Source of the DNA: a virus | Taxonomy: Duplodnaviria; Heunggongvirae; Uroviricota; Caudoviricetes | Virus record (IMG/VR): IMGVR_UViG_2778260997_000018 | Strand: one strand, 5' to 3' | DNA length: 22,685 nt | Shown here: positions 1 through 22,685 of the stretch, piece by piece | Position numbering within the stretch: position 1 is the stretch's first letter | How the letters are laid out: each line of letters starts with the position of its first letter | Position numbers and translations under genes: made by a program | The notes under the pieces: model-generated | Databases searched by the model: none | Told to the model about the DNA's origin: nothing | Seen by the model: the letters and a program-made list of their open reading frames with translations, nothing else

Positions 1-1053
1 TTACGGGGTAATGCCAACCGCTGTCGCCACTTTGTCGCCACTTGGCAGCGTTGCCAGAGGATTGAAACGGAGCGCCGTTTCCAGATGATCCGGTGCCAGA
101 TGTGCGTAACGCATAGTCATTTTTATATCGTGGTGTCCGAGAATTTTTTGTAAGGCCAGAATGTTTCCACCCGACATCATGAAGTGCGCCGCAAACGTAT
201 GGCGCAGAACGTGTGTGAGTTGACCGCGAGGGAGCACGATAGACGTTTTTTCCATCACGGATAAAAATTGAAAATAGCAGTCTGTGAAGAAATTGAACCC
301 ATCAAGCGCCATGATCTCTTCGTAAAGCTCTTTACTGATAGGGATGCTTCTGTTTTTCTTCCCCTTCGTTCTTACAAAGGTAATTCGGTATTTGGTCACC
401 TGTGAACGAGTAAGATTTACGGCTTCTCGCCAGCGTGCGCCTGTGCTTAAGCATATCTTAACTACCAGTGCCAGAATTGGGTCCTGACGTTTGCAATCAG
501 CCAGTAATTCAACAATCTGCTCATGGGTAAGCCATGCCATCTCTTTTTCTGCGATGGTGAATTTTCGCATGTTCTCCAGTGGGTTCGGATACGACCATTC
601 GCCCAGGCGGGATAGTTCGCTAAAAACACTACTTAGATAGCTTTGCTCCAGGTTAATGGTGACCGGGCTTGCTCCTTTCTTCCATTTCTCGCTGAAGTAG
701 ATCTCACCTGTCAGGCGTTTATCTCGATAGTGGGCAAACATTTTAGAGGTTAGATCAGTTGCAAGGGGATTGCCCAGAGCGTCAACCATCAGCAGCAATT
801 TGTCATAGACATGCTGCCCAGCAGTCAGTGATTTACCATGTAGTTTGAACCATAGCTCAACCACGTCTTTCAGTGTTCGACGATCCACTGATTCACCTAG
901 CCAGGGCTTTGCTTCGGTTTCTTCCATCGTGTGACGCTCAAAAGCCAGTGCTTCGCCTTTGGTGGCGAATTGTTTACGCACACGACGCCCACTACGTCCG
1001 GCGGGGTAACATTCGCAAAGCCATTTTCCTGTGGTGAGTTTTCGTACAGCCAT
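1..1053 (-). CDS. int: Tyrosine integrase (P2/186-type site-specific recombinase)
   Basis: Minus-strand ORF with stop TAA (reverse complement of 1-3). C-terminal region carries the tyrosine-recombinase signature (LRHTFAAHF ... GHHDIKMTMRYAHL, i.e. R/H-x-x-R/Y catalytic residues). ORF-track start at 1131 trimmed to the ATG at 1053 (MAVRKLTTGKW...), which resembles P2-family Int N-termini. Position at the prophage end, next to the repressor, fits. Confidence 0.9.
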   Translation of the reverse strand: MAVRKLTTGKWLCECYPAGRSGRRVRKQFATKGEALAFERHTMEETEAKPWLGESVDRRTLKDVVELWFKLHGKSLTAGQHVYDKLLLMVDALGNPLATDLTSKMFAHYRDKRLTGEIYFSEKWKKGASPVTINLEQSYLSSVFSELSRLGEWSYPNPLENMRKFTIAEKEMAWLTHEQIVELLADCKRQDPILALVVKICLSTGARWREAVNLTRSQVTKYRITFVRTKGKKNRSIPISKELYEEIMALDGFNFFTDCYFQFLSVMEKTSIVLPRGQLTHVLRHTFAAHFMMSGGNILALQKILGHHDIKMTMRYAHLAPDHLETALRFNPLATLPSGDKVATAVGITP

Positions 1054-1241
1054 AAAAAATGCCCTCCAATAGAGAGCATTTTTACTGTATGTATAACCAG
1101 TGTCAATGTATGAAATCCTGCGACCATACATCTCACTGAAGCCATAATGAAGTAGGCTATTCTTTTTGCTATGTGATCATGTAACTTTTGCGGTTAACCT
1201 GTGGCTCATTTTTATTTTAGGCGCAGATATAAAAGCAAAAG

Positions 1242-1433
1242 TTATCGTGAGTTTTTAGTACAGATTTTTTTGGATTTACTAATAGTTCCATCATTGCAAA
1301 CGAATTTGCCATCAGAGGTACAGTGAGAAACACCTCCCTTTTTCCCTGAGCAGGGATAATTTCTAGCATAGGTAGCTAGTGGGTTTAATAACAAAGAACA
1401 TGACAAAACCACAAAAAATACCTTACCAAGCAT
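1242..1433 (-). CDS. Small secreted cysteine-rich protein (63 aa; signal peptide plus ~40 aa mature peptide with 4 Cys), possible lysogenic-conversion moron
   Basis: ATG at 1433-1431 preceded by a strong SD (reverse complement of 1434-1446 reads GGGAGGAAATT-ATG). N-terminus [23 protein letters not shown] looks like a Sec signal with an A-x-A cleavage site; the mature part has C-x-...-C spacing. Lies 15 bp downstream of the cI stop on the same strand, in an AT-rich stretch. Confidence 0.55.
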
Positions 1434-1448
1434 AATTTCCTCCCGGTA

Positions 1449-2018
1449 CTATTTAACATACTTGACTGTTAAACTTATAATTTTACCAATTATTTCAATG
1501 TCTTCTATCTTACATTCGAAGGCTCTGTTTCCACCCTCGACGAAGATTCTTCCACCGGGTAAACGAGTAATGTCACGGATCGTTATTTCGCCATCAATAC
1601 TTATTACCCATTTACCATCACGTATATCATCAAATTCCTTATCACAAATAAATTCAGAATTATTATCTGTGATTACAAAAAGATTCTTGAATGCCGACGG
1701 TAGAAATTCTCTATCGAAAATATAAAAACCGTCTTCACACAAGGCCCCATCAGATAATACATATTTAGCAACTTCCATAGTATTTGTATTACCTGAAGTT
1801 TGCTTTGAACCATGCCCGGTTGTGAGCCAATTAAGCGAGGTGCCTGTTTCAAGGGCGCACTGGATTACCCATTCTGCTGGGAATGAGTCACGCATGTAGC
1901 GTGTGGCGAGTGTACTTTTAGAGATTCCTAAATGATCGCACAACGCCTGTCGAGTCTTGAATCCATAAGCTTCTACCATGCGCTCTATGGCGCCTCGTCC
2001 GCCTTTCTCCAAATTCAT
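1449..2018 (-). CDS. cI: Immunity repressor, coliphage 186 CI-type (N-terminal HTH, C-terminal oligomerisation domain)
   Basis: About 190 aa protein, N-terminal HTH-like segment (GFKTRQALCDHLGISKSTLATRYMR). Sits between int and the divergent apl/cII genes, as in 186. ATG at 2018 has GGAG 5 nt upstream; the ORF track starts at an in-frame GTG at 2024. Confidence 0.8.
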   Translation of the reverse strand: MNLEKGGRGAIERMVEAYGFKTRQALCDHLGISKSTLATRYMRDSFPAEWVIQCALETGTSLNWLTTGHGSKQTSGNTNTMEVAKYVLSDGALCEDGFYIFDREFLPSAFKNLFVITDNNSEFICDKEFDDIRDGKWVISIDGEITIRDITRLPGGRIFVEGGNRAFECKIEDIEIIGKIISLTVKYVK

Positions 2019-2028
2019 GGTCACTCCA

Positions 2029-2083
2029 AGTGAACTTTTATCTTGACGATTTCACTGTGCGATCGTATGTTTATAGTGTTCAC
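2029..2083 (+). promoter_or_regulatory. Candidate early lytic promoter (pR-like) with flanking inverted-repeat operator half-sites
   Basis: -35 TTGACG (2043-2048), 17 nt spacer, -10 TATGTT (2066-2071). Inverted repeat AGTGAA (2029-2034) / TTCACT (2051-2056) brackets the -35; a further GTTCAC copy at 2078-2083. Sits in the cI-apl intergenic region where 186/P2 phages have face-to-face lytic and lysogenic promoters. Confidence 0.35.
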
Positions 2084-2143
2084 AAAATACAAACGATCCG
2101 TATTCGTCCTGATTAATCATCATTAAACGAGGAATGTTGCATC

Positions 2144-2365
2144 ATGAGACCTAACATTTCAATCACTCTTACCACGCCTCATGTGACTATTGAACGCTAT
2201 AGCGAGCTGACAGGGCTATCCATCGATACCATCAATGACATGTTGGCTGATGGACGCCTTATCCGTCACCGTCTGCGCAAAGATAAAAAACGCGAAAAAG
2301 TGATGATCAACATAGCAGCAATGACCGTTGATGCGCTTTCAGAATGCAATCTAAACCTTAATTAG
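2144..2365 (+). CDS. Apl/Cox-like small DNA-binding protein (excision/early repressor) - positional assignment
   Basis: First gene of the rightward early operon, 73 aa, basic ([15 protein letters not shown]); GAGGAA 9 nt upstream of the ATG. Position matches apl (186) / cox (P2); sequence identity not verified. Confidence 0.5.
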
Positions 2366-2397
2366 TTCGATTCTGAAATACATCAGAGGCATTGACC

Positions 2398-2907
2398 ATG
2401 TTTGATTACCAAGTTTCCAAACATCCACATTTTGATGAAGCCTGTCGTGCCTTTGCACTGCGCCACAATCTGGTGCAACTGGCAGAACGTGCAGGCATGA
2501 ATGTGCAGATTCTGCGGAACAAGCTGAACCCAGCTCAGCCCCATTTATTAACCGCACCAGAAATCTGGCTGCTTACCGATCTGACTGAAGATTCAACGCT
2601 GGTAGATGGTTTTCTGGCACAGATTCATTGTCTGCCATGTGTACCGATTAATGAGGTGGCAAAAGAGAAACTGCCACATTACGTCATGAGTGCAACCGCA
2701 GAGATCGGGCGTGTTGCTGCAGGTGCGGTGTCTGGCGATGTAAAAACCTGTGCCGGTCGTCGTGATGCTATCAGCAGCATTAACTCTGTAACACGACTGA
2801 TGGCGCTGGCGGCTGTTTCATTGCAGGCCCGTTTACAGGCTAATCCTGCGATGGCGAGTGCAGTTGATACCGTGACTGGCCTCGGTGCTTCATTTGGTTT
2901 GCTGTGA
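2398..2907 (+). CDS. cII: CII-type transcriptional activator of lysogeny (186 CII-like, 169 aa)
   Basis: Translation from ATG 2398 ([20 protein letters not shown]...[11 protein letters not shown]...[25 protein letters not shown]...GASFGLL) closely matches my recollection of 186 CII in sequence and length. Position after apl. Confidence 0.8.
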
Positions 2908-2914
2908 GGTGCTT

Positions 2915-3115
2915 ATGCTGACGAAAGAACCATCATTTGCATCGCTGCTGGTTAAACAAAGCCCGGCAATGCATTACGGTCACGGCTGGATCATGGGGGA
3001 GGATGGTAAACGCTGGCATCCGTGCCGTTCACAAGATGAATTGCTGGCAGAACTATCTACGAAAAAACGGGGGAACAAATGGCTATTGAAGGCACTGCGG
3101 CGACTGTTCCATTAA
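2915..3115 (+). CDS. Hypothetical early protein (66 aa), possibly Fil-like
   Basis: ATG 2915 preceded by GAGGTG (2906-2911), just after the cII stop. Occupies the position of 186 fil; similarity not verified. Confidence 0.45.
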   Translation: MLTKEPSFASLLVKQSPAMHYGHGWIMGEDGKRWHPCRSQDELLAELSTKKRGNKWLLKALRRLFH

Positions 3116-3420
3116 GCCCCGGTGAACGCCTGAATGGACTTAATCACATTGCGGAGTTAAGGGCGAAAGTTTTTGGCCTAAATATTGAGTCAGAGCTTGA
3201 GCGGTTTATTAAAGATATGCGTGATCCATGGGATATCAATAATGAACAAAATAAAAGGGCACTGGCTGCCATATTCTTTATGGCAAAAATTCCAGCTGAA
3301 CGTCATAGCATCAGCATTAATGAGCTGACCACTGACGAAAAGCGGGAGTTGATTAAAGCAATGAATCATTTTCGTGCAGTGGTGAGCTTATTTCCCAGAC
3401 GGCTAACCATGCCGAATTAA
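3079..3420 (+). CDS. Hypothetical early protein (113 aa)
   Basis: ORF with ATG 3079 preceded by GGGGAA; overlaps the previous ORF by 37 nt in another frame. Part of the rightward early operon. Confidence 0.5.
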   Translation: MAIEGTAATVPLSPGERLNGLNHIAELRAKVFGLNIESELERFIKDMRDPWDINNEQNKRALAAIFFMAKIPAERHSISINELTTDEKRELIKAMNHFRAVVSLFPRRLTMPN

Positions 3421-3487
3421 CCAACTAATGAAATTAATGGCGTAAACCCGCCGGGCATCCCTTTATCTAAATTCAGGAGAATTGATT

Positions 3488-3721
3488 ATGCGTAATATTG
3501 AAACCCTCACGACTAAAACCGGACCGGATGATGCAGGGCTTAATATTTTACTGACAGAGGCTCGTCTGGAAGAACGCCGGGCAAGGGCTGAAGCAATGGC
3601 AGCTCGCCTTGATAGCCTGGCGTGTCATATCTCATCCCGTCAGCTAAACCACGTGGAAGCGGCAGAACTGCTGCGTGTGACTGCTGAAGCAATCCAGAAC
3701 GAAGCGCAGGAGATCCACTAA
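3488..3721 (+). CDS. Hypothetical early protein (77 aa, coiled-coil/charged)
   Basis: ATG 3488 with AGGAGA (3475-3480) 7 nt upstream; stop overlaps the next start (TAATG). The ORF track starts at an upstream TTG. Confidence 0.55.
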   Translation: MRNIETLTTKTGPDDAGLNILLTEARLEERRARAEAMAARLDSLACHISSRQLNHVEAAELLRVTAEAIQNEAQEIH

Positions 3722-3948
3722 TGGCTGATGCAATGGATCTCGTACAGCAGCGCGTTGAAGAAGAACGCCAGCGCCATATCCGTGCTGCCCGTGCCAAAAC
3801 ACCGGGCGTGTCTCGCGTGCTTTGCATTGAGTGTGAAGCGCCAATTCCGCCAGCACGCCGCCGTGCCATTCCGGGTGTGCAGCTTTGCATTACCTGCCAG
3901 GAAATTGCAGAGCTGAAAGGCAAACATTACAACGGAGGTGCTGTATGA
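3721..3948 (+). CDS. TraR/DksA-family C4 zinc-finger protein
   Basis: 75 aa with CIECEAPIPPARRRAIPGVQLCITCQ (C-x2-C-x17-C-x2-C), typical of the phage TraR/DksA zinc-finger family found in P2-like early regions. Translationally coupled to the upstream ORF. Confidence 0.75.
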   Translation: MADAMDLVQQRVEEERQRHIRAARAKTPGVSRVLCIECEAPIPPARRRAIPGVQLCITCQEIAELKGKHYNGGAV

Positions 3949-4802
3949 GCACCATCCTGAAATGGACGGGAAATAAAACCGCCATTATGTCCGAACTGAA
4001 AAAACACCTTCCTGCTGGCCCGCGACTGGTTGAACCTTTCGCGGGTTCCTGTGCTGTGATGATGGAGACGGATTACCCCAGCTATCTGGTTGCGGATATT
4101 AATCCTGATTTAATCAACCTCTATAAAAAGGTTGCTGCTGATTGCGAGGCGTTTATATCTCGTGCCAGAGCTTTATTTGAGGAAGCAAACAGGGAGTTGG
4201 CTTATTACAACATAAGACAGGAGTTTAATTACTCCACTGAAATTACTGATTTCATGAAAGCGGTATATTTCCTGTATCTCAATCGTCATGGTTACCGTGG
4301 GTTATGTCGTTATAACAAGAGCGGGCATTTCAACATTCCATACGGTAATTATAAAAATCCGTATTTCCCTGAAAAAGAAATTCGCGCATTTGCAGAGAAA
4401 GCCCAGCAAGCAACGTTTATCTGCGCCAGCTTTGATGAAACGCTGGCGATGTTGAAGGCGGGGGATGTGGTGTATTGCGATCCGCCTTATGACGGTACGT
4501 TTTCCGGCTATCACGCTGACGGCTTTACTGAAGATGACCAGTATCACCTGGCATCCGTTCTTGAACATCGGTCATCAGAAGGACATCCGGTCATTGTTTC
4601 TAACAGTGACACATCCCTGATCCGTTCGCTGTATCGCAATTTTACTCACCACTATATCAAGGTAAAACGCAGCATCGGCGTAGCAGCTGGTGAGAGTAAA
4701 TCAGCAACAGAAATCATTGCTGTTTCCGGGCCGCGCTGCTGGGTGGGATTTGATTATTCGCGTGGCGTGGATAGTTCTGCCGTGTACGGAGTACGTGCAT
4801 GA
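3945..4802 (+). CDS. dam: DNA adenine methyltransferase (Dam-like, D12 class N6-adenine MTase)
   Basis: Motif I-like FAGSCAV (SAM-binding), catalytic DPPY (CDPPYDG) and a Dam-like N-terminus (ILKWTGNK). ATG 3945 with GGAGG (3935-3939); ORF-track start 3885 is an upstream extension. Stop overlaps the A start (ATGA). Confidence 0.85.
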
Positions 4803-7213
4803 GCCATGCCGATATGAGCAACTGCTGCGGCTTTAAAGAGGCTGCCGCATCGTTCTCATGGAACAGCCCGAAAAAGGCCATTAACCCTTATCTGGACCCG
4901 GCGGAAGTTGCGCCGGTTTCTGCGTTTTCAAACCTGATCACTCTGTACGCTGCCGATAACGAGCAGGAACAACTGCGCCGCGAGGCACTGAGTGATCAGG
5001 TCTGGGAGCGTTATTTCTTTAATGAATCCCGTGATCCTGTCCAACGCGAAATAGAGCAGGATAAGCTCATTAGCCGGGCAAAGTTGGCGCATGAGCAGCA
5101 GCGTTTTAACCCGGACATGGTCATTCTGGCAGACGTCAGCGCCCAGCCCTCCCATATCAGCAAGCCGCTGATGCAACGTATTGAATACTTCAGCAGCCTG
5201 GGCAGGCCAAAGGCTTATTCCCGCTATTTACGTGAGACGATTAAGCCATGTCTGGAACGACTGGAGCATGTACGCGACAGCCAGCTATCTGCATCTTTTC
5301 GTTTTATGGCAAGCCATGTAGGGCTGGACGGCCTGCTGATTCTGCCTGAAATGAGTCAGGATCAGGTGAAACGCCTGTCTACCCTTGTCGCTGCGCATAT
5401 GAGCATGTGCCTTGATGCAGCTTGTGGTGATTTGTATGCCACCGATGACGTTAAGCCAGAAGAAATCCGCAAGACATGGGAAAAGGTGGCAGCGGAAACC
5501 CTGCGTCTGGATGTCATCCCGCCTGTGTTTGAGCAACTCCGTCGGAAAAGAAACCGCCGTAAACCCGTGCCCTATGAACTCATTCCGGGTTCGCTGGCGC
5601 GTATGTTGTGCGCCGACTGGTGGTACCGGAAATTATGGAAAATGCGTTGCGAATGGCGGGAAGAGCAGTTGCGTGCTGTCTGCCTGGTCAGCAAAAAAGC
5701 ATCTCCCTATGTCAGCTATGAAGCCGTGATGCATAAACGTGAGCAGCGCCGCAAGTCACTGGAGTTTTTCCGTTCTCATGAACTGGTGAACGAAGAGGGC
5801 GACACGCTGGATATGGAAGACGTGGTAAACGCCAGCAGCAGCAACCCGGCGCACCGCCGCAATGAGATGATGGCCTGTGTTAAAGGTCTGGAGCTTATCG
5901 CGGAAATGCGCGGTGACTGCGCCGTTTTCTACACCATTACCTGTCCGTCACGTTTCCATTCCACGCTCAATAACGGCAGACCAAACCCAACCTGGACAAA
6001 TGCGACGGTAAGACAAAGCAGCGATTATCTGGTCGGCATGTTTGCTGCATTTCGTAAGGCGATGCACAAAGCCGGGTTGCGCTGGTATGGCGTGCGGGTG
6101 GCTGAGCCGCATCATGACGGTACAGTTCACTGGCACCTGTTGTGTTTCATGCGCAAAAAAGACCGCCGCGCCATTACTGCATTGTTGCGTAAGTTTGCCA
6201 TCCGTGAAGACCGCGAGGAACTGGGTAATAACACTGGTCCACGCTTTAAATCTGAGCTGATAAACCCGCGCAAAGGAACGCCGACAAGCTACATCGCGAA
6301 ATACATCAGTAAGAACATTGACGGGCGTGGTCTGGCTGGCGAGATCAGCAAGGAAACGGGTAAATCCATGCGTGATAACGCTGAATACGTTAATGCCTGG
6401 GCGTCTCTGCATCGTGTTCAGCAATTCCGCTTCTTTGGTATTCCGGGACGTCAGGCTTACCGTGAACTTCGCTTGCTGGCTGGTCAGGCGGCAAGGCAAC
6501 AGGGTGACAAAAAAGCAGGTGCGCCGGTACTGGATAACCCGCGTCTTGATGCCATTCTGGCTGCTGCTGATGCTGGTTGTTTTGCCACCTACATCATGAA
6601 GCAGGGCGGCGTACTGGTTCCCCGCAAATATCACCTCATCAGAACCGCTTATGAAATCAACGAAGAGCCAACCGCCTATGGCGATCACGGTATTCGTATT
6701 TATGGCATCTGGTCACCCATTGCAGAGGGCAAGATCTGCACTCATGCAGTGAAGTGGAAAATGGTTCGTAAGGCCGTTGACGTTCAGGAGGCGGCAGCCG
6801 ACCAGGGCGCTTGCGCCCCTTGGACTCGTGGCAATAACTGTCCCCTTGCTGAAAATTTGAACCAACAAGGGAAAGACAAATCAGCTGATGGGGATACCAG
6901 GACGGACATTACCCGCATGGATGACAAGGCGTTGCACGATTACCTGCACAGTATGAGCAAAAAAGAGCGCCGGGAACTAGCTGCAAGGTTACGCCTGGTG
7001 AAACCGAAACGGCGTAAAGACTACAAACAGCGAATTACAGACCATCAGCGACAGCAGCTCGTCTATGAACTGAAGTCCAGAGGATTTGATGGCAGCGAGA
7101 AAGAGGTCGATTTACTCCTTCGCGGCGGCAGTATTCCGTCAGGAGCAGGCCTGCGTATCTTCTATCGGAACCAGCGTTTGCAGGAAGATGATAAGTGGCG
7201 AAACCTGTATTAA
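4799..7213 (+). CDS. A: Replication initiation endonuclease (P2 gpA / 186 A family, rolling-circle initiator)
   Basis: 804 aa ORF in the position of P2 A; contains a conserved HxH-type block (VHWHLLCF) and the Tyr-rich region [13 protein letters not shown] typical of the gpA nicking-joining active site. Start not certain (in-frame ATGs at 4799 and 4814). Confidence 0.8.
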
Positions 7214-7305
7214 TTACGCGGGTTAACAATTCGTGCTCTTAATAATACCAGGCATATCAGGCTGATGAACGTAAAAAAACGTTTTACATCAGTAAGATTA
7301 TTATA

Positions 7306-7325
7306 TACTGTAAATATAAACAGTG
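7306..7325. promoter_or_regulatory. LexA (SOS) box
   Basis: TACTGTAAATATAAACAGTG matches the E. coli LexA consensus TACTGT-(AT)4-ACAGTA (CTGT-N8-ACAG). Lies about 40 bp upstream of a small ORF and the DinI-like gene, overlapping a probable promoter (TTTACA at 7283-7288, TATACT at 7304-7309). Confidence 0.7.
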
Positions 7326-7366
7326 GTTATACATACAGTATTGCTTGTGGTGTCATAGGAGGAAAG

Positions 7367-7555
7367 ATGCAGGACTATTTTTTGGAGTCTTTGAAGCTCC
7401 AGCGCATTGATTTTTTTCTTAAACTTGTAGCGGCTAGTGAGTGTAGTGATGAAGAGAAGGGGCTGGCTTTGCAGTGGGTTTCTGAACTGACAGATGAACT
7501 CATGGCAAAAATCAGAACCCACGAATACAACCGCTCAATGGATGTCATCAGCTGA
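7367..7555 (+). CDS. Hypothetical small protein (62 aa), first gene of the SOS-regulated operon
   Basis: ATG 7367 with AGGAGG (7357-7362) 4 nt upstream; the ORF-track start 7265 would include the LexA box itself, so the shorter start is preferred. Confidence 0.45.
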   Translation: MQDYFLESLKLQRIDFFLKLVAASECSDEEKGLALQWVSELTDELMAKIRTHEYNRSMDVIS

Positions 7556-7565
7556 GGTGACTTTT

Positions 7566-7799
7566 ATGCGCATTGAAATAATGATCGATAAAGAGCAGAA
7601 GATTAGCCAGTCTACCCTGGACGCCCTTGAATCCGAGCTTTACCGCAATCTGCGCCCCCTGTATCCAAAAACGGTAATTCGCATCCGCAAAGGTAGCTCT
7701 AACGGTGTGGAACTGACCGGACTGCAACTGGACGAAGAAAGGAAGCAAGTGATGAAAATTATGCAGAAGGTGTGGGAAGACGACAGCTGGCTGCATTAA
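7566..7799 (+). CDS. DinI-like protein (possible Tum-type SOS-inducible antirepressor)
   Basis: 77 aa beginning MRIEIMIDK...LESELYRNL...IRIRKGSSNGVELTGLQLDEERKQVMKIMQKVWEDDSW, closely resembling E. coli DinI (MRIEVTIAK...WESADDWF). GAGG 7 nt upstream of the ATG. Downstream of the LexA box; located at the right genome end like tum in 186. Confidence 0.75.
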   Translation: MRIEIMIDKEQKISQSTLDALESELYRNLRPLYPKTVIRIRKGSSNGVELTGLQLDEERKQVMKIMQKVWEDDSWLH

Positions 7800-7921
7800 G
7801 AAACGTTGCTGGCGTCTGAACTTGCTTCTGGCGTCAGCAAGGTTGAACAACGAGCTGTGCGAGGCGTTAGTTGATATAGTATCAATATATAAAAGGTTTC
7901 TCGAAGTTTTAAGGTAAGGTT

Positions 7922-8641
7922 ATGACAACTATTAACAAGCATGGGTTATCTAGAACAATTCCTGAACCTGTAAAACTGGAGGTAAGGCAGCGCTGTGGCT
8001 TCGGTTGCGTTGTTTGTGCTTCTCCCATTGTTGAGTATGAGCATGTAATTCCCACATACGCTGATGCAAAGGAGCACTCACCAAATGCAATAGCACTACT
8101 TTGTCCTACGTGCCATGCGAAAGTAACGAAACGTCTTTACTCTAAAGAGAAAATAATTAAAGCAATGGAATCTCCTGCAGCCTTACAAAAAGGGAATGTG
8201 GCCGATATATTGGACTTTTCTGATAGGCATCCAACAATAATATTTGGTGGTGCGACGTTTGAATCCTGTACTGTACCAATAATGTTTCAAAATGAGCCAT
8301 TGTTAACCATTGAAAAAGAAAATAATGCTTTTCTTATTTCGGGTAAATTTTACGATAGTCAAGGTATTGTTAATCTTGAATTAATTAAGAATGAGTGGGT
8401 TTGTAGTGCAAGGCATTGGGATGTTCAGGTTGTCGGTCCTAGAATAACTATTATAGAAAAAAGGAAAGGTCCTCGTTTAATTATTAAAGTTGATGCGCCT
8501 GAAAGATTGATTGTGGAAAGATTAGATATGTTGGTTAAGGGGACTCGGATTGTAGGAGACGAACACAAGCTAAGAGTAGGTCCACATCAATTTCACAACT
8601 GTGGAGTTTCAAATTGCAATATTGGTTTCTGCTTTGGCTAA
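7922..8641 (+). CDS. HNH-nuclease domain protein with ~170 aa C-terminal domain of unknown function (cargo)
   Basis: N-terminus has the complete HNH signature: CGFGCVVC (C-x2-C) ... EYEHVIP (E-x-H-[IV]-x-P) ... NAIALLCPTCH (N-x-x-x-L-C-x2-C-H). AT-rich codon usage unlike the phage backbone. Confidence 0.7.
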   Translation: MTTINKHGLSRTIPEPVKLEVRQRCGFGCVVCASPIVEYEHVIPTYADAKEHSPNAIALLCPTCHAKVTKRLYSKEKIIKAMESPAALQKGNVADILDFSDRHPTIIFGGATFESCTVPIMFQNEPLLTIEKENNAFLISGKFYDSQGIVNLELIKNEWVCSARHWDVQVVGPRITIIEKRKGPRLIIKVDAPERLIVERLDMLVKGTRIVGDEHKLRVGPHQFHNCGVSNCNIGFCFG

Positions 8642-8754
8642 CTGGAGGTTGGAAAAAGACCATTTCCTATAAGCTGAGTATTTCGTACATTTTTGCCAAC
8701 GCATGTCTATGCCGCATGAAATCGCATGATCGTTTGAGGATCGTTTTTGCTGAT

Positions 8755-8780
8755 GCCCGCCAGAGCTGGCGGGCTTTTGC
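8755..8780 (+). terminator. Rho-independent terminator candidate
   Basis: Stem GCCCGCC (8755-8761) / GGCGGGC (8768-8774), 6 nt loop, then TTTT (8775-8778). Confidence 0.5.
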
Positions 8781-8823
8781 TTGTGTCATGCAGGTGCATG
8801 AAAACCACTACACAAAGCGGGCA

Positions 8824-8842
8824 GGCGTGGCGGGGATACGAG
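8824..8842. other. Candidate cos (cohesive end) site of the prophage
   Basis: GGCGTGGCGGGGATACGAG: the first 13 nt match my recollection of the 19-nt cohesive end of 186/P2-type phages (GGCG[T/A]GGCGGGGAAAGCA...). The position between the right-end accessory genes and the portal gene is where cos lies in P2/186 prophages. Confidence 0.35.
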
Positions 8843-8897
8843 CGCGCGCTATGTGGTATAGGCCTTAATTTAGTATGATTCAAGAGTGTCGGGATCT

Positions 8898-8926
8898 TTG
8901 CGCTGATCAGTCCTAAGTTATATGAT
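8898..8926 (+). promoter_or_regulatory. Candidate sigma70 promoter for the GHKL/STAS operon
   Basis: -35 TTGCGC (8898-8903), 17 nt spacer, -10 TATGAT (8921-8926), about 30 bp upstream of ATG 8956. Confidence 0.35.
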
Positions 8927-8955
8927 AAGAAAAATGCATAAAAAAGGTTCGGTTC

Positions 8956-9930
8956 ATGGGGTTAGGATTAAAAGACGCTATTGTGCATACCGCTGCGTTT
9001 CATCAAAAGGAAACTAATGAATTGCAATTGCCAAACAACCATTGGCATCCTGGTTTTATCACTGTCTTAGCAGCTTACGTGAATCATCACAAAATTACCG
9101 AAGATAACTGCGTTTTGTCATGCCCTGACTATATGCGAGCTATCAATTTACATGGTGCTTTATGGGGCGAGGATCAGTATCAACAGGAACGTGTAAATGT
9201 TGGAAGAAATTACAGTTTGGTTACAGCATTAACCAATGTTGAAGCTGTTGACGTTGCCACTGGTAGTATTAACAGTTGTGTAAGGCAGTTAACATTCCCT
9301 GATCGTGATCCGAGAGATTATCCCAAGGGACTTACAGATCTAACTCATGTTATAGGTGAGCTTCACGATAACGTTTGGTCGCATGGAAAATCAACGGGTT
9401 TTTCTTTTGCACAACGTTCGGCTGTACCCCACACACAAAGAAAAGAGCACTATTTAGAATTTTCTTTGGCGGACTGTGGGTTAGGATTTCTCCGAGAATT
9501 GCGGCGAGCTGGTATACCCGGAATTGAGACTCACCAGGATGCGATCGCATGGTGTATTCAAGAGGGACATTCATCTAAGCATGCTGATTTGCAGGATGAT
9601 TGGGCACAGCAACTTCCCCAGGATTTTATTGGGGGTAGTATGTTTGGTCACGGGGTTTCGGTCAAAGAAAAAGATAATAATCATCAAGGGCTTGGGTTAT
9701 ATCACTTGATGAAATTGATAAAAACATATAATGGGGAATTGCAACTGGCTTCAGGAAATGTATGCTTAGAAGCAATAGGTGATGAAGTGAGCTATACTGA
9801 ATTACGTACTAAATGGCCGGGTGTAGCAATTTCTTGCCGTTTTAAGATTCATGAACTGGCAGTCGATAAAGATAGCGAAGAAAATGACCCTCAGCTTATG
9901 GAAATAATGCGGGCGTTAGGAGGAGAGTAA
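8956..9930 (+). CDS. GHKL-superfamily ATPase/kinase-like protein (HATPase_c-like C-terminal domain; ~130 aa N-terminal domain of unknown function)
   Basis: Bergerat-fold motifs in order and correct spacing: N-box GELHDNVWSHG (aa 134-144; 9355-9387), G1 box ADCGLGF (aa 172-178; D-x-G-x-G), G2 box GLGLY (aa 245-249). Resembles RsbW/SpoIIAB-type serine kinases. AT-rich; stop overlaps the next start. Confidence 0.7.
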   Translation: MGLGLKDAIVHTAAFHQKETNELQLPNNHWHPGFITVLAAYVNHHKITEDNCVLSCPDYMRAINLHGALWGEDQYQQERVNVGRNYSLVTALTNVEAVDVATGSINSCVRQLTFPDRDPRDYPKGLTDLTHVIGELHDNVWSHGKSTGFSFAQRSAVPHTQRKEHYLEFSLADCGLGFLRELRRAGIPGIETHQDAIAWCIQEGHSSKHADLQDDWAQQLPQDFIGGSMFGHGVSVKEKDNNHQGLGLYHLMKLIKTYNGELQLASGNVCLEAIGDEVSYTELRTKWPGVAISCRFKIHELAVDKDSEENDPQLMEIMRALGGE

Positions 9931-10268
9931 TGAACAAAATCGCATACAAGTTACCCGAGGGTGACCTGGCTTCGCGCAATCAGGCTATCCCCCAACGACA
10001 CAAGATTGAAGGGTTCATTAAAGAAGGGTATACCGTAGATTTGGACCTGAGCGGTGTTTATTCAATTTCAGAATCATACTCTGATGAAATCTTTGGTGTT
10101 TTGGTAGTGAAATTCGGTGTAACCAAAGTTTTGAGTCAGGTTAAGGTTCGCAATGCATCCCCTTCAATTTTAAAAAGTATTGCAAAAGTGATCCAACGTC
10201 GTAGCAATGAAGTAGCATCAAAAAAGGTTCATTCCGTTGGATTTGATGGTTTATACGCCGTTTGTTAA
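9930..10268 (+). CDS. STAS-like small protein (anti-sigma-factor-antagonist-like / DUF4325-like), partner of the GHKL protein
   Basis: 112 aa. Segment VDLDLSGVYSISESYSDEIFGVL resembles the STAS/SpoIIAA core (LDLSGV-x-F-x-DSSG). ATG overlaps the upstream stop (TAATG) with GGAGGA 7 nt upstream, indicating translational coupling. Confidence 0.6.
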   Translation: MNKIAYKLPEGDLASRNQAIPQRHKIEGFIKEGYTVDLDLSGVYSISESYSDEIFGVLVVKFGVTKVLSQVKVRNASPSILKSIAKVIQRRSNEVASKKVHSVGFDGLYAVC

Positions 10269-10286
10269 TATATGGTTAGTTAGATA

Positions 10287-10310
10287 AAAGGCGCTGAGAT
10301 TAGCGCCTTT
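10287..10310. terminator. Bidirectional rho-independent terminator between the cargo operon and the portal gene
   Basis: AAAGGCGCT (10287-10295) / AGCGCCTTT (10302-10310) with a 6 nt loop; A-run before and T-run after, so it is functional in both orientations. Lies between convergent genes. Confidence 0.55.
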
Positions 10311-10314
10311 TCTT

Positions 10315-11352
10315 TTATTCCTGAGCACCTAAAACATAGTCATCAAAACGTATTACTTCTGCACCCACCCATTCGTTTAGTTCATGTAGTCGCTTCTGTA
10401 GTGGCATCAGTTCATTGCGGACAAATACACGACTCGCTTTCTCTACATCCCCAAACCCCCCAACATTATTCGGCATAATCCCCATCATCTGTGGCGGAAC
10501 ACGATGCGCGGCCATCATGTCATCACGACTCACGTTCTTGATGTTCAGAAATTCATCTTTCGCCGCGACTTCTGATAACGGGATAATCTGAAGTCCGTCC
10601 TTTTTGCCGTTAGGCGAGTACATAAACAGATTGCGGAAGTTACCTGGTCCTTTGGCGCTTTTCATTGCATTGCGGAGGTTGTTTACATCCTCCTGGTTTT
10701 GTGCGGCGTCGGTCATGTACATGATGAAGCCTGCATGACTGCCGTTAATGTAATACTTCCGGCGGAACAGCGTGGCGGACTCGTTGAGCAGGGCTGACGG
10801 AATGGCAGAAAGATAACCGGGCAGGCCGTAGATCTCCTGGTTGATGTCCGGTTCCATCAGATGAAAAATGCTGCCTTTCGTGAACTGATACGGCTGGGTT
10901 GTCATACCGTATTGCACAAACCAGTAGGTATCCAGGTCTAACCCGCGTCGGGTGTATTTTGCCAGAGCAGGCTCAAGGGCGATAACTTCACCGAAGCGGT
11001 TCGTGCGTTTCTCTAGGTAGGCGTTACCAAATACCAGATAGTCCTGCACAAAACGTGAAAAAGCCTGCTGGCTGAGCAGCGGGTGAGGGATGTAGGTACT
11101 GGTCAGAATGTTGCATTTCACCGCAATTGGTGAGCTGTGATGCACGGCGGCGCGGAAGGTTCGTGCCAGTCCGTCAAAGCTGACGGGCGGCTCATACCAG
11201 CGATCCATCTGTACGCATTCCACATAGTCCAGCAGTTCACGGCGGTCCAGAACAGGAACGGGATCGCCAAAGCTGAATGCTTCGGCTGAAGTTTGGCTTT
11301 TATGCTTGAGCTGATTCGTCGCCGCAGCGCGGTTTTTCTTACTCTTTCCCAT
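10315..11352 (-). CDS. Q: Portal protein (P2 gpQ family)
   Basis: 345 aa; length, sequence character and position (leftmost late gene, convergent with the cargo, upstream partner of the terminase) match P2 Q. ATG at 11352 overlaps the P stop (TGATG); the ORF track starts one codon earlier at TTG. Confidence 0.9.
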   Translation of the reverse strand: MGKSKKNRAAATNQLKHKSQTSAEAFSFGDPVPVLDRRELLDYVECVQMDRWYEPPVSFDGLARTFRAAVHHSSPIAVKCNILTSTYIPHPLLSQQAFSRFVQDYLVFGNAYLEKRTNRFGEVIALEPALAKYTRRGLDLDTYWFVQYGMTTQPYQFTKGSIFHLMEPDINQEIYGLPGYLSAIPSALLNESATLFRRKYYINGSHAGFIMYMTDAAQNQEDVNNLRNAMKSAKGPGNFRNLFMYSPNGKKDGLQIIPLSEVAAKDEFLNIKNVSRDDMMAAHRVPPQMMGIMPNNVGGFGDVEKASRVFVRNELMPLQKRLHELNEWVGAEVIRFDDYVLGAQE

Positions 11353-13118
11353 CAAAAAATCTCCACAATATTGCTGGTATTGGCGGACTCGCCCTGCAGC
11401 GGTTCATTAAACAGTGCGTGCATTGTTGCCCAGGCCAGATCGGCGTGGCTGGCTTCTTCGCTGCGGCTGGCTTCATAGGTCGGGCGGTTGCCGCTGGCAG
11501 TGGTGGCGCGACGGATTGCCATAAAGGACTGCGCTATGTCGGTGTGCCCGGCGTCAAACTCCAGGCGGCGGTGACTGATAATGTCGTAGGCCTTGAGTAC
11601 CAGAGCGTTTTTAACGTTGGGGTTGTAGACAAACTCCCGGACGGCAGGAAAAAACGCTTTCACGTTCTCGTAAACCCCGTGACCAACGCCGGTTGAGTCG
11701 ATGCCGATATAGGTCACGTTGTACTGTTCGGTCAGTTTTTTGATGGCGTCAGCCTGGGCGCGAAAGTCCATCCCGCGCCACTGGTGACGCTCAAGAATGC
11801 GGAACTTGCCGCCCGGCACGGCTGGCGGTGCCACCACCACGCATCCGGCACTGTCGCCGTTCTGCGTACCTTTCGCCGGGTCATAACCGATCCACACTTC
11901 GCGCCAGCCAAACGGGCGCAGTGCCAGTGCATGAAAGTCGGTCCAGACTTCCCAGCTGTCCACCATGCACGCCTGCAGCTCGCTGAGCGGGAACACGGAC
12001 GCGAGATCGTCCACGAACTCGCACATCAGCAGGTTCTGGTATTCGTCCGGGCTGTACTCCATGCGTAGCTGGTCGAGGTCGAACAGGTTACAGCCGCCGC
12101 GCACCGCATCTTCCACGGTGACTATCTGGCGGTATTGCCCGTCTGCGCACAGCAGGCCGGGGGCCAGATTGCTGTGGGACAGGTCGATGTCCACCTTATC
12201 GGCTTTGTTGCGCCCACGGTTGAACAGCGCACCGGACCAGAACGGATAAGCACTGTGTGTCAGACTGGATGGCGTGGAAAAATAGGTCTGTCGCCATTTT
12301 TTGTGAATAGCCATACCGGAAGCCACTTTGCGCAGCTCCTGGAATTTCGGTATCCAGAAATATTCATCCAGATACAGGTTGCCGTGGTAACTCTGGGCCG
12401 TGCGGGCATTGGTGCCGAGGAAGTAAAGCGTGGCCCCGTTGGGAAGCACCATCGGATCGCCTTTCAGTTCCACATCCACTTCTTTGGCGAAGTCGATGAT
12501 GTACTGCTTAAAGACGTGAGCCTGTGCCTTACTGGCAGAAAGGAAAATCTGGTTACGTCCGGTAAGCAGGGCGTCAATCAGGGCTTCACGGGCAAAGTAA
12601 AAGGTCGCGCCGATCTGGCGTGACTTCAGCAGGTTGCGGATGCGGTTGGTTTTTCCGGCTTCCCACCAGTGGCGCTGGTAGTTGAACATGGAGGAATGGA
12701 AGATTTCTTCCAGTTTCTCTATCTGTTCATCGGTGAAAACATTCTTTTCCGGCTGACGGCGCGGGCCTTTGTTGCGGTTGGCGACGTTAGGGTTTAAGTC
12801 GGCTTCGTTGCCGCCATTGTTAAACTTGCCGATCCGCGCGTGGCGCTCCGACTGGCGCGCCAGCAGGTCAATTTCTTTGAAATCTTTCCCTTCTTTGTGC
12901 TCCTTCATAATGAGCTGGCAGTAACGTGCGGCGGTGGTGAGCTGCATCTGATCCAGCGGCCCATAGTCACCCCACTTGTCGCGTTTCTTCCAGCTGTGAA
13001 CGGTTGCAACTTTCTCGCCCAGCATTTCAGCAATGCGGGCTACGCGGTATCCCTGAAAGTACAGCAGCATGGCCTGCCGACGGGGATCGAGATCTGCGGG
13101 TGTCAGTGTGGTGTTCAT
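11352..13118 (-). CDS. P: Terminase large subunit (P2 gpP family ATPase/nuclease)
   Basis: 588 aa (P2 P about 590 aa), start ATG at 13118. Contains a Walker A-like GATFYF and acidic nuclease motifs. Divergent from the O-N-M-L operon as in P2. Confidence 0.9.
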   Translation of the reverse strand: MNTTLTPADLDPRRQAMLLYFQGYRVARIAEMLGEKVATVHSWKKRDKWGDYGPLDQMQLTTAARYCQLIMKEHKEGKDFKEIDLLARQSERHARIGKFNNGGNEADLNPNVANRNKGPRRQPEKNVFTDEQIEKLEEIFHSSMFNYQRHWWEAGKTNRIRNLLKSRQIGATFYFAREALIDALLTGRNQIFLSASKAQAHVFKQYIIDFAKEVDVELKGDPMVLPNGATLYFLGTNARTAQSYHGNLYLDEYFWIPKFQELRKVASGMAIHKKWRQTYFSTPSSLTHSAYPFWSGALFNRGRNKADKVDIDLSHSNLAPGLLCADGQYRQIVTVEDAVRGGCNLFDLDQLRMEYSPDEYQNLLMCEFVDDLASVFPLSELQACMVDSWEVWTDFHALALRPFGWREVWIGYDPAKGTQNGDSAGCVVVAPPAVPGGKFRILERHQWRGMDFRAQADAIKKLTEQYNVTYIGIDSTGVGHGVYENVKAFFPAVREFVYNPNVKNALVLKAYDIISHRRLEFDAGHTDIAQSFMAIRRATTASGNRPTYEASRSEEASHADLAWATMHALFNEPLQGESANTSNIVEIF

Positions 13119-13154
13119 GGCACAAACCTACAGCCTTGAATGAAGGCTTTCCCC

Positions 13155-13172
13155 GCCTGCGGTTTGTGTGGT
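13155..13172 (+). promoter_or_regulatory. Late-promoter activator site (TGT-N12-ACA dyad, Ogr/B-type) for the O operon
   Basis: TGT (13155-13157) - 12 nt - ACA (13170-13172) in the P/O divergent intergenic region, about 90 bp upstream of the O start, consistent with the P2-family late-promoter element centred near -55. Confidence 0.45.
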
Positions 13173-13260
13173 TGTCGGTACAAATACCGCGCATTGTTTC
13201 ACTGCCCCCATCACCGCAACCATAAGGCTCCAGTAAGTTATTTCTAACGGAGCACGGCTC

Positions 13261-14094
13261 ATGACAGTGAAAGCAAAGCGTTTTCGCATCGGGGTGGAAG
13301 GTGCCACCACCGACGGACGCGAAATCCAGCGTGAATGGCTGGAACAGATGGCAGCCAGCTACAACCCGGCGGTGTATACCGCGCTGATTAACCTTGAGCA
13401 CATCAAGTCTTATCTCCCGGACAGCACCTTTAACCGTTACGGCAAGGTGACGGCGCTGTTTGCTGAAGAAATCACGGAAGGCCCGCTGGCAGGCAAGATG
13501 GCGCTGTATGCCGACGTTGAGCCAACGGAGTCCCTGGTGGAACTGGTGAAAAAAGGCCAGAAATTATTCACCTCTATGGAAGTCAGCCCGAAGTTCGCTG
13601 ATACGGGCAAAGCCTACCTGGTCGGCCTGGCTGCCACTGATGACCCTGCCAGTCTGGGTACGGAAATGCTGACATTCAGCGCCAGTGCAGCCCATAACCC
13701 GCTGGCAAACCGCAAGCAGAATCCCGCCAATCTCTTTACCGCCGCAGAGGAAACGGTGATCGAACTGGAAGAAATCCAGGAGGACAAACCATCCCTGTTT
13801 GCCCGTGTCACGGCGCTGTTTACCAAAAAAGAGCAGTCCGACGATGCCCGGTTCTCTGATGTGCATAAGGCCGTGGAGCTGGTCGCCACTGAGCAGCAAA
13901 ACCTGAGCGCACGCACCGAAAAATCCCTGTCTGAGCAGGAAGAACGTCTGTCTGAGCTGGAGACTGCCCTGCAGGCACAGCAGACCGCCTTTAACGAACT
14001 GGTGAATAAGCTGAGTCATGAAGACAGCCGCCAGGACTACCGCCAGCGTGCAACAGGCGGTAACGCCCCCGCTGACACTCTGACCAATTGCTGA
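13261..14094 (+). CDS. O: Capsid scaffolding protein (P2 gpO family)
   Basis: 277 aa; ...FRIGVEGATTDGREIQ...INLEHI...YLVGLAATDDPASLGTEMLTFSA... matches the conserved blocks of P2 gpO as I recall them. Confidence 0.85.
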   Translation: MTVKAKRFRIGVEGATTDGREIQREWLEQMAASYNPAVYTALINLEHIKSYLPDSTFNRYGKVTALFAEEITEGPLAGKMALYADVEPTESLVELVKKGQKLFTSMEVSPKFADTGKAYLVGLAATDDPASLGTEMLTFSASAAHNPLANRKQNPANLFTAAEETVIELEEIQEDKPSLFARVTALFTKKEQSDDARFSDVHKAVELVATEQQNLSARTEKSLSEQEERLSELETALQAQQTAFNELVNKLSHEDSRQDYRQRATGGNAPADTLTNC

Positions 14095-14110
14095 TGGAGC
14101 ACAAAACCCG

Positions 14111-15169
14111 ATGAAGAAGAATACCCGCTTTGCTTTTAACGCTTACCTGCAGCAGCTGGCGCGTCTGAACGGTGTGGCAGTTGAAGAACTGTCCAGCAAG
14201 TTCACCGTAGAGCCGTCCGTGCAGCAGACGCTGGAAGACCAGATCCAGCAGTCCGCCTCTTTCCTGACGCTGATTAACGTCACGCCAGTGACTGAGCAGT
14301 CCGGTCAGTTGCTGGGGCTGGGTGTTGGCAGCACCATTGCCGGAACCACTGATACCACCGCGAAAGAGCGAGAACCTGTCGATCCGACGCTGATGGTCGA
14401 TGTGGAATACAAATGCGAACAGACCAACTTTGACACGGTGCTGACCTACGCGAAGCTGGACCTGTGGGCGAAGTTTCAGGATTTCCAGGTGCGTATCCGT
14501 AACGCCATCGTGAAACGTCAGGCACTGGACCGCATCATGATCGGCTTTAACGGCGTGAAGCGTGCGAAAACCTCCAACCGTAGCGAAAACCCGCTGCTGC
14601 AGGATGTGAACAAAGGCTGGCTGCAGAAAATCCGTGAGGATGCACCGGATCACGTCATGGGCAGCACCACCACGGGCGGTGAAACCACACCGGGCGCGGT
14701 GAAAGTCGGGAAAGGTGGCGAATATGCCAACCTGGACGCCGTAGTGATGGATGCCGTCAATGAGCTTATCGATGTGGTCTACCAGGACGATGACGATCTG
14801 GTGGTGATTTGCGGTCGTGAACTGCTGTCTGACAAGTATTTCCCGCTGGTCAACAAAGAGCAGGAAAACAGTGAAAAACTGGCTGCCGATATGATCATCA
14901 GTCAGAAACGCATGGGTGGCCTGCAGGCGGTGCGTGCGCCGTTCTTCCCGCCGAATGCGCTGCTGATCACCCGTCTGGATAACCTGTCCATCTACTGGCA
15001 GGAAGACACCCGCCGCCGTTCAGTTATCGACAACCCGAAACGTGACCGGATTGAAAATTTTGAATCCGTTAACGAAGCCTATGTGGTTGAGGACTATCGC
15101 TGCGCTGCACTGGTGGAAAACATCCAGATTGGTGACTTCAGCGCCGCCGCAGCAGAAACCGGAGCGTAA
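14111..15169 (+). CDS. N: Major capsid protein (P2 gpN family)
   Basis: 352 aa; TRFAFNAYLQQLARLNG...KFTVEPSVQQTL...RIRNAIVKRQALDRIMIGFNGVKRA...VEDYRCAALVENIQIGDFS matches P2 gpN along its length. Confidence 0.9.
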   Translation: MKKNTRFAFNAYLQQLARLNGVAVEELSSKFTVEPSVQQTLEDQIQQSASFLTLINVTPVTEQSGQLLGLGVGSTIAGTTDTTAKEREPVDPTLMVDVEYKCEQTNFDTVLTYAKLDLWAKFQDFQVRIRNAIVKRQALDRIMIGFNGVKRAKTSNRSENPLLQDVNKGWLQKIREDAPDHVMGSTTTGGETTPGAVKVGKGGEYANLDAVVMDAVNELIDVVYQDDDDLVVICGRELLSDKYFPLVNKEQENSEKLAADMIISQKRMGGLQAVRAPFFPPNALLITRLDNLSIYWQEDTRRRSVIDNPKRDRIENFESVNEAYVVEDYRCAALVENIQIGDFSAAAAETGA

Positions 15170-15172
15170 TTC

Positions 15173-15823
15173 ATGAGCCTGAGTCCCGCACGGCAGCATC
15201 GCCTGCGCGTTCAGGCTGAACAGGCCGCCCGCGAGGGTGGCAGTGTTCGCCACGCGTCGGGCTATGACCTGATGCTGCTGCAACTGGCGGAAGACCGCCG
15301 CCGTCTCAAGGGCGTTCAGTCCACGGTCAAAAAAGCGGAAATCAAGGTGGAGCTGCTGCCGAAATATGCCGCCTGGGCGGAGGGCGTTCTGGCTGCCGGA
15401 GGCGCTCAACAGGATGACGTGCTGATGTACGTGATGCTGTGGCGCATTGATGCCGGAGATTATGCAGGGGCGCTGGAGATCGGGCGTCATGCCCTGCGTC
15501 ATGGCTGGGTGATGCCGCTGGGTAACCGCAACGTGCAGACCGTGCTGGCAGAGGAAATGGCAGACGCGGCGCAGAGCGCAATGCTTGCCGCCACCGGCTT
15601 TGATGCCGATCTGTTGCTGCAGACGCTGGAGCTGACAGACGGTCTGGATATGCCGGACCAGTCACGGGCGCGTCTGCATAAAGCGATTGGCGCTGTCCTG
15701 AGTGAAAGCAACCCGGCTTCCGCCCTTAATCATCTCAACCATGCGTTACAGCTCGATCCTCGCTGTGGCGTGAAAAAAGACAAACAGCAGCTGGAGCGCA
15801 GATTGCGCAATGACAGCCGCTGA
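15173..15823 (+). CDS. M: Terminase small (endonuclease) subunit (P2 gpM family)
   Basis: 216 aa; ...RHASGYDLMLLQLAEDRRRLK...QQDDVLMYVMLWRIDAGDYAGALEIGRHALRHG... matches P2 gpM. Confidence 0.85.
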   Translation: MSLSPARQHRLRVQAEQAAREGGSVRHASGYDLMLLQLAEDRRRLKGVQSTVKKAEIKVELLPKYAAWAEGVLAAGGAQQDDVLMYVMLWRIDAGDYAGALEIGRHALRHGWVMPLGNRNVQTVLAEEMADAAQSAMLAATGFDADLLLQTLELTDGLDMPDQSRARLHKAIGAVLSESNPASALNHLNHALQLDPRCGVKKDKQQLERRLRNDSR

Positions 15824-15918
15824 CAGAACGTGCCCCCGCGCACGGGCGGCACGGGGTGGCGAAAGGCACTGCCACATCAAAACCCCGTCCACCGCCCTCT
15901 ATTTCAGGAGAAAGCAGC

Positions 15919-16383
15919 ATGAAGTTTGTTGCGCCAGAACAGGCACCGGAACAGGCGGAAATCATCAGGAATACGCCGTTCTGGCCTGATGTGGACCTGT
16001 CGGAGTTTCGCAGCGTGATGCGCACTGACGGCACGGTGACGCAGCCGCGTTTAAAGCAGGTTGCGCTGTCGGCAATTTCGGAGGTCAACGCAGAGCTGTA
16101 TGAGTTTCGCAGACGCCAGCAGATGCTGGGGTATGCCTCGCTGGCAGAAGTTCCGGCGGAACAGCTGGACGGCAAAAGTGAGCGCATTCAGCACTATTTC
16201 AACGCGGTTTACTGCTGGGCACACGCCATGCTCAACGAACGATACCAGGACTATGACGCCACGGCGTCCGGTGTGAAGCGGGGCGAGGAACTGGCGGAAG
16301 CAAGCGGTGATTTGTGGCGTGACGCCCGCTGGGCCATCAGCCGGGTGCAGGATGCGCCGCACTGCACAGTGGAGCTTATCTGA
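15919..16383 (+). CDS. L: Head completion/stabilisation protein (P2 gpL family)
   Basis: Conserved block NTPFWPDVD...AISEVNAELYEFR...LWRDARWAISRVQ matches P2 gpL. ATG 15919 has CAGGAG 8 nt upstream; an in-frame GTG at 15856 is an alternative start. Confidence 0.8.
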   Translation: MKFVAPEQAPEQAEIIRNTPFWPDVDLSEFRSVMRTDGTVTQPRLKQVALSAISEVNAELYEFRRRQQMLGYASLAEVPAEQLDGKSERIQHYFNAVYCWAHAMLNERYQDYDATASGVKRGEELAEASGDLWRDARWAISRVQDAPHCTVELI

Positions 16384-16586
16384 TGAAAGTGCGTGCGCAT
16401 CAGTATGACACGGTGGACGCGCTTTGCTGGCGTCATTACGGGCGCACGCAGGGGGTCACGGAGCAGGTACTGAAGGCAAATCCGGGGCTTGCCGAATACG
16501 GCCCCTTTTTACCTCACGGGCTGCAGGTGGAGCTGCCGGACATTCCGACCACCACCACCGTGCAGACCGTCCAGCTATGGGACTGA
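16383..16586 (+). CDS. X: Tail protein X (P2 gpX family, LysM-like)
   Basis: 67 aa; MKVRAHQYDTVDALCWRHYGRTQGVTEQVLKANPGLAEYGPFLPHG matches P2 gpX. Start overlaps the L stop. Confidence 0.8.
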   Translation: MKVRAHQYDTVDALCWRHYGRTQGVTEQVLKANPGLAEYGPFLPHGLQVELPDIPTTTTVQTVQLWD

Positions 16587-16589
16587 ATT

Positions 16590-16805
16590 ATGACGCTTGA
16601 GCGAATCAGCGCCTTTATCACGTATTGCATCGCCGTCGTGCTGGCCTGGCTGGGCGATTTGTCCATCAAGGATGCCTCAACGCTGGGTGGCCTGATGATT
16701 GGTGTGCTGATGCTGGCTATCAACTGGTACTACAAACACAAAGCCTACCAGCTTCTGCGCGACGGGCAGATCTCGCGGGAGGACTATGAATCCATCAATC
16801 GTTAA
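16590..16805 (+). CDS. Putative holin (71 aa, two transmembrane segments)
   Basis: Two hydrophobic helices (SAFITYCIAVVLAWLG; LGGLMIGVLMLAINWYY) and a charged C-terminus. Located immediately upstream of the endolysin, in the position of P2 Y. Confidence 0.6.
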   Translation: MTLERISAFITYCIAVVLAWLGDLSIKDASTLGGLMIGVLMLAINWYYKHKAYQLLRDGQISREDYESINR

Positions 16806-17298
16806 ACGCTGCCTTGTCGGGGCCGTGCTGGCTATTGCTGCCACGCTGCCGGGGTTTCAGCAACTTCACACCTCCGTGGAGGGGCTGAAACTGATTGCCG
16901 ATTACGAAGGCTGTCGTCTGCAGCCGTATCAGTGCAGCGCGGGTGTCTGGACCGACGGCATTGGTAATACGTCGGGCGTCATTCCCGGCAAAACTATTAC
17001 GGAACGACAGGCAGCAGAAGGGCTGATCTCCAACGTGCTACGTGTGGAGCGGGCGCTGGAAAGGTGTGTGAAGCAACAGCCGCCGCAGAAGGTGTATGAC
17101 GCTACGGTGTCGTTTGCCTTCAACGTGGGGACGGGCAATGCCTGCAGTTCCACGCTGGTGAAATTACTCAATCAGCGGCGCTGGGCGGATGCGTGCCGAC
17201 AGTTGCCGCGCTGGGTTTATGTGAAAGGTGTGTTTAATCAGGGGCTGGATAACCGCCGTGCGCGGGAGATGGCCTGGTGTTTACAGGGAGCAAACTGA
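16786..17298 (+). CDS. K: Endolysin (lysozyme, P2 gpK / P1 Lyz family) with an N-terminal SAR-like hydrophobic segment
   Basis: GCRLQPYQCSAGVWTDGIGNTSGV closely resembles the catalytic region of P1 Lyz / phage 21 R-type lysozymes. N-terminal Ala/Gly-rich hydrophobic stretch CLVGAVLAIAATLPGF. Confidence 0.85.
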   Translation: MNPSIVKRCLVGAVLAIAATLPGFQQLHTSVEGLKLIADYEGCRLQPYQCSAGVWTDGIGNTSGVIPGKTITERQAAEGLISNVLRVERALERCVKQQPPQKVYDATVSFAFNVGTGNACSSTLVKLLNQRRWADACRQLPRWVYVKGVFNQGLDNRRAREMAWCLQGAN

Positions 17299-17299
17299 A

Positions 17300-17677
17300 A
17301 TGAAAAAGAAATTAATCAGCGGACTGTTTCTGATGTTATGGATGGCGCTGTTAATCGCAGCAATGGTGTATCCGCAGGGGATCTTTCCGGTACTGGCAGC
17401 GTCCGGCGTTTGGGTAGCCTGTTTGCTGACATGGGCGGTAATTCCGGTAGCACTGGCTGCGTTAATTCAGAATGGCCCGCTCTGGCAGGAGTTAAGGGCA
17501 TCTTTGCTGAAGACAATTACCCGAAAAGAAAACGTATTTATCAGTTGGGTGATGCGATTGCTGATTGTTGTAAGTCTCGCATGGACGGGGTGGGCTATTA
17601 CCCTGGTCTTTTATCTACTGACCGTTATTGCCTTCTGGATCACCCGTAATCAGATGGCGCAACAGGTAGCCGCATGA
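17300..17677 (+). CDS. lysA: Lysis accessory membrane protein (P2 LysA-like, multi-TM)
   Basis: 125 aa with 3-4 hydrophobic helices; position after K as in P2. Start ATG 17300 (the ORF-track start is an upstream extension overlapping K). Confidence 0.6.
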   Translation: MKKKLISGLFLMLWMALLIAAMVYPQGIFPVLAASGVWVACLLTWAVIPVALAALIQNGPLWQELRASLLKTITRKENVFISWVMRLLIVVSLAWTGWAITLVFYLLTVIAFWITRNQMAQQVAA

Positions 17678-18102
17678 ACCGGTTGCTGCTGGTTGTGCTG
17701 GCGTTATTACTGGCGGCGCTGGGCTGGCAGACGTGGCGGCTGGCTGATGCCAGCCAGACCATCAGCACGCAGGCAAACGAGCTGCAGAGCAAAAGCCAGG
17801 CACTGGCAAAGAGCAACAGCCAGCTTATCAGCCTGTCCATTCTGACTGAAACCAATAACCGGGAGCAGGCGCGGCTCTATGCCGAAGCAGAACAGACCAG
17901 CGCACAGCTGAGACAACGACAACGCCGGATCGAGGAACTGAAACGTGAGAACGAGGATTTACGCCACTGGGCTGATACTCCTTTGCCTGCTGACATTATC
18001 CGGCTGCGGGAACGTCCGGCACTCACCGGAGGTGCAGCTTACCGTCAGTGGTTGTCCGCGAGTGACGCCGTGTCGGCTGGAGCAGGCAGCACCGCGCACT
18101 AA
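17674..18102 (+). CDS. lysB: i-spanin (Rz-like; P2 LysB family)
   Basis: N-terminal TM anchor (LLLVVLALLLAALGW) followed by a charged coiled-coil periplasmic domain; position and size match P2 LysB. Confidence 0.7.
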   Translation: MNRLLLVVLALLLAALGWQTWRLADASQTISTQANELQSKSQALAKSNSQLISLSILTETNNREQARLYAEAEQTSAQLRQRQRRIEELKRENEDLRHWADTPLPADIIRLRERPALTGGAAYRQWLSASDAVSAGAGSTAH

Positions 18103-18235
18103 CGGTGATCTGAATGCGTTGCTGGATGAAACGGAGGCCGCCTGGGCGGTCTGTGCAGACAAAGTGGACATGATTATTGCGTGTCAGGAGCGAAACAGTG
18201 AACAAACCACAATCCCTGCGCCACGCCCTCAATAA
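17945..18235 (+). CDS. lysC: o-spanin (Rz1-like lipoprotein; P2 LysC family), overlapping the lysB 3' end in another frame
   Basis: GTG start at 17945 with GAGGAA 7 nt upstream; lipoprotein signal with lipobox LTLSGC; Pro-rich C-terminus. Overlaps lysB out of frame, typical spanin arrangement. Confidence 0.65.
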   Translation: MRTRIYATGLILLCLLTLSGCGNVRHSPEVQLTVSGCPRVTPCRLEQAAPRTNGDLNALLDETEAAWAVCADKVDMIIACQERNSEQTTIPAPRPQ

Positions 18236-18629
18236 AGCGGTGCCTTATGTCCGCAATAACCCGGACAAACTGCATCTGTTTGTGGATAACGGTTCGCTGG
18301 TTGCCACGGGGGCCAGCTCCATGTCATGGGAGTACCGCTATACCCTGAACGTGGTGATAGAGGATTTCAGCGGCGACCAGAATCTGCTGATGGCCCCGGT
18401 TTTACTGTGGCTTCGGGATAACCAGCCCGATGCCATTAATAACCCGGCGTTACGGGAAAAGCTATTCACCTTTGATGTGGATATTTTGCGCAACGATGTA
18501 TGTGATATCAGCCTTAATCTGCAACTGACGGAACGTGTGCTGGTCAGCACTGACGGCAGTGTGTCGAGCGTTGAAGCTGTAGCAGAACCCGATGAACCTG
18601 AAGAAATGTGGACGGTGAAACGTGGCTGA
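18198..18629 (+). CDS. R: Tail completion protein (P2 gpR family)
   Basis: ...SLRHALNKAV...LHLFVDNGS...RYTLNVVIEDFSGD...LWLRDNQPD... matches P2 gpR. GTG start at 18198 with AGGAG 7 nt upstream; the ORF-track start 18177 is TTG. Confidence 0.8.
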   Translation: MNKPQSLRHALNKAVPYVRNNPDKLHLFVDNGSLVATGASSMSWEYRYTLNVVIEDFSGDQNLLMAPVLLWLRDNQPDAINNPALREKLFTFDVDILRNDVCDISLNLQLTERVLVSTDGSVSSVEAVAEPDEPEEMWTVKRG

Positions 18630-19068
18630 ACTGCAGAAGGTGGACGACTGGCTGAGTGCCTTGCTGGCGAATCTGGAACCAGCCACGAGAAGCCGCATGA
18701 TGCGCCAGCTGGCGCAGGAACTGCGCCGGACACAGCAGCAGAATATCAGGATGCAGCGCAATCCAGATGGCAGCAGTTATGAACCGCGCAGGGTAACAGC
18801 ACGCAGCAAGAAAGGGCGCATCAAACGTCAGATGTTTGCAAAGCTGCGCACCACAAAATATCTGAAAACTGCCGCCAGCGCCGACTCTGCCAGCGTGCAG
18901 TTTGAAGGCAAGGTACAGCGCATTGCCCGTGTTCATCACTACGGCTTACGTGATCGCGTCAGCCGCAAAGGACCGGAGGTCCGTTACGCAGAGCGCCGCC
19001 TGCTGGGTGTAAATGATGATGTTGAGGCAATGACCCGCGACATGATTCTGCAATGGCTGGCGGGGTGA
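18622..19068 (+). CDS. S: Tail completion protein (P2 gpS family)
   Basis: 148 aa in the position of P2 S; GTG start overlapping the R stop. Confidence 0.75.
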   Translation: MAELQKVDDWLSALLANLEPATRSRMMRQLAQELRRTQQQNIRMQRNPDGSSYEPRRVTARSKKGRIKRQMFAKLRTTKYLKTAASADSASVQFEGKVQRIARVHHYGLRDRVSRKGPEVRYAERRLLGVNDDVEAMTRDMILQWLAG

Positions 19069-19072
19069 TCTT

Positions 19073-19090
19073 TGTATCAGCACTGATACA
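19073..19090 (+). promoter_or_regulatory. Late-promoter activator site (perfect TGT-N12-ACA palindrome) upstream of the V operon
   Basis: TGTATCAGCACTGATACA: TGT (19073-19075) - 12 nt - ACA (19088-19090), perfectly palindromic (TGTATCAG / CTGATACA), in the S-V intergenic region where P2 has its V late promoter. Confidence 0.5.
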
Positions 19091-19136
19091 AGTTGCAGCA
19101 CTGCCGCCTTTCTTCCCCTGATGGCAACCTTTCCCT

Positions 19137-19715
19137 ATGAACGCACAATTAACCGAAATCATGCGCCTTATCACCAACCTGATCCGCACTGGGGTAGTCA
19201 CCGAAGTGGACAGGACAAACTGGCTTTGCCGGGTGAAAACGGGCGACCTTGAAACTAACTGGATTAACTGGCTGACGCTGCGCGCGGGTAATGCCCGCAC
19301 ATGGTGGAAACCATCAGAAGGTGAGCAGGTGGTGCTGCTGAGTCTGGGCGGCAATCTGGAGACTGCCTTTGCGCTGCCCGCTGTCTATTCGAATCAGTTC
19401 GCACCACCGTCGACGTCGGCGGACGCCTGCGTGACAGAACATCCTGACGGTGGCTGGTTTGAATATGAACCCGCCACCGGGCGCTGGTATGTCAGGGGCA
19501 TCAAATCAATGGTCATTGAGGCTGCTGACAACATCACCATGAAAACCAGTGAGTTTGTACTGGAGGCTGACCGCACGCGCATTAACAGCGAAGTGGTGAT
19601 CAATGGTGGCGTTACCCAGGGCGGCGGAGCGATGAGTTCTAACGGGATCGTGGTTGATGCGCATCAGCATACTGGCGTCCTGAAAGGCAGCGATACAACC
19701 GGAGGCCCGGTATGA
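19137..19715 (+). CDS. V: Baseplate spike/assembly protein (P2 gpV family)
   Basis: 192 aa; conserved gpV-like N-terminus (LIRTGVVTEVDRTNWLCRVKTGDLETNWINWL) and Gly-rich C-terminus. Confidence 0.85.
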   Translation: MNAQLTEIMRLITNLIRTGVVTEVDRTNWLCRVKTGDLETNWINWLTLRAGNARTWWKPSEGEQVVLLSLGGNLETAFALPAVYSNQFAPPSTSADACVTEHPDGGWFEYEPATGRWYVRGIKSMVIEAADNITMKTSEFVLEADRTRINSEVVINGGVTQGGGAMSSNGIVVDAHQHTGVLKGSDTTGGPV

Positions 19716-20071
19716 CGCTTTATAGCGGGATGAACAATACCAGCGGCAAAGTCATTACTGATATTGATCATCTGCGCCAGTCGGTGCGGGACATTCTGCT
19801 GACACCGCAGGGTAGCCGTATTGCCCGCCGGGAATATGGTTCCCTGCTGTCGGCACTGATAGATCAGCCACAAAATCCGGCATTACGCCTGCAGGTCATG
19901 TCGGCAGTGTATGTGGCGCTGAGTCGCTGGGAGCCACGGTTGACGCTGGATTCCATCACCATCAACAGCAATTTTGACGGTTCAATGGTGGTGGAGCTGA
20001 CCGGGCGGCGGAATAACGGTGTGCCTGTGTCCCTTTCCGTATCAACAGGAGCAGAGAATGGCAGTGATTGA
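19712..20071 (+). CDS. W: Baseplate wedge protein (P2 gpW / gp25-like)
   Basis: 119 aa; start overlaps the V stop with GGAGG upstream. Size and position as P2 W. Confidence 0.85.
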   Translation: MTLYSGMNNTSGKVITDIDHLRQSVRDILLTPQGSRIARREYGSLLSALIDQPQNPALRLQVMSAVYVALSRWEPRLTLDSITINSNFDGSMVVELTGRRNNGVPVSLSVSTGAENGSD

Positions 20072-20966
20072 CCTTTCGCAGTTGCCTGCACCGCAGATTG
20101 TGGATGTGCCGGACTTTGAGACGCTGCTTGCCGAACGCAAGGCAGAATTTGTGGCGCTTCATCCGAAAGATGAGCAGGAAGCAGTGATCCGCACGCTGGA
20201 ACTGGAATCTGAACCCGCCACTAAATTGTTGCAGGAGAACGCTTACCGTGAGTTGCTTCTGCGCCAGCGCATTAACGAAGCCGCGCAGGCGGTGATGGTG
20301 GCTTACGCGATGGGCGGCGATCTTGACCAGCTCGCTGCCAACTACAACGTGACACGCCTGACGGTGACGCCTGCTGATAATGATGCTGTGCCGCCCGTTG
20401 CAGCTGTGATGGAAAGCGATGAAGCGTTGCGCCTGCGTGTGCCTGCAGCCTTTGAAGGGCTTTCTGTTGCGGGGCCAACTGCAGCTTATGAATTTCATGC
20501 CCGAAGCGCCGACGGTCGGGTGGCGGATGCCAGTGCAACCAGCCCGGCACCTGCAGAGGTGGTGCTGACTGTCCTTAGCCGCGAAGGCGATGGAACTGCA
20601 GAAAAAGACCTGCTGGACGTGGTGGAAAAAGCTCTGAACAGTGAGAACGTCCGCCCGGTGGCTGACCGTCTTACGGTTCGCAGCGCAGAAATCATCCCGT
20701 ATCGCGTGGAAGCCACCATTTTTCTCTATCCGGGACCGGAAGCAGAGCCGGTAATGGCAGCGGCAAAAGCCAGTCTGCAGAAGTACATTGCCAGCCAGAC
20801 GAGGCTTGGTCGGGATATTCGCCGTAGCGCCATCTTTGCTGCTCTGCATGTTGAGGGTGTTCAACGTGTGGAACTGGCTTCTCCGCTGGCGGATGTGGTC
20901 CTGAACAAAACACAGGCGGCATCATGTACGCAGTGGAGCGTAACCAACGGAGGAACGGATGAATAG
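20058..20966 (+). CDS. J: Baseplate assembly protein (P2 gpJ family)
   Basis: 302 aa from ATG 20058 with AGGAG (20048-20052); the ORF-track start 20019 is an upstream extension. Position and size as P2 J. Confidence 0.85.
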   Translation: MAVIDLSQLPAPQIVDVPDFETLLAERKAEFVALHPKDEQEAVIRTLELESEPATKLLQENAYRELLLRQRINEAAQAVMVAYAMGGDLDQLAANYNVTRLTVTPADNDAVPPVAAVMESDEALRLRVPAAFEGLSVAGPTAAYEFHARSADGRVADASATSPAPAEVVLTVLSREGDGTAEKDLLDVVEKALNSENVRPVADRLTVRSAEIIPYRVEATIFLYPGPEAEPVMAAAKASLQKYIASQTRLGRDIRRSAIFAALHVEGVQRVELASPLADVVLNKTQAASCTQWSVTNGGTDE

Positions 20967-21564
20967 TCTGCTGCCACCGGGTTCAACTTCACTGGAGCGC
21001 CGACTGGCGCAAACCTGTAGCGGGATTTCTGATTTGCAGGTGCCGCTGCGTGACTTGTGGAATCCGGCTACCTGTCCGGTCAGCTTCCTGCCTTATCTCG
21101 CCTGGGCGTTCTCTGTGGATCGCTGGGACGAGGGCTGGACAGAAAGCGTCAAACGCCAGGTAGTGAAGGATGCTTTTTATATTCATCAGCATAAAGGAAC
21201 CACCAGTGCCGTGCGGCGGGTGGTGGAACCGTTCGGATTCCTGATCCGCATTATTGAGTGGTGGCAGACCGGAGAAACACCGGGCACGTTTCGCCTGGAT
21301 ATCGGCGTGCAGGACCAGGGCATCACTGAAGATACCTATCTGGAACTTGAGCGACTGATAAGCGATGCCAAACCATGTAGCCGCCACATGATCGGCATGT
21401 CCATCAATCTGCAGACCAGCGGCCCGCATTGGGTGGGAGCCGCCAGCTATCTTGGCGAAGAAATCACGATCTATCCGTATATCAACGAAACGATTATTTC
21501 CGGTGGCACCGCGCATGAAGGCGGGGCGGTCCATGTTATTGACACAATGAGAGTGAATCCATGA
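20959..21564 (+). CDS. I: Baseplate/tail protein (P2 gpI family)
   Basis: 201 aa; start overlaps the J 3' end with GGAGG upstream. Position as P2 I. Confidence 0.8.
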   Translation: MNSLLPPGSTSLERRLAQTCSGISDLQVPLRDLWNPATCPVSFLPYLAWAFSVDRWDEGWTESVKRQVVKDAFYIHQHKGTTSAVRRVVEPFGFLIRIIEWWQTGETPGTFRLDIGVQDQGITEDTYLELERLISDAKPCSRHMIGMSINLQTSGPHWVGAASYLGEEITIYPYINETIISGGTAHEGGAVHVIDTMRVNP

Positions 21565-22685
21565 GCACAAAATTTTATACCCTGCTGACGGATATTGGCG
21601 CGGCGAAACTTGCCAGCGCCGCCGCGCTCGGTGTGCCGCTAAAAATTACCCATATGGCGGTGGGCGATGGCGGTGGAGTATTGCCAACGCCGGACGCAAA
21701 GCAGACGGCACTGGTAAATGAGAAACGCCGGGCTGCGCTGAATATGCTTTATATCGACCCGCAGAACAGCAGCCAGATTATTGCCGAACAGGTGATCCCT
21801 GAAAACGAGGGCGGTTGGTGGATACGTGAAGTGGGCTTGTTTGATGAGTCCGGGGCATTGATTGCCGTGGGCAACTGCCCGGAAAGCTATAAGCCGCAAC
21901 TGGCTGAAGGTAGCGGGCGCACTCAGACCGTGCGCATGGTGCTGATTACCAGCAGCACGGACAATATCACCCTGAAAATCGACCCTGCTGTAGTGCTGGC
22001 AACCCGCAAGTATGTGGATGACAAGGCACTGGAGCTGAAGGTGTACGCGGATGATCAGATGGCAAAACATCTTGCCGCACCGGACCCGCATTCACAGTAC
22101 GCGCCAAAAGCCAGCCCGACATTTACCGGAACCCCCAAAGCGCCAACGCCAGCGGCGGGGAATAATACCACGCAGGTTGCGACCACTGCGTTTGTACAGG
22201 CGGCACTGACGGCCCTTATTAATGGTGCGCCAGCCACGCTGGACACGCTGAAAGAAATAGCCGCAGCCATTAACAATGATCCGAATTTCAGTACCACCAT
22301 TAACAATGCGCTGGCACTTAAAGCACCGTTGTCGAGTCCGGCACTCACCGGAACGCCAACAGCCCCCACGGCGGCGCAGTCGGTCAACAATACACAGATT
22401 GCCACTACGGCTTTTGTGAAATCGGCGATTGCAGGAATGGTGGGTTCTGCACCTGCTGCACTGGATACACTGAACGAACTGGCGGCGGCACTGGGGAATG
22501 ATCCGAACTTTGCCACGACAATGCTTAATGCGCTGGCAGGTAAACAACCGCTGGACAATACGCTTACCAATTTGAGTGGAAAGGATGTAGCTGGTCTTCT
22601 CACATACCTTGGTTTGGGAGAAGCGGCAACGAGGAACGTCGGAACGGATACCGGGCAAGTACCAGATATGAGTAGTTTTACAACG
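21561..22685 (+). CDS. H: Tail fibre protein (P2 gpH family), 3'-truncated by the window end
   Basis: ATG 21561 overlaps the I stop (ATGA); the frame stays open for 375 codons to the window edge, so it is absent from the ORF track. The N-terminus (MSTKFYTLLTDIGAAKLASAAALGVPLKITHMAVGDGGG) is the conserved gpH baseplate-attachment domain; internal phage-tail-fibre repeats follow. Confidence 0.8.
   Translation, partial: MSTKFYTLLTDIGAAKLASAAALGVPLKITHMAVGDGGGVLPTPDAKQTALVNEKRRAALNMLYIDPQNSSQIIAEQVIPENEGGWWIREVGLFDESGALIAVGNCPESYKPQLAEGSGRTQTVRMVLITSSTDNITLKIDPAVVLATRKYVDDKALELKVYADDQMAKHLAAPDPHSQYAPKASPTFTGTPKAPTPAAGNNTTQVATTAFVQAALTALINGAPATLDTLKEIAAAINNDPNFSTTINNALALKAPLSSPALTGTPTAPTAAQSVNNTQIATTAFVKSAIAGMVGSAPAALDTLNELAAALGNDPNFATTMLNALAGKQPLDNTLTNLSGKDVAGLLTYLGLGEAATRNVGTDTGQVPDMSSFTT
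22113..22550 (+). repeat. Two tandem ~72-codon in-frame repeats inside the tail fibre gene (phage tail fibre repeat)
   Basis: Protein repeat 1 (...TFTGTPKAPTPAAGNNTTQVATTAFVQAALTALINGAPATLDTLKEIAAAINNDPNFSTTINNALALKAPL) and repeat 2 (...ALTGTPTAPTAAQSVNNTQIATTAFVKSAIAGMVGSAPAALDTLNELAAALGNDPNFATTMLNALAGKQPL) align position by position. Confidence 0.6.

What the first reader, a model, noticed from the sequence alone, without database searches (positions are those of the whole stretch)
1242..1448. Secreted Cys-rich mini-protein embedded in the lysogenic cI-int operon
A 63-aa ORF with a very strong SD (GGGAGGAAATT-ATG), a convincing Sec signal peptide and a ~40-aa mature peptide containing four cysteines sits 15 bp after the cI stop on the same strand, upstream of int. 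Its AT-rich composition contrasts with its neighbours. Genes in this position are expressed in the lysogen, so this is a candidate lysogenic-conversion factor (periplasmic or secreted peptide; exclusion, toxin or bacteriocin-like, or envelope modifier).
Basis: partly seen in the sequence, partly recalled or inferred. Interest (0 to 1): 0.55.

Follow-up and report, generated by a model that had tools for sequence, protein, structure and literature searches.

The report
Prophage-borne YdcA-family exported mini-protein
A real, conserved 63-codon gene sits just behind the repressor gene of a P2/186-like E. coli prophage and encodes an exported, cysteine-rich mini-protein; it belongs to the already catalogued YdcA family, whose function is still unknown, so it is a well-placed but largely ordinary prophage passenger gene.

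Summary
On the minus strand, window 1433..1242 encodes 63 aa. A GGGAGG Shine-Dalgarno precedes it, and the ATG lies 15 nt after the CI stop and 188 nt upstream of int. The product has a Sec-type signal peptide (invariant Ala at -1) and a 40-aa, pI 9.7 mature peptide with four invariant cysteines.

It is not new. It passes NCBIfam NF007463 (YdcA family), matches phrog_6000, and is annotated "YdcA family protein" in RefSeq. It occurs in 595 of 5,426 complete E. coli genomes and is a paralog of K-12 YdcA.

It is under strong purifying selection (11 synonymous versus 2 non-synonymous differences between alleles). The same cI-ydcA-int order recurs in divergent Yersinia and Haemophilus (HP2, unannotated) P2-like phages. 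P2 and 186 have nothing in this slot, and close relatives carry other cargo there.

New functional leads:
- The domain is fused to three unrelated exported nuclease folds.
- A paralog sits in enterobacterial T6SS clusters.
- It rides on 4-kb mobilisable plasmids.

Best reading: a lysogen-expressed periplasmic adaptor-type passenger gene. A toxin or bacteriocin role is unsupported. Function and expression remain untested.

The parts
1242..1433 (-). YdcA-family gene: 63 codons plus the TAA stop at 1244-1242
   Evidence: ORF list. NCBIfam NF007463, 114.6 bits against a cut-off of 93. phrog_6000, E = 3e-34. RefSeq annotates the identical sequence as 'YdcA family protein' WP_001513672.1.
1365..1433 (-). 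Sec-type signal peptide, residues 1-23; predicted signal peptidase I cut after T-Y-A23
   Evidence: Hydropathy profile. Ala at -1 is invariant while the rest of the leader varies across 29 homologues. Inferred; no SignalP run and no experiment.
1245..1364 (-). Mature 40-aa peptide RNYPC..KNSR carrying the YdcA core [12 protein letters not shown]-x5[17 protein letters not shown]; four invariant Cys; pI 9.7
   Evidence: Alignments A1, A2 and A5. Charge and pI. AlphaFold2 model with pLDDT 81-89 over residues 31-60, showing a small beta-hairpin.
1434..1448 (-). 15-nt cI-ydcA spacer containing the Shine-Dalgarno GGGAGG (1444-1439)
   Evidence: Sequence. Conserved in the 92%-identical allele of ATCC 8739, apart from one spacer base.
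1449..2024 (-). 186-type CI repressor gene, immediately upstream on the same strand
   Evidence: Pfam Phage_CI_repr (E = 2.8e-33) and Phage_CI_C (E = 2.7e-27).
1055..1083 (-). 13-bp hairpin AAAAAUGCUCUCU-AUU-GGAGGGCAUUUUU followed by U, ending 1 nt before the int AUG. It buries the int Shine-Dalgarno and looks like an intrinsic terminator or attenuator that would close the cI-ydcA transcript.
   Evidence: RNA fold: -20.8 kcal/mol, z = -6.7 against 200 shuffles. Its function is inferred.
1078..1106 (-). Sigma-70-like promoter match TTGACA-17-AAAAAT upstream of int; its -10 hexamer forms the 5' arm of the hairpin
   Evidence: Consensus scan, 10 of 12 positions. This is a consensus match only.
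1..1053 (-). P2/186-type tyrosine integrase gene, downstream on the same strand
   Evidence: Pfam Int_N and Phage_integrase. RefSeq start in the identical prophage.

Best explanation
This is a prophage-borne paralog of the host periplasmic protein YdcA. It is carried as a one-gene passenger (a 'moron') in the slot between the CI repressor gene and int of a P2/186-like E. coli prophage inserted next to rcdA.

Proposed mechanism, step by step:
1. It is transcribed with cI from the lysogenic promoter. There is a 15-nt gap, no terminator and a strong ribosome-binding site of its own. (Inferred.)
2. The transcript is largely closed by the hairpin in front of int. (Inferred.)
3. The 63-aa precursor is exported by Sec and cut after Ala23. 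(Inferred from sequence and family conservation.)
4. The 40-aa, strongly cationic product folds in the periplasm into a small beta-hairpin held by two disulfides. (Inferred by analogy with Legionella Dis2.)
5. There it acts as a binding or adaptor module sitting close to the outer membrane, not as an enzyme or toxin. It adds to, or substitutes for, the activity of chromosomal YdcA and so changes the lysogen's envelope properties. The only phenotype reported for ydcA is sensitivity to organic-acid stress when it is deleted.

Identity and export carry high confidence. The biochemical role is a reasoned guess.
For: Family identity:
- NCBIfam NF007463 above the curated cut-off, phrog_6000 and PF27300.
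- 79% identity of the mature core to K-12 YdcA, whose sequence was verified by translation.

A real, selected gene:
- Present in 595 of 5,426 complete E. coli genomes and in at least 534 IMG/VR matches.
- Intact in 85 of 85 copies, with 11 synonymous versus 2 non-synonymous changes between alleles; both amino-acid changes fall at the end of the leader.

Lysogeny-operon placement recurs in divergent P2-like phages:
- Yersinia (cI 38% identical, int 48% identical) and Haemophilus HP2 (cI 32%, int 49%), where the ATG overlaps the cI stop.
- The slot is empty in 186 and P2 and holds other cargo in phages with the same int.

Export:
- Variable hydrophobic leaders with an invariant -1 Ala, followed by an invariant 4-Cys core.

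Periplasmic, disulfide-bonded, close to the outer membrane:
- The top PDB match by both fold (Foldseek probability 0.80, 38% identity) and profile (E = 2e-4) is Legionella Dis2.
- Dis2 has two similar lobes pinned by five disulfides, lies next to the outer membrane, and contacts DotK, DotC and DotD (PMC8486379, PMC12716638).

Adaptor or binding role:
- The domain sits directly after the signal peptide in fusions to three unrelated nuclease folds: SNase, Endonuclease_NS and PLD-like.
- It also occurs in tandem-repeat forms.
- A 134-aa paralog is embedded in T6SS clusters next to TssJ and TssE.

Stress link:
- Deleting ydcA in E. coli W causes sensitivity to 3-hydroxypropionate, and ydcA is reported to be acid-induced via YdcI (PMC7642389).
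Against: - There are no expression data for the prophage copy. Co-transcription with cI, export, cleavage site and disulfides are all inferred.
- The AlphaFold2 model is only moderately confident (pLDDT 77.5, pTM 0.47).
- The stress phenotype comes from one paper, on the chromosomal gene, in one strain.
- Nuclease fusions and carriage on 4-kb mobilisable plasmids next to traD fit a DNA-related role at least as well as an envelope role.
- Eight of the 595 E. coli matches are partial. The one inspected is an IS5 insertion, so the gene is dispensable for the prophage.
Confidence: 0.55

Rival explanations
1. Periplasmic DNA-binding or entry-exclusion factor. On this reading the cationic YdcA domain binds nucleic acid outside the cytoplasm. 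Made together with CI, it would hinder foreign DNA from crossing the envelope (superinfecting phage, conjugative or transforming DNA), as repressor-linked exclusion genes do in other temperate phages.
For: - The domain is recurrently fused, directly after the signal peptide, to three unrelated exported nuclease families: SNase (P0112, P0225), Endonuclease_NS (P0167, P0175, P0196, L034) and PLD-like (P0182).
- The mature peptide carries a net charge of about +7, with invariant Lys and Ser positions.
- The gene sits in the immunity operon in at least three P2-like lineages.
- It is one of only 5-6 genes on 4-kb MOBQ Acinetobacter plasmids, next to traD.
- Its probable solved relative is a subunit of a type IVB secretion system. 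These systems are evolutionarily related to I-type conjugation systems (stated in the abstract of PMC9302130, listed).
Against: - The mature domain is almost unchanged between phage, plasmid and chromosomal copies and across three proteobacterial classes, under strong purifying selection. That is not the pattern expected for a factor in an arms race.
- No match to any PADLOC defence model.
- Contractile-tailed phages deliver DNA through a tube, so periplasmic exposure is doubtful (general knowledge).
- Accessory domains on exported nucleases can equally be anchoring modules.
- Dis2 contacts lipoproteins, not DNA.
Confidence: 0.2
2. Neutral hitch-hiker. The gene is a recently captured copy of a host gene that travels with this cI allele by linkage and gives neither the phage nor the lysogen a measurable benefit.
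For: - The homology break with relatives carrying the same int lies at about window 1113, and the cI alleles differ as well. The ORF therefore moves together with the immunity cassette.
- It can be lost to an IS insertion.
- P2 and 186 manage without it.
Against: - The ratio of non-synonymous to synonymous change is about 0.05 between alleles that differ at 26% of synonymous sites.
- The same slot is occupied independently in Yersinia and Haemophilus phages whose cI and int are only 32-49% identical.
- The gene is retained intact in the decayed prophage of E. coli B derivatives.
Confidence: 0.1
3. Secreted toxin or bacteriocin-like peptide.
For: It is small, cationic, Cys-rich and exported.
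Against: - The leader is a Sec type, not a double-glycine leader.
- No immunity, processing or export gene is adjacent.
- Family members are single-copy chromosomal genes with no partner, for example K-12 ydcA between rydC and hokB.
- Deleting ydcA sensitises the cell rather than relieving it.
- Sec export alone delivers the protein only to the periplasm (general knowledge).
Confidence: 0.04
4. Lipoprotein anchored through Cys12 (VVLS-C resembles a lipobox).
For: The leader contains V-L-S-C at residues 9-12.
Against: - Cys12 is not conserved. Most homologues have no Cys in the leader.
- The hydrophobic stretch before it is only 6-7 residues and the Cys lies very close to the N-terminus.
- The hydrophobic core continues after it (SLLL), as expected if it is simply part of the signal peptide's hydrophobic core.
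- The invariant feature is the A-x-A-like site at residues 21-23.
Confidence: 0.03

Closest known systems
E. coli K-12 YdcA (b1419), NCBIfam PRK10040 / YdcA family, Pfam PF27300
   Same: Same architecture: a Sec leader followed by one 34-37-aa four-Cys core, PCSGxKGG[VI][17 protein letters not shown]. The core is 79% identical. The window protein passes the family's curated NCBIfam cut-off. Both have unknown function.
   Different: The window protein matches the NF007463 sub-model rather than the sub-model that probably represents K-12 YdcA (NF007462: 68.5 bits against a cut-off of 118). Its leader is unrelated. It is encoded in a prophage lysogeny operon, not between rydC and hokB. It is more basic and has a short KNSR tail.
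[quoted passage not shown]
   Same: It is the best PDB match by both structure and profile. It shares the motif C-S-K-x-GG-[IV]-x-x-C-x(4,5)-G-[KR]-[FL]-VCN-[DN]-G-x-x-S. It is exported, disulfide-stapled and sits under the outer membrane.
Repressor-linked or lysogen-expressed passenger genes of temperate phages (lambda rexAB, bor and lom; P2 old, tin and fun; T4 Spackle as a periplasmic exclusion protein). This comparison is from general knowledge.
   Same: It is an accessory gene not needed for the phage life cycle. It is placed where it would be transcribed in the lysogen and is swapped for other cargo in close relatives.
   Different: No sequence or profile similarity to any of them, and no match to any PADLOC defence model. 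No phenotype is known. Unlike typical exclusion genes, it has a highly conserved chromosomal paralog.

Membership tests
YdcA family (NCBIfam NF007463 / PRK10040; Pfam PF27300) | Profile score above the curated cut-off | tested here: met
   NF007463: 114.6 bits against a cut-off of 93, E = 1.3e-33, covering residues 5-63 and profile positions 1-58 of 58. The identical protein carries PF27300.1 in the precomputed annotation. The local Pfam copy lacks that model.
YdcA family (NCBIfam NF007463 / PRK10040; Pfam PF27300) | Four invariant Cys within the core P-C-S-x2-K-G-G...C...F-x-C-x-D-G-x2-S-x-S-K-x2-C | tested here: met
   Invariant columns P27, C28, S29, K32, G33, G34, C38, F44, C46, D48, G49, S52, S54, K55 and C58 in 27-29 sequences. 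The same core is seen in 60 distinct domains from 80 species.
YdcA family (NCBIfam NF007463 / PRK10040; Pfam PF27300) | N-terminal Sec signal peptide and periplasmic location | tested here: inconclusive
   A hydrophobic leader and an invariant -1 Ala fit the pattern. K-12 YdcA is described as predicted periplasmic (PMC11340327). No signal-peptide predictor and no experiment were available.
Legionella Dis2-like subunits of the type IV secretion system outer-membrane cap | Significant sequence or fold similarity to Dis2 | tested here: inconclusive
Legionella Dis2-like subunits of the type IV secretion system outer-membrane cap | Two-lobe architecture and association with a Dot/Icm-type secretion system | tested here: not met
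   The window protein has a single domain. Its neighbours are cI and int, and the rest of the window is a P2-like phage.
Known anti-phage defence or superinfection-exclusion proteins | Homology to a catalogued defence or exclusion protein | tested here: not met
   PADLOC gave no hit. The matching PHROG family, phrog_6000, has unknown function.
Known anti-phage defence or superinfection-exclusion proteins | Expression in the lysogen and an exclusion phenotype | not testable with these tools
   Only position is available: 15 nt after cI on the same strand, with no terminator between them.
Peptide bacteriocins and microcins | Dedicated leader (double-glycine type) with adjacent immunity and export genes | tested here: not met
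   The leader is Sec-type. The flanking genes are cI and int only.
Bacterial lipoproteins | Conserved lipobox Cys at the end of the leader | tested here: not met
   Cys12 is not conserved among homologues and lies inside the hydrophobic core.

The most novel reading that the evidence does not exclude
The YdcA domain may be a previously unrecognised periplasmic or extracellular nucleic-acid-binding (or translocon-binding) module. Mobile elements would then deploy free-standing copies as a one-gene barrier to incoming DNA: prophages from the repressor operon, and small mobilisable plasmids from next to traD. That would be a new class of entry or superinfection-exclusion factor. It would also assign a function to E. 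coli YdcA and to the Legionella secretion-system subunit Dis2.
Probability: 0.15. Interest if true: 0.7.

Novelty: already known. Interest (0 to 1): 0.35.

Why it matters
The gene is present in about one in nine complete E. coli genomes, including laboratory and industrial strains (B/BL21-type derivatives, ATCC 8739, HS). It is probably made whenever the prophage repressor is made, yet neither it nor its chromosomal paralog YdcA has a known function.

This analysis yields concrete, testable leads for a conserved E. coli gene of unknown function:
- recurrent fusion to three exported nuclease folds;
- a paralog in T6SS clusters;
- carriage on minimal plasmids;
- a probable relationship to Legionella Dis2, which the literature treats as Legionella-specific with no structural relatives;
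- conserved placement behind cI in Escherichia, Yersinia and Haemophilus P2-like phages.

The gene itself is not a new kind of system.

Tried and rejected
- Pfam (local copy): no hit for the ORF, because PF27300 is newer than the copy.
- PADLOC: nothing.
- Megablast against phage isolates: only int matches, so no cultured phage record carries this exact gene.
- Foldseek against viral structures (BFVD): nothing significant.
- Foldseek against AFDB50: library unavailable.
- Rfam on window 900-2300: only a chance miRNA match, E = 0.42.
- IMG/VR scan: the top 80 loci were all near-identical copies of this prophage, so they confirmed intactness but added no diversity.
- Neighbour Pfam census of 140 flanking ORFs in 70 species: heterogeneous, with no single conserved partner apart from the T6SS-cluster subgroup and the K-12 cybB/trg locus.
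- Literature: 'YdcA' mostly returns the B. subtilis rhomboid protease or the unrelated ydcA gene of the gonococcal genetic island. No paper was found on the prophage copy.
- Lipoprotein, bacteriocin and 'AT-rich island' readings were considered and rejected, as set out under the rival explanations.
It was re-run with alignment A2.

Full report
**1. What is in the sequence**

The ORF lies on the minus strand, window 1433..1242. It encodes 63 aa: [63 protein letters not shown].

- Read on the minus strand, the cI stop (TAG, 1451-1449) is followed by TACCGGGAGGAAATT and then ATG.
- The upstream gene is a 186-type CI repressor (Pfam Phage_CI_repr and Phage_CI_C).
- Downstream there is a 188-nt spacer, then a P2/186-type integrase whose annotated start is at 1053.
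- Across the divergent promoter region lie apl/cox-like and cII genes. The rest of the window is a P2-like prophage backbone.
- In identical copies the element is inserted next to rcdA.

**2. Is it a real gene?**

Yes.

- The 329-bp region occurs in 595 of 5,426 complete E. coli genomes, nearly always one copy per genome. It is annotated 'YdcA family protein' or 'hypothetical protein', next to 'phage repressor protein CI'.
- IMG/VR holds at least 534 matches.
- In 85 of 85 full-length copies fetched the frame is intact, with seven alleles.
- Against the allele found in ATCC 8739 and B strains there are 13 nucleotide differences: 11 synonymous (26% of synonymous sites) and 2 non-synonymous (1.4% of non-synonymous sites). 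The binomial P is 4e-6.
- Both amino-acid changes (A20T, R24K) flank the predicted cleavage site. The mature core is unchanged.
- The Shine-Dalgarno sequence is conserved between alleles.
- Rare losses exist. In strain 730V1 an IS5-family element truncates the ORF.

**3. What family is it?**

- It scores 114.6 bits on NCBIfam NF007463 (PRK10040.1-2, an equivalog model with a cut-off of 93). It scores E = 3e-34 on phrog_6000, a family of unknown function.
- The database copy of the identical protein carries PF27300, a Pfam model newer than the local library.
- The archetype is E. coli K-12 YdcA (b1419). I translated it from the MG1655 record, and its core is 79% identical.
- An alignment of 27-29 members shows unrelated hydrophobic leaders that end in an invariant Ala, followed by an almost invariant core: [12 protein letters not shown]-x(2-5)[17 protein letters not shown].
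- That is the signature of a Sec-exported protein cut by signal peptidase I.
- The extra Cys12 in this leader is not conserved, so a lipoprotein reading is rejected.
- The mature product is 40 aa, 4.3 kDa, pI 9.7, with a net charge of about +7.
- The family spans alpha-, beta- and gamma-proteobacteria: 148 confirmed loci in one-genome-per-species data, and 468 clusters at 50% identity among 1.84 billion representatives.

**4. Genomic position**

- Phage 186 has cI and int abutting. P2 has a 115-bp gap between C and int with no gene.
- Phages whose int is 97-98% identical to this one lose similarity at about window 1113 and carry other cargo between cI and int: a 350-aa hypothetical protein in Klebsiella phage 4LV2017, and a 558-aa 'chromosome segregation ATPase' in vB_EcoM-813R9. 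The slot is therefore a cargo site.
- A YdcA-family gene occupies the same slot in much more distant P2-like elements:
  - three Yersinia species (cI 38% identical, int 48% identical; gene order cI, 47-nt gap, ydcA, 97-nt gap, int);
  - Buttiauxella;
  - Haemophilus phage HP2/S2 (cI 32%, int 49%). There the 60-codon ORF is not annotated in the record, and its ATG overlaps the cI stop (TAATG).
- In Atlantibacter it lies after int instead.
- Recurrent placement behind the repressor argues that expression in the lysogen is the point of the arrangement. That is still an inference.

**5. Transcription context (inferred)**

- There is no room for a terminator between cI and the ORF, and no minus-strand promoter match inside the 3' end of cI.
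- Just before int there is a 13-bp hairpin followed by a U-run (window 1055-1083; -20.8 kcal/mol; z = -6.7). It contains the int Shine-Dalgarno sequence.
- A TTGACA-17-AAAAAT promoter match overlaps its 5' arm.
- This lies in the block shared with phages carrying the same int but other cargo.
- One reading follows. Maintenance transcripts cover cI and ydcA and are attenuated before int. Transcripts started at the int-proximal promoter would lack the 5' arm and leave the ribosome-binding site free. This was not tested.
- The low G+C of the ORF (35.9%) is shared by the C-terminal half of cI (33.3%). It marks the whole immunity cassette, not the ORF alone.

**6. What does the protein do?**

Direct knowledge is thin.

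- K-12 YdcA is called a 57-aa predicted periplasmic protein of unknown function (PMC11340327).
- In E. coli W, deleting ydcA caused sensitivity to 300 mM 3-hydroxypropionate. The same authors cite acid induction via YdcI (PMC7642389).

Structure:
- An AlphaFold2 model built on the family alignment is moderately confident (pLDDT 77.5). It shows the leader helix and a small beta-hairpin.
- The best solved match, by Foldseek (probability 0.80, 38% identity over 37 columns) and by profile search (E = 2e-4), is Legionella Dis2.
- Dis2 contains the motif twice: CCSKMGGINYCDSSAGRLVCNNGFYS, and GGV...SSGLVVCNDGYVSE.
- Dis2 is a non-essential 14-kDa subunit of the Dot/Icm outer-membrane cap. It has two similar lobes pinned by five disulfides, lies under the outer membrane, and contacts DotK, DotC and DotD (PMC8486379, PMC12716638).
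- By analogy, the four invariant Cys of YdcA should form two disulfides in the periplasm.

**7. Context clues from the wider family**

- **Nuclease fusions.** Among the representatives longer than 150 aa, the YdcA domain sits right after the signal peptide and is joined by a low-complexity linker to three unrelated nuclease folds: SNase (P0112, P0225), Endonuclease_NS (P0167, P0175, P0196, and the Methylococcales locus L034) and a PLD-like domain (P0182). The only other recognised Pfam partner, a single VasL (T6SS) domain in P0123, is not an enzyme.
- **Tandem repeats.** Double and triple tandem forms exist (P0079, P0080), like Dis2.
- **T6SS clusters.** A 134-aa enterobacterial paralog lies inside T6SS clusters: TssF, TssG, TssJ, TssE, one ORF, YdcA-134, a T5orf172 protein, TssA/VasL.
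- **Small plasmids.** The gene is one of five or six genes on 4-kb MOBQ Acinetobacter plasmids, next to traD. This probably explains the stray UniRef name 'Conjugal transfer protein'.
- **Other phages.** It also sits in the head-tail module of Moraxella phages.

Taken together, this is a self-sufficient, exported binding module. It is repeatedly attached to exported enzymes or to machines that span the cell envelope, and mobile elements repeatedly pick it up.

**8. Weighing mechanisms**

- I favour a periplasmic adaptor or binding role close to the outer membrane, duplicating or boosting host YdcA. It accounts for Dis2, the T6SS context, the nuclease fusions (as tethers), the extreme sequence conservation, and the stress phenotype.
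- The main rival is a DNA-binding or entry-exclusion role. It is suggested by the nuclease fusions, the positive charge, the immunity-operon position and the small plasmids. It is weakened by the lack of any arms-race signature and by the absence of similarity to known exclusion or defence proteins.
- A toxin or bacteriocin role and a lipoprotein role are not supported.
- Pure hitch-hiking is unlikely given the selection pattern and the independent occupancy of the same slot.

**9. Novelty and verdict**

- The exact protein is in RefSeq under a family name and in PHROGs. As an object it is already known, and the finding is largely ordinary: a prophage passenger gene of unknown function.
- This analysis adds several leads for which I found no paper:
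  - the conserved cI-linked placement across genera;
  - the unannotated HP2 gene;
  - the nuclease-fusion and T6SS associations;
  - the probable link to Dis2.
- These make YdcA function testable but do not establish it.

Noticed in passing
   Followed up: yes
window 1055-1106 (-): The int leader holds a 13-bp hairpin plus a U-run (-20.8 kcal/mol, z = -6.7) that buries the int Shine-Dalgarno sequence and ends 1 nt before the AUG. A TTGACA-17-AAAAAT promoter match overlaps it, with its -10 forming the 5' arm. This may be an attenuator or promoter switch that uncouples int from the cI transcript. It lies in the block shared at 97-98% identity with Klebsiella phages that carry other cargo.
   Followed up: partly
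L009:1083-2902 (Klebsiella phage 4LV2017); L010:1771-3549 (Escherichia phage vB_EcoM-813R9): The cI-int slot is a cargo site. Phages with the same int carry a 350-aa hypothetical protein or a 558-aa 'chromosome segregation ATPase' there instead of ydcA. P2 and 186 have nothing in that slot.
   Followed up: partly
P0112, P0225, P0167, P0175, P0196, P0182; L034:4989-5936: The YdcA domain is fused, directly after the signal peptide, to three unrelated exported nuclease folds: SNase, Endonuclease_NS and PLD-like. Tandem double and triple YdcA-repeat proteins also exist (P0079, P0080).
   Followed up: partly
L047:623-8121 (Huaxiibacter chinensis); similar loci L039, L043, L045, L050, L053-L056, L063, L070, L080, L091: A 134-aa YdcA-domain paralog with a conserved C-terminal extension (...CAPLYMA.KPGYTHLPICSGNQY) is embedded in T6SS clusters between TssE and a T5orf172-domain protein, near TssJ and TssA/VasL.
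   Followed up: partly
L175:728-904 and L176:640-816 (Acinetobacter MOBQ plasmids of 3.9-4.1 kb): A YdcA-family gene is one of only 5-6 genes on these minimal mobilisable plasmids, immediately after a small 'TraD' gene. This is the likely source of the misleading UniRef name 'Conjugal transfer protein' for the window protein's cluster.
   Followed up: partly
PDB 7MUC/7MUD chain AN (Legionella Dis2, Lpg0823): The literature describes Dis2 as Legionella-specific with no structural relatives. Here it appears to be a tandem duplication of a YdcA-like domain (profile E = 2e-4 with the leader, 0.044 without; Foldseek probability 0.80).
   Followed up: partly
window 7922-10268 (+): Accessory cargo lies between the replication gene (4799-7213) and the portal gene (10315-11355, minus strand): a 239-aa HNH protein, a 324-aa protein with no family, and a 112-aa DUF4325 (STAS-like) protein with a weak DrmA-region match. 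This may be a defence cassette. A DinI-like gene lies at 7494-7799.
   Followed up: partly
window 1453-1481 (+): A strong sigma-70 consensus match (TTAACA-17-TATAAT, 11 of 12) points antisense into the 3' end of cI. The region is AT-rich, so it may be a chance match.
   Followed up: no
L173:1373-2655 (E. coli O19:H7 strain 730V1): An IS5-family (ISKpn26) insertion truncates the ydcA-like ORF while cI and int remain. This is one of only 8 partial matches among the 595 E. coli genomes.
   Followed up: yes
L003 (E. coli C43(DE3), B lineage): The prophage is decayed: cII and the replication gene are fused pseudogene remnants. The cI-ydcA-int block is nevertheless intact and carries the same ydcA allele as ATCC 8739.
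   Followed up: no

Follow-up and report, generated by a model that had tools for sequence, protein, structure and literature searches.

What is the function of the short segment at positions 7283-7799 of this prophage, in which a LexA (SOS) box precedes two small open reading frames (ORFs)? An initial annotation, made from the DNA alone, regarded it as the likely induction switch of the prophage, under SOS control and in the position of the coliphage 186 antirepressor gene tum. The analysis described below indicates that the segment is very probably the SOS operon of a Fels-2/DuoHS-type prophage, in which a LexA-repressed pair of genes, tumA-tumB, encodes an antirepressor of CI (TumA) and a DinI-family protein (TumB). 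Fels-2 and PSP3 are already known to have tum split into tumA and tumB in this way.

Location of the SOS operon in the prophage

The window, by which is meant the whole 22.7-kb stretch of DNA analysed (22,685 nucleotides), covers the left portion and the centre of a P2/186-like (Peduoviridae, Fels-2/DuoHS-type) prophage whose int, cI, cII, A, portal, terminase and capsid ORFs are all intact (Table 1). The SOS module is located between gene A and the portal gene, an order shared with 186, PSP3, Fels-2 and DuoHS, and three cargo genes lie 3' of it, before the ORFs of portal and terminase size. As the 186 record places the SOS operon p95-tum-orf97 between A and the cos/portal end of the genome, the proposed equivalence in position to 186 tum is borne out.

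Table 1. Features of the SOS operon and its surroundings, in window coordinates.
Feature	Position	Strand	Basis or remark
Large ORF in integrase position	1-1131	minus	Synteny with DuoHS
cI, 186-type immunity repressor, inferred target of TumA	1449-2024	minus	Start probably 2018, following the E. coli HS annotation
apl-like and CII (CP76) genes	between cI and gene A	plus	
Replication gene A (gpA)	4799-7213	plus	Pfam Phage_GPA, E=4.8e-127
TTTACA, -35-like hexamer of the promoter that corresponds to 186 p95	7283-7288	plus	Putative; 17 bp upstream of TACTGT
-10 hexamer TACTGT, the left arm of LexA box 1	7306-7311	plus	Homology to 186 p95
LexA (SOS) box 1, TACTGTAAATATAAACAGTG	7306-7325	plus	17/20 to consensus, CTG-N10-CAG
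LexA box 2, CAGTGGTTATACATACAGTA, overlapping box 1	7321-7340	plus	Putative; 5 mismatches to consensus, GTG for CTG
Shine-Dalgarno (SD) sequence AGGAGG of tumA	7357-7362	plus	4 nt upstream of ATG 7367
tumA, 62-aa antirepressor (Fels-2 STM2728, DuoHS tum ECHS_RS04495)	7367-7555	plus	Identity and homology
SD sequence GAGG of tumB, overlapping the tumA stop codon	7554-7557	plus	
tumB, 77-aa DinI-family protein	7566-7799	plus	Pfam DinI, E=6.6e-23
Stable hairpin after tumB, without U-tract	7806-7840	plus	Fold of 7797-7880
ORFs of portal and terminase size	10315-13118	minus	Assigned by synteny with DuoHS

A probable LexA-controlled promoter with a double operator

The layout of the putative tum promoter matches that of annotated 186 p95, in which a -35 element TTCACA is separated by 18 bp from a -10 element TACTGT that forms the left arm of the LexA site. 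An alternative -10 hexamer, TATACT at 7304-7309, likewise overlaps LexA box 1, and the motif cgTTTTACAt is retained in all Fels-2-type loci when these are aligned on the LexA box. A generic scan for sigma-70 promoters and terminators called neither of these two -10 hexamers, and the tum promoter escaped it because TACTGT matches TATAAT at three of six positions only.

The near-consensus LexA box over a promoter-like region, which had been noted initially, withstood closer analysis. Box 1 deviates from the 20-mer consensus at three positions and is the sole match at ≤3 mismatches in the window, while none of 100 shuffled sequences gave any match to the full 20-mer. The bare CTGT-N8-ACAG core is weak evidence, being expected 0.34 times per window, which is not significant. 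Of 240 related viral loci, 237 have a LexA box with ≤4 mismatches upstream of the Tum N-domain (78/80 of the Fels-2 type, 80/80 of the 186 type and 79/80 of the PSP3 type). In a set of 48 loci, each from a different bacterial species, nearly all have a box with ≤5 mismatches at a distance of 224-292 bp upstream of the start of the DinI domain. The position of the box is thus kept across both fused and split forms of tum, and its offset is fixed despite divergence of the flanks and of the protein encoded downstream, to ∼20% identity. In Fels-2 and DuoHS box 1 is identical to that described here.

The single LexA box implied by the initial annotation does not describe the whole operator, which by sequence is a double box spanning 7306-7340. 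The Fels-2-type promoters share a conserved ACAGT immediately 3' of box 1, and this element forms a degenerate second box; the 16-bp cores of the two boxes, at 7308-7323 and 7323-7338, have G7323 in common. The canonical CTG is absent from box 2. The second box was found in 68 of 78 Fels-2-type loci, compared with 0/80 loci of the 186 type and 0/79 of the PSP3 type. A regulatory RNA structure was considered as the source of the conserved ACAGT and rejected: the RNA of the 5' untranslated region (UTR) folds no better than shuffled sequences and Rfam returned nothing in the window. A role at the DNA level, as a second LexA box, is therefore favoured.

A blastn search with positions 7300-7345 against plasmids returned 971 records, of which 753 match at 80-90% identity. 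The two records that were inspected are both Col-type plasmids, in which the match lies ∼45 bp upstream of a colicin/cloacin-like bacteriocin gene. Over 42 bp these operators are 84-86% identical to the one described here, and in both the second box is degenerate and has one base pair in common with the first; the plasmid version drives a toxin-lysis operon, in contrast to the antirepressor operon of the prophage. In colicin operons the two SOS boxes are described as overlapping (Lu & Chak 1996, as cited in PMC2994835); they bind two LexA dimers and confer tight, delayed de-repression (PMC2994835). The operator is, as far as the alignments indicate, a colicin-type double overlapping SOS box that is confined to Fels-2-type tum promoters. 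By analogy, we infer that two LexA dimers would bind the tum operator, resulting in tight cooperative repression and late firing.

TumA resembles the N-terminal half of 186 Tum

The 62-aa ORF predicted downstream of the box is preceded by an SD sequence (Table 1). A longer, 96-aa reading from ATG 7265 was rejected, as it starts upstream of the promoter and its coding is not conserved in relatives. The 62-residue product is identical at 61 positions both to Fels-2 STM2728 and to the product of DuoHS tum. The protein has no match in Pfam, NCBIfam, PADLOC or PDB sequence searches, belongs to PHROG 698 ('unknown function'), and is annotated as 'hypothetical protein' or sometimes 'levan regulatory protein' in the records and database entries inspected.

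BLASTP did not align the 62-aa protein with 186 Tum or PSP3 TumA, nor PSP3 TumA with 186 Tum, and homology to the Tum N-domain was therefore established with profiles and an intermediate sequence. Among the 48 species-level loci there are three types of Tum N-domain/TumA, named here after Fels-2, PSP3 and 186. An hhalign comparison of the Fels-2-type and 186-type N-domains gave E=8.7e-5 with 60% probability, co-linear from residue 1, and the 186-type and PSP3-type profiles matched at 1.5e-5. The locus from Mixta (L029) is intermediate, matching the Fels-2 type at 1e-13 and the 186 type at 1.3e-7 (98% and 94% probability, respectively). The 186-type N-domain itself occurs both fused to the DinI-like part and split from it (split in L026, L027 and L031). 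Together, these profile matches support the view that TumA is homologous to the N-terminal part of 186 Tum, the relationship that the initial annotation had proposed to check by alignment. AlphaFold2 predicts a two-helix hairpin for TumA (H2-23 and H28-61; mean pLDDT 91.5).

Deletion of the equivalent gene abolishes induction of DuoHS

The first ORF of a near-identical module has been deleted in the E. coli HS prophage DuoHS. The Phollow paper (Nat Microbiol 2025, PMC12055606) reports that Δtum and lexA(Ind-) each abolish induction by mitomycin C, with no lysis and no viral foci. DuoHS tum is in the same place, between gene A and the portal gene, and the DuoHS module has 97% nucleotide identity to that of the window. 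The LexA boxes and promoter are identical, as are TumB, CI (189/189) and CII, while gpA is 98% identical; TumA (61/62) differs by T51S, and the leader by a base or two. The cargo after tumB differs, comprising hypothetical proteins of 243 and 463 aa in HS compared with HNH-like and ATPase/STAS-like genes in the window.

The primers used to construct the deletion, NHR24 and NHR28, map to 7347-7369 and 7553-7575 of the window. The Δtum allele joins the ATG at 7367-7369 to the TGA at 7553-7555 and so removes exactly the 62-aa ORF, in frame, keeping the tumA stop codon, the tumB SD sequence and the whole of tumB. Because this deletion removes just the 62-aa ORF and blocks induction, the antirepressor is the small ORF and not the DinI-like gene. 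The initial proposal of a Tum-type antirepressor within the module thus holds for TumA, on the basis of its homology and the DuoHS deletion, but not for the DinI-like gene. The two genetic experiments that had been suggested for this locus, deletion of the module and mitomycin C treatment of a lexA(Ind-) strain, correspond to those reported for DuoHS, and their outcome, along with the position of the module and the 186-type CI, supports its role as the induction switch. It should be noted that lexA(Ind-) blocks the whole SOS response, and LexA action at this operator is not thereby proven. The DuoHS deletion may also lower TumB expression through lost translational coupling; in the passages of PMC12055606 that were searched complementation of Δtum is not mentioned.

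Evidence from relatives points in the same direction. Lemire et al. (PMC3121763) describe a split tum in both Fels-2 and PSP3, with the antirepressor activity carried by the upstream gene, and the PSP3 record describes tumA as 'similar to 5' end 186 tum; UV induction of prophage'.

The second gene, tumB, encodes a member of the DinI family

The second gene had been described as DinI-like, consistent with a Pfam DinI (PF06183) score of 81.3 bits against a cut-off of 24.2, spanning profile positions 1-63 of 63. The score against the NCBIfam DinI equivalog NF007893, 42.7 bits, is below the cut-off of 111, and identity to E. coli DinI is 28% (PDB 1GHH, E=2.7e-6). TumB is, on these comparisons, a phage paralogue and not chromosomal dinI. 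The protein is 41-42% identical to residues 71-145 of 186 Tum, the alignment beginning with the internal GTG codon from which 'truncated Tum' is annotated to be translated. Identity is 100% (77/77) to both Fels-2 STM2726.1 and its DuoHS counterpart, and 78% to PSP3 TumB. According to the 186 record the C-terminal, DinI-like part of Tum is also made separately and 'modulates SOS induction'. Family membership, together with the 186 annotation, makes it most likely that TumB acts on RecA filaments and through them modulates the SOS signal. The DuoHS Δtum result shows that TumB is not sufficient for induction.

The sequence 3' of tumB (7797-7880) folds into a hairpin with a minimum free energy of -29.6 kcal/mol (z=-2.57), which, unlike 186 t95a, is not a canonical intrinsic terminator. 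The hairpin lies inside a block kept to ∼7870 in phages with different downstream cargo, and possibly acts as a partial terminator or RNA stabiliser. A further hairpin across the tumA-tumB junction (7544-7561), called by the generic scan, was dropped as it is not conserved in relatives. The downstream gene for a 239-aa HNH-like protein, considered as a counterpart of 186 orf97 or Fels-2 STM2726, displays no similarity to either, and is therefore regarded as variable cargo outside the conserved SOS operon.

TumA type tracks the N-terminal domain of CI

The repressor of the window consists of the Pfam domains Phage_CI_repr (residues 10-73) and Phage_CI_C (84-182) and is 33% identical to 186 CI (PDB 2FJR, E=2.6e-31), while its score against Peptidase_S24 is below threshold (16.3 vs 23.3 bits). 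The initial description of the module as lying next to a 186-type CI is thus correct as to type but not as to adjacency, cI being ∼5.3 kb away. The 186 record annotates Tum as inhibiting DNA binding by CI, and Tum is reported to sequester the repressor (PMC7708051). A literature search returned no report on which CI domain Tum binds.

Covariation of TumA with the whole of CI was rejected, as the CI of Fels-2 is only 46% identical to that of the window despite 98% identity in TumA; the domains of CI were therefore analysed separately. In Fels-2 the N-terminal domain of CI is conserved while the C-terminal domain is divergent. Similarly, 70 viral loci with 100%-identical TumA contain 41 distinct CI sequences, in which the N-terminal domain is 67-100% and the C-terminal domain 26-100% identical to that of the window. 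Across the three Tum types, clusters of the CI N-terminal domain match the type of Tum N-domain in 207 of 210 loci (L182, L209 and L283 are discordant); the C-terminal domain, which forms 25 clusters over the same loci, does not follow Tum type. The 186-type and PSP3-type loci share a common backbone (median identity to 186 of 91% vs 88% for gpA and 97% vs 93% for CII), yet between them Tum type and CI N-terminal domain switch together, which speaks against linkage by lineage alone. Descent, as opposed to contact, could still account for part of the covariation, since the N-terminal domain of CI is tied to its operators and may follow the phage lineage. These sequence data suggest that TumA binds the N-terminal DNA-binding domain of CI.

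Proposed mechanism and alternative explanations

In the repressed state host LexA would occupy both boxes of the operator. Since these extend over the -10 region and the probable start of transcription, tumA-tumB would be silent. After DNA damage, activation of RecA would lead to self-cleavage of LexA and transcription of the operon, and TumA, a small helical hairpin, would accumulate. By analogy with the N-terminal half of 186 Tum, to which it is homologous, TumA would bind the 186-type CI non-covalently and stop it from binding its operators. The covariation described above points to the N-terminal helix-turn-helix domain of the repressor as the site of contact. The early lytic promoter would thereby be de-repressed. 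TumB is the counterpart of the separately translated C-terminal product of 186 tum.

The rival that deserves most attention, although it is improbable, is that TumB, alone or with TumA, is the real inducer, either hyper-activating or stabilising RecA filaments or binding CI, and that the 62-aa ORF is accessory or serves the expression of TumB. The DinI-like part of 186 Tum is both joined to the antirepressor and made separately; TumB is also more conserved than TumA across phage types, and the overlap of the tumB SD sequence with the tumA stop codon means that deletion of tumA might alter translation of TumB. The DuoHS mutant, however, retains that stop codon, the SD sequence and an entire tumB and is still non-inducible (PMC12055606), and in PSP3 it is the upstream gene that was reported as the antirepressor (PMC3121763). 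Furthermore, it is the type of TumA, not that of TumB, that tracks the CI N-terminal domain: PSP3-type loci mostly encode a Fels-2-like TumB (median 79% identity to that of the window), but their TumA and CI N-terminal domain are of other types.

A role for TumA as the inducer would also be mistaken if the module were an SOS-regulated moron that contributes to host or prophage fitness, for example through tuning of the SOS response by a DinI-like protein, with no part in the choice between lysis and lysogeny and in a prophage that is perhaps defective. In the related Salmonella prophage BTP5 tum is strongly expressed, yet no infectious phage could be detected (PMC7067206), and the window covers just part of the present prophage. 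Nevertheless, the identity of CI, CII, TumB and the operator to those of inducible DuoHS, the 98% identity of gpA and the intact structural, replication and immunity ORFs noted above render this explanation very improbable. Finally, the LexA-box-like sequence might be a chance palindrome or the site of another regulator, the operon being controlled in some other way. The frequency expected for the CTGT-N8-ACAG core alone and the failure of the generic scan to call a promoter would fit such a view, but the absence of the full 20-mer from shuffled sequences, its fixed offset in 237 of 240 loci despite divergent flanks and the 42-bp operator in common with LexA-controlled colicin genes leave it with a negligible chance of being correct.

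Relationship to known systems and implications

The system is already known from 186, PSP3, Fels-2 and DuoHS, and because its biology is established in these phages the locus does not add a new one. The practical value of the analysis lies in the annotation of TumA. Of 5426 complete E. coli genomes, 1125 (about one in five) carry prophages similar to that of the window, and the module decides when such prophages leave lysogeny after DNA damage, which bears on gene transfer and on the release of phage triggered by antibiotics. Small additions are the double operator and the link between TumA type and the CI N-terminal domain, neither of which was found stated in the literature searched; they provide cheap, testable hypotheses on the induction threshold and the specificity of the antirepressor. 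A more tentative reading, to which we give somewhat under an even chance, is that Fels-2-type tum promoters acquired the colicin double operator or share ancestry with it, that induction is consequently late and of high threshold, and that TumA recognises a class of CI N-terminal domains instead of a single immunity type. If this were the case, one TumA could de-repress co-resident Fels-2-type prophages with different CI C-terminal domains, and possibly different immunities, leading to coordinated cross-induction in polylysogens.

For the split tum of Fels-2, PMC3121763 cites Bunny et al. 2002. The operon of this phage has the same double LexA box as well as the near-identical TumA and identical TumB noted above. 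A further likeness is apparent in the GfoA/GftA systems of the Gifsy and Fels-1 prophages, where a LexA-repressed operon encodes a small antirepressor and a dinI homologue, and the repressor is inactivated by being bound rather than cleaved (PMC3121763). The order of the two genes there is reversed relative to tumA-tumB, and the likeness is one of operon layout.

In PSP3, as in the window, gene A is followed by a LexA box and the split pair of genes. PSP3 TumA is of another sequence type, with ∼20% identity to that of the window; the promoter has a single LexA box, and the N-terminal domain of PSP3 CI is duplicated and belongs to another class. The 186 p95-tum operon also shares the genome position, the LexA box over the -10 element, an N-terminal antirepressor with a DinI-like part and a 186-type CI as target. 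In 186, however, both parts are fused in a protein of 146 aa with internal starts, whereas here they are encoded by two genes, and the single LexA box of 186, with orf97 following a canonical partial terminator, contrasts with the double box and unrelated cargo of the present operon.

Stable hairpin and variable cargo downstream of tumB

The region immediately 3' of tumB, the gene for the DinI-family protein of the SOS module, contains a stable hairpin, and the computed fold of positions 7797-7880 has an energy of -29.6 kcal/mol (z=-2.6). The hairpin lies within a block that is retained among phages whose downstream cargo differs. It is not a canonical terminator, in contrast to t95a, the partial terminator of the coliphage 186 SOS operon. 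Conservation stops near position 7870, and related phages carry other genes in the slot after tumB. Here the variable slot, which extends to the portal gene, holds three cargo genes. Searches of the three encoded proteins against the PADLOC defence models returned no convincing match, the top one being DrmA-like (E=2.3e-6, to the 112-aa STAS-like protein). The trio may make up an uncharacterised cassette with a defence or accessory role, into which transcription from the SOS promoter possibly reads through.

Features of the tum region, the cargo slot and the CI gene in the window
Feature	Position	Strand	Size	Remarks
CI repressor gene	1449-2024	-		
tumA with upstream in-frame stretch	7265-7555	+	84-106 aa in many database entries	
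Stable hairpin	7806-7840	+	11-bp stem	Directly 3' of tumB, without a U-tract
HNH-motif protein	within 7922-10268	+	239 aa	PHROG 6544, labelled unknown function
324-aa protein	within 7922-10268	+	324 aa	Weak histidine-kinase/HSP90-type ATPase match
STAS-like DUF4325 protein	within 7922-10268	+	112 aa	Overlaps the 324-aa gene

Mosaic repressors and discordant Tum/CI pairs

The CI repressor, compared between the window and the related loci L060-L299, shows strong mosaicism. Among loci whose TumA is identical, the CI C-terminal domains fall into 14 clusters at the 60% identity level. The N-terminal HTH domain is duplicated in 10 of the 70 Fels-2-type CIs and in 64 of the 72 of PSP3 type. The type of the Tum N-domain and the class of the CI N-terminal domain are mismatched in three viral contigs (L182, L209 and L283); one example pairs a PSP3-type CI domain with a 186-type Tum. 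These contigs may represent recombinants with altered inducibility.

Distribution and annotation of the tum module

Among 5426 complete E. coli genomes, 1079 carry the module at a coverage of at least 80%, some of them in as many as three copies, and in seven places it is plasmid-borne. Its multicopy occurrence shows that cells with several Fels-2-type prophages of one TumA type exist. In databases tumA is often entered as a longer protein beginning at in-frame codons upstream of the promoter; the conserved Shine-Dalgarno sequence and start codon support a length of 62 aa. Other entries name this small gene 'levan regulatory protein'.

Follow-up and report, generated by a model that had tools for sequence, protein, structure and literature searches.

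The interval between gpA and gpQ is the P2 hotspot described by Rousset et al. (2022), in which 18,150 loci yielded 1650 gene arrangements and several anti-phage systems, old-tin included, have been validated (PMC9122126). Table S5B of that work lists, as system #159, "HNH," a 239-aa sequence exactly that of the protein considered here, with 11 occurrences and the remark "Likely a nuclease," and the accession appears 16 times in the arrangement table alongside various other cargos (PMC9122126). System #159 was catalogued and lies outside the set that was cloned and assayed (PMC9122126). The gene studied here shares both its sequence and its locus with that entry, and our results agree with the remark. 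The catalogue does not describe the C-terminal domain, nor how large the family is or that its members stand alone. Literature searches by accession, for HNH proteins of the P2 hotspot, and for solitary HNH defense proteins found no functional study, nor any experiment that ties phage resistance to this protein or to another member of its family. The DefensePredictor study reported a 301-aa Escherichia coli "HNH endonuclease," HNH1 (WP_252151320.1), as non-defensive; it is a possible relative of the present family. Two candidates for HNH1 were rejected: the E. coli paralog P0070 cannot be extended to 301 aa, and the family member P0103 has 301 aa but does not come from E. coli.

In P2 (AF063097) the equivalent slot reads orf91 - tin - old - cosR. 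Like the HNH gene, tin and old lie between a gpA-proximal small open reading frame and cos, and they are dispensable cargo of the accessory kind; Old, an ATPase-Toprim protein, is also a nuclease. Neither Old nor Tin is homologous to the HNH protein, which was unmatched by the PADLOC models for Old and Tin. An initial annotation of this DNA had placed the HNH gene at the old/tin position of P2, and the slots are indeed equivalent, but the strands differ: tin and old run in the opposite direction from their own promoter near cos, whereas the HNH gene follows the direction of gpA and dinI.

Other described nucleases share the domain content or the logic of the HNH protein. Cap5 of CBASS (HNH-SAVED) also joins an N-terminal HNH domain to a C-terminal sensor, but the C-terminal beta domain of the HNH protein is not SAVED, and Cap5 is encoded in an operon with a CD-NTase cyclase, whereas no cyclase recurs beside the HNH gene in 80 loci. 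Type IV restriction employs nucleases without a cognate methyltransferase, as would the HNH protein; however, the HNH enzymes of this type (EcoKMcrA, ScoMcrA, TagI, and VcaM4I) have the reversed domain order, the HNH domain being N-terminal here, and the beta domain resembles none of the type IV reader folds (SRA, PUA/EVE, McrA-N, and winged helix), all of which are represented in the PDB. No recognizable modified-base reader (SRA, PUA/EVE/ASCH, McrA-N, winged helix, or DUF3578) was found in the HNH protein. The HNH protein of Septu, PtuB, is the partner of the PtuA ATPase (ABC/AAA_15-21), whose gene is adjacent and co-oriented, whereas the HNH gene can be the sole cargo of its hotspot.

The locus and its cassette

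The window analyzed here is the whole of a 22,685-nucleotide stretch of viral DNA (IMG/VR record IMGVR_UViG_2778260997_000018), and all of it is identified as a P2/186-like prophage. The features relevant to the HNH gene are as follows.

4799-7213: gpA replication endonuclease
7367-7555: 62-aa open reading frame (phrog_698)
7566-7799: DinI-like gene (PF06183, E=6.6e-23)
7871-8700, plus strand: variable single-gene cassette of ~830 bp between the dinI-proximal and cos-proximal backbone
7871-7885, plus strand: palindrome TTGATA-TAG-TATCAA at the left cassette edge, read from the sequence
7872-7880, plus strand: extended -10-like element TGaTATAGT within the palindrome
7911-7919, plus strand: Shine-Dalgarno-like AAGGTAAGG upstream of the ATG at 7922, read from the sequence and supporting that start
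7922-8641, plus strand: HNH gene, coding sequence of 239 aa with an ATG start, from the list of open reading frames and the sequence
7922-8176, plus strand: predicted N-terminal HNH (beta-beta-alpha-metal) nuclease domain, residues 1-85
8177-8638, plus strand: predicted C-terminal all-beta domain of ~17 strands, residues 86-239
8755-8774, plus strand: intrinsic-terminator-like hairpin GCCCGCCAGAGCTGGCGGGC followed by TTTT, the first terminator 3' of the HNH gene
8824-8836: cos core GGCGTGGCGGGGA, with a longer form, GGCGTGGCGGGGATACGAG, at 8824-8842; a unique match, with 0 expected by chance
8956-10268: two-gene pair (HATPase/STAS), across cos from the HNH gene
10315-11355, minus strand: portal Q
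11352-13118, minus strand: terminase P

Lying between gpA and portal Q of a P2-like prophage, the HNH gene occupies the gpA-gpQ hotspot. The open reading frame is present as the initial annotation had described it, and its start is further backed by homologs that open at the same N-terminal motif, MxxxNKHGLSR. Its placement between the DinI-like gene and a terminator was also confirmed, as was its AT-richness, with a GC content of 0.35-0.44 over the HNH gene versus 0.52-0.62 in gpA, portal, and terminase. In an E. coli locus that is 99.4% identical (L001), the same 239-aa gene bears the RefSeq name "HNH endonuclease" (WP_000207842.1). The terminator-like hairpin belongs to the conserved phage backbone outside the cassette and is kept in all four aligned prophages. 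The cos core is likewise conserved in four of four, and with respect to portal and terminase it is placed as it is in P2; we take its longer form to resemble the cohesive end of 186.

The limits of the cassette were read from a four-way alignment of the window, which carries the HNH gene and the HATPase/STAS pair, with three other prophage loci. One of these, L001, has HNH alone as the only cargo of its E. coli hotspot; in L015 the site is empty and the HATPase/STAS pair is present; and L016 combines an unrelated 219-aa cargo with the pair. The common backbone runs to GCGAGGCGTTAG (ending at position 7870) and restarts at GCATGTCTATGCC (position 8701), and the empty-site junction reads GCGAGGCGTTAG followed directly by CTCTGTGGTGCATGTC. 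The junctions are identical for the empty, alternative-cargo, HNH-only, and HNH-plus-pair configurations. From these four configurations it follows that the pair across cos is a unit separate from the HNH cassette.

The initial annotation had proposed a survey of related prophages, in which the gene turned out to be variably present. The flanking backbone was found in 1254 of 5426 complete E. coli genomes, and the HNH gene in only 21 of those 1254; it is missing from ~98% of related prophages. Where matched, the 21 E. coli copies share 99.1-99.9% DNA identity, and in every case the annotation is that of an HNH endonuclease coding sequence. The HNH gene is a dispensable, mobile, single-gene accessory cassette.

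An HNH domain joined to a conserved beta domain

The HNH signature of the protein reads C29-x2-C32, E38-Y-E-H41-V-I-P44, and N55-x3-L-L-C61-x2-C64-H65. The Pfam HNH family PF01844 matches residues 29-71 (E=2.4e-5; score 24.8 bits, above the cut-off of 21.4) and also matches 36 of 45 family members. An AlphaFold2 model built with 45 diverse homologs as input was confident (pLDDT 94.3, pTM 0.86); it predicts a beta-beta-alpha arrangement of strands 38-41 and 57-60 and helix 62-69, and the modeled domain superposes on the HNH domains of McrA, IscB, and Cap5. In the family alignment C29, C32, C61, H41, H52, and Y39 are invariant, as are residues N5, G8, L9, R11, P14, and R22 of the N-terminal motif, while E40 and C64 are kept at 90% or more. 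Among 252 full-length relatives, 221 retain the pattern CxxC...[E/D]H...CxxC[H/N] (E in 200 and D in 13; H in 164 and N in 51), and in several of eight inspected relatives that do not match it the second zinc knuckle takes a CxxHH form. The signature had been called textbook at the outset; the above-cut-off match to PF01844 bears this out, except that N55, the canonical middle asparagine, varies within the family, and H52 is invariant instead.

The predicted zinc ligands of the HNH protein are C29, C32, C61, and C64, and the predicted catalytic residues are E40-H41 and H65. In such a CCCC-zinc active site, which is of the McrA/Cap5/IscB type, E40 and H65 would bind the metal and H41 would serve as the general base. 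Because the domain has a Pfam match, a confident model, and conserved residues, the possibility that the motif does not fold as a nuclease, which the initial annotation had left open, was set aside. As modeled and aligned, the N-terminal domain has a genuine HNH nuclease fold with a complete active site conserved across the family, and the protein would be expected to cleave DNA in vivo.

The beta domain was modeled with a pLDDT of 92-94, whether as part of the full-length protein or alone. Its invariant residues N157 and W159 (in an N-E-W motif) and W166-D167 are concentrated in one hairpin, N157-E-W159 ... W166-D167; M203 is also invariant, and the N-x-W...WD motif is kept in 237 of 252 relatives. 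The domain had no Pfam family match in any of 45 members scanned, a sequence-profile search of the PDB gave nothing below E=1.2, and a Foldseek search against BFVD gave nothing below E=0.09, in keeping with the earlier remark that the C-terminal ~170 aa match nothing recognizable. No known modified-DNA reader fold or ligand-sensor fold was detectable in it, and an hhalign comparison of its N-terminal and C-terminal halves gave no indication of an internal duplication (probability 3.6%). The beta domain is real and conserved, and it has no match to a known family or structure. At the level of the whole protein, PADLOC-DB 2.0 and NCBIfam contain no model for it, giving weak matches to the HNH core only, and searches of PADLOC-DB 2.0 with the protein and 45 relatives gave no full-length match to a defense protein, the weak matches having E values of 6e-4 or worse. 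PtuB was among the PADLOC models left unmatched by these sequences.

Distribution, neighborhoods, and expression of the family

A word-index search retrieved 269 relatives, nearly all of 237-270 aa and spanning both domains. With the beta domain only, an exhaustive profile search found 1903 cluster representatives at E<=1e-3 and 998 at E<=1e-10, counted as clusters at 50% identity; in nearly all of the 150 matches listed of these 1903, the beta domain begins at about residue 85-90, after the HNH domain. Judged from these alignments, the HNH domain appears always to be fused to the same beta domain, a two-domain architecture that defines a large family. An architecture of 165 aa, apparently consisting of the C-terminal domain only, was rejected, as its start is an internal methionine matching M82, and these entries are most likely truncated gene calls. 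A minority of members have extra C-terminal modules (TPR, SEC-C, CxxCxxCC, or unknown). A profile scan of contigs from species-representative genomes, run on a 12-sequence alignment, placed relatives in Proteobacteria, Cyanobacteria, Bacteroidota, Planctomycetota, Verrucomicrobiota, Chlamydiota, Acidobacteriota, Chloroflexota, Clostridia, Actinobacteria, Deinococcus, a CPR bacterium, and a Methanothrix MAG. In PHROGs the family is phrog_6544, of "unknown function."

Most family members are chromosomal, with no phage context or packaging genes nearby. Those found in phages sit in diverse moron positions. A Hafnia P2-like prophage carries its copy in the same hotspot, an Erwinia P2-like prophage has one flanked by tail genes, to which it runs antisense, and the copy of a Pseudomonas prophage is antisense to all neighbors. 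In Enterobacter lambdoid prophages the gene directly follows the replication genes O/P, and in lambdoid phages and prophages of E. coli and Klebsiella it is found at other places in the early/nin region. Small Acinetobacter plasmids carry a member beside BrnTA toxin-antitoxin genes and an AAA_15/21 pair, and a few other plasmids also carry family members. The AAA_15/21 genes close to the Hafnia and Acinetobacter copies come with a second gene of their own, and cos or a distance of 1.8 kb separates them from the family member.

Clustering of every open reading frame up to 4 kb from the gene, in 80 species, gave no recurring neighbor gene family, generic signaling domains aside. The only cluster present in more than four loci, a candidate partner seen in 15 of 80, was rejected because it consists of generic response-regulator, GGDEF, and histidine-kinase domains whose positions and strands vary. 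No methylase is encoded in the cassette and none recurs among the neighbors in the 80 species, there was no cyclase among the best 25 of 122 neighbor families, and no antitoxin-like gene lies beside the HNH gene. Since no neighbor recurs in 80 species, the HNH protein probably works alone, with no Septu-like ATPase partner, methylase, or cyclase; the Septu-like pairing that had been suggested as a check was not found, as no ATPase cluster recurs in the 80 loci.

The 147 immediate neighbors in these species include four integrases and a few defense genes (GmrSD, a type IV restriction endonuclease, HEC-05/06, Cas6, and HerA), and the majority are unrelated housekeeping or signaling genes. The link to mobile elements and defense genes is clear in Enterobacteria and modest elsewhere. 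That neighbors outside Enterobacteria are mostly of the housekeeping or signaling kind, with a modest enrichment of defense genes, is an observation that runs against a defensive reading of the family.

The HNH gene points the same way as the early lytic operon, gpA-dinI. There is no predicted terminator between the dinI stop codon and the ATG of the HNH gene, and a scan for consensus -35 and -10 elements upstream of the gene found no canonical sigma-70 promoter; given this shared direction and the lack of both signals, expression may be mainly lytic and not lysogenic. Co-direction with the early lytic operon is a second observation at odds with defense. The palindrome at the left cassette edge, with its extended -10-like element, is a possible promoter or operator belonging to the HNH gene itself. 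Elsewhere in the family, a terminator-like hairpin, read by eye, precedes the Hafnia copy; together with the antisense copies of Erwinia and Pseudomonas, it suggests an autonomous transcription unit in these cases and argues for autonomous expression of the gene.

Possible roles of the HNH protein

The HNH gene is a catalogued yet uncharacterized candidate that combines an HNH effector with a structurally unmatched domain in a known defense hotspot. Of the roles considered, defense or exclusion best fits the locus, the behavior of the cassette, and its stand-alone status, and we lean slightly toward it. In this proposal, which we hold with little more than even confidence, the HNH protein would be a self-contained anti-phage defense or exclusion nuclease whose beta domain supplies recognition of the target or trigger. 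It would be a horizontally mobile DNA endonuclease that a P2/186-like prophage carries as a moron or lysogenic-conversion gene in its hotspot near cos, and it would act to exclude phages or mobile elements to the benefit of the lysogen and the prophage. A standalone defense or exclusion nuclease was among the suggestions of the initial annotation. It fits the hotspot cassette carried by 21 of 1254 backbones, the want of a partner in 80 species, the antisense copies, and the conserved catalytic residues; the defensive part we infer.

Some gate would be needed, because a solitary nuclease that was always active and cut without specificity would kill the cell. The beta domain would discriminate, after which the HNH domain would cut DNA. 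The domain may recognize a feature of foreign DNA in the manner of type IV restriction, with no cognate methylase; McrA, borne by the e14 prophage, is a precedent for this option. Alternatively, it may keep the nuclease inactive until a phage-derived trigger binds, leading to abortive infection in a Cap5-like way. Because no reader or sensor fold is detectable in the beta domain, we infer the mechanism of discrimination purely from this reasoning. In a broader proposal, to which we give rather less than even credence, the HNH-plus-beta proteins would be an unrecognized, widespread single-protein immune system in which the beta domain, reading a feature of foreign DNA or binding a phage-derived trigger, is a new sensor gating the HNH domain and the N-E-W...W-D hairpin is its binding site.

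Several other roles were weighed against defense. The orientation of the HNH gene fits an accessory DNA-processing nuclease that serves the lytic cycle of the phage itself and is expressed with the early operon and not in the lysogen. Such an enzyme might enhance recombination or cut particular structures, as P1 Ref or T4 endonuclease VII do, or it might break down the DNA of the host or of competitors once the prophage is induced. This role is unlikely, as the Erwinia and Pseudomonas copies are antisense to the flanking phage operons and the Hafnia copy lies behind a terminator-like hairpin; moreover, most of the family is chromosomal and outside any phage context, the gene is dispensable for ~98% of related prophages, and similarity to Ref is confined to the generic HNH core. 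Quite unlikely, in our view, is a selfish, free-standing homing-type HNH endonuclease, which would cut cassette-less alleles and propagate by gene conversion, to the advantage of neither host nor phage. Free-standing phage homing endonucleases likewise combine an N-terminal HNH domain with a C-terminal domain that here may possibly bind DNA, presence and absence are polymorphic at a fixed site between conserved genes, and two of 45 family members had a weak match to the PADLOC "HEase" model (E about 4e-3). However, unrelated cargo occupies exactly the same junctions and the locus has more than 1600 gene arrangements (PMC9122126), for which reasons the turnover is a property of the hotspot and not of the HNH gene. 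Homing endonucleases of the HNH class have a fixed target gene or site or an intron or intein context, and none was found for this family: no flanking or target gene is conserved across 80 species, and the prophages, plasmids, and chromosomes that carry members have them at several unlike sites. The absence of NUMOD, IENR1, and HTH modules (Pfam, 45 members) and an HNH domain of the CCCC-zinc type also speak against homing, and the initial suggestion of a homing-type endonuclease is accordingly disfavored.

The protein might also have no part in present-day conflict between phage and host, being a domesticated or decaying nuclease or else a toxin-like addiction module. This would suit the scattered phyletic distribution, the often housekeeping neighborhoods, and the failure to find a partner gene or known regulator. 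We regard this as very unlikely, since both domains, catalytic residues included, are strongly conserved over many phyla, the 21 E. coli copies are nearly identical and each annotated as a coding sequence, and no antitoxin-like gene adjoins the cassette. The last role, that of an HNH helper of terminase in cos cleavage or packaging, of the HK97 gp74 or phage gamma nicking type, draws on position: 183 bp separate the end of the gene from the cos core, the gene lies within ~1.7 kb of portal and ~2.7 kb of terminase, and there is a precedent for HNH genes adjoining cos and terminase (PMC3592412). Those packaging HNH proteins (N.phiGamma, GVE2 HNH, and HK97 gp74 type) are, however, 121-130 aa long and syntenic with the small and large terminase subunits and portal (PMC3592412). 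The HNH protein, in contrast, has 239 aa, including a 155-aa beta domain that they lack, and whereas such a helper would be expected throughout a phage lineage, the HNH gene is lacking in most phages of its own. Because the site also occurs empty, with other cargo, and with HNH alone, the gene is not a packaging helper; only 21 of the 1254 E. coli genomes with the backbone carry it, most of the family has no packaging genes nearby, and, to our knowledge, the P2-type terminase (gpP/gpM) needs no HNH protein. The helper of cos cleavage, raised by the initial annotation, is exceedingly improbable.

Should the defensive role prove true, the HNH gene would be a nuclease-based immune gene that is both very compact (239 aa, with neither partner nor methylase) and very widespread, its recognition domain would have no structural precedent and would represent a new recognition principle among single-gene defenses, and it might offer a small, portable HNH module that is gated or specific to a sequence or modification. 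Should it prove wrong, the gene would be an ordinary accessory phage HNH nuclease. The window itself illustrates cleanly how modules turn over at the P2 cos hotspot, where two independent cassettes flank cos and all four combinations of their presence and absence occur in nature.

Extra C-terminal modules and active-site variants of the HNH-beta family

Several relatives of the 239-aa HNH protein, namely, P0195, P0101, P0235, P0220, and P0261, carry additional C-terminal modules beyond the beta domain, including TPR repeats, a SEC-C motif, a CxxCxxCC zinc/iron domain, and a region of about 400 aa for which no Pfam match was found. This pattern suggests that the extra modules are add-ons attached to a conserved HNH-beta core.

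Variation also extends to the active site. One subfamily has C-x2-H-H as its second zinc knuckle, in contrast to the usual C-x2-C-H, and another, comprised of lambdoid prophage copies, has N in place of H65, the HNH residue following that knuckle (C-S-Q-C-N). Members P0038, P0152, P0156, and P0157 together exemplify the two variants.

An Escherichia coli “HNH endonuclease,” HNH1 (WP_252151320.1, 301 aa), was cloned in the DefensePredictor study and scored as nondefensive (PMC13092281, Table S6); it may or may not be related to the HNH-beta family.

Prophage paralogues and plasmid neighbors

The following features were located in other replicons:

L098 (E. coli lambdoid prophage), 6001-6783: 260-aa HNH-beta paralogue in the nin region
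L003 (Acinetobacter plasmid), 6784-7143: 119-aa ORF, also in L004-L006
L003, 7132-7539: 135-aa ORF, also in L004-L006

The E. coli paralogue (42% identity) has 262 member sequences, and a 261-aa Klebsiella version (cluster P0082/P0282) occurs on >1000 contigs. Among enterobacterial prophages, the HNH-beta family is thus much more common in lambdoid than in P2-like elements. On the Acinetobacter plasmids, the same two neighbors invariably come after the homologue: the 119-aa ORF on the same strand and the convergent 135-aa ORF, neither of which had a Pfam match. This pairing was not seen in other lineages.

Sequence elements near the HNH gene and a cassette across cos

Three features of the window lie outside the HNH coding sequence:

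7811-7838: direct repeat of CTGGCGTC with 12-bp spacing, in conserved backbone immediately 3' of the dinI stop codon
7871-7885: perfect palindrome TTGATA-TAG-TATCAA at the extreme left end of the HNH cassette
8956-10268 (+): two-gene cassette between cos and portal gene Q, separate from the HNH cassette

No terminator hairpin is formed by the direct repeat. The palindrome overlaps an extended -10-like element (TGaTATAGT) and could be a promoter or operator belonging to the HNH cassette itself. In L014, a similar TGATATAG (about 5965-5972) precedes the Hafnia homologue.

The two genes across cos overlap by one base. The first encodes a 324-aa product with only weak GHKL/HATPase_c similarity and a match to phrog_3364 (E = 1e-67), and the second encodes a 112-aa STAS-like DUF4325 protein (E = 9e-10) that matched a DrmA segment in PADLOC (E = 2e-6). 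This pair looks like an independent candidate system. Two prophages have the pair but lack the HNH gene: L015, where the HNH site is empty, and L016, where that site holds an unrelated 219-aa cargo. The pair is missing from L001, an E. coli prophage in which the HNH gene is the only cargo of the hotspot.

Follow-up and report, generated by a model that had tools for sequence, protein, structure and literature searches.

The stretch of DNA analyzed in this work, which is 22,685 nucleotides long and will be referred to as the window, was found by means of an open reading frame (ORF) map and Pfam scans to contain a prophage of the P2 family, arranged in the permutation that is usual for prophages. 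The positions of its main features are summarized in Table 1. For the portal protein Q, the terminase large subunit P, the scaffold O, the capsid protein N and the terminase small subunit M, the reading frames are all open and give strong matches in Pfam; those for O, N, and M are located on the plus strand. Of the terminase subunits, gpP would be the enzyme that cuts the packaging site (cos) and gpM the protein by which this site is recognized. The virion maps of P2 and 186 start at cos, just outside of Q, and end after the accessory genes that follow gpA; therefore, in a prophage, cos is expected between the genes on the gpA side and Q, which is where the site described here is found. In the window this site lies between the accessory genes on the gpA side and Q, with Q and P transcribed towards it, and the annotations of P2 and 186 show this order as well. 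On the gpA side, the homology to related prophages continues past the DinI/Tum-like gene until position 7870. The LexA-box-like palindrome listed in Table 1 is the only perfect CTGT-N8-ACAG sequence in the window and it is similar to p95, the SOS promoter of phage 186, in whose record a LexA site is annotated before tum. The LexA box, together with the Tum-like gene, suggests SOS induction.

Table 1. Features of the prophage and of the cos region in the 22,685-nt window (positions are those of the window).
Feature	Position	Strand	Evidence
Integrase	1-1131	-	ORF map, Pfam
Replication endonuclease gpA, conserved right-hand anchor of the cos-proximal variable region	4799..7213	+	Pfam Phage_GPA, E = 4.8e-127
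LexA-box-like palindrome CTGTAAATATAAACAG, upstream of a small ORF and the DinI/Tum-like gene	7308..7323	+	Motif search
DinI/Tum-like gene, last conserved gene before the right-end slot	7566..7799	+	Pfam DinI, E = 1.3e-22 (score obtained with the longer ORF 7494-7799; coordinates from the RefSeq homologue in strain KCJ3K291)
Right-end cargo slot, HNH endonuclease cassette	7871..8700	+	BLAST breakpoints 7870/8700
HNH endonuclease gene, 239 aa, G+C ~37%	7922-8641	+	Pfam HNH, E = 2.4e-5
Conserved cos block	8699..8849	+	Conservation profile; BLAST block ends; alignment with P2/186/P4 junctions
Five GCATG motifs at 8701, 8714, 8724, 8787 (minus strand) and 8796	8701..8800	.	Motif count
G+C-rich hairpin followed by TTTTG	8755..8780	+	Terminator-like in scan; fold energy
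Predicted 19-nt cohesive-end sequence GGCGTGGCGGGGATACGAG	8824..8842	+	Homology to P2/186 ends; identity to SEN8 cos
CGCGCGC, sole conserved sequence on the virion left-end side of the cut	8843..8849	+	GCGCGC invariant in window/Fels-2/P2/186/P4; conservation stops at 8849
Left-end cargo slot, two-gene operon	~8850..10327	+	Homology to strain KCJ3K291 stops at 8858 and resumes at 10328
GHKL-like ATPase (candidate), 324 aa	8956-9930	+	Motifs; weak fold matches
STAS-like DUF4325 protein, 112 aa	9930-10268	+	Pfam DUF4325 (PF14213), E = 9.3e-10
Two-way terminator-like hairpin AAAAGGCGCTGAGATTAGCGCCTTTT	10286..10311	.	Scan; between STAS-like gene end and Q end
Portal protein gpQ, conserved left-hand anchor of the variable region	10315..11355	-	Pfam Phage_portal, E = 2.4e-17
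Terminase large subunit gpP	11352..13118	-	Pfam Terminase_6N, Terminase_6C, Terminase_5
Terminase small subunit gpM	15173..15823	+	Pfam Phage_term_smal, E = 2.2e-40

A preliminary description of this DNA, made from its letters alone, had placed a putative cos site inside the cargo region on the grounds that the 13-mer GGCGTGGCGGGGA matches the start of the cohesive ends of 186 and P2, and had remarked that the bases following it diverge. These points are all borne out by our analysis. The 13-mer is located exactly at 8824-8836 and it is the sole exact copy in the window, where its chance expectation is ~7e-4 copies (2 x 22,685 / 4^13), and the cohesive ends given there are the same as those annotated at bases 1-19 of the GenBank records of P2 (GGCGAGGCGGGGAAAGCAC) and 186 (GGCGTGGCGGGGAAAGCAT). 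Over the entire 19-mer, the window sequence is identical to the 186 cohesive end at 15 of the 19 positions (4 mismatches) and to that of P2 at 14 (5 mismatches). The positions at which it differs from P2/186 are 14, 16, 17, and 19, so that four of its last 6 nt are unlike both of these phages, the window reading on as ...ATACGAG. When the window was searched with the P2 and 186 19-mers allowing for up to 3 mismatches no match was obtained, the reason being that the 3' part of the 19-mer truly differs at 4-5 positions, and not that cos is absent. Neither this search nor that for exact copies of the 13-mer found any other cos-like sequence in the window.

The complete 19-mer has been published as the putative cos site of the Salmonella phage SEN8, which forms plaques and whose virions have been purified on CsCl (PMC5427200). 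The SEN8 record starts with this 19-mer, annotated as 'putative cos site' (the site was found during annotation, and is labelled 'putative'), and the record ends with the base that matches position 8823 of the window. The identical 19-mer is also present in Fels-2 and in the Yersinia phage MLG42. Additionally, the cos variants of the phages SEN4 and SEN5 that were described in a companion paper end in ...ACGAG (PMC5261728), which shows that variation in the 3' part of the overhang is already on record for this family.

The similarity to the known packaging sites is not limited to the cohesive end. To compare the regions on both sides of the cut, the circularized junctions of P2 and 186 were assembled by joining the two ends of each record. 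The junction in the window (...GGTGCATGAAAACCACTACACAAAGCGGGCA / GGCGTGGCGGGGATACGAG / CGCGCGC) aligns well past the 13-mer with those of P2 (...GGTGCATTAAAACCGCCCCGTGAAGCGGGCG / GGCGAGGCGGGGAAAGCAC / TGCGCGC) and 186 (...ACTGCATTAAAACCGACCCATAAAGTGGGCA / GGCGTGGCGGGGAAAGCAT / TGCGCGC), and the junction of the satellite P4 also aligns with the window block. The invariant columns in this alignment include four GCAT motifs, AAAACC, AAG.GGGC, GGCG.GGCGGGGA, and GCGCGC. P2 and 186 thus have in common with the window a 19-nt element that starts with GGCG(T/A)GGCGGGGA and is followed by GCGCGC, the sequence AAAACC..AAG.GGGC upstream of it and the GCAT repeats, whereas the left-side sequence that P2 and 186 share beyond position +26 is absent from the window. 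The alignment against the P2 and 186 cos regions, which the preliminary description had proposed as a check that could disprove its reading, shows similarity in both phages.

The limits of this block are sharply defined. Among 43 unique cos regions of the Fels-2 type, conservation was at least ~90% at most positions of 8699-8849 and at background level outside of it, and BLAST blocks stop at 8700 and at 8849-8858. Over the 150 nt around the site, identity to Fels-2-type phages is 89-97% and E-values reach as low as 1e-63, which goes far past chance similarity. There is a strong asymmetry in the block, as it comprises ~125 bp of virion right-end sequence, which includes AAAACC..AAGCGGGC, and the 19-mer, and only 7 bp (CGCGCGC) past the 19-mer towards the left end. 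Also present in the right-end part are a small inverted repeat (TCATGCA/TGCATGA) and the cluster of GCATG motifs, of which there are 5 copies per 100 bp here as compared to 50 copies in the whole window. Four of the GCAT cores are invariant in the window, Fels-2, P2, and 186, and they are present in P4 too. These repeats constitute a putative recognition site of the terminase small subunit.

In view of the junction alignment with P2, 186, and P4, the identity of the 19-mer to that of SEN8, the position between gpA and Q, and the presence of intact terminase genes, the block at 8699-8849 is, with high probability, the cos packaging site of a Fels-2/SEN8-type prophage of the P2 family (Peduoviridae), in which the cut positions can be predicted. 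The placement of a putative cos within the cargo region, between two accessory loci, was thus well chosen. The same arrangement is seen in a broader sample: a scan of IMG/VR for the pattern GGCGWGGCGGGG-N8-GCGCGC returned 120 loci, and in nearly every one with a detectable Q the motif was located just upstream of Q, which was on the opposite strand. An alternative that deserves consideration is that the block is derived from a cos site but belongs to a defective prophage, in which it persists as a relic that is never cut. Such prophages exist, as seen from the E. coli 'phage' 500465-1, in which the 19-mer has suffered a 1-nt deletion (GGCGT-GCGGGG) and IS100 genes are found beside a truncated gpA. 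In the window, however, the block has the consensus base at essentially every position conserved among the 43 Fels-2-type sites, the 19-mer is identical to that of a viable phage, and in the visible part of the prophage int, gpA, Q, P, O, N, and M each have an intact ORF whose Pfam match is full-length. We therefore consider a relic to be unlikely, and a functional cos site remains our preferred reading.

The cos block separates two cargo slots. Under the map convention for P2, in which Q is at the left end, the HNH gene is right-end cargo and the operon consisting of the GHKL-like and STAS-like genes is left-end cargo, and both had been assigned correctly. The gene content between gpA/DinI and Q varies among otherwise similar prophages, as is characteristic of a hotspot. 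To examine how the contents of the two slots are distributed, the region 7200-10400 was used as a BLAST query against 5,426 complete E. coli genomes. About 1,260 of these genomes match some part of the query and none covers 80% of it. The HNH cassette was detected in 21 and the left operon in 25 of the 5,426 genomes, and no complete E. coli genome among them contained both together. The cassettes being so rare, zero co-occurrence is also the number expected under independence.

The genomes in which only one of the cassettes is present are informative in this regard. In strain KCJ3K291, the HNH cassette and cos are the same as in the window (99.7% identity), the left slot is empty and Q follows ~160 bp after cos. 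In strain EEC_W5, it is the right slot that is empty, the cos block following the DinI-side sequence after only 9 bp, and the left operon is the same as in the window; the same left operon is also found in strain PSS-15, where the right slot contains a different gene. The breakpoints in these comparisons, viz. 7870/8700 and 8849-8858/10328, fall at the edges of the conserved block. Relatives whose left slot is empty have a conserved spacer of ~145 nt with its own terminator, and the cassette in the window replaces this spacer from position 8850 on. Because each of the cassettes recurs without the other and in other combinations of slot occupancy, these results support the inference that the window is a recombinant of two rare cassettes that circulate separately, in agreement with the earlier suggestion that two independently acquired morons flank the packaging site. 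One could also suppose that the HNH gene and the GHKL-like/STAS-like operon arrived in a single acquisition, as one block spanning cos, since the two are adjacent and both have a low G+C content (~37-44%, versus ~55% in the structural genes). However, with each cassette occurring at 99-100% identity beside an opposite slot that is empty or differently filled, with both of them being found at one place in 0 of the 5,426 genomes, and with the intervening cos block being the lineage's own conserved sequence, a single acquisition appears very improbable, and the separate acquisition of the two cassettes is favored. Gene cargo on both sides of cos is also present in SEN8 and Fels-2, and this layout is therefore compatible with a working phage.

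The preliminary description had also noted a terminator hairpin just upstream of the 13-mer, and this too is seen in our analysis. The hairpin GCCCGCCAG-AG-CTGGCGGGC occupies positions 8755-8774 and it is followed by TTTTG, ending at 8779. Its stem is 8-9 bp long (the scan, in which it was found to be terminator-like, gives 8 pairs, 7 of them G-C, and a 4-nt loop followed by TTTTGCTTGT), and its fold energy is -20.1 kcal/mol (z = -3.5), with 0 of 200 shuffled sequences folding as well. In Fels-2-type phages the stem of this hairpin is invariant and the loop is variable. In 186 and P4, a dyad with a different stem sequence and lacking the T-run is present at the same position, and P2 lacks the hairpin and retains the rest of the block. 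The hairpin and T-run probably form an intrinsic terminator, as predicted by the scan, for the rightward SOS/cargo transcript, and the hairpin may, in addition, be an element of cos, since the dyad in 186 and P4 occupies the same position. The notion that the 150-bp block is just a terminator or regulatory region closing the Tum/cargo operon, with the packaging site elsewhere, e.g. beside Q, would explain the strong hairpin with its T-run and the location of the block directly after a rightward operon, but it is scarcely credible, as there is no second cos-like sequence in the window, the annotated physical ends of P2 and 186, and P4 as well, can be aligned with the block base by base, relatives with an empty left slot have it ~150-180 bp from Q as in P2 and 186, and P2 keeps the remainder of it without any hairpin. 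With regard to other regulatory elements, P2 and 186 have an annotated terminator (tQ/tW) at the place equivalent to 10286-10311. A terminator-like hairpin on the minus strand at 8805-8820 was judged to be weak and not treated as a real element, as its stem consists of 5 bp, one of them G-T. Around the slots, the promoter scan gave 7 sites versus 8.5 expected from shuffled sequence, i.e., not above the shuffled level, and a GATAAGAAA motif shared by the window and Fels-2 downstream of cos, which was considered as a conserved promoter of the left slot, was present in only 4 of 45 distinct left flanks and was rejected.

Taking the block as the cos site, the following course of events can be proposed. 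By analogy with P2 and 186, the phage genome would circularize upon induction, and the terminase (gpM and gpP) would recognize the ~125 bp that lie towards the right end from the cut, with their GCAT(G) repeats, dyad and AAAACC..AAGCGGGC. Based upon homology to P2 and 186, from which both the nick positions and the 19-nt length of the overhangs are predicted, the terminase would introduce staggered nicks between 8823 and 8824 in the top strand and between 8842 and 8843 in the bottom strand. This should produce virion DNA with 19-nt 5' overhangs of the sequence GGCGTGGCGGGGATACGAG, whose left end would start at 8824 and whose right end would finish at 8842. To the left of the cut, only the 7 bp of CGCGCGC would be constrained beyond the 19-mer, so that foreign DNA could adjoin the cut, as it does in the satellite P4; our statements on this minimal cos are drawn from our own alignments and from secondary citations. 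In this way, the cos block could provide homology at a fixed place amid two variable slots, and homologous recombination would exchange each slot singly, anchored in cos at one of its borders and in either Q or the DinI-side sequence at the opposite one. The rightward transcript, which would comprise the LexA-controlled Tum operon and the HNH gene and start near 7308-7323, most likely ends at the hairpin before crossing cos.

The use of the two slots differs among the lineages represented in the IMG/VR sample. For loci with cos of the Fels-2/SEN8 type, the distance from cos to Q exceeded 400 bp in 24 of 27 cases (median 1,769 bp) and that from gpA to cos exceeded 1 kb in 14 of 34. With the P2 type of cos, the distance to Q was ~175 bp in 17 of 19 loci, and gpA-to-cos, the side of old and tin, was greater than 1 kb in all 15 (15/15). 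Among the 186-like sites, the left slot was filled in 10 of 26 loci and gpA-to-cos was greater than 1 kb in 17 of 19. The side that is used for cargo thus depends upon the lineage, the Fels-2/SEN8 type employing mainly the cos-to-Q side and the P2 type almost always that from gpA to cos. With 1,472 bp from cos to Q and 1,610 bp from gpA to cos, the layout of the window is ordinary for its lineage.

Of the known systems, the closest are SEN8 and Fels-2 (Felsduovirus), which possess the identical 19-mer and a 150-bp block of ~90-92% identity at the same position between DinI and Q. Their cargo differs from that of the window: in SEN8 the left side carries a hypothetical gene plus an HNH gene and the right side encodes a DNA-binding protein, and in Fels-2 STM2723.1 is on the left and STM2726 on the right. 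In P2-type phages, the spacer from cos to Q is nearly always ~175 bp and cargo (old, tin) is found only on the right. The satellite P4, with its cos and psu-int hotspot (PMC9122126), resembles the window in that its right-end block, 19-mer and CGCGCGC lead straight into cargo, the gop gene, 7 bp after the cut, whereas it differs in having a 19-mer of the P2 type and no terminase of its own, being packaged by that of P2. The cos site of lambda (cosQ-cosN-cosB) is likewise a site of staggered nicks flanked by an asymmetric region of terminase recognition. It has no sequence homology to that of the window and yields 12-nt overhangs, and in the window, unlike in lambda, the terminase genes are remote from the putative recognition block, which is on the side of the virion right end.

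The interval between gpA and gpQ has been described as a cos-adjacent defence hotspot of P2-like phages, which often holds more than one system; the authors of this work speculated that cohesive ends stimulate recombination at the hotspot (Rousset et al., 2022, PMC9122126). The gpA-gpQ hotspot is presented in the same manner in a 2026 survey (PMC13586616), and a passage in PMC5694545 mentions the position between cosL and gpQ as a suggested hotspot of insertion, with credit to Dodd and Egan (1996) and Nakayama (1999). The cos site, this variant of the 19-mer and the layout with flanking cargo are thus already known for this phage family, and there is nothing new in them. However, whereas the published surveys take gpA-gpQ as one locus, our results indicate that it is split by cos into two slots that assort independently. 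The block boundaries, this independent assortment and the lineage bias of the side that is used are the modest additions of the present analysis, and they represent a refinement rather than a new phenomenon. For annotation, the exact boundaries of the slots, the extent of the cos block (8699-8849) and the virion ends predicted by homology at 8824 and 8842 are of use, and the slot boundaries should also be useful for mining P2-like prophages for defence genes. On a broader level, it is possible, though we put this forward only tentatively and would not be surprised to see it fail, that cos is a shared anchor which divides the hotspot, perhaps with the aid of terminase-made ends, that the lineage sets the preference for a slot (right in the P2 type, left in the Fels-2 type), that cos needs just 7 bp on its left, and that the GHKL-like/STAS-like pair is an undescribed anti-phage module of the partner-switching type that is carried by several kinds of mobile elements.

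With regard to the cargo itself, the product of the HNH gene is named 'HNH endonuclease' in RefSeq. The right slot, which is reduced to 9 bp in strain EEC_W5, is filled by other genes in strain PSS-15, Fels-2 and 186, and no similarity was detected between the HNH protein and Orf97 of 186 or STM2726 of Fels-2, which are of similar size and in the same slot. The slot is therefore common to these phages and the gene is not. Comparison of the cargo proteins with PADLOC, NCBIfam and PDB sequences revealed nothing significant; the PADLOC matches were all marginal, namely those to mREase_IV (E = 0.0095) and PDC-M65A (E = 0.0059) and that of the STAS-like protein to a segment of DrmA (E = 2.3e-6).

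The more promising lead from this locus is the cassette in the left slot and not cos, as the family of the 324-aa protein and its STAS-like partner is widespread and wholly unannotated. The 112-aa protein passed the gathering cut-off of PF14213 (38.5 bits versus 23), and its homologues are named 'STAS-like domain-containing protein' in RefSeq. The 324-aa protein had no match in Pfam, NCBIfam or the PDB sequence search, and all 295 of its homologues that were found are named 'hypothetical'. In this family, the motifs E135-x2-D138-N139-x3-H143-G144, D173-x-G175-x-G177, and G245-L-G-L248 are invariant or nearly so, and they resemble the N-box, G1, and G2 motifs of GHKL proteins. The AlphaFold model of the protein (pLDDT 85) has as its top PDB fold matches exclusively GHKL proteins, including ParE, GyrB, histidine kinases, Hsp90, and the anti-sigma-F factor, these matches being weak (E of at least 6e-3 and TM of at most 0.27). 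The conserved motifs and the weak fold matches make a GHKL-like nature of this protein plausible, rather than established. The combination of a kinase/ATPase and a STAS protein is reminiscent of partner-switching modules, of which SpoIIAB/SpoIIAA is an example, and a defence role for the pair would be a guess. Lastly, the GHKL-like and STAS-like genes are also found together in an unrelated mobile element of Pseudomonas fluorescens, and the pair therefore behaves as a portable two-gene module.

The use of the two cargo slots was measured relative to cos in the IMG/VR loci retrieved by the cos pattern scan (L011–L130), and among these loci which slot is filled is dependent upon the lineage. With a P2-type cos, the spacer between cos and Q is almost always fixed at about 175 bp and the cargo is found on the gpA side; with a Fels-2/SEN8-type cos, 0.5–3.5 kb of cargo is usually present between cos and Q. 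The cohesive-end 19-mer occurred in at least 27 variants in these loci; GGCG(A/T)GGCGGGG and the trailing GCGCGC were retained in all of them, both having been demanded by the search pattern itself.

Three of the contigs show a P4-like gene order, in which an alpha-primase-like gene is followed by a gene for a protein of 270–354 aa just upstream of cos, and then by cos. In L071 and L130, cargo follows cos and the integrase is of the P4 type, and the L024 contig ends about 570 bp past cos. Because the variant 19-mer GGCGTGGCGGGGCTACGAG is common to all three contigs, satellites seem to follow Fels-2-type helpers in their cos variant, with their cargo beginning directly after cos, as it does in P4.

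Features discussed in the text (cos of IMG/VR contigs in cos-plus orientation)
Feature	Locus	Position	Remark
LexA-box-like palindrome CTGTAAATATAAACAG	window	7308-7323	sole perfect one in the window
Symmetric hairpin AAAAGGCGCTGAGATTAGCGCCTTTT	window	10286-10311	flanked by A-runs and T-runs
Counterpart of left-slot gene pair	L131	6001-7271	Pseudomonas fluorescens mobile element
cos	L071	8926	P4-like gene order
cos	L130	3625	P4-like gene order
cos	L024	4570	P4-like gene order

Although GCATG is rarer than expected in the window as a whole (50 copies vs. 93 ± 10 from shuffles), five of its copies crowd into a 100-bp stretch of the cos block (8701-8800). The P4 and 186 junctions contain dyads (CCGCGCC..GGCGCGG and CGCCAG..CTGGCG, respectively) that are as far from the cut as the window dyad at 8755-8774 is, but their stem bases are unlike those of the window and they lack a T-run; no dyad is present at the P2 junction. 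The retention of a dyad in P4 and 186 with other stem bases and no T-run hints that the window dyad contributes to cos function in addition to any part in terminating transcription.

The left slot, between cos and Q, holds an operon (8956-10268) encoding a 324-aa protein and a DUF4325 STAS-like protein. The family of the 324-aa protein is widespread and carries no annotation; GHKL-like motifs are kept across it, and the fold matches of this protein, which are weak, are all to GHKL. In the Pseudomonas fluorescens element, the counterpart pair is neighboured by AlpA, DUF927, and Toprim genes. The pair is a candidate for a portable module acting in defence or in partner switching. The STAS-like gene and Q converge on the hairpin that separates them, which could terminate the transcripts of both. 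In relatives whose left slot is empty, the terminator of the ancestral spacer from cos to Q has a different sequence, so the hairpin probably came in with the cassette.

A small ORF and a DinI/Tum-like gene are found downstream of the LexA-box-like palindrome, a layout mirroring the annotated SOS-controlled p95-tum arrangement of phage 186. This site and layout suggest that antirepression in the window prophage is SOS-inducible, and transcription of the HNH cargo is perhaps SOS-linked too.

Escherichia phage 500465-1 (features noted at ~3124 and 255-1487), listed as a phage in the database, is probably a defective prophage: a 1-nt deletion is present inside its cos 19-mer (GGCGT-GCGGGG), IS100-type genes adjoin a truncated gpA, and its portal gene is split. 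Its left slot holds a TIR-domain gene.
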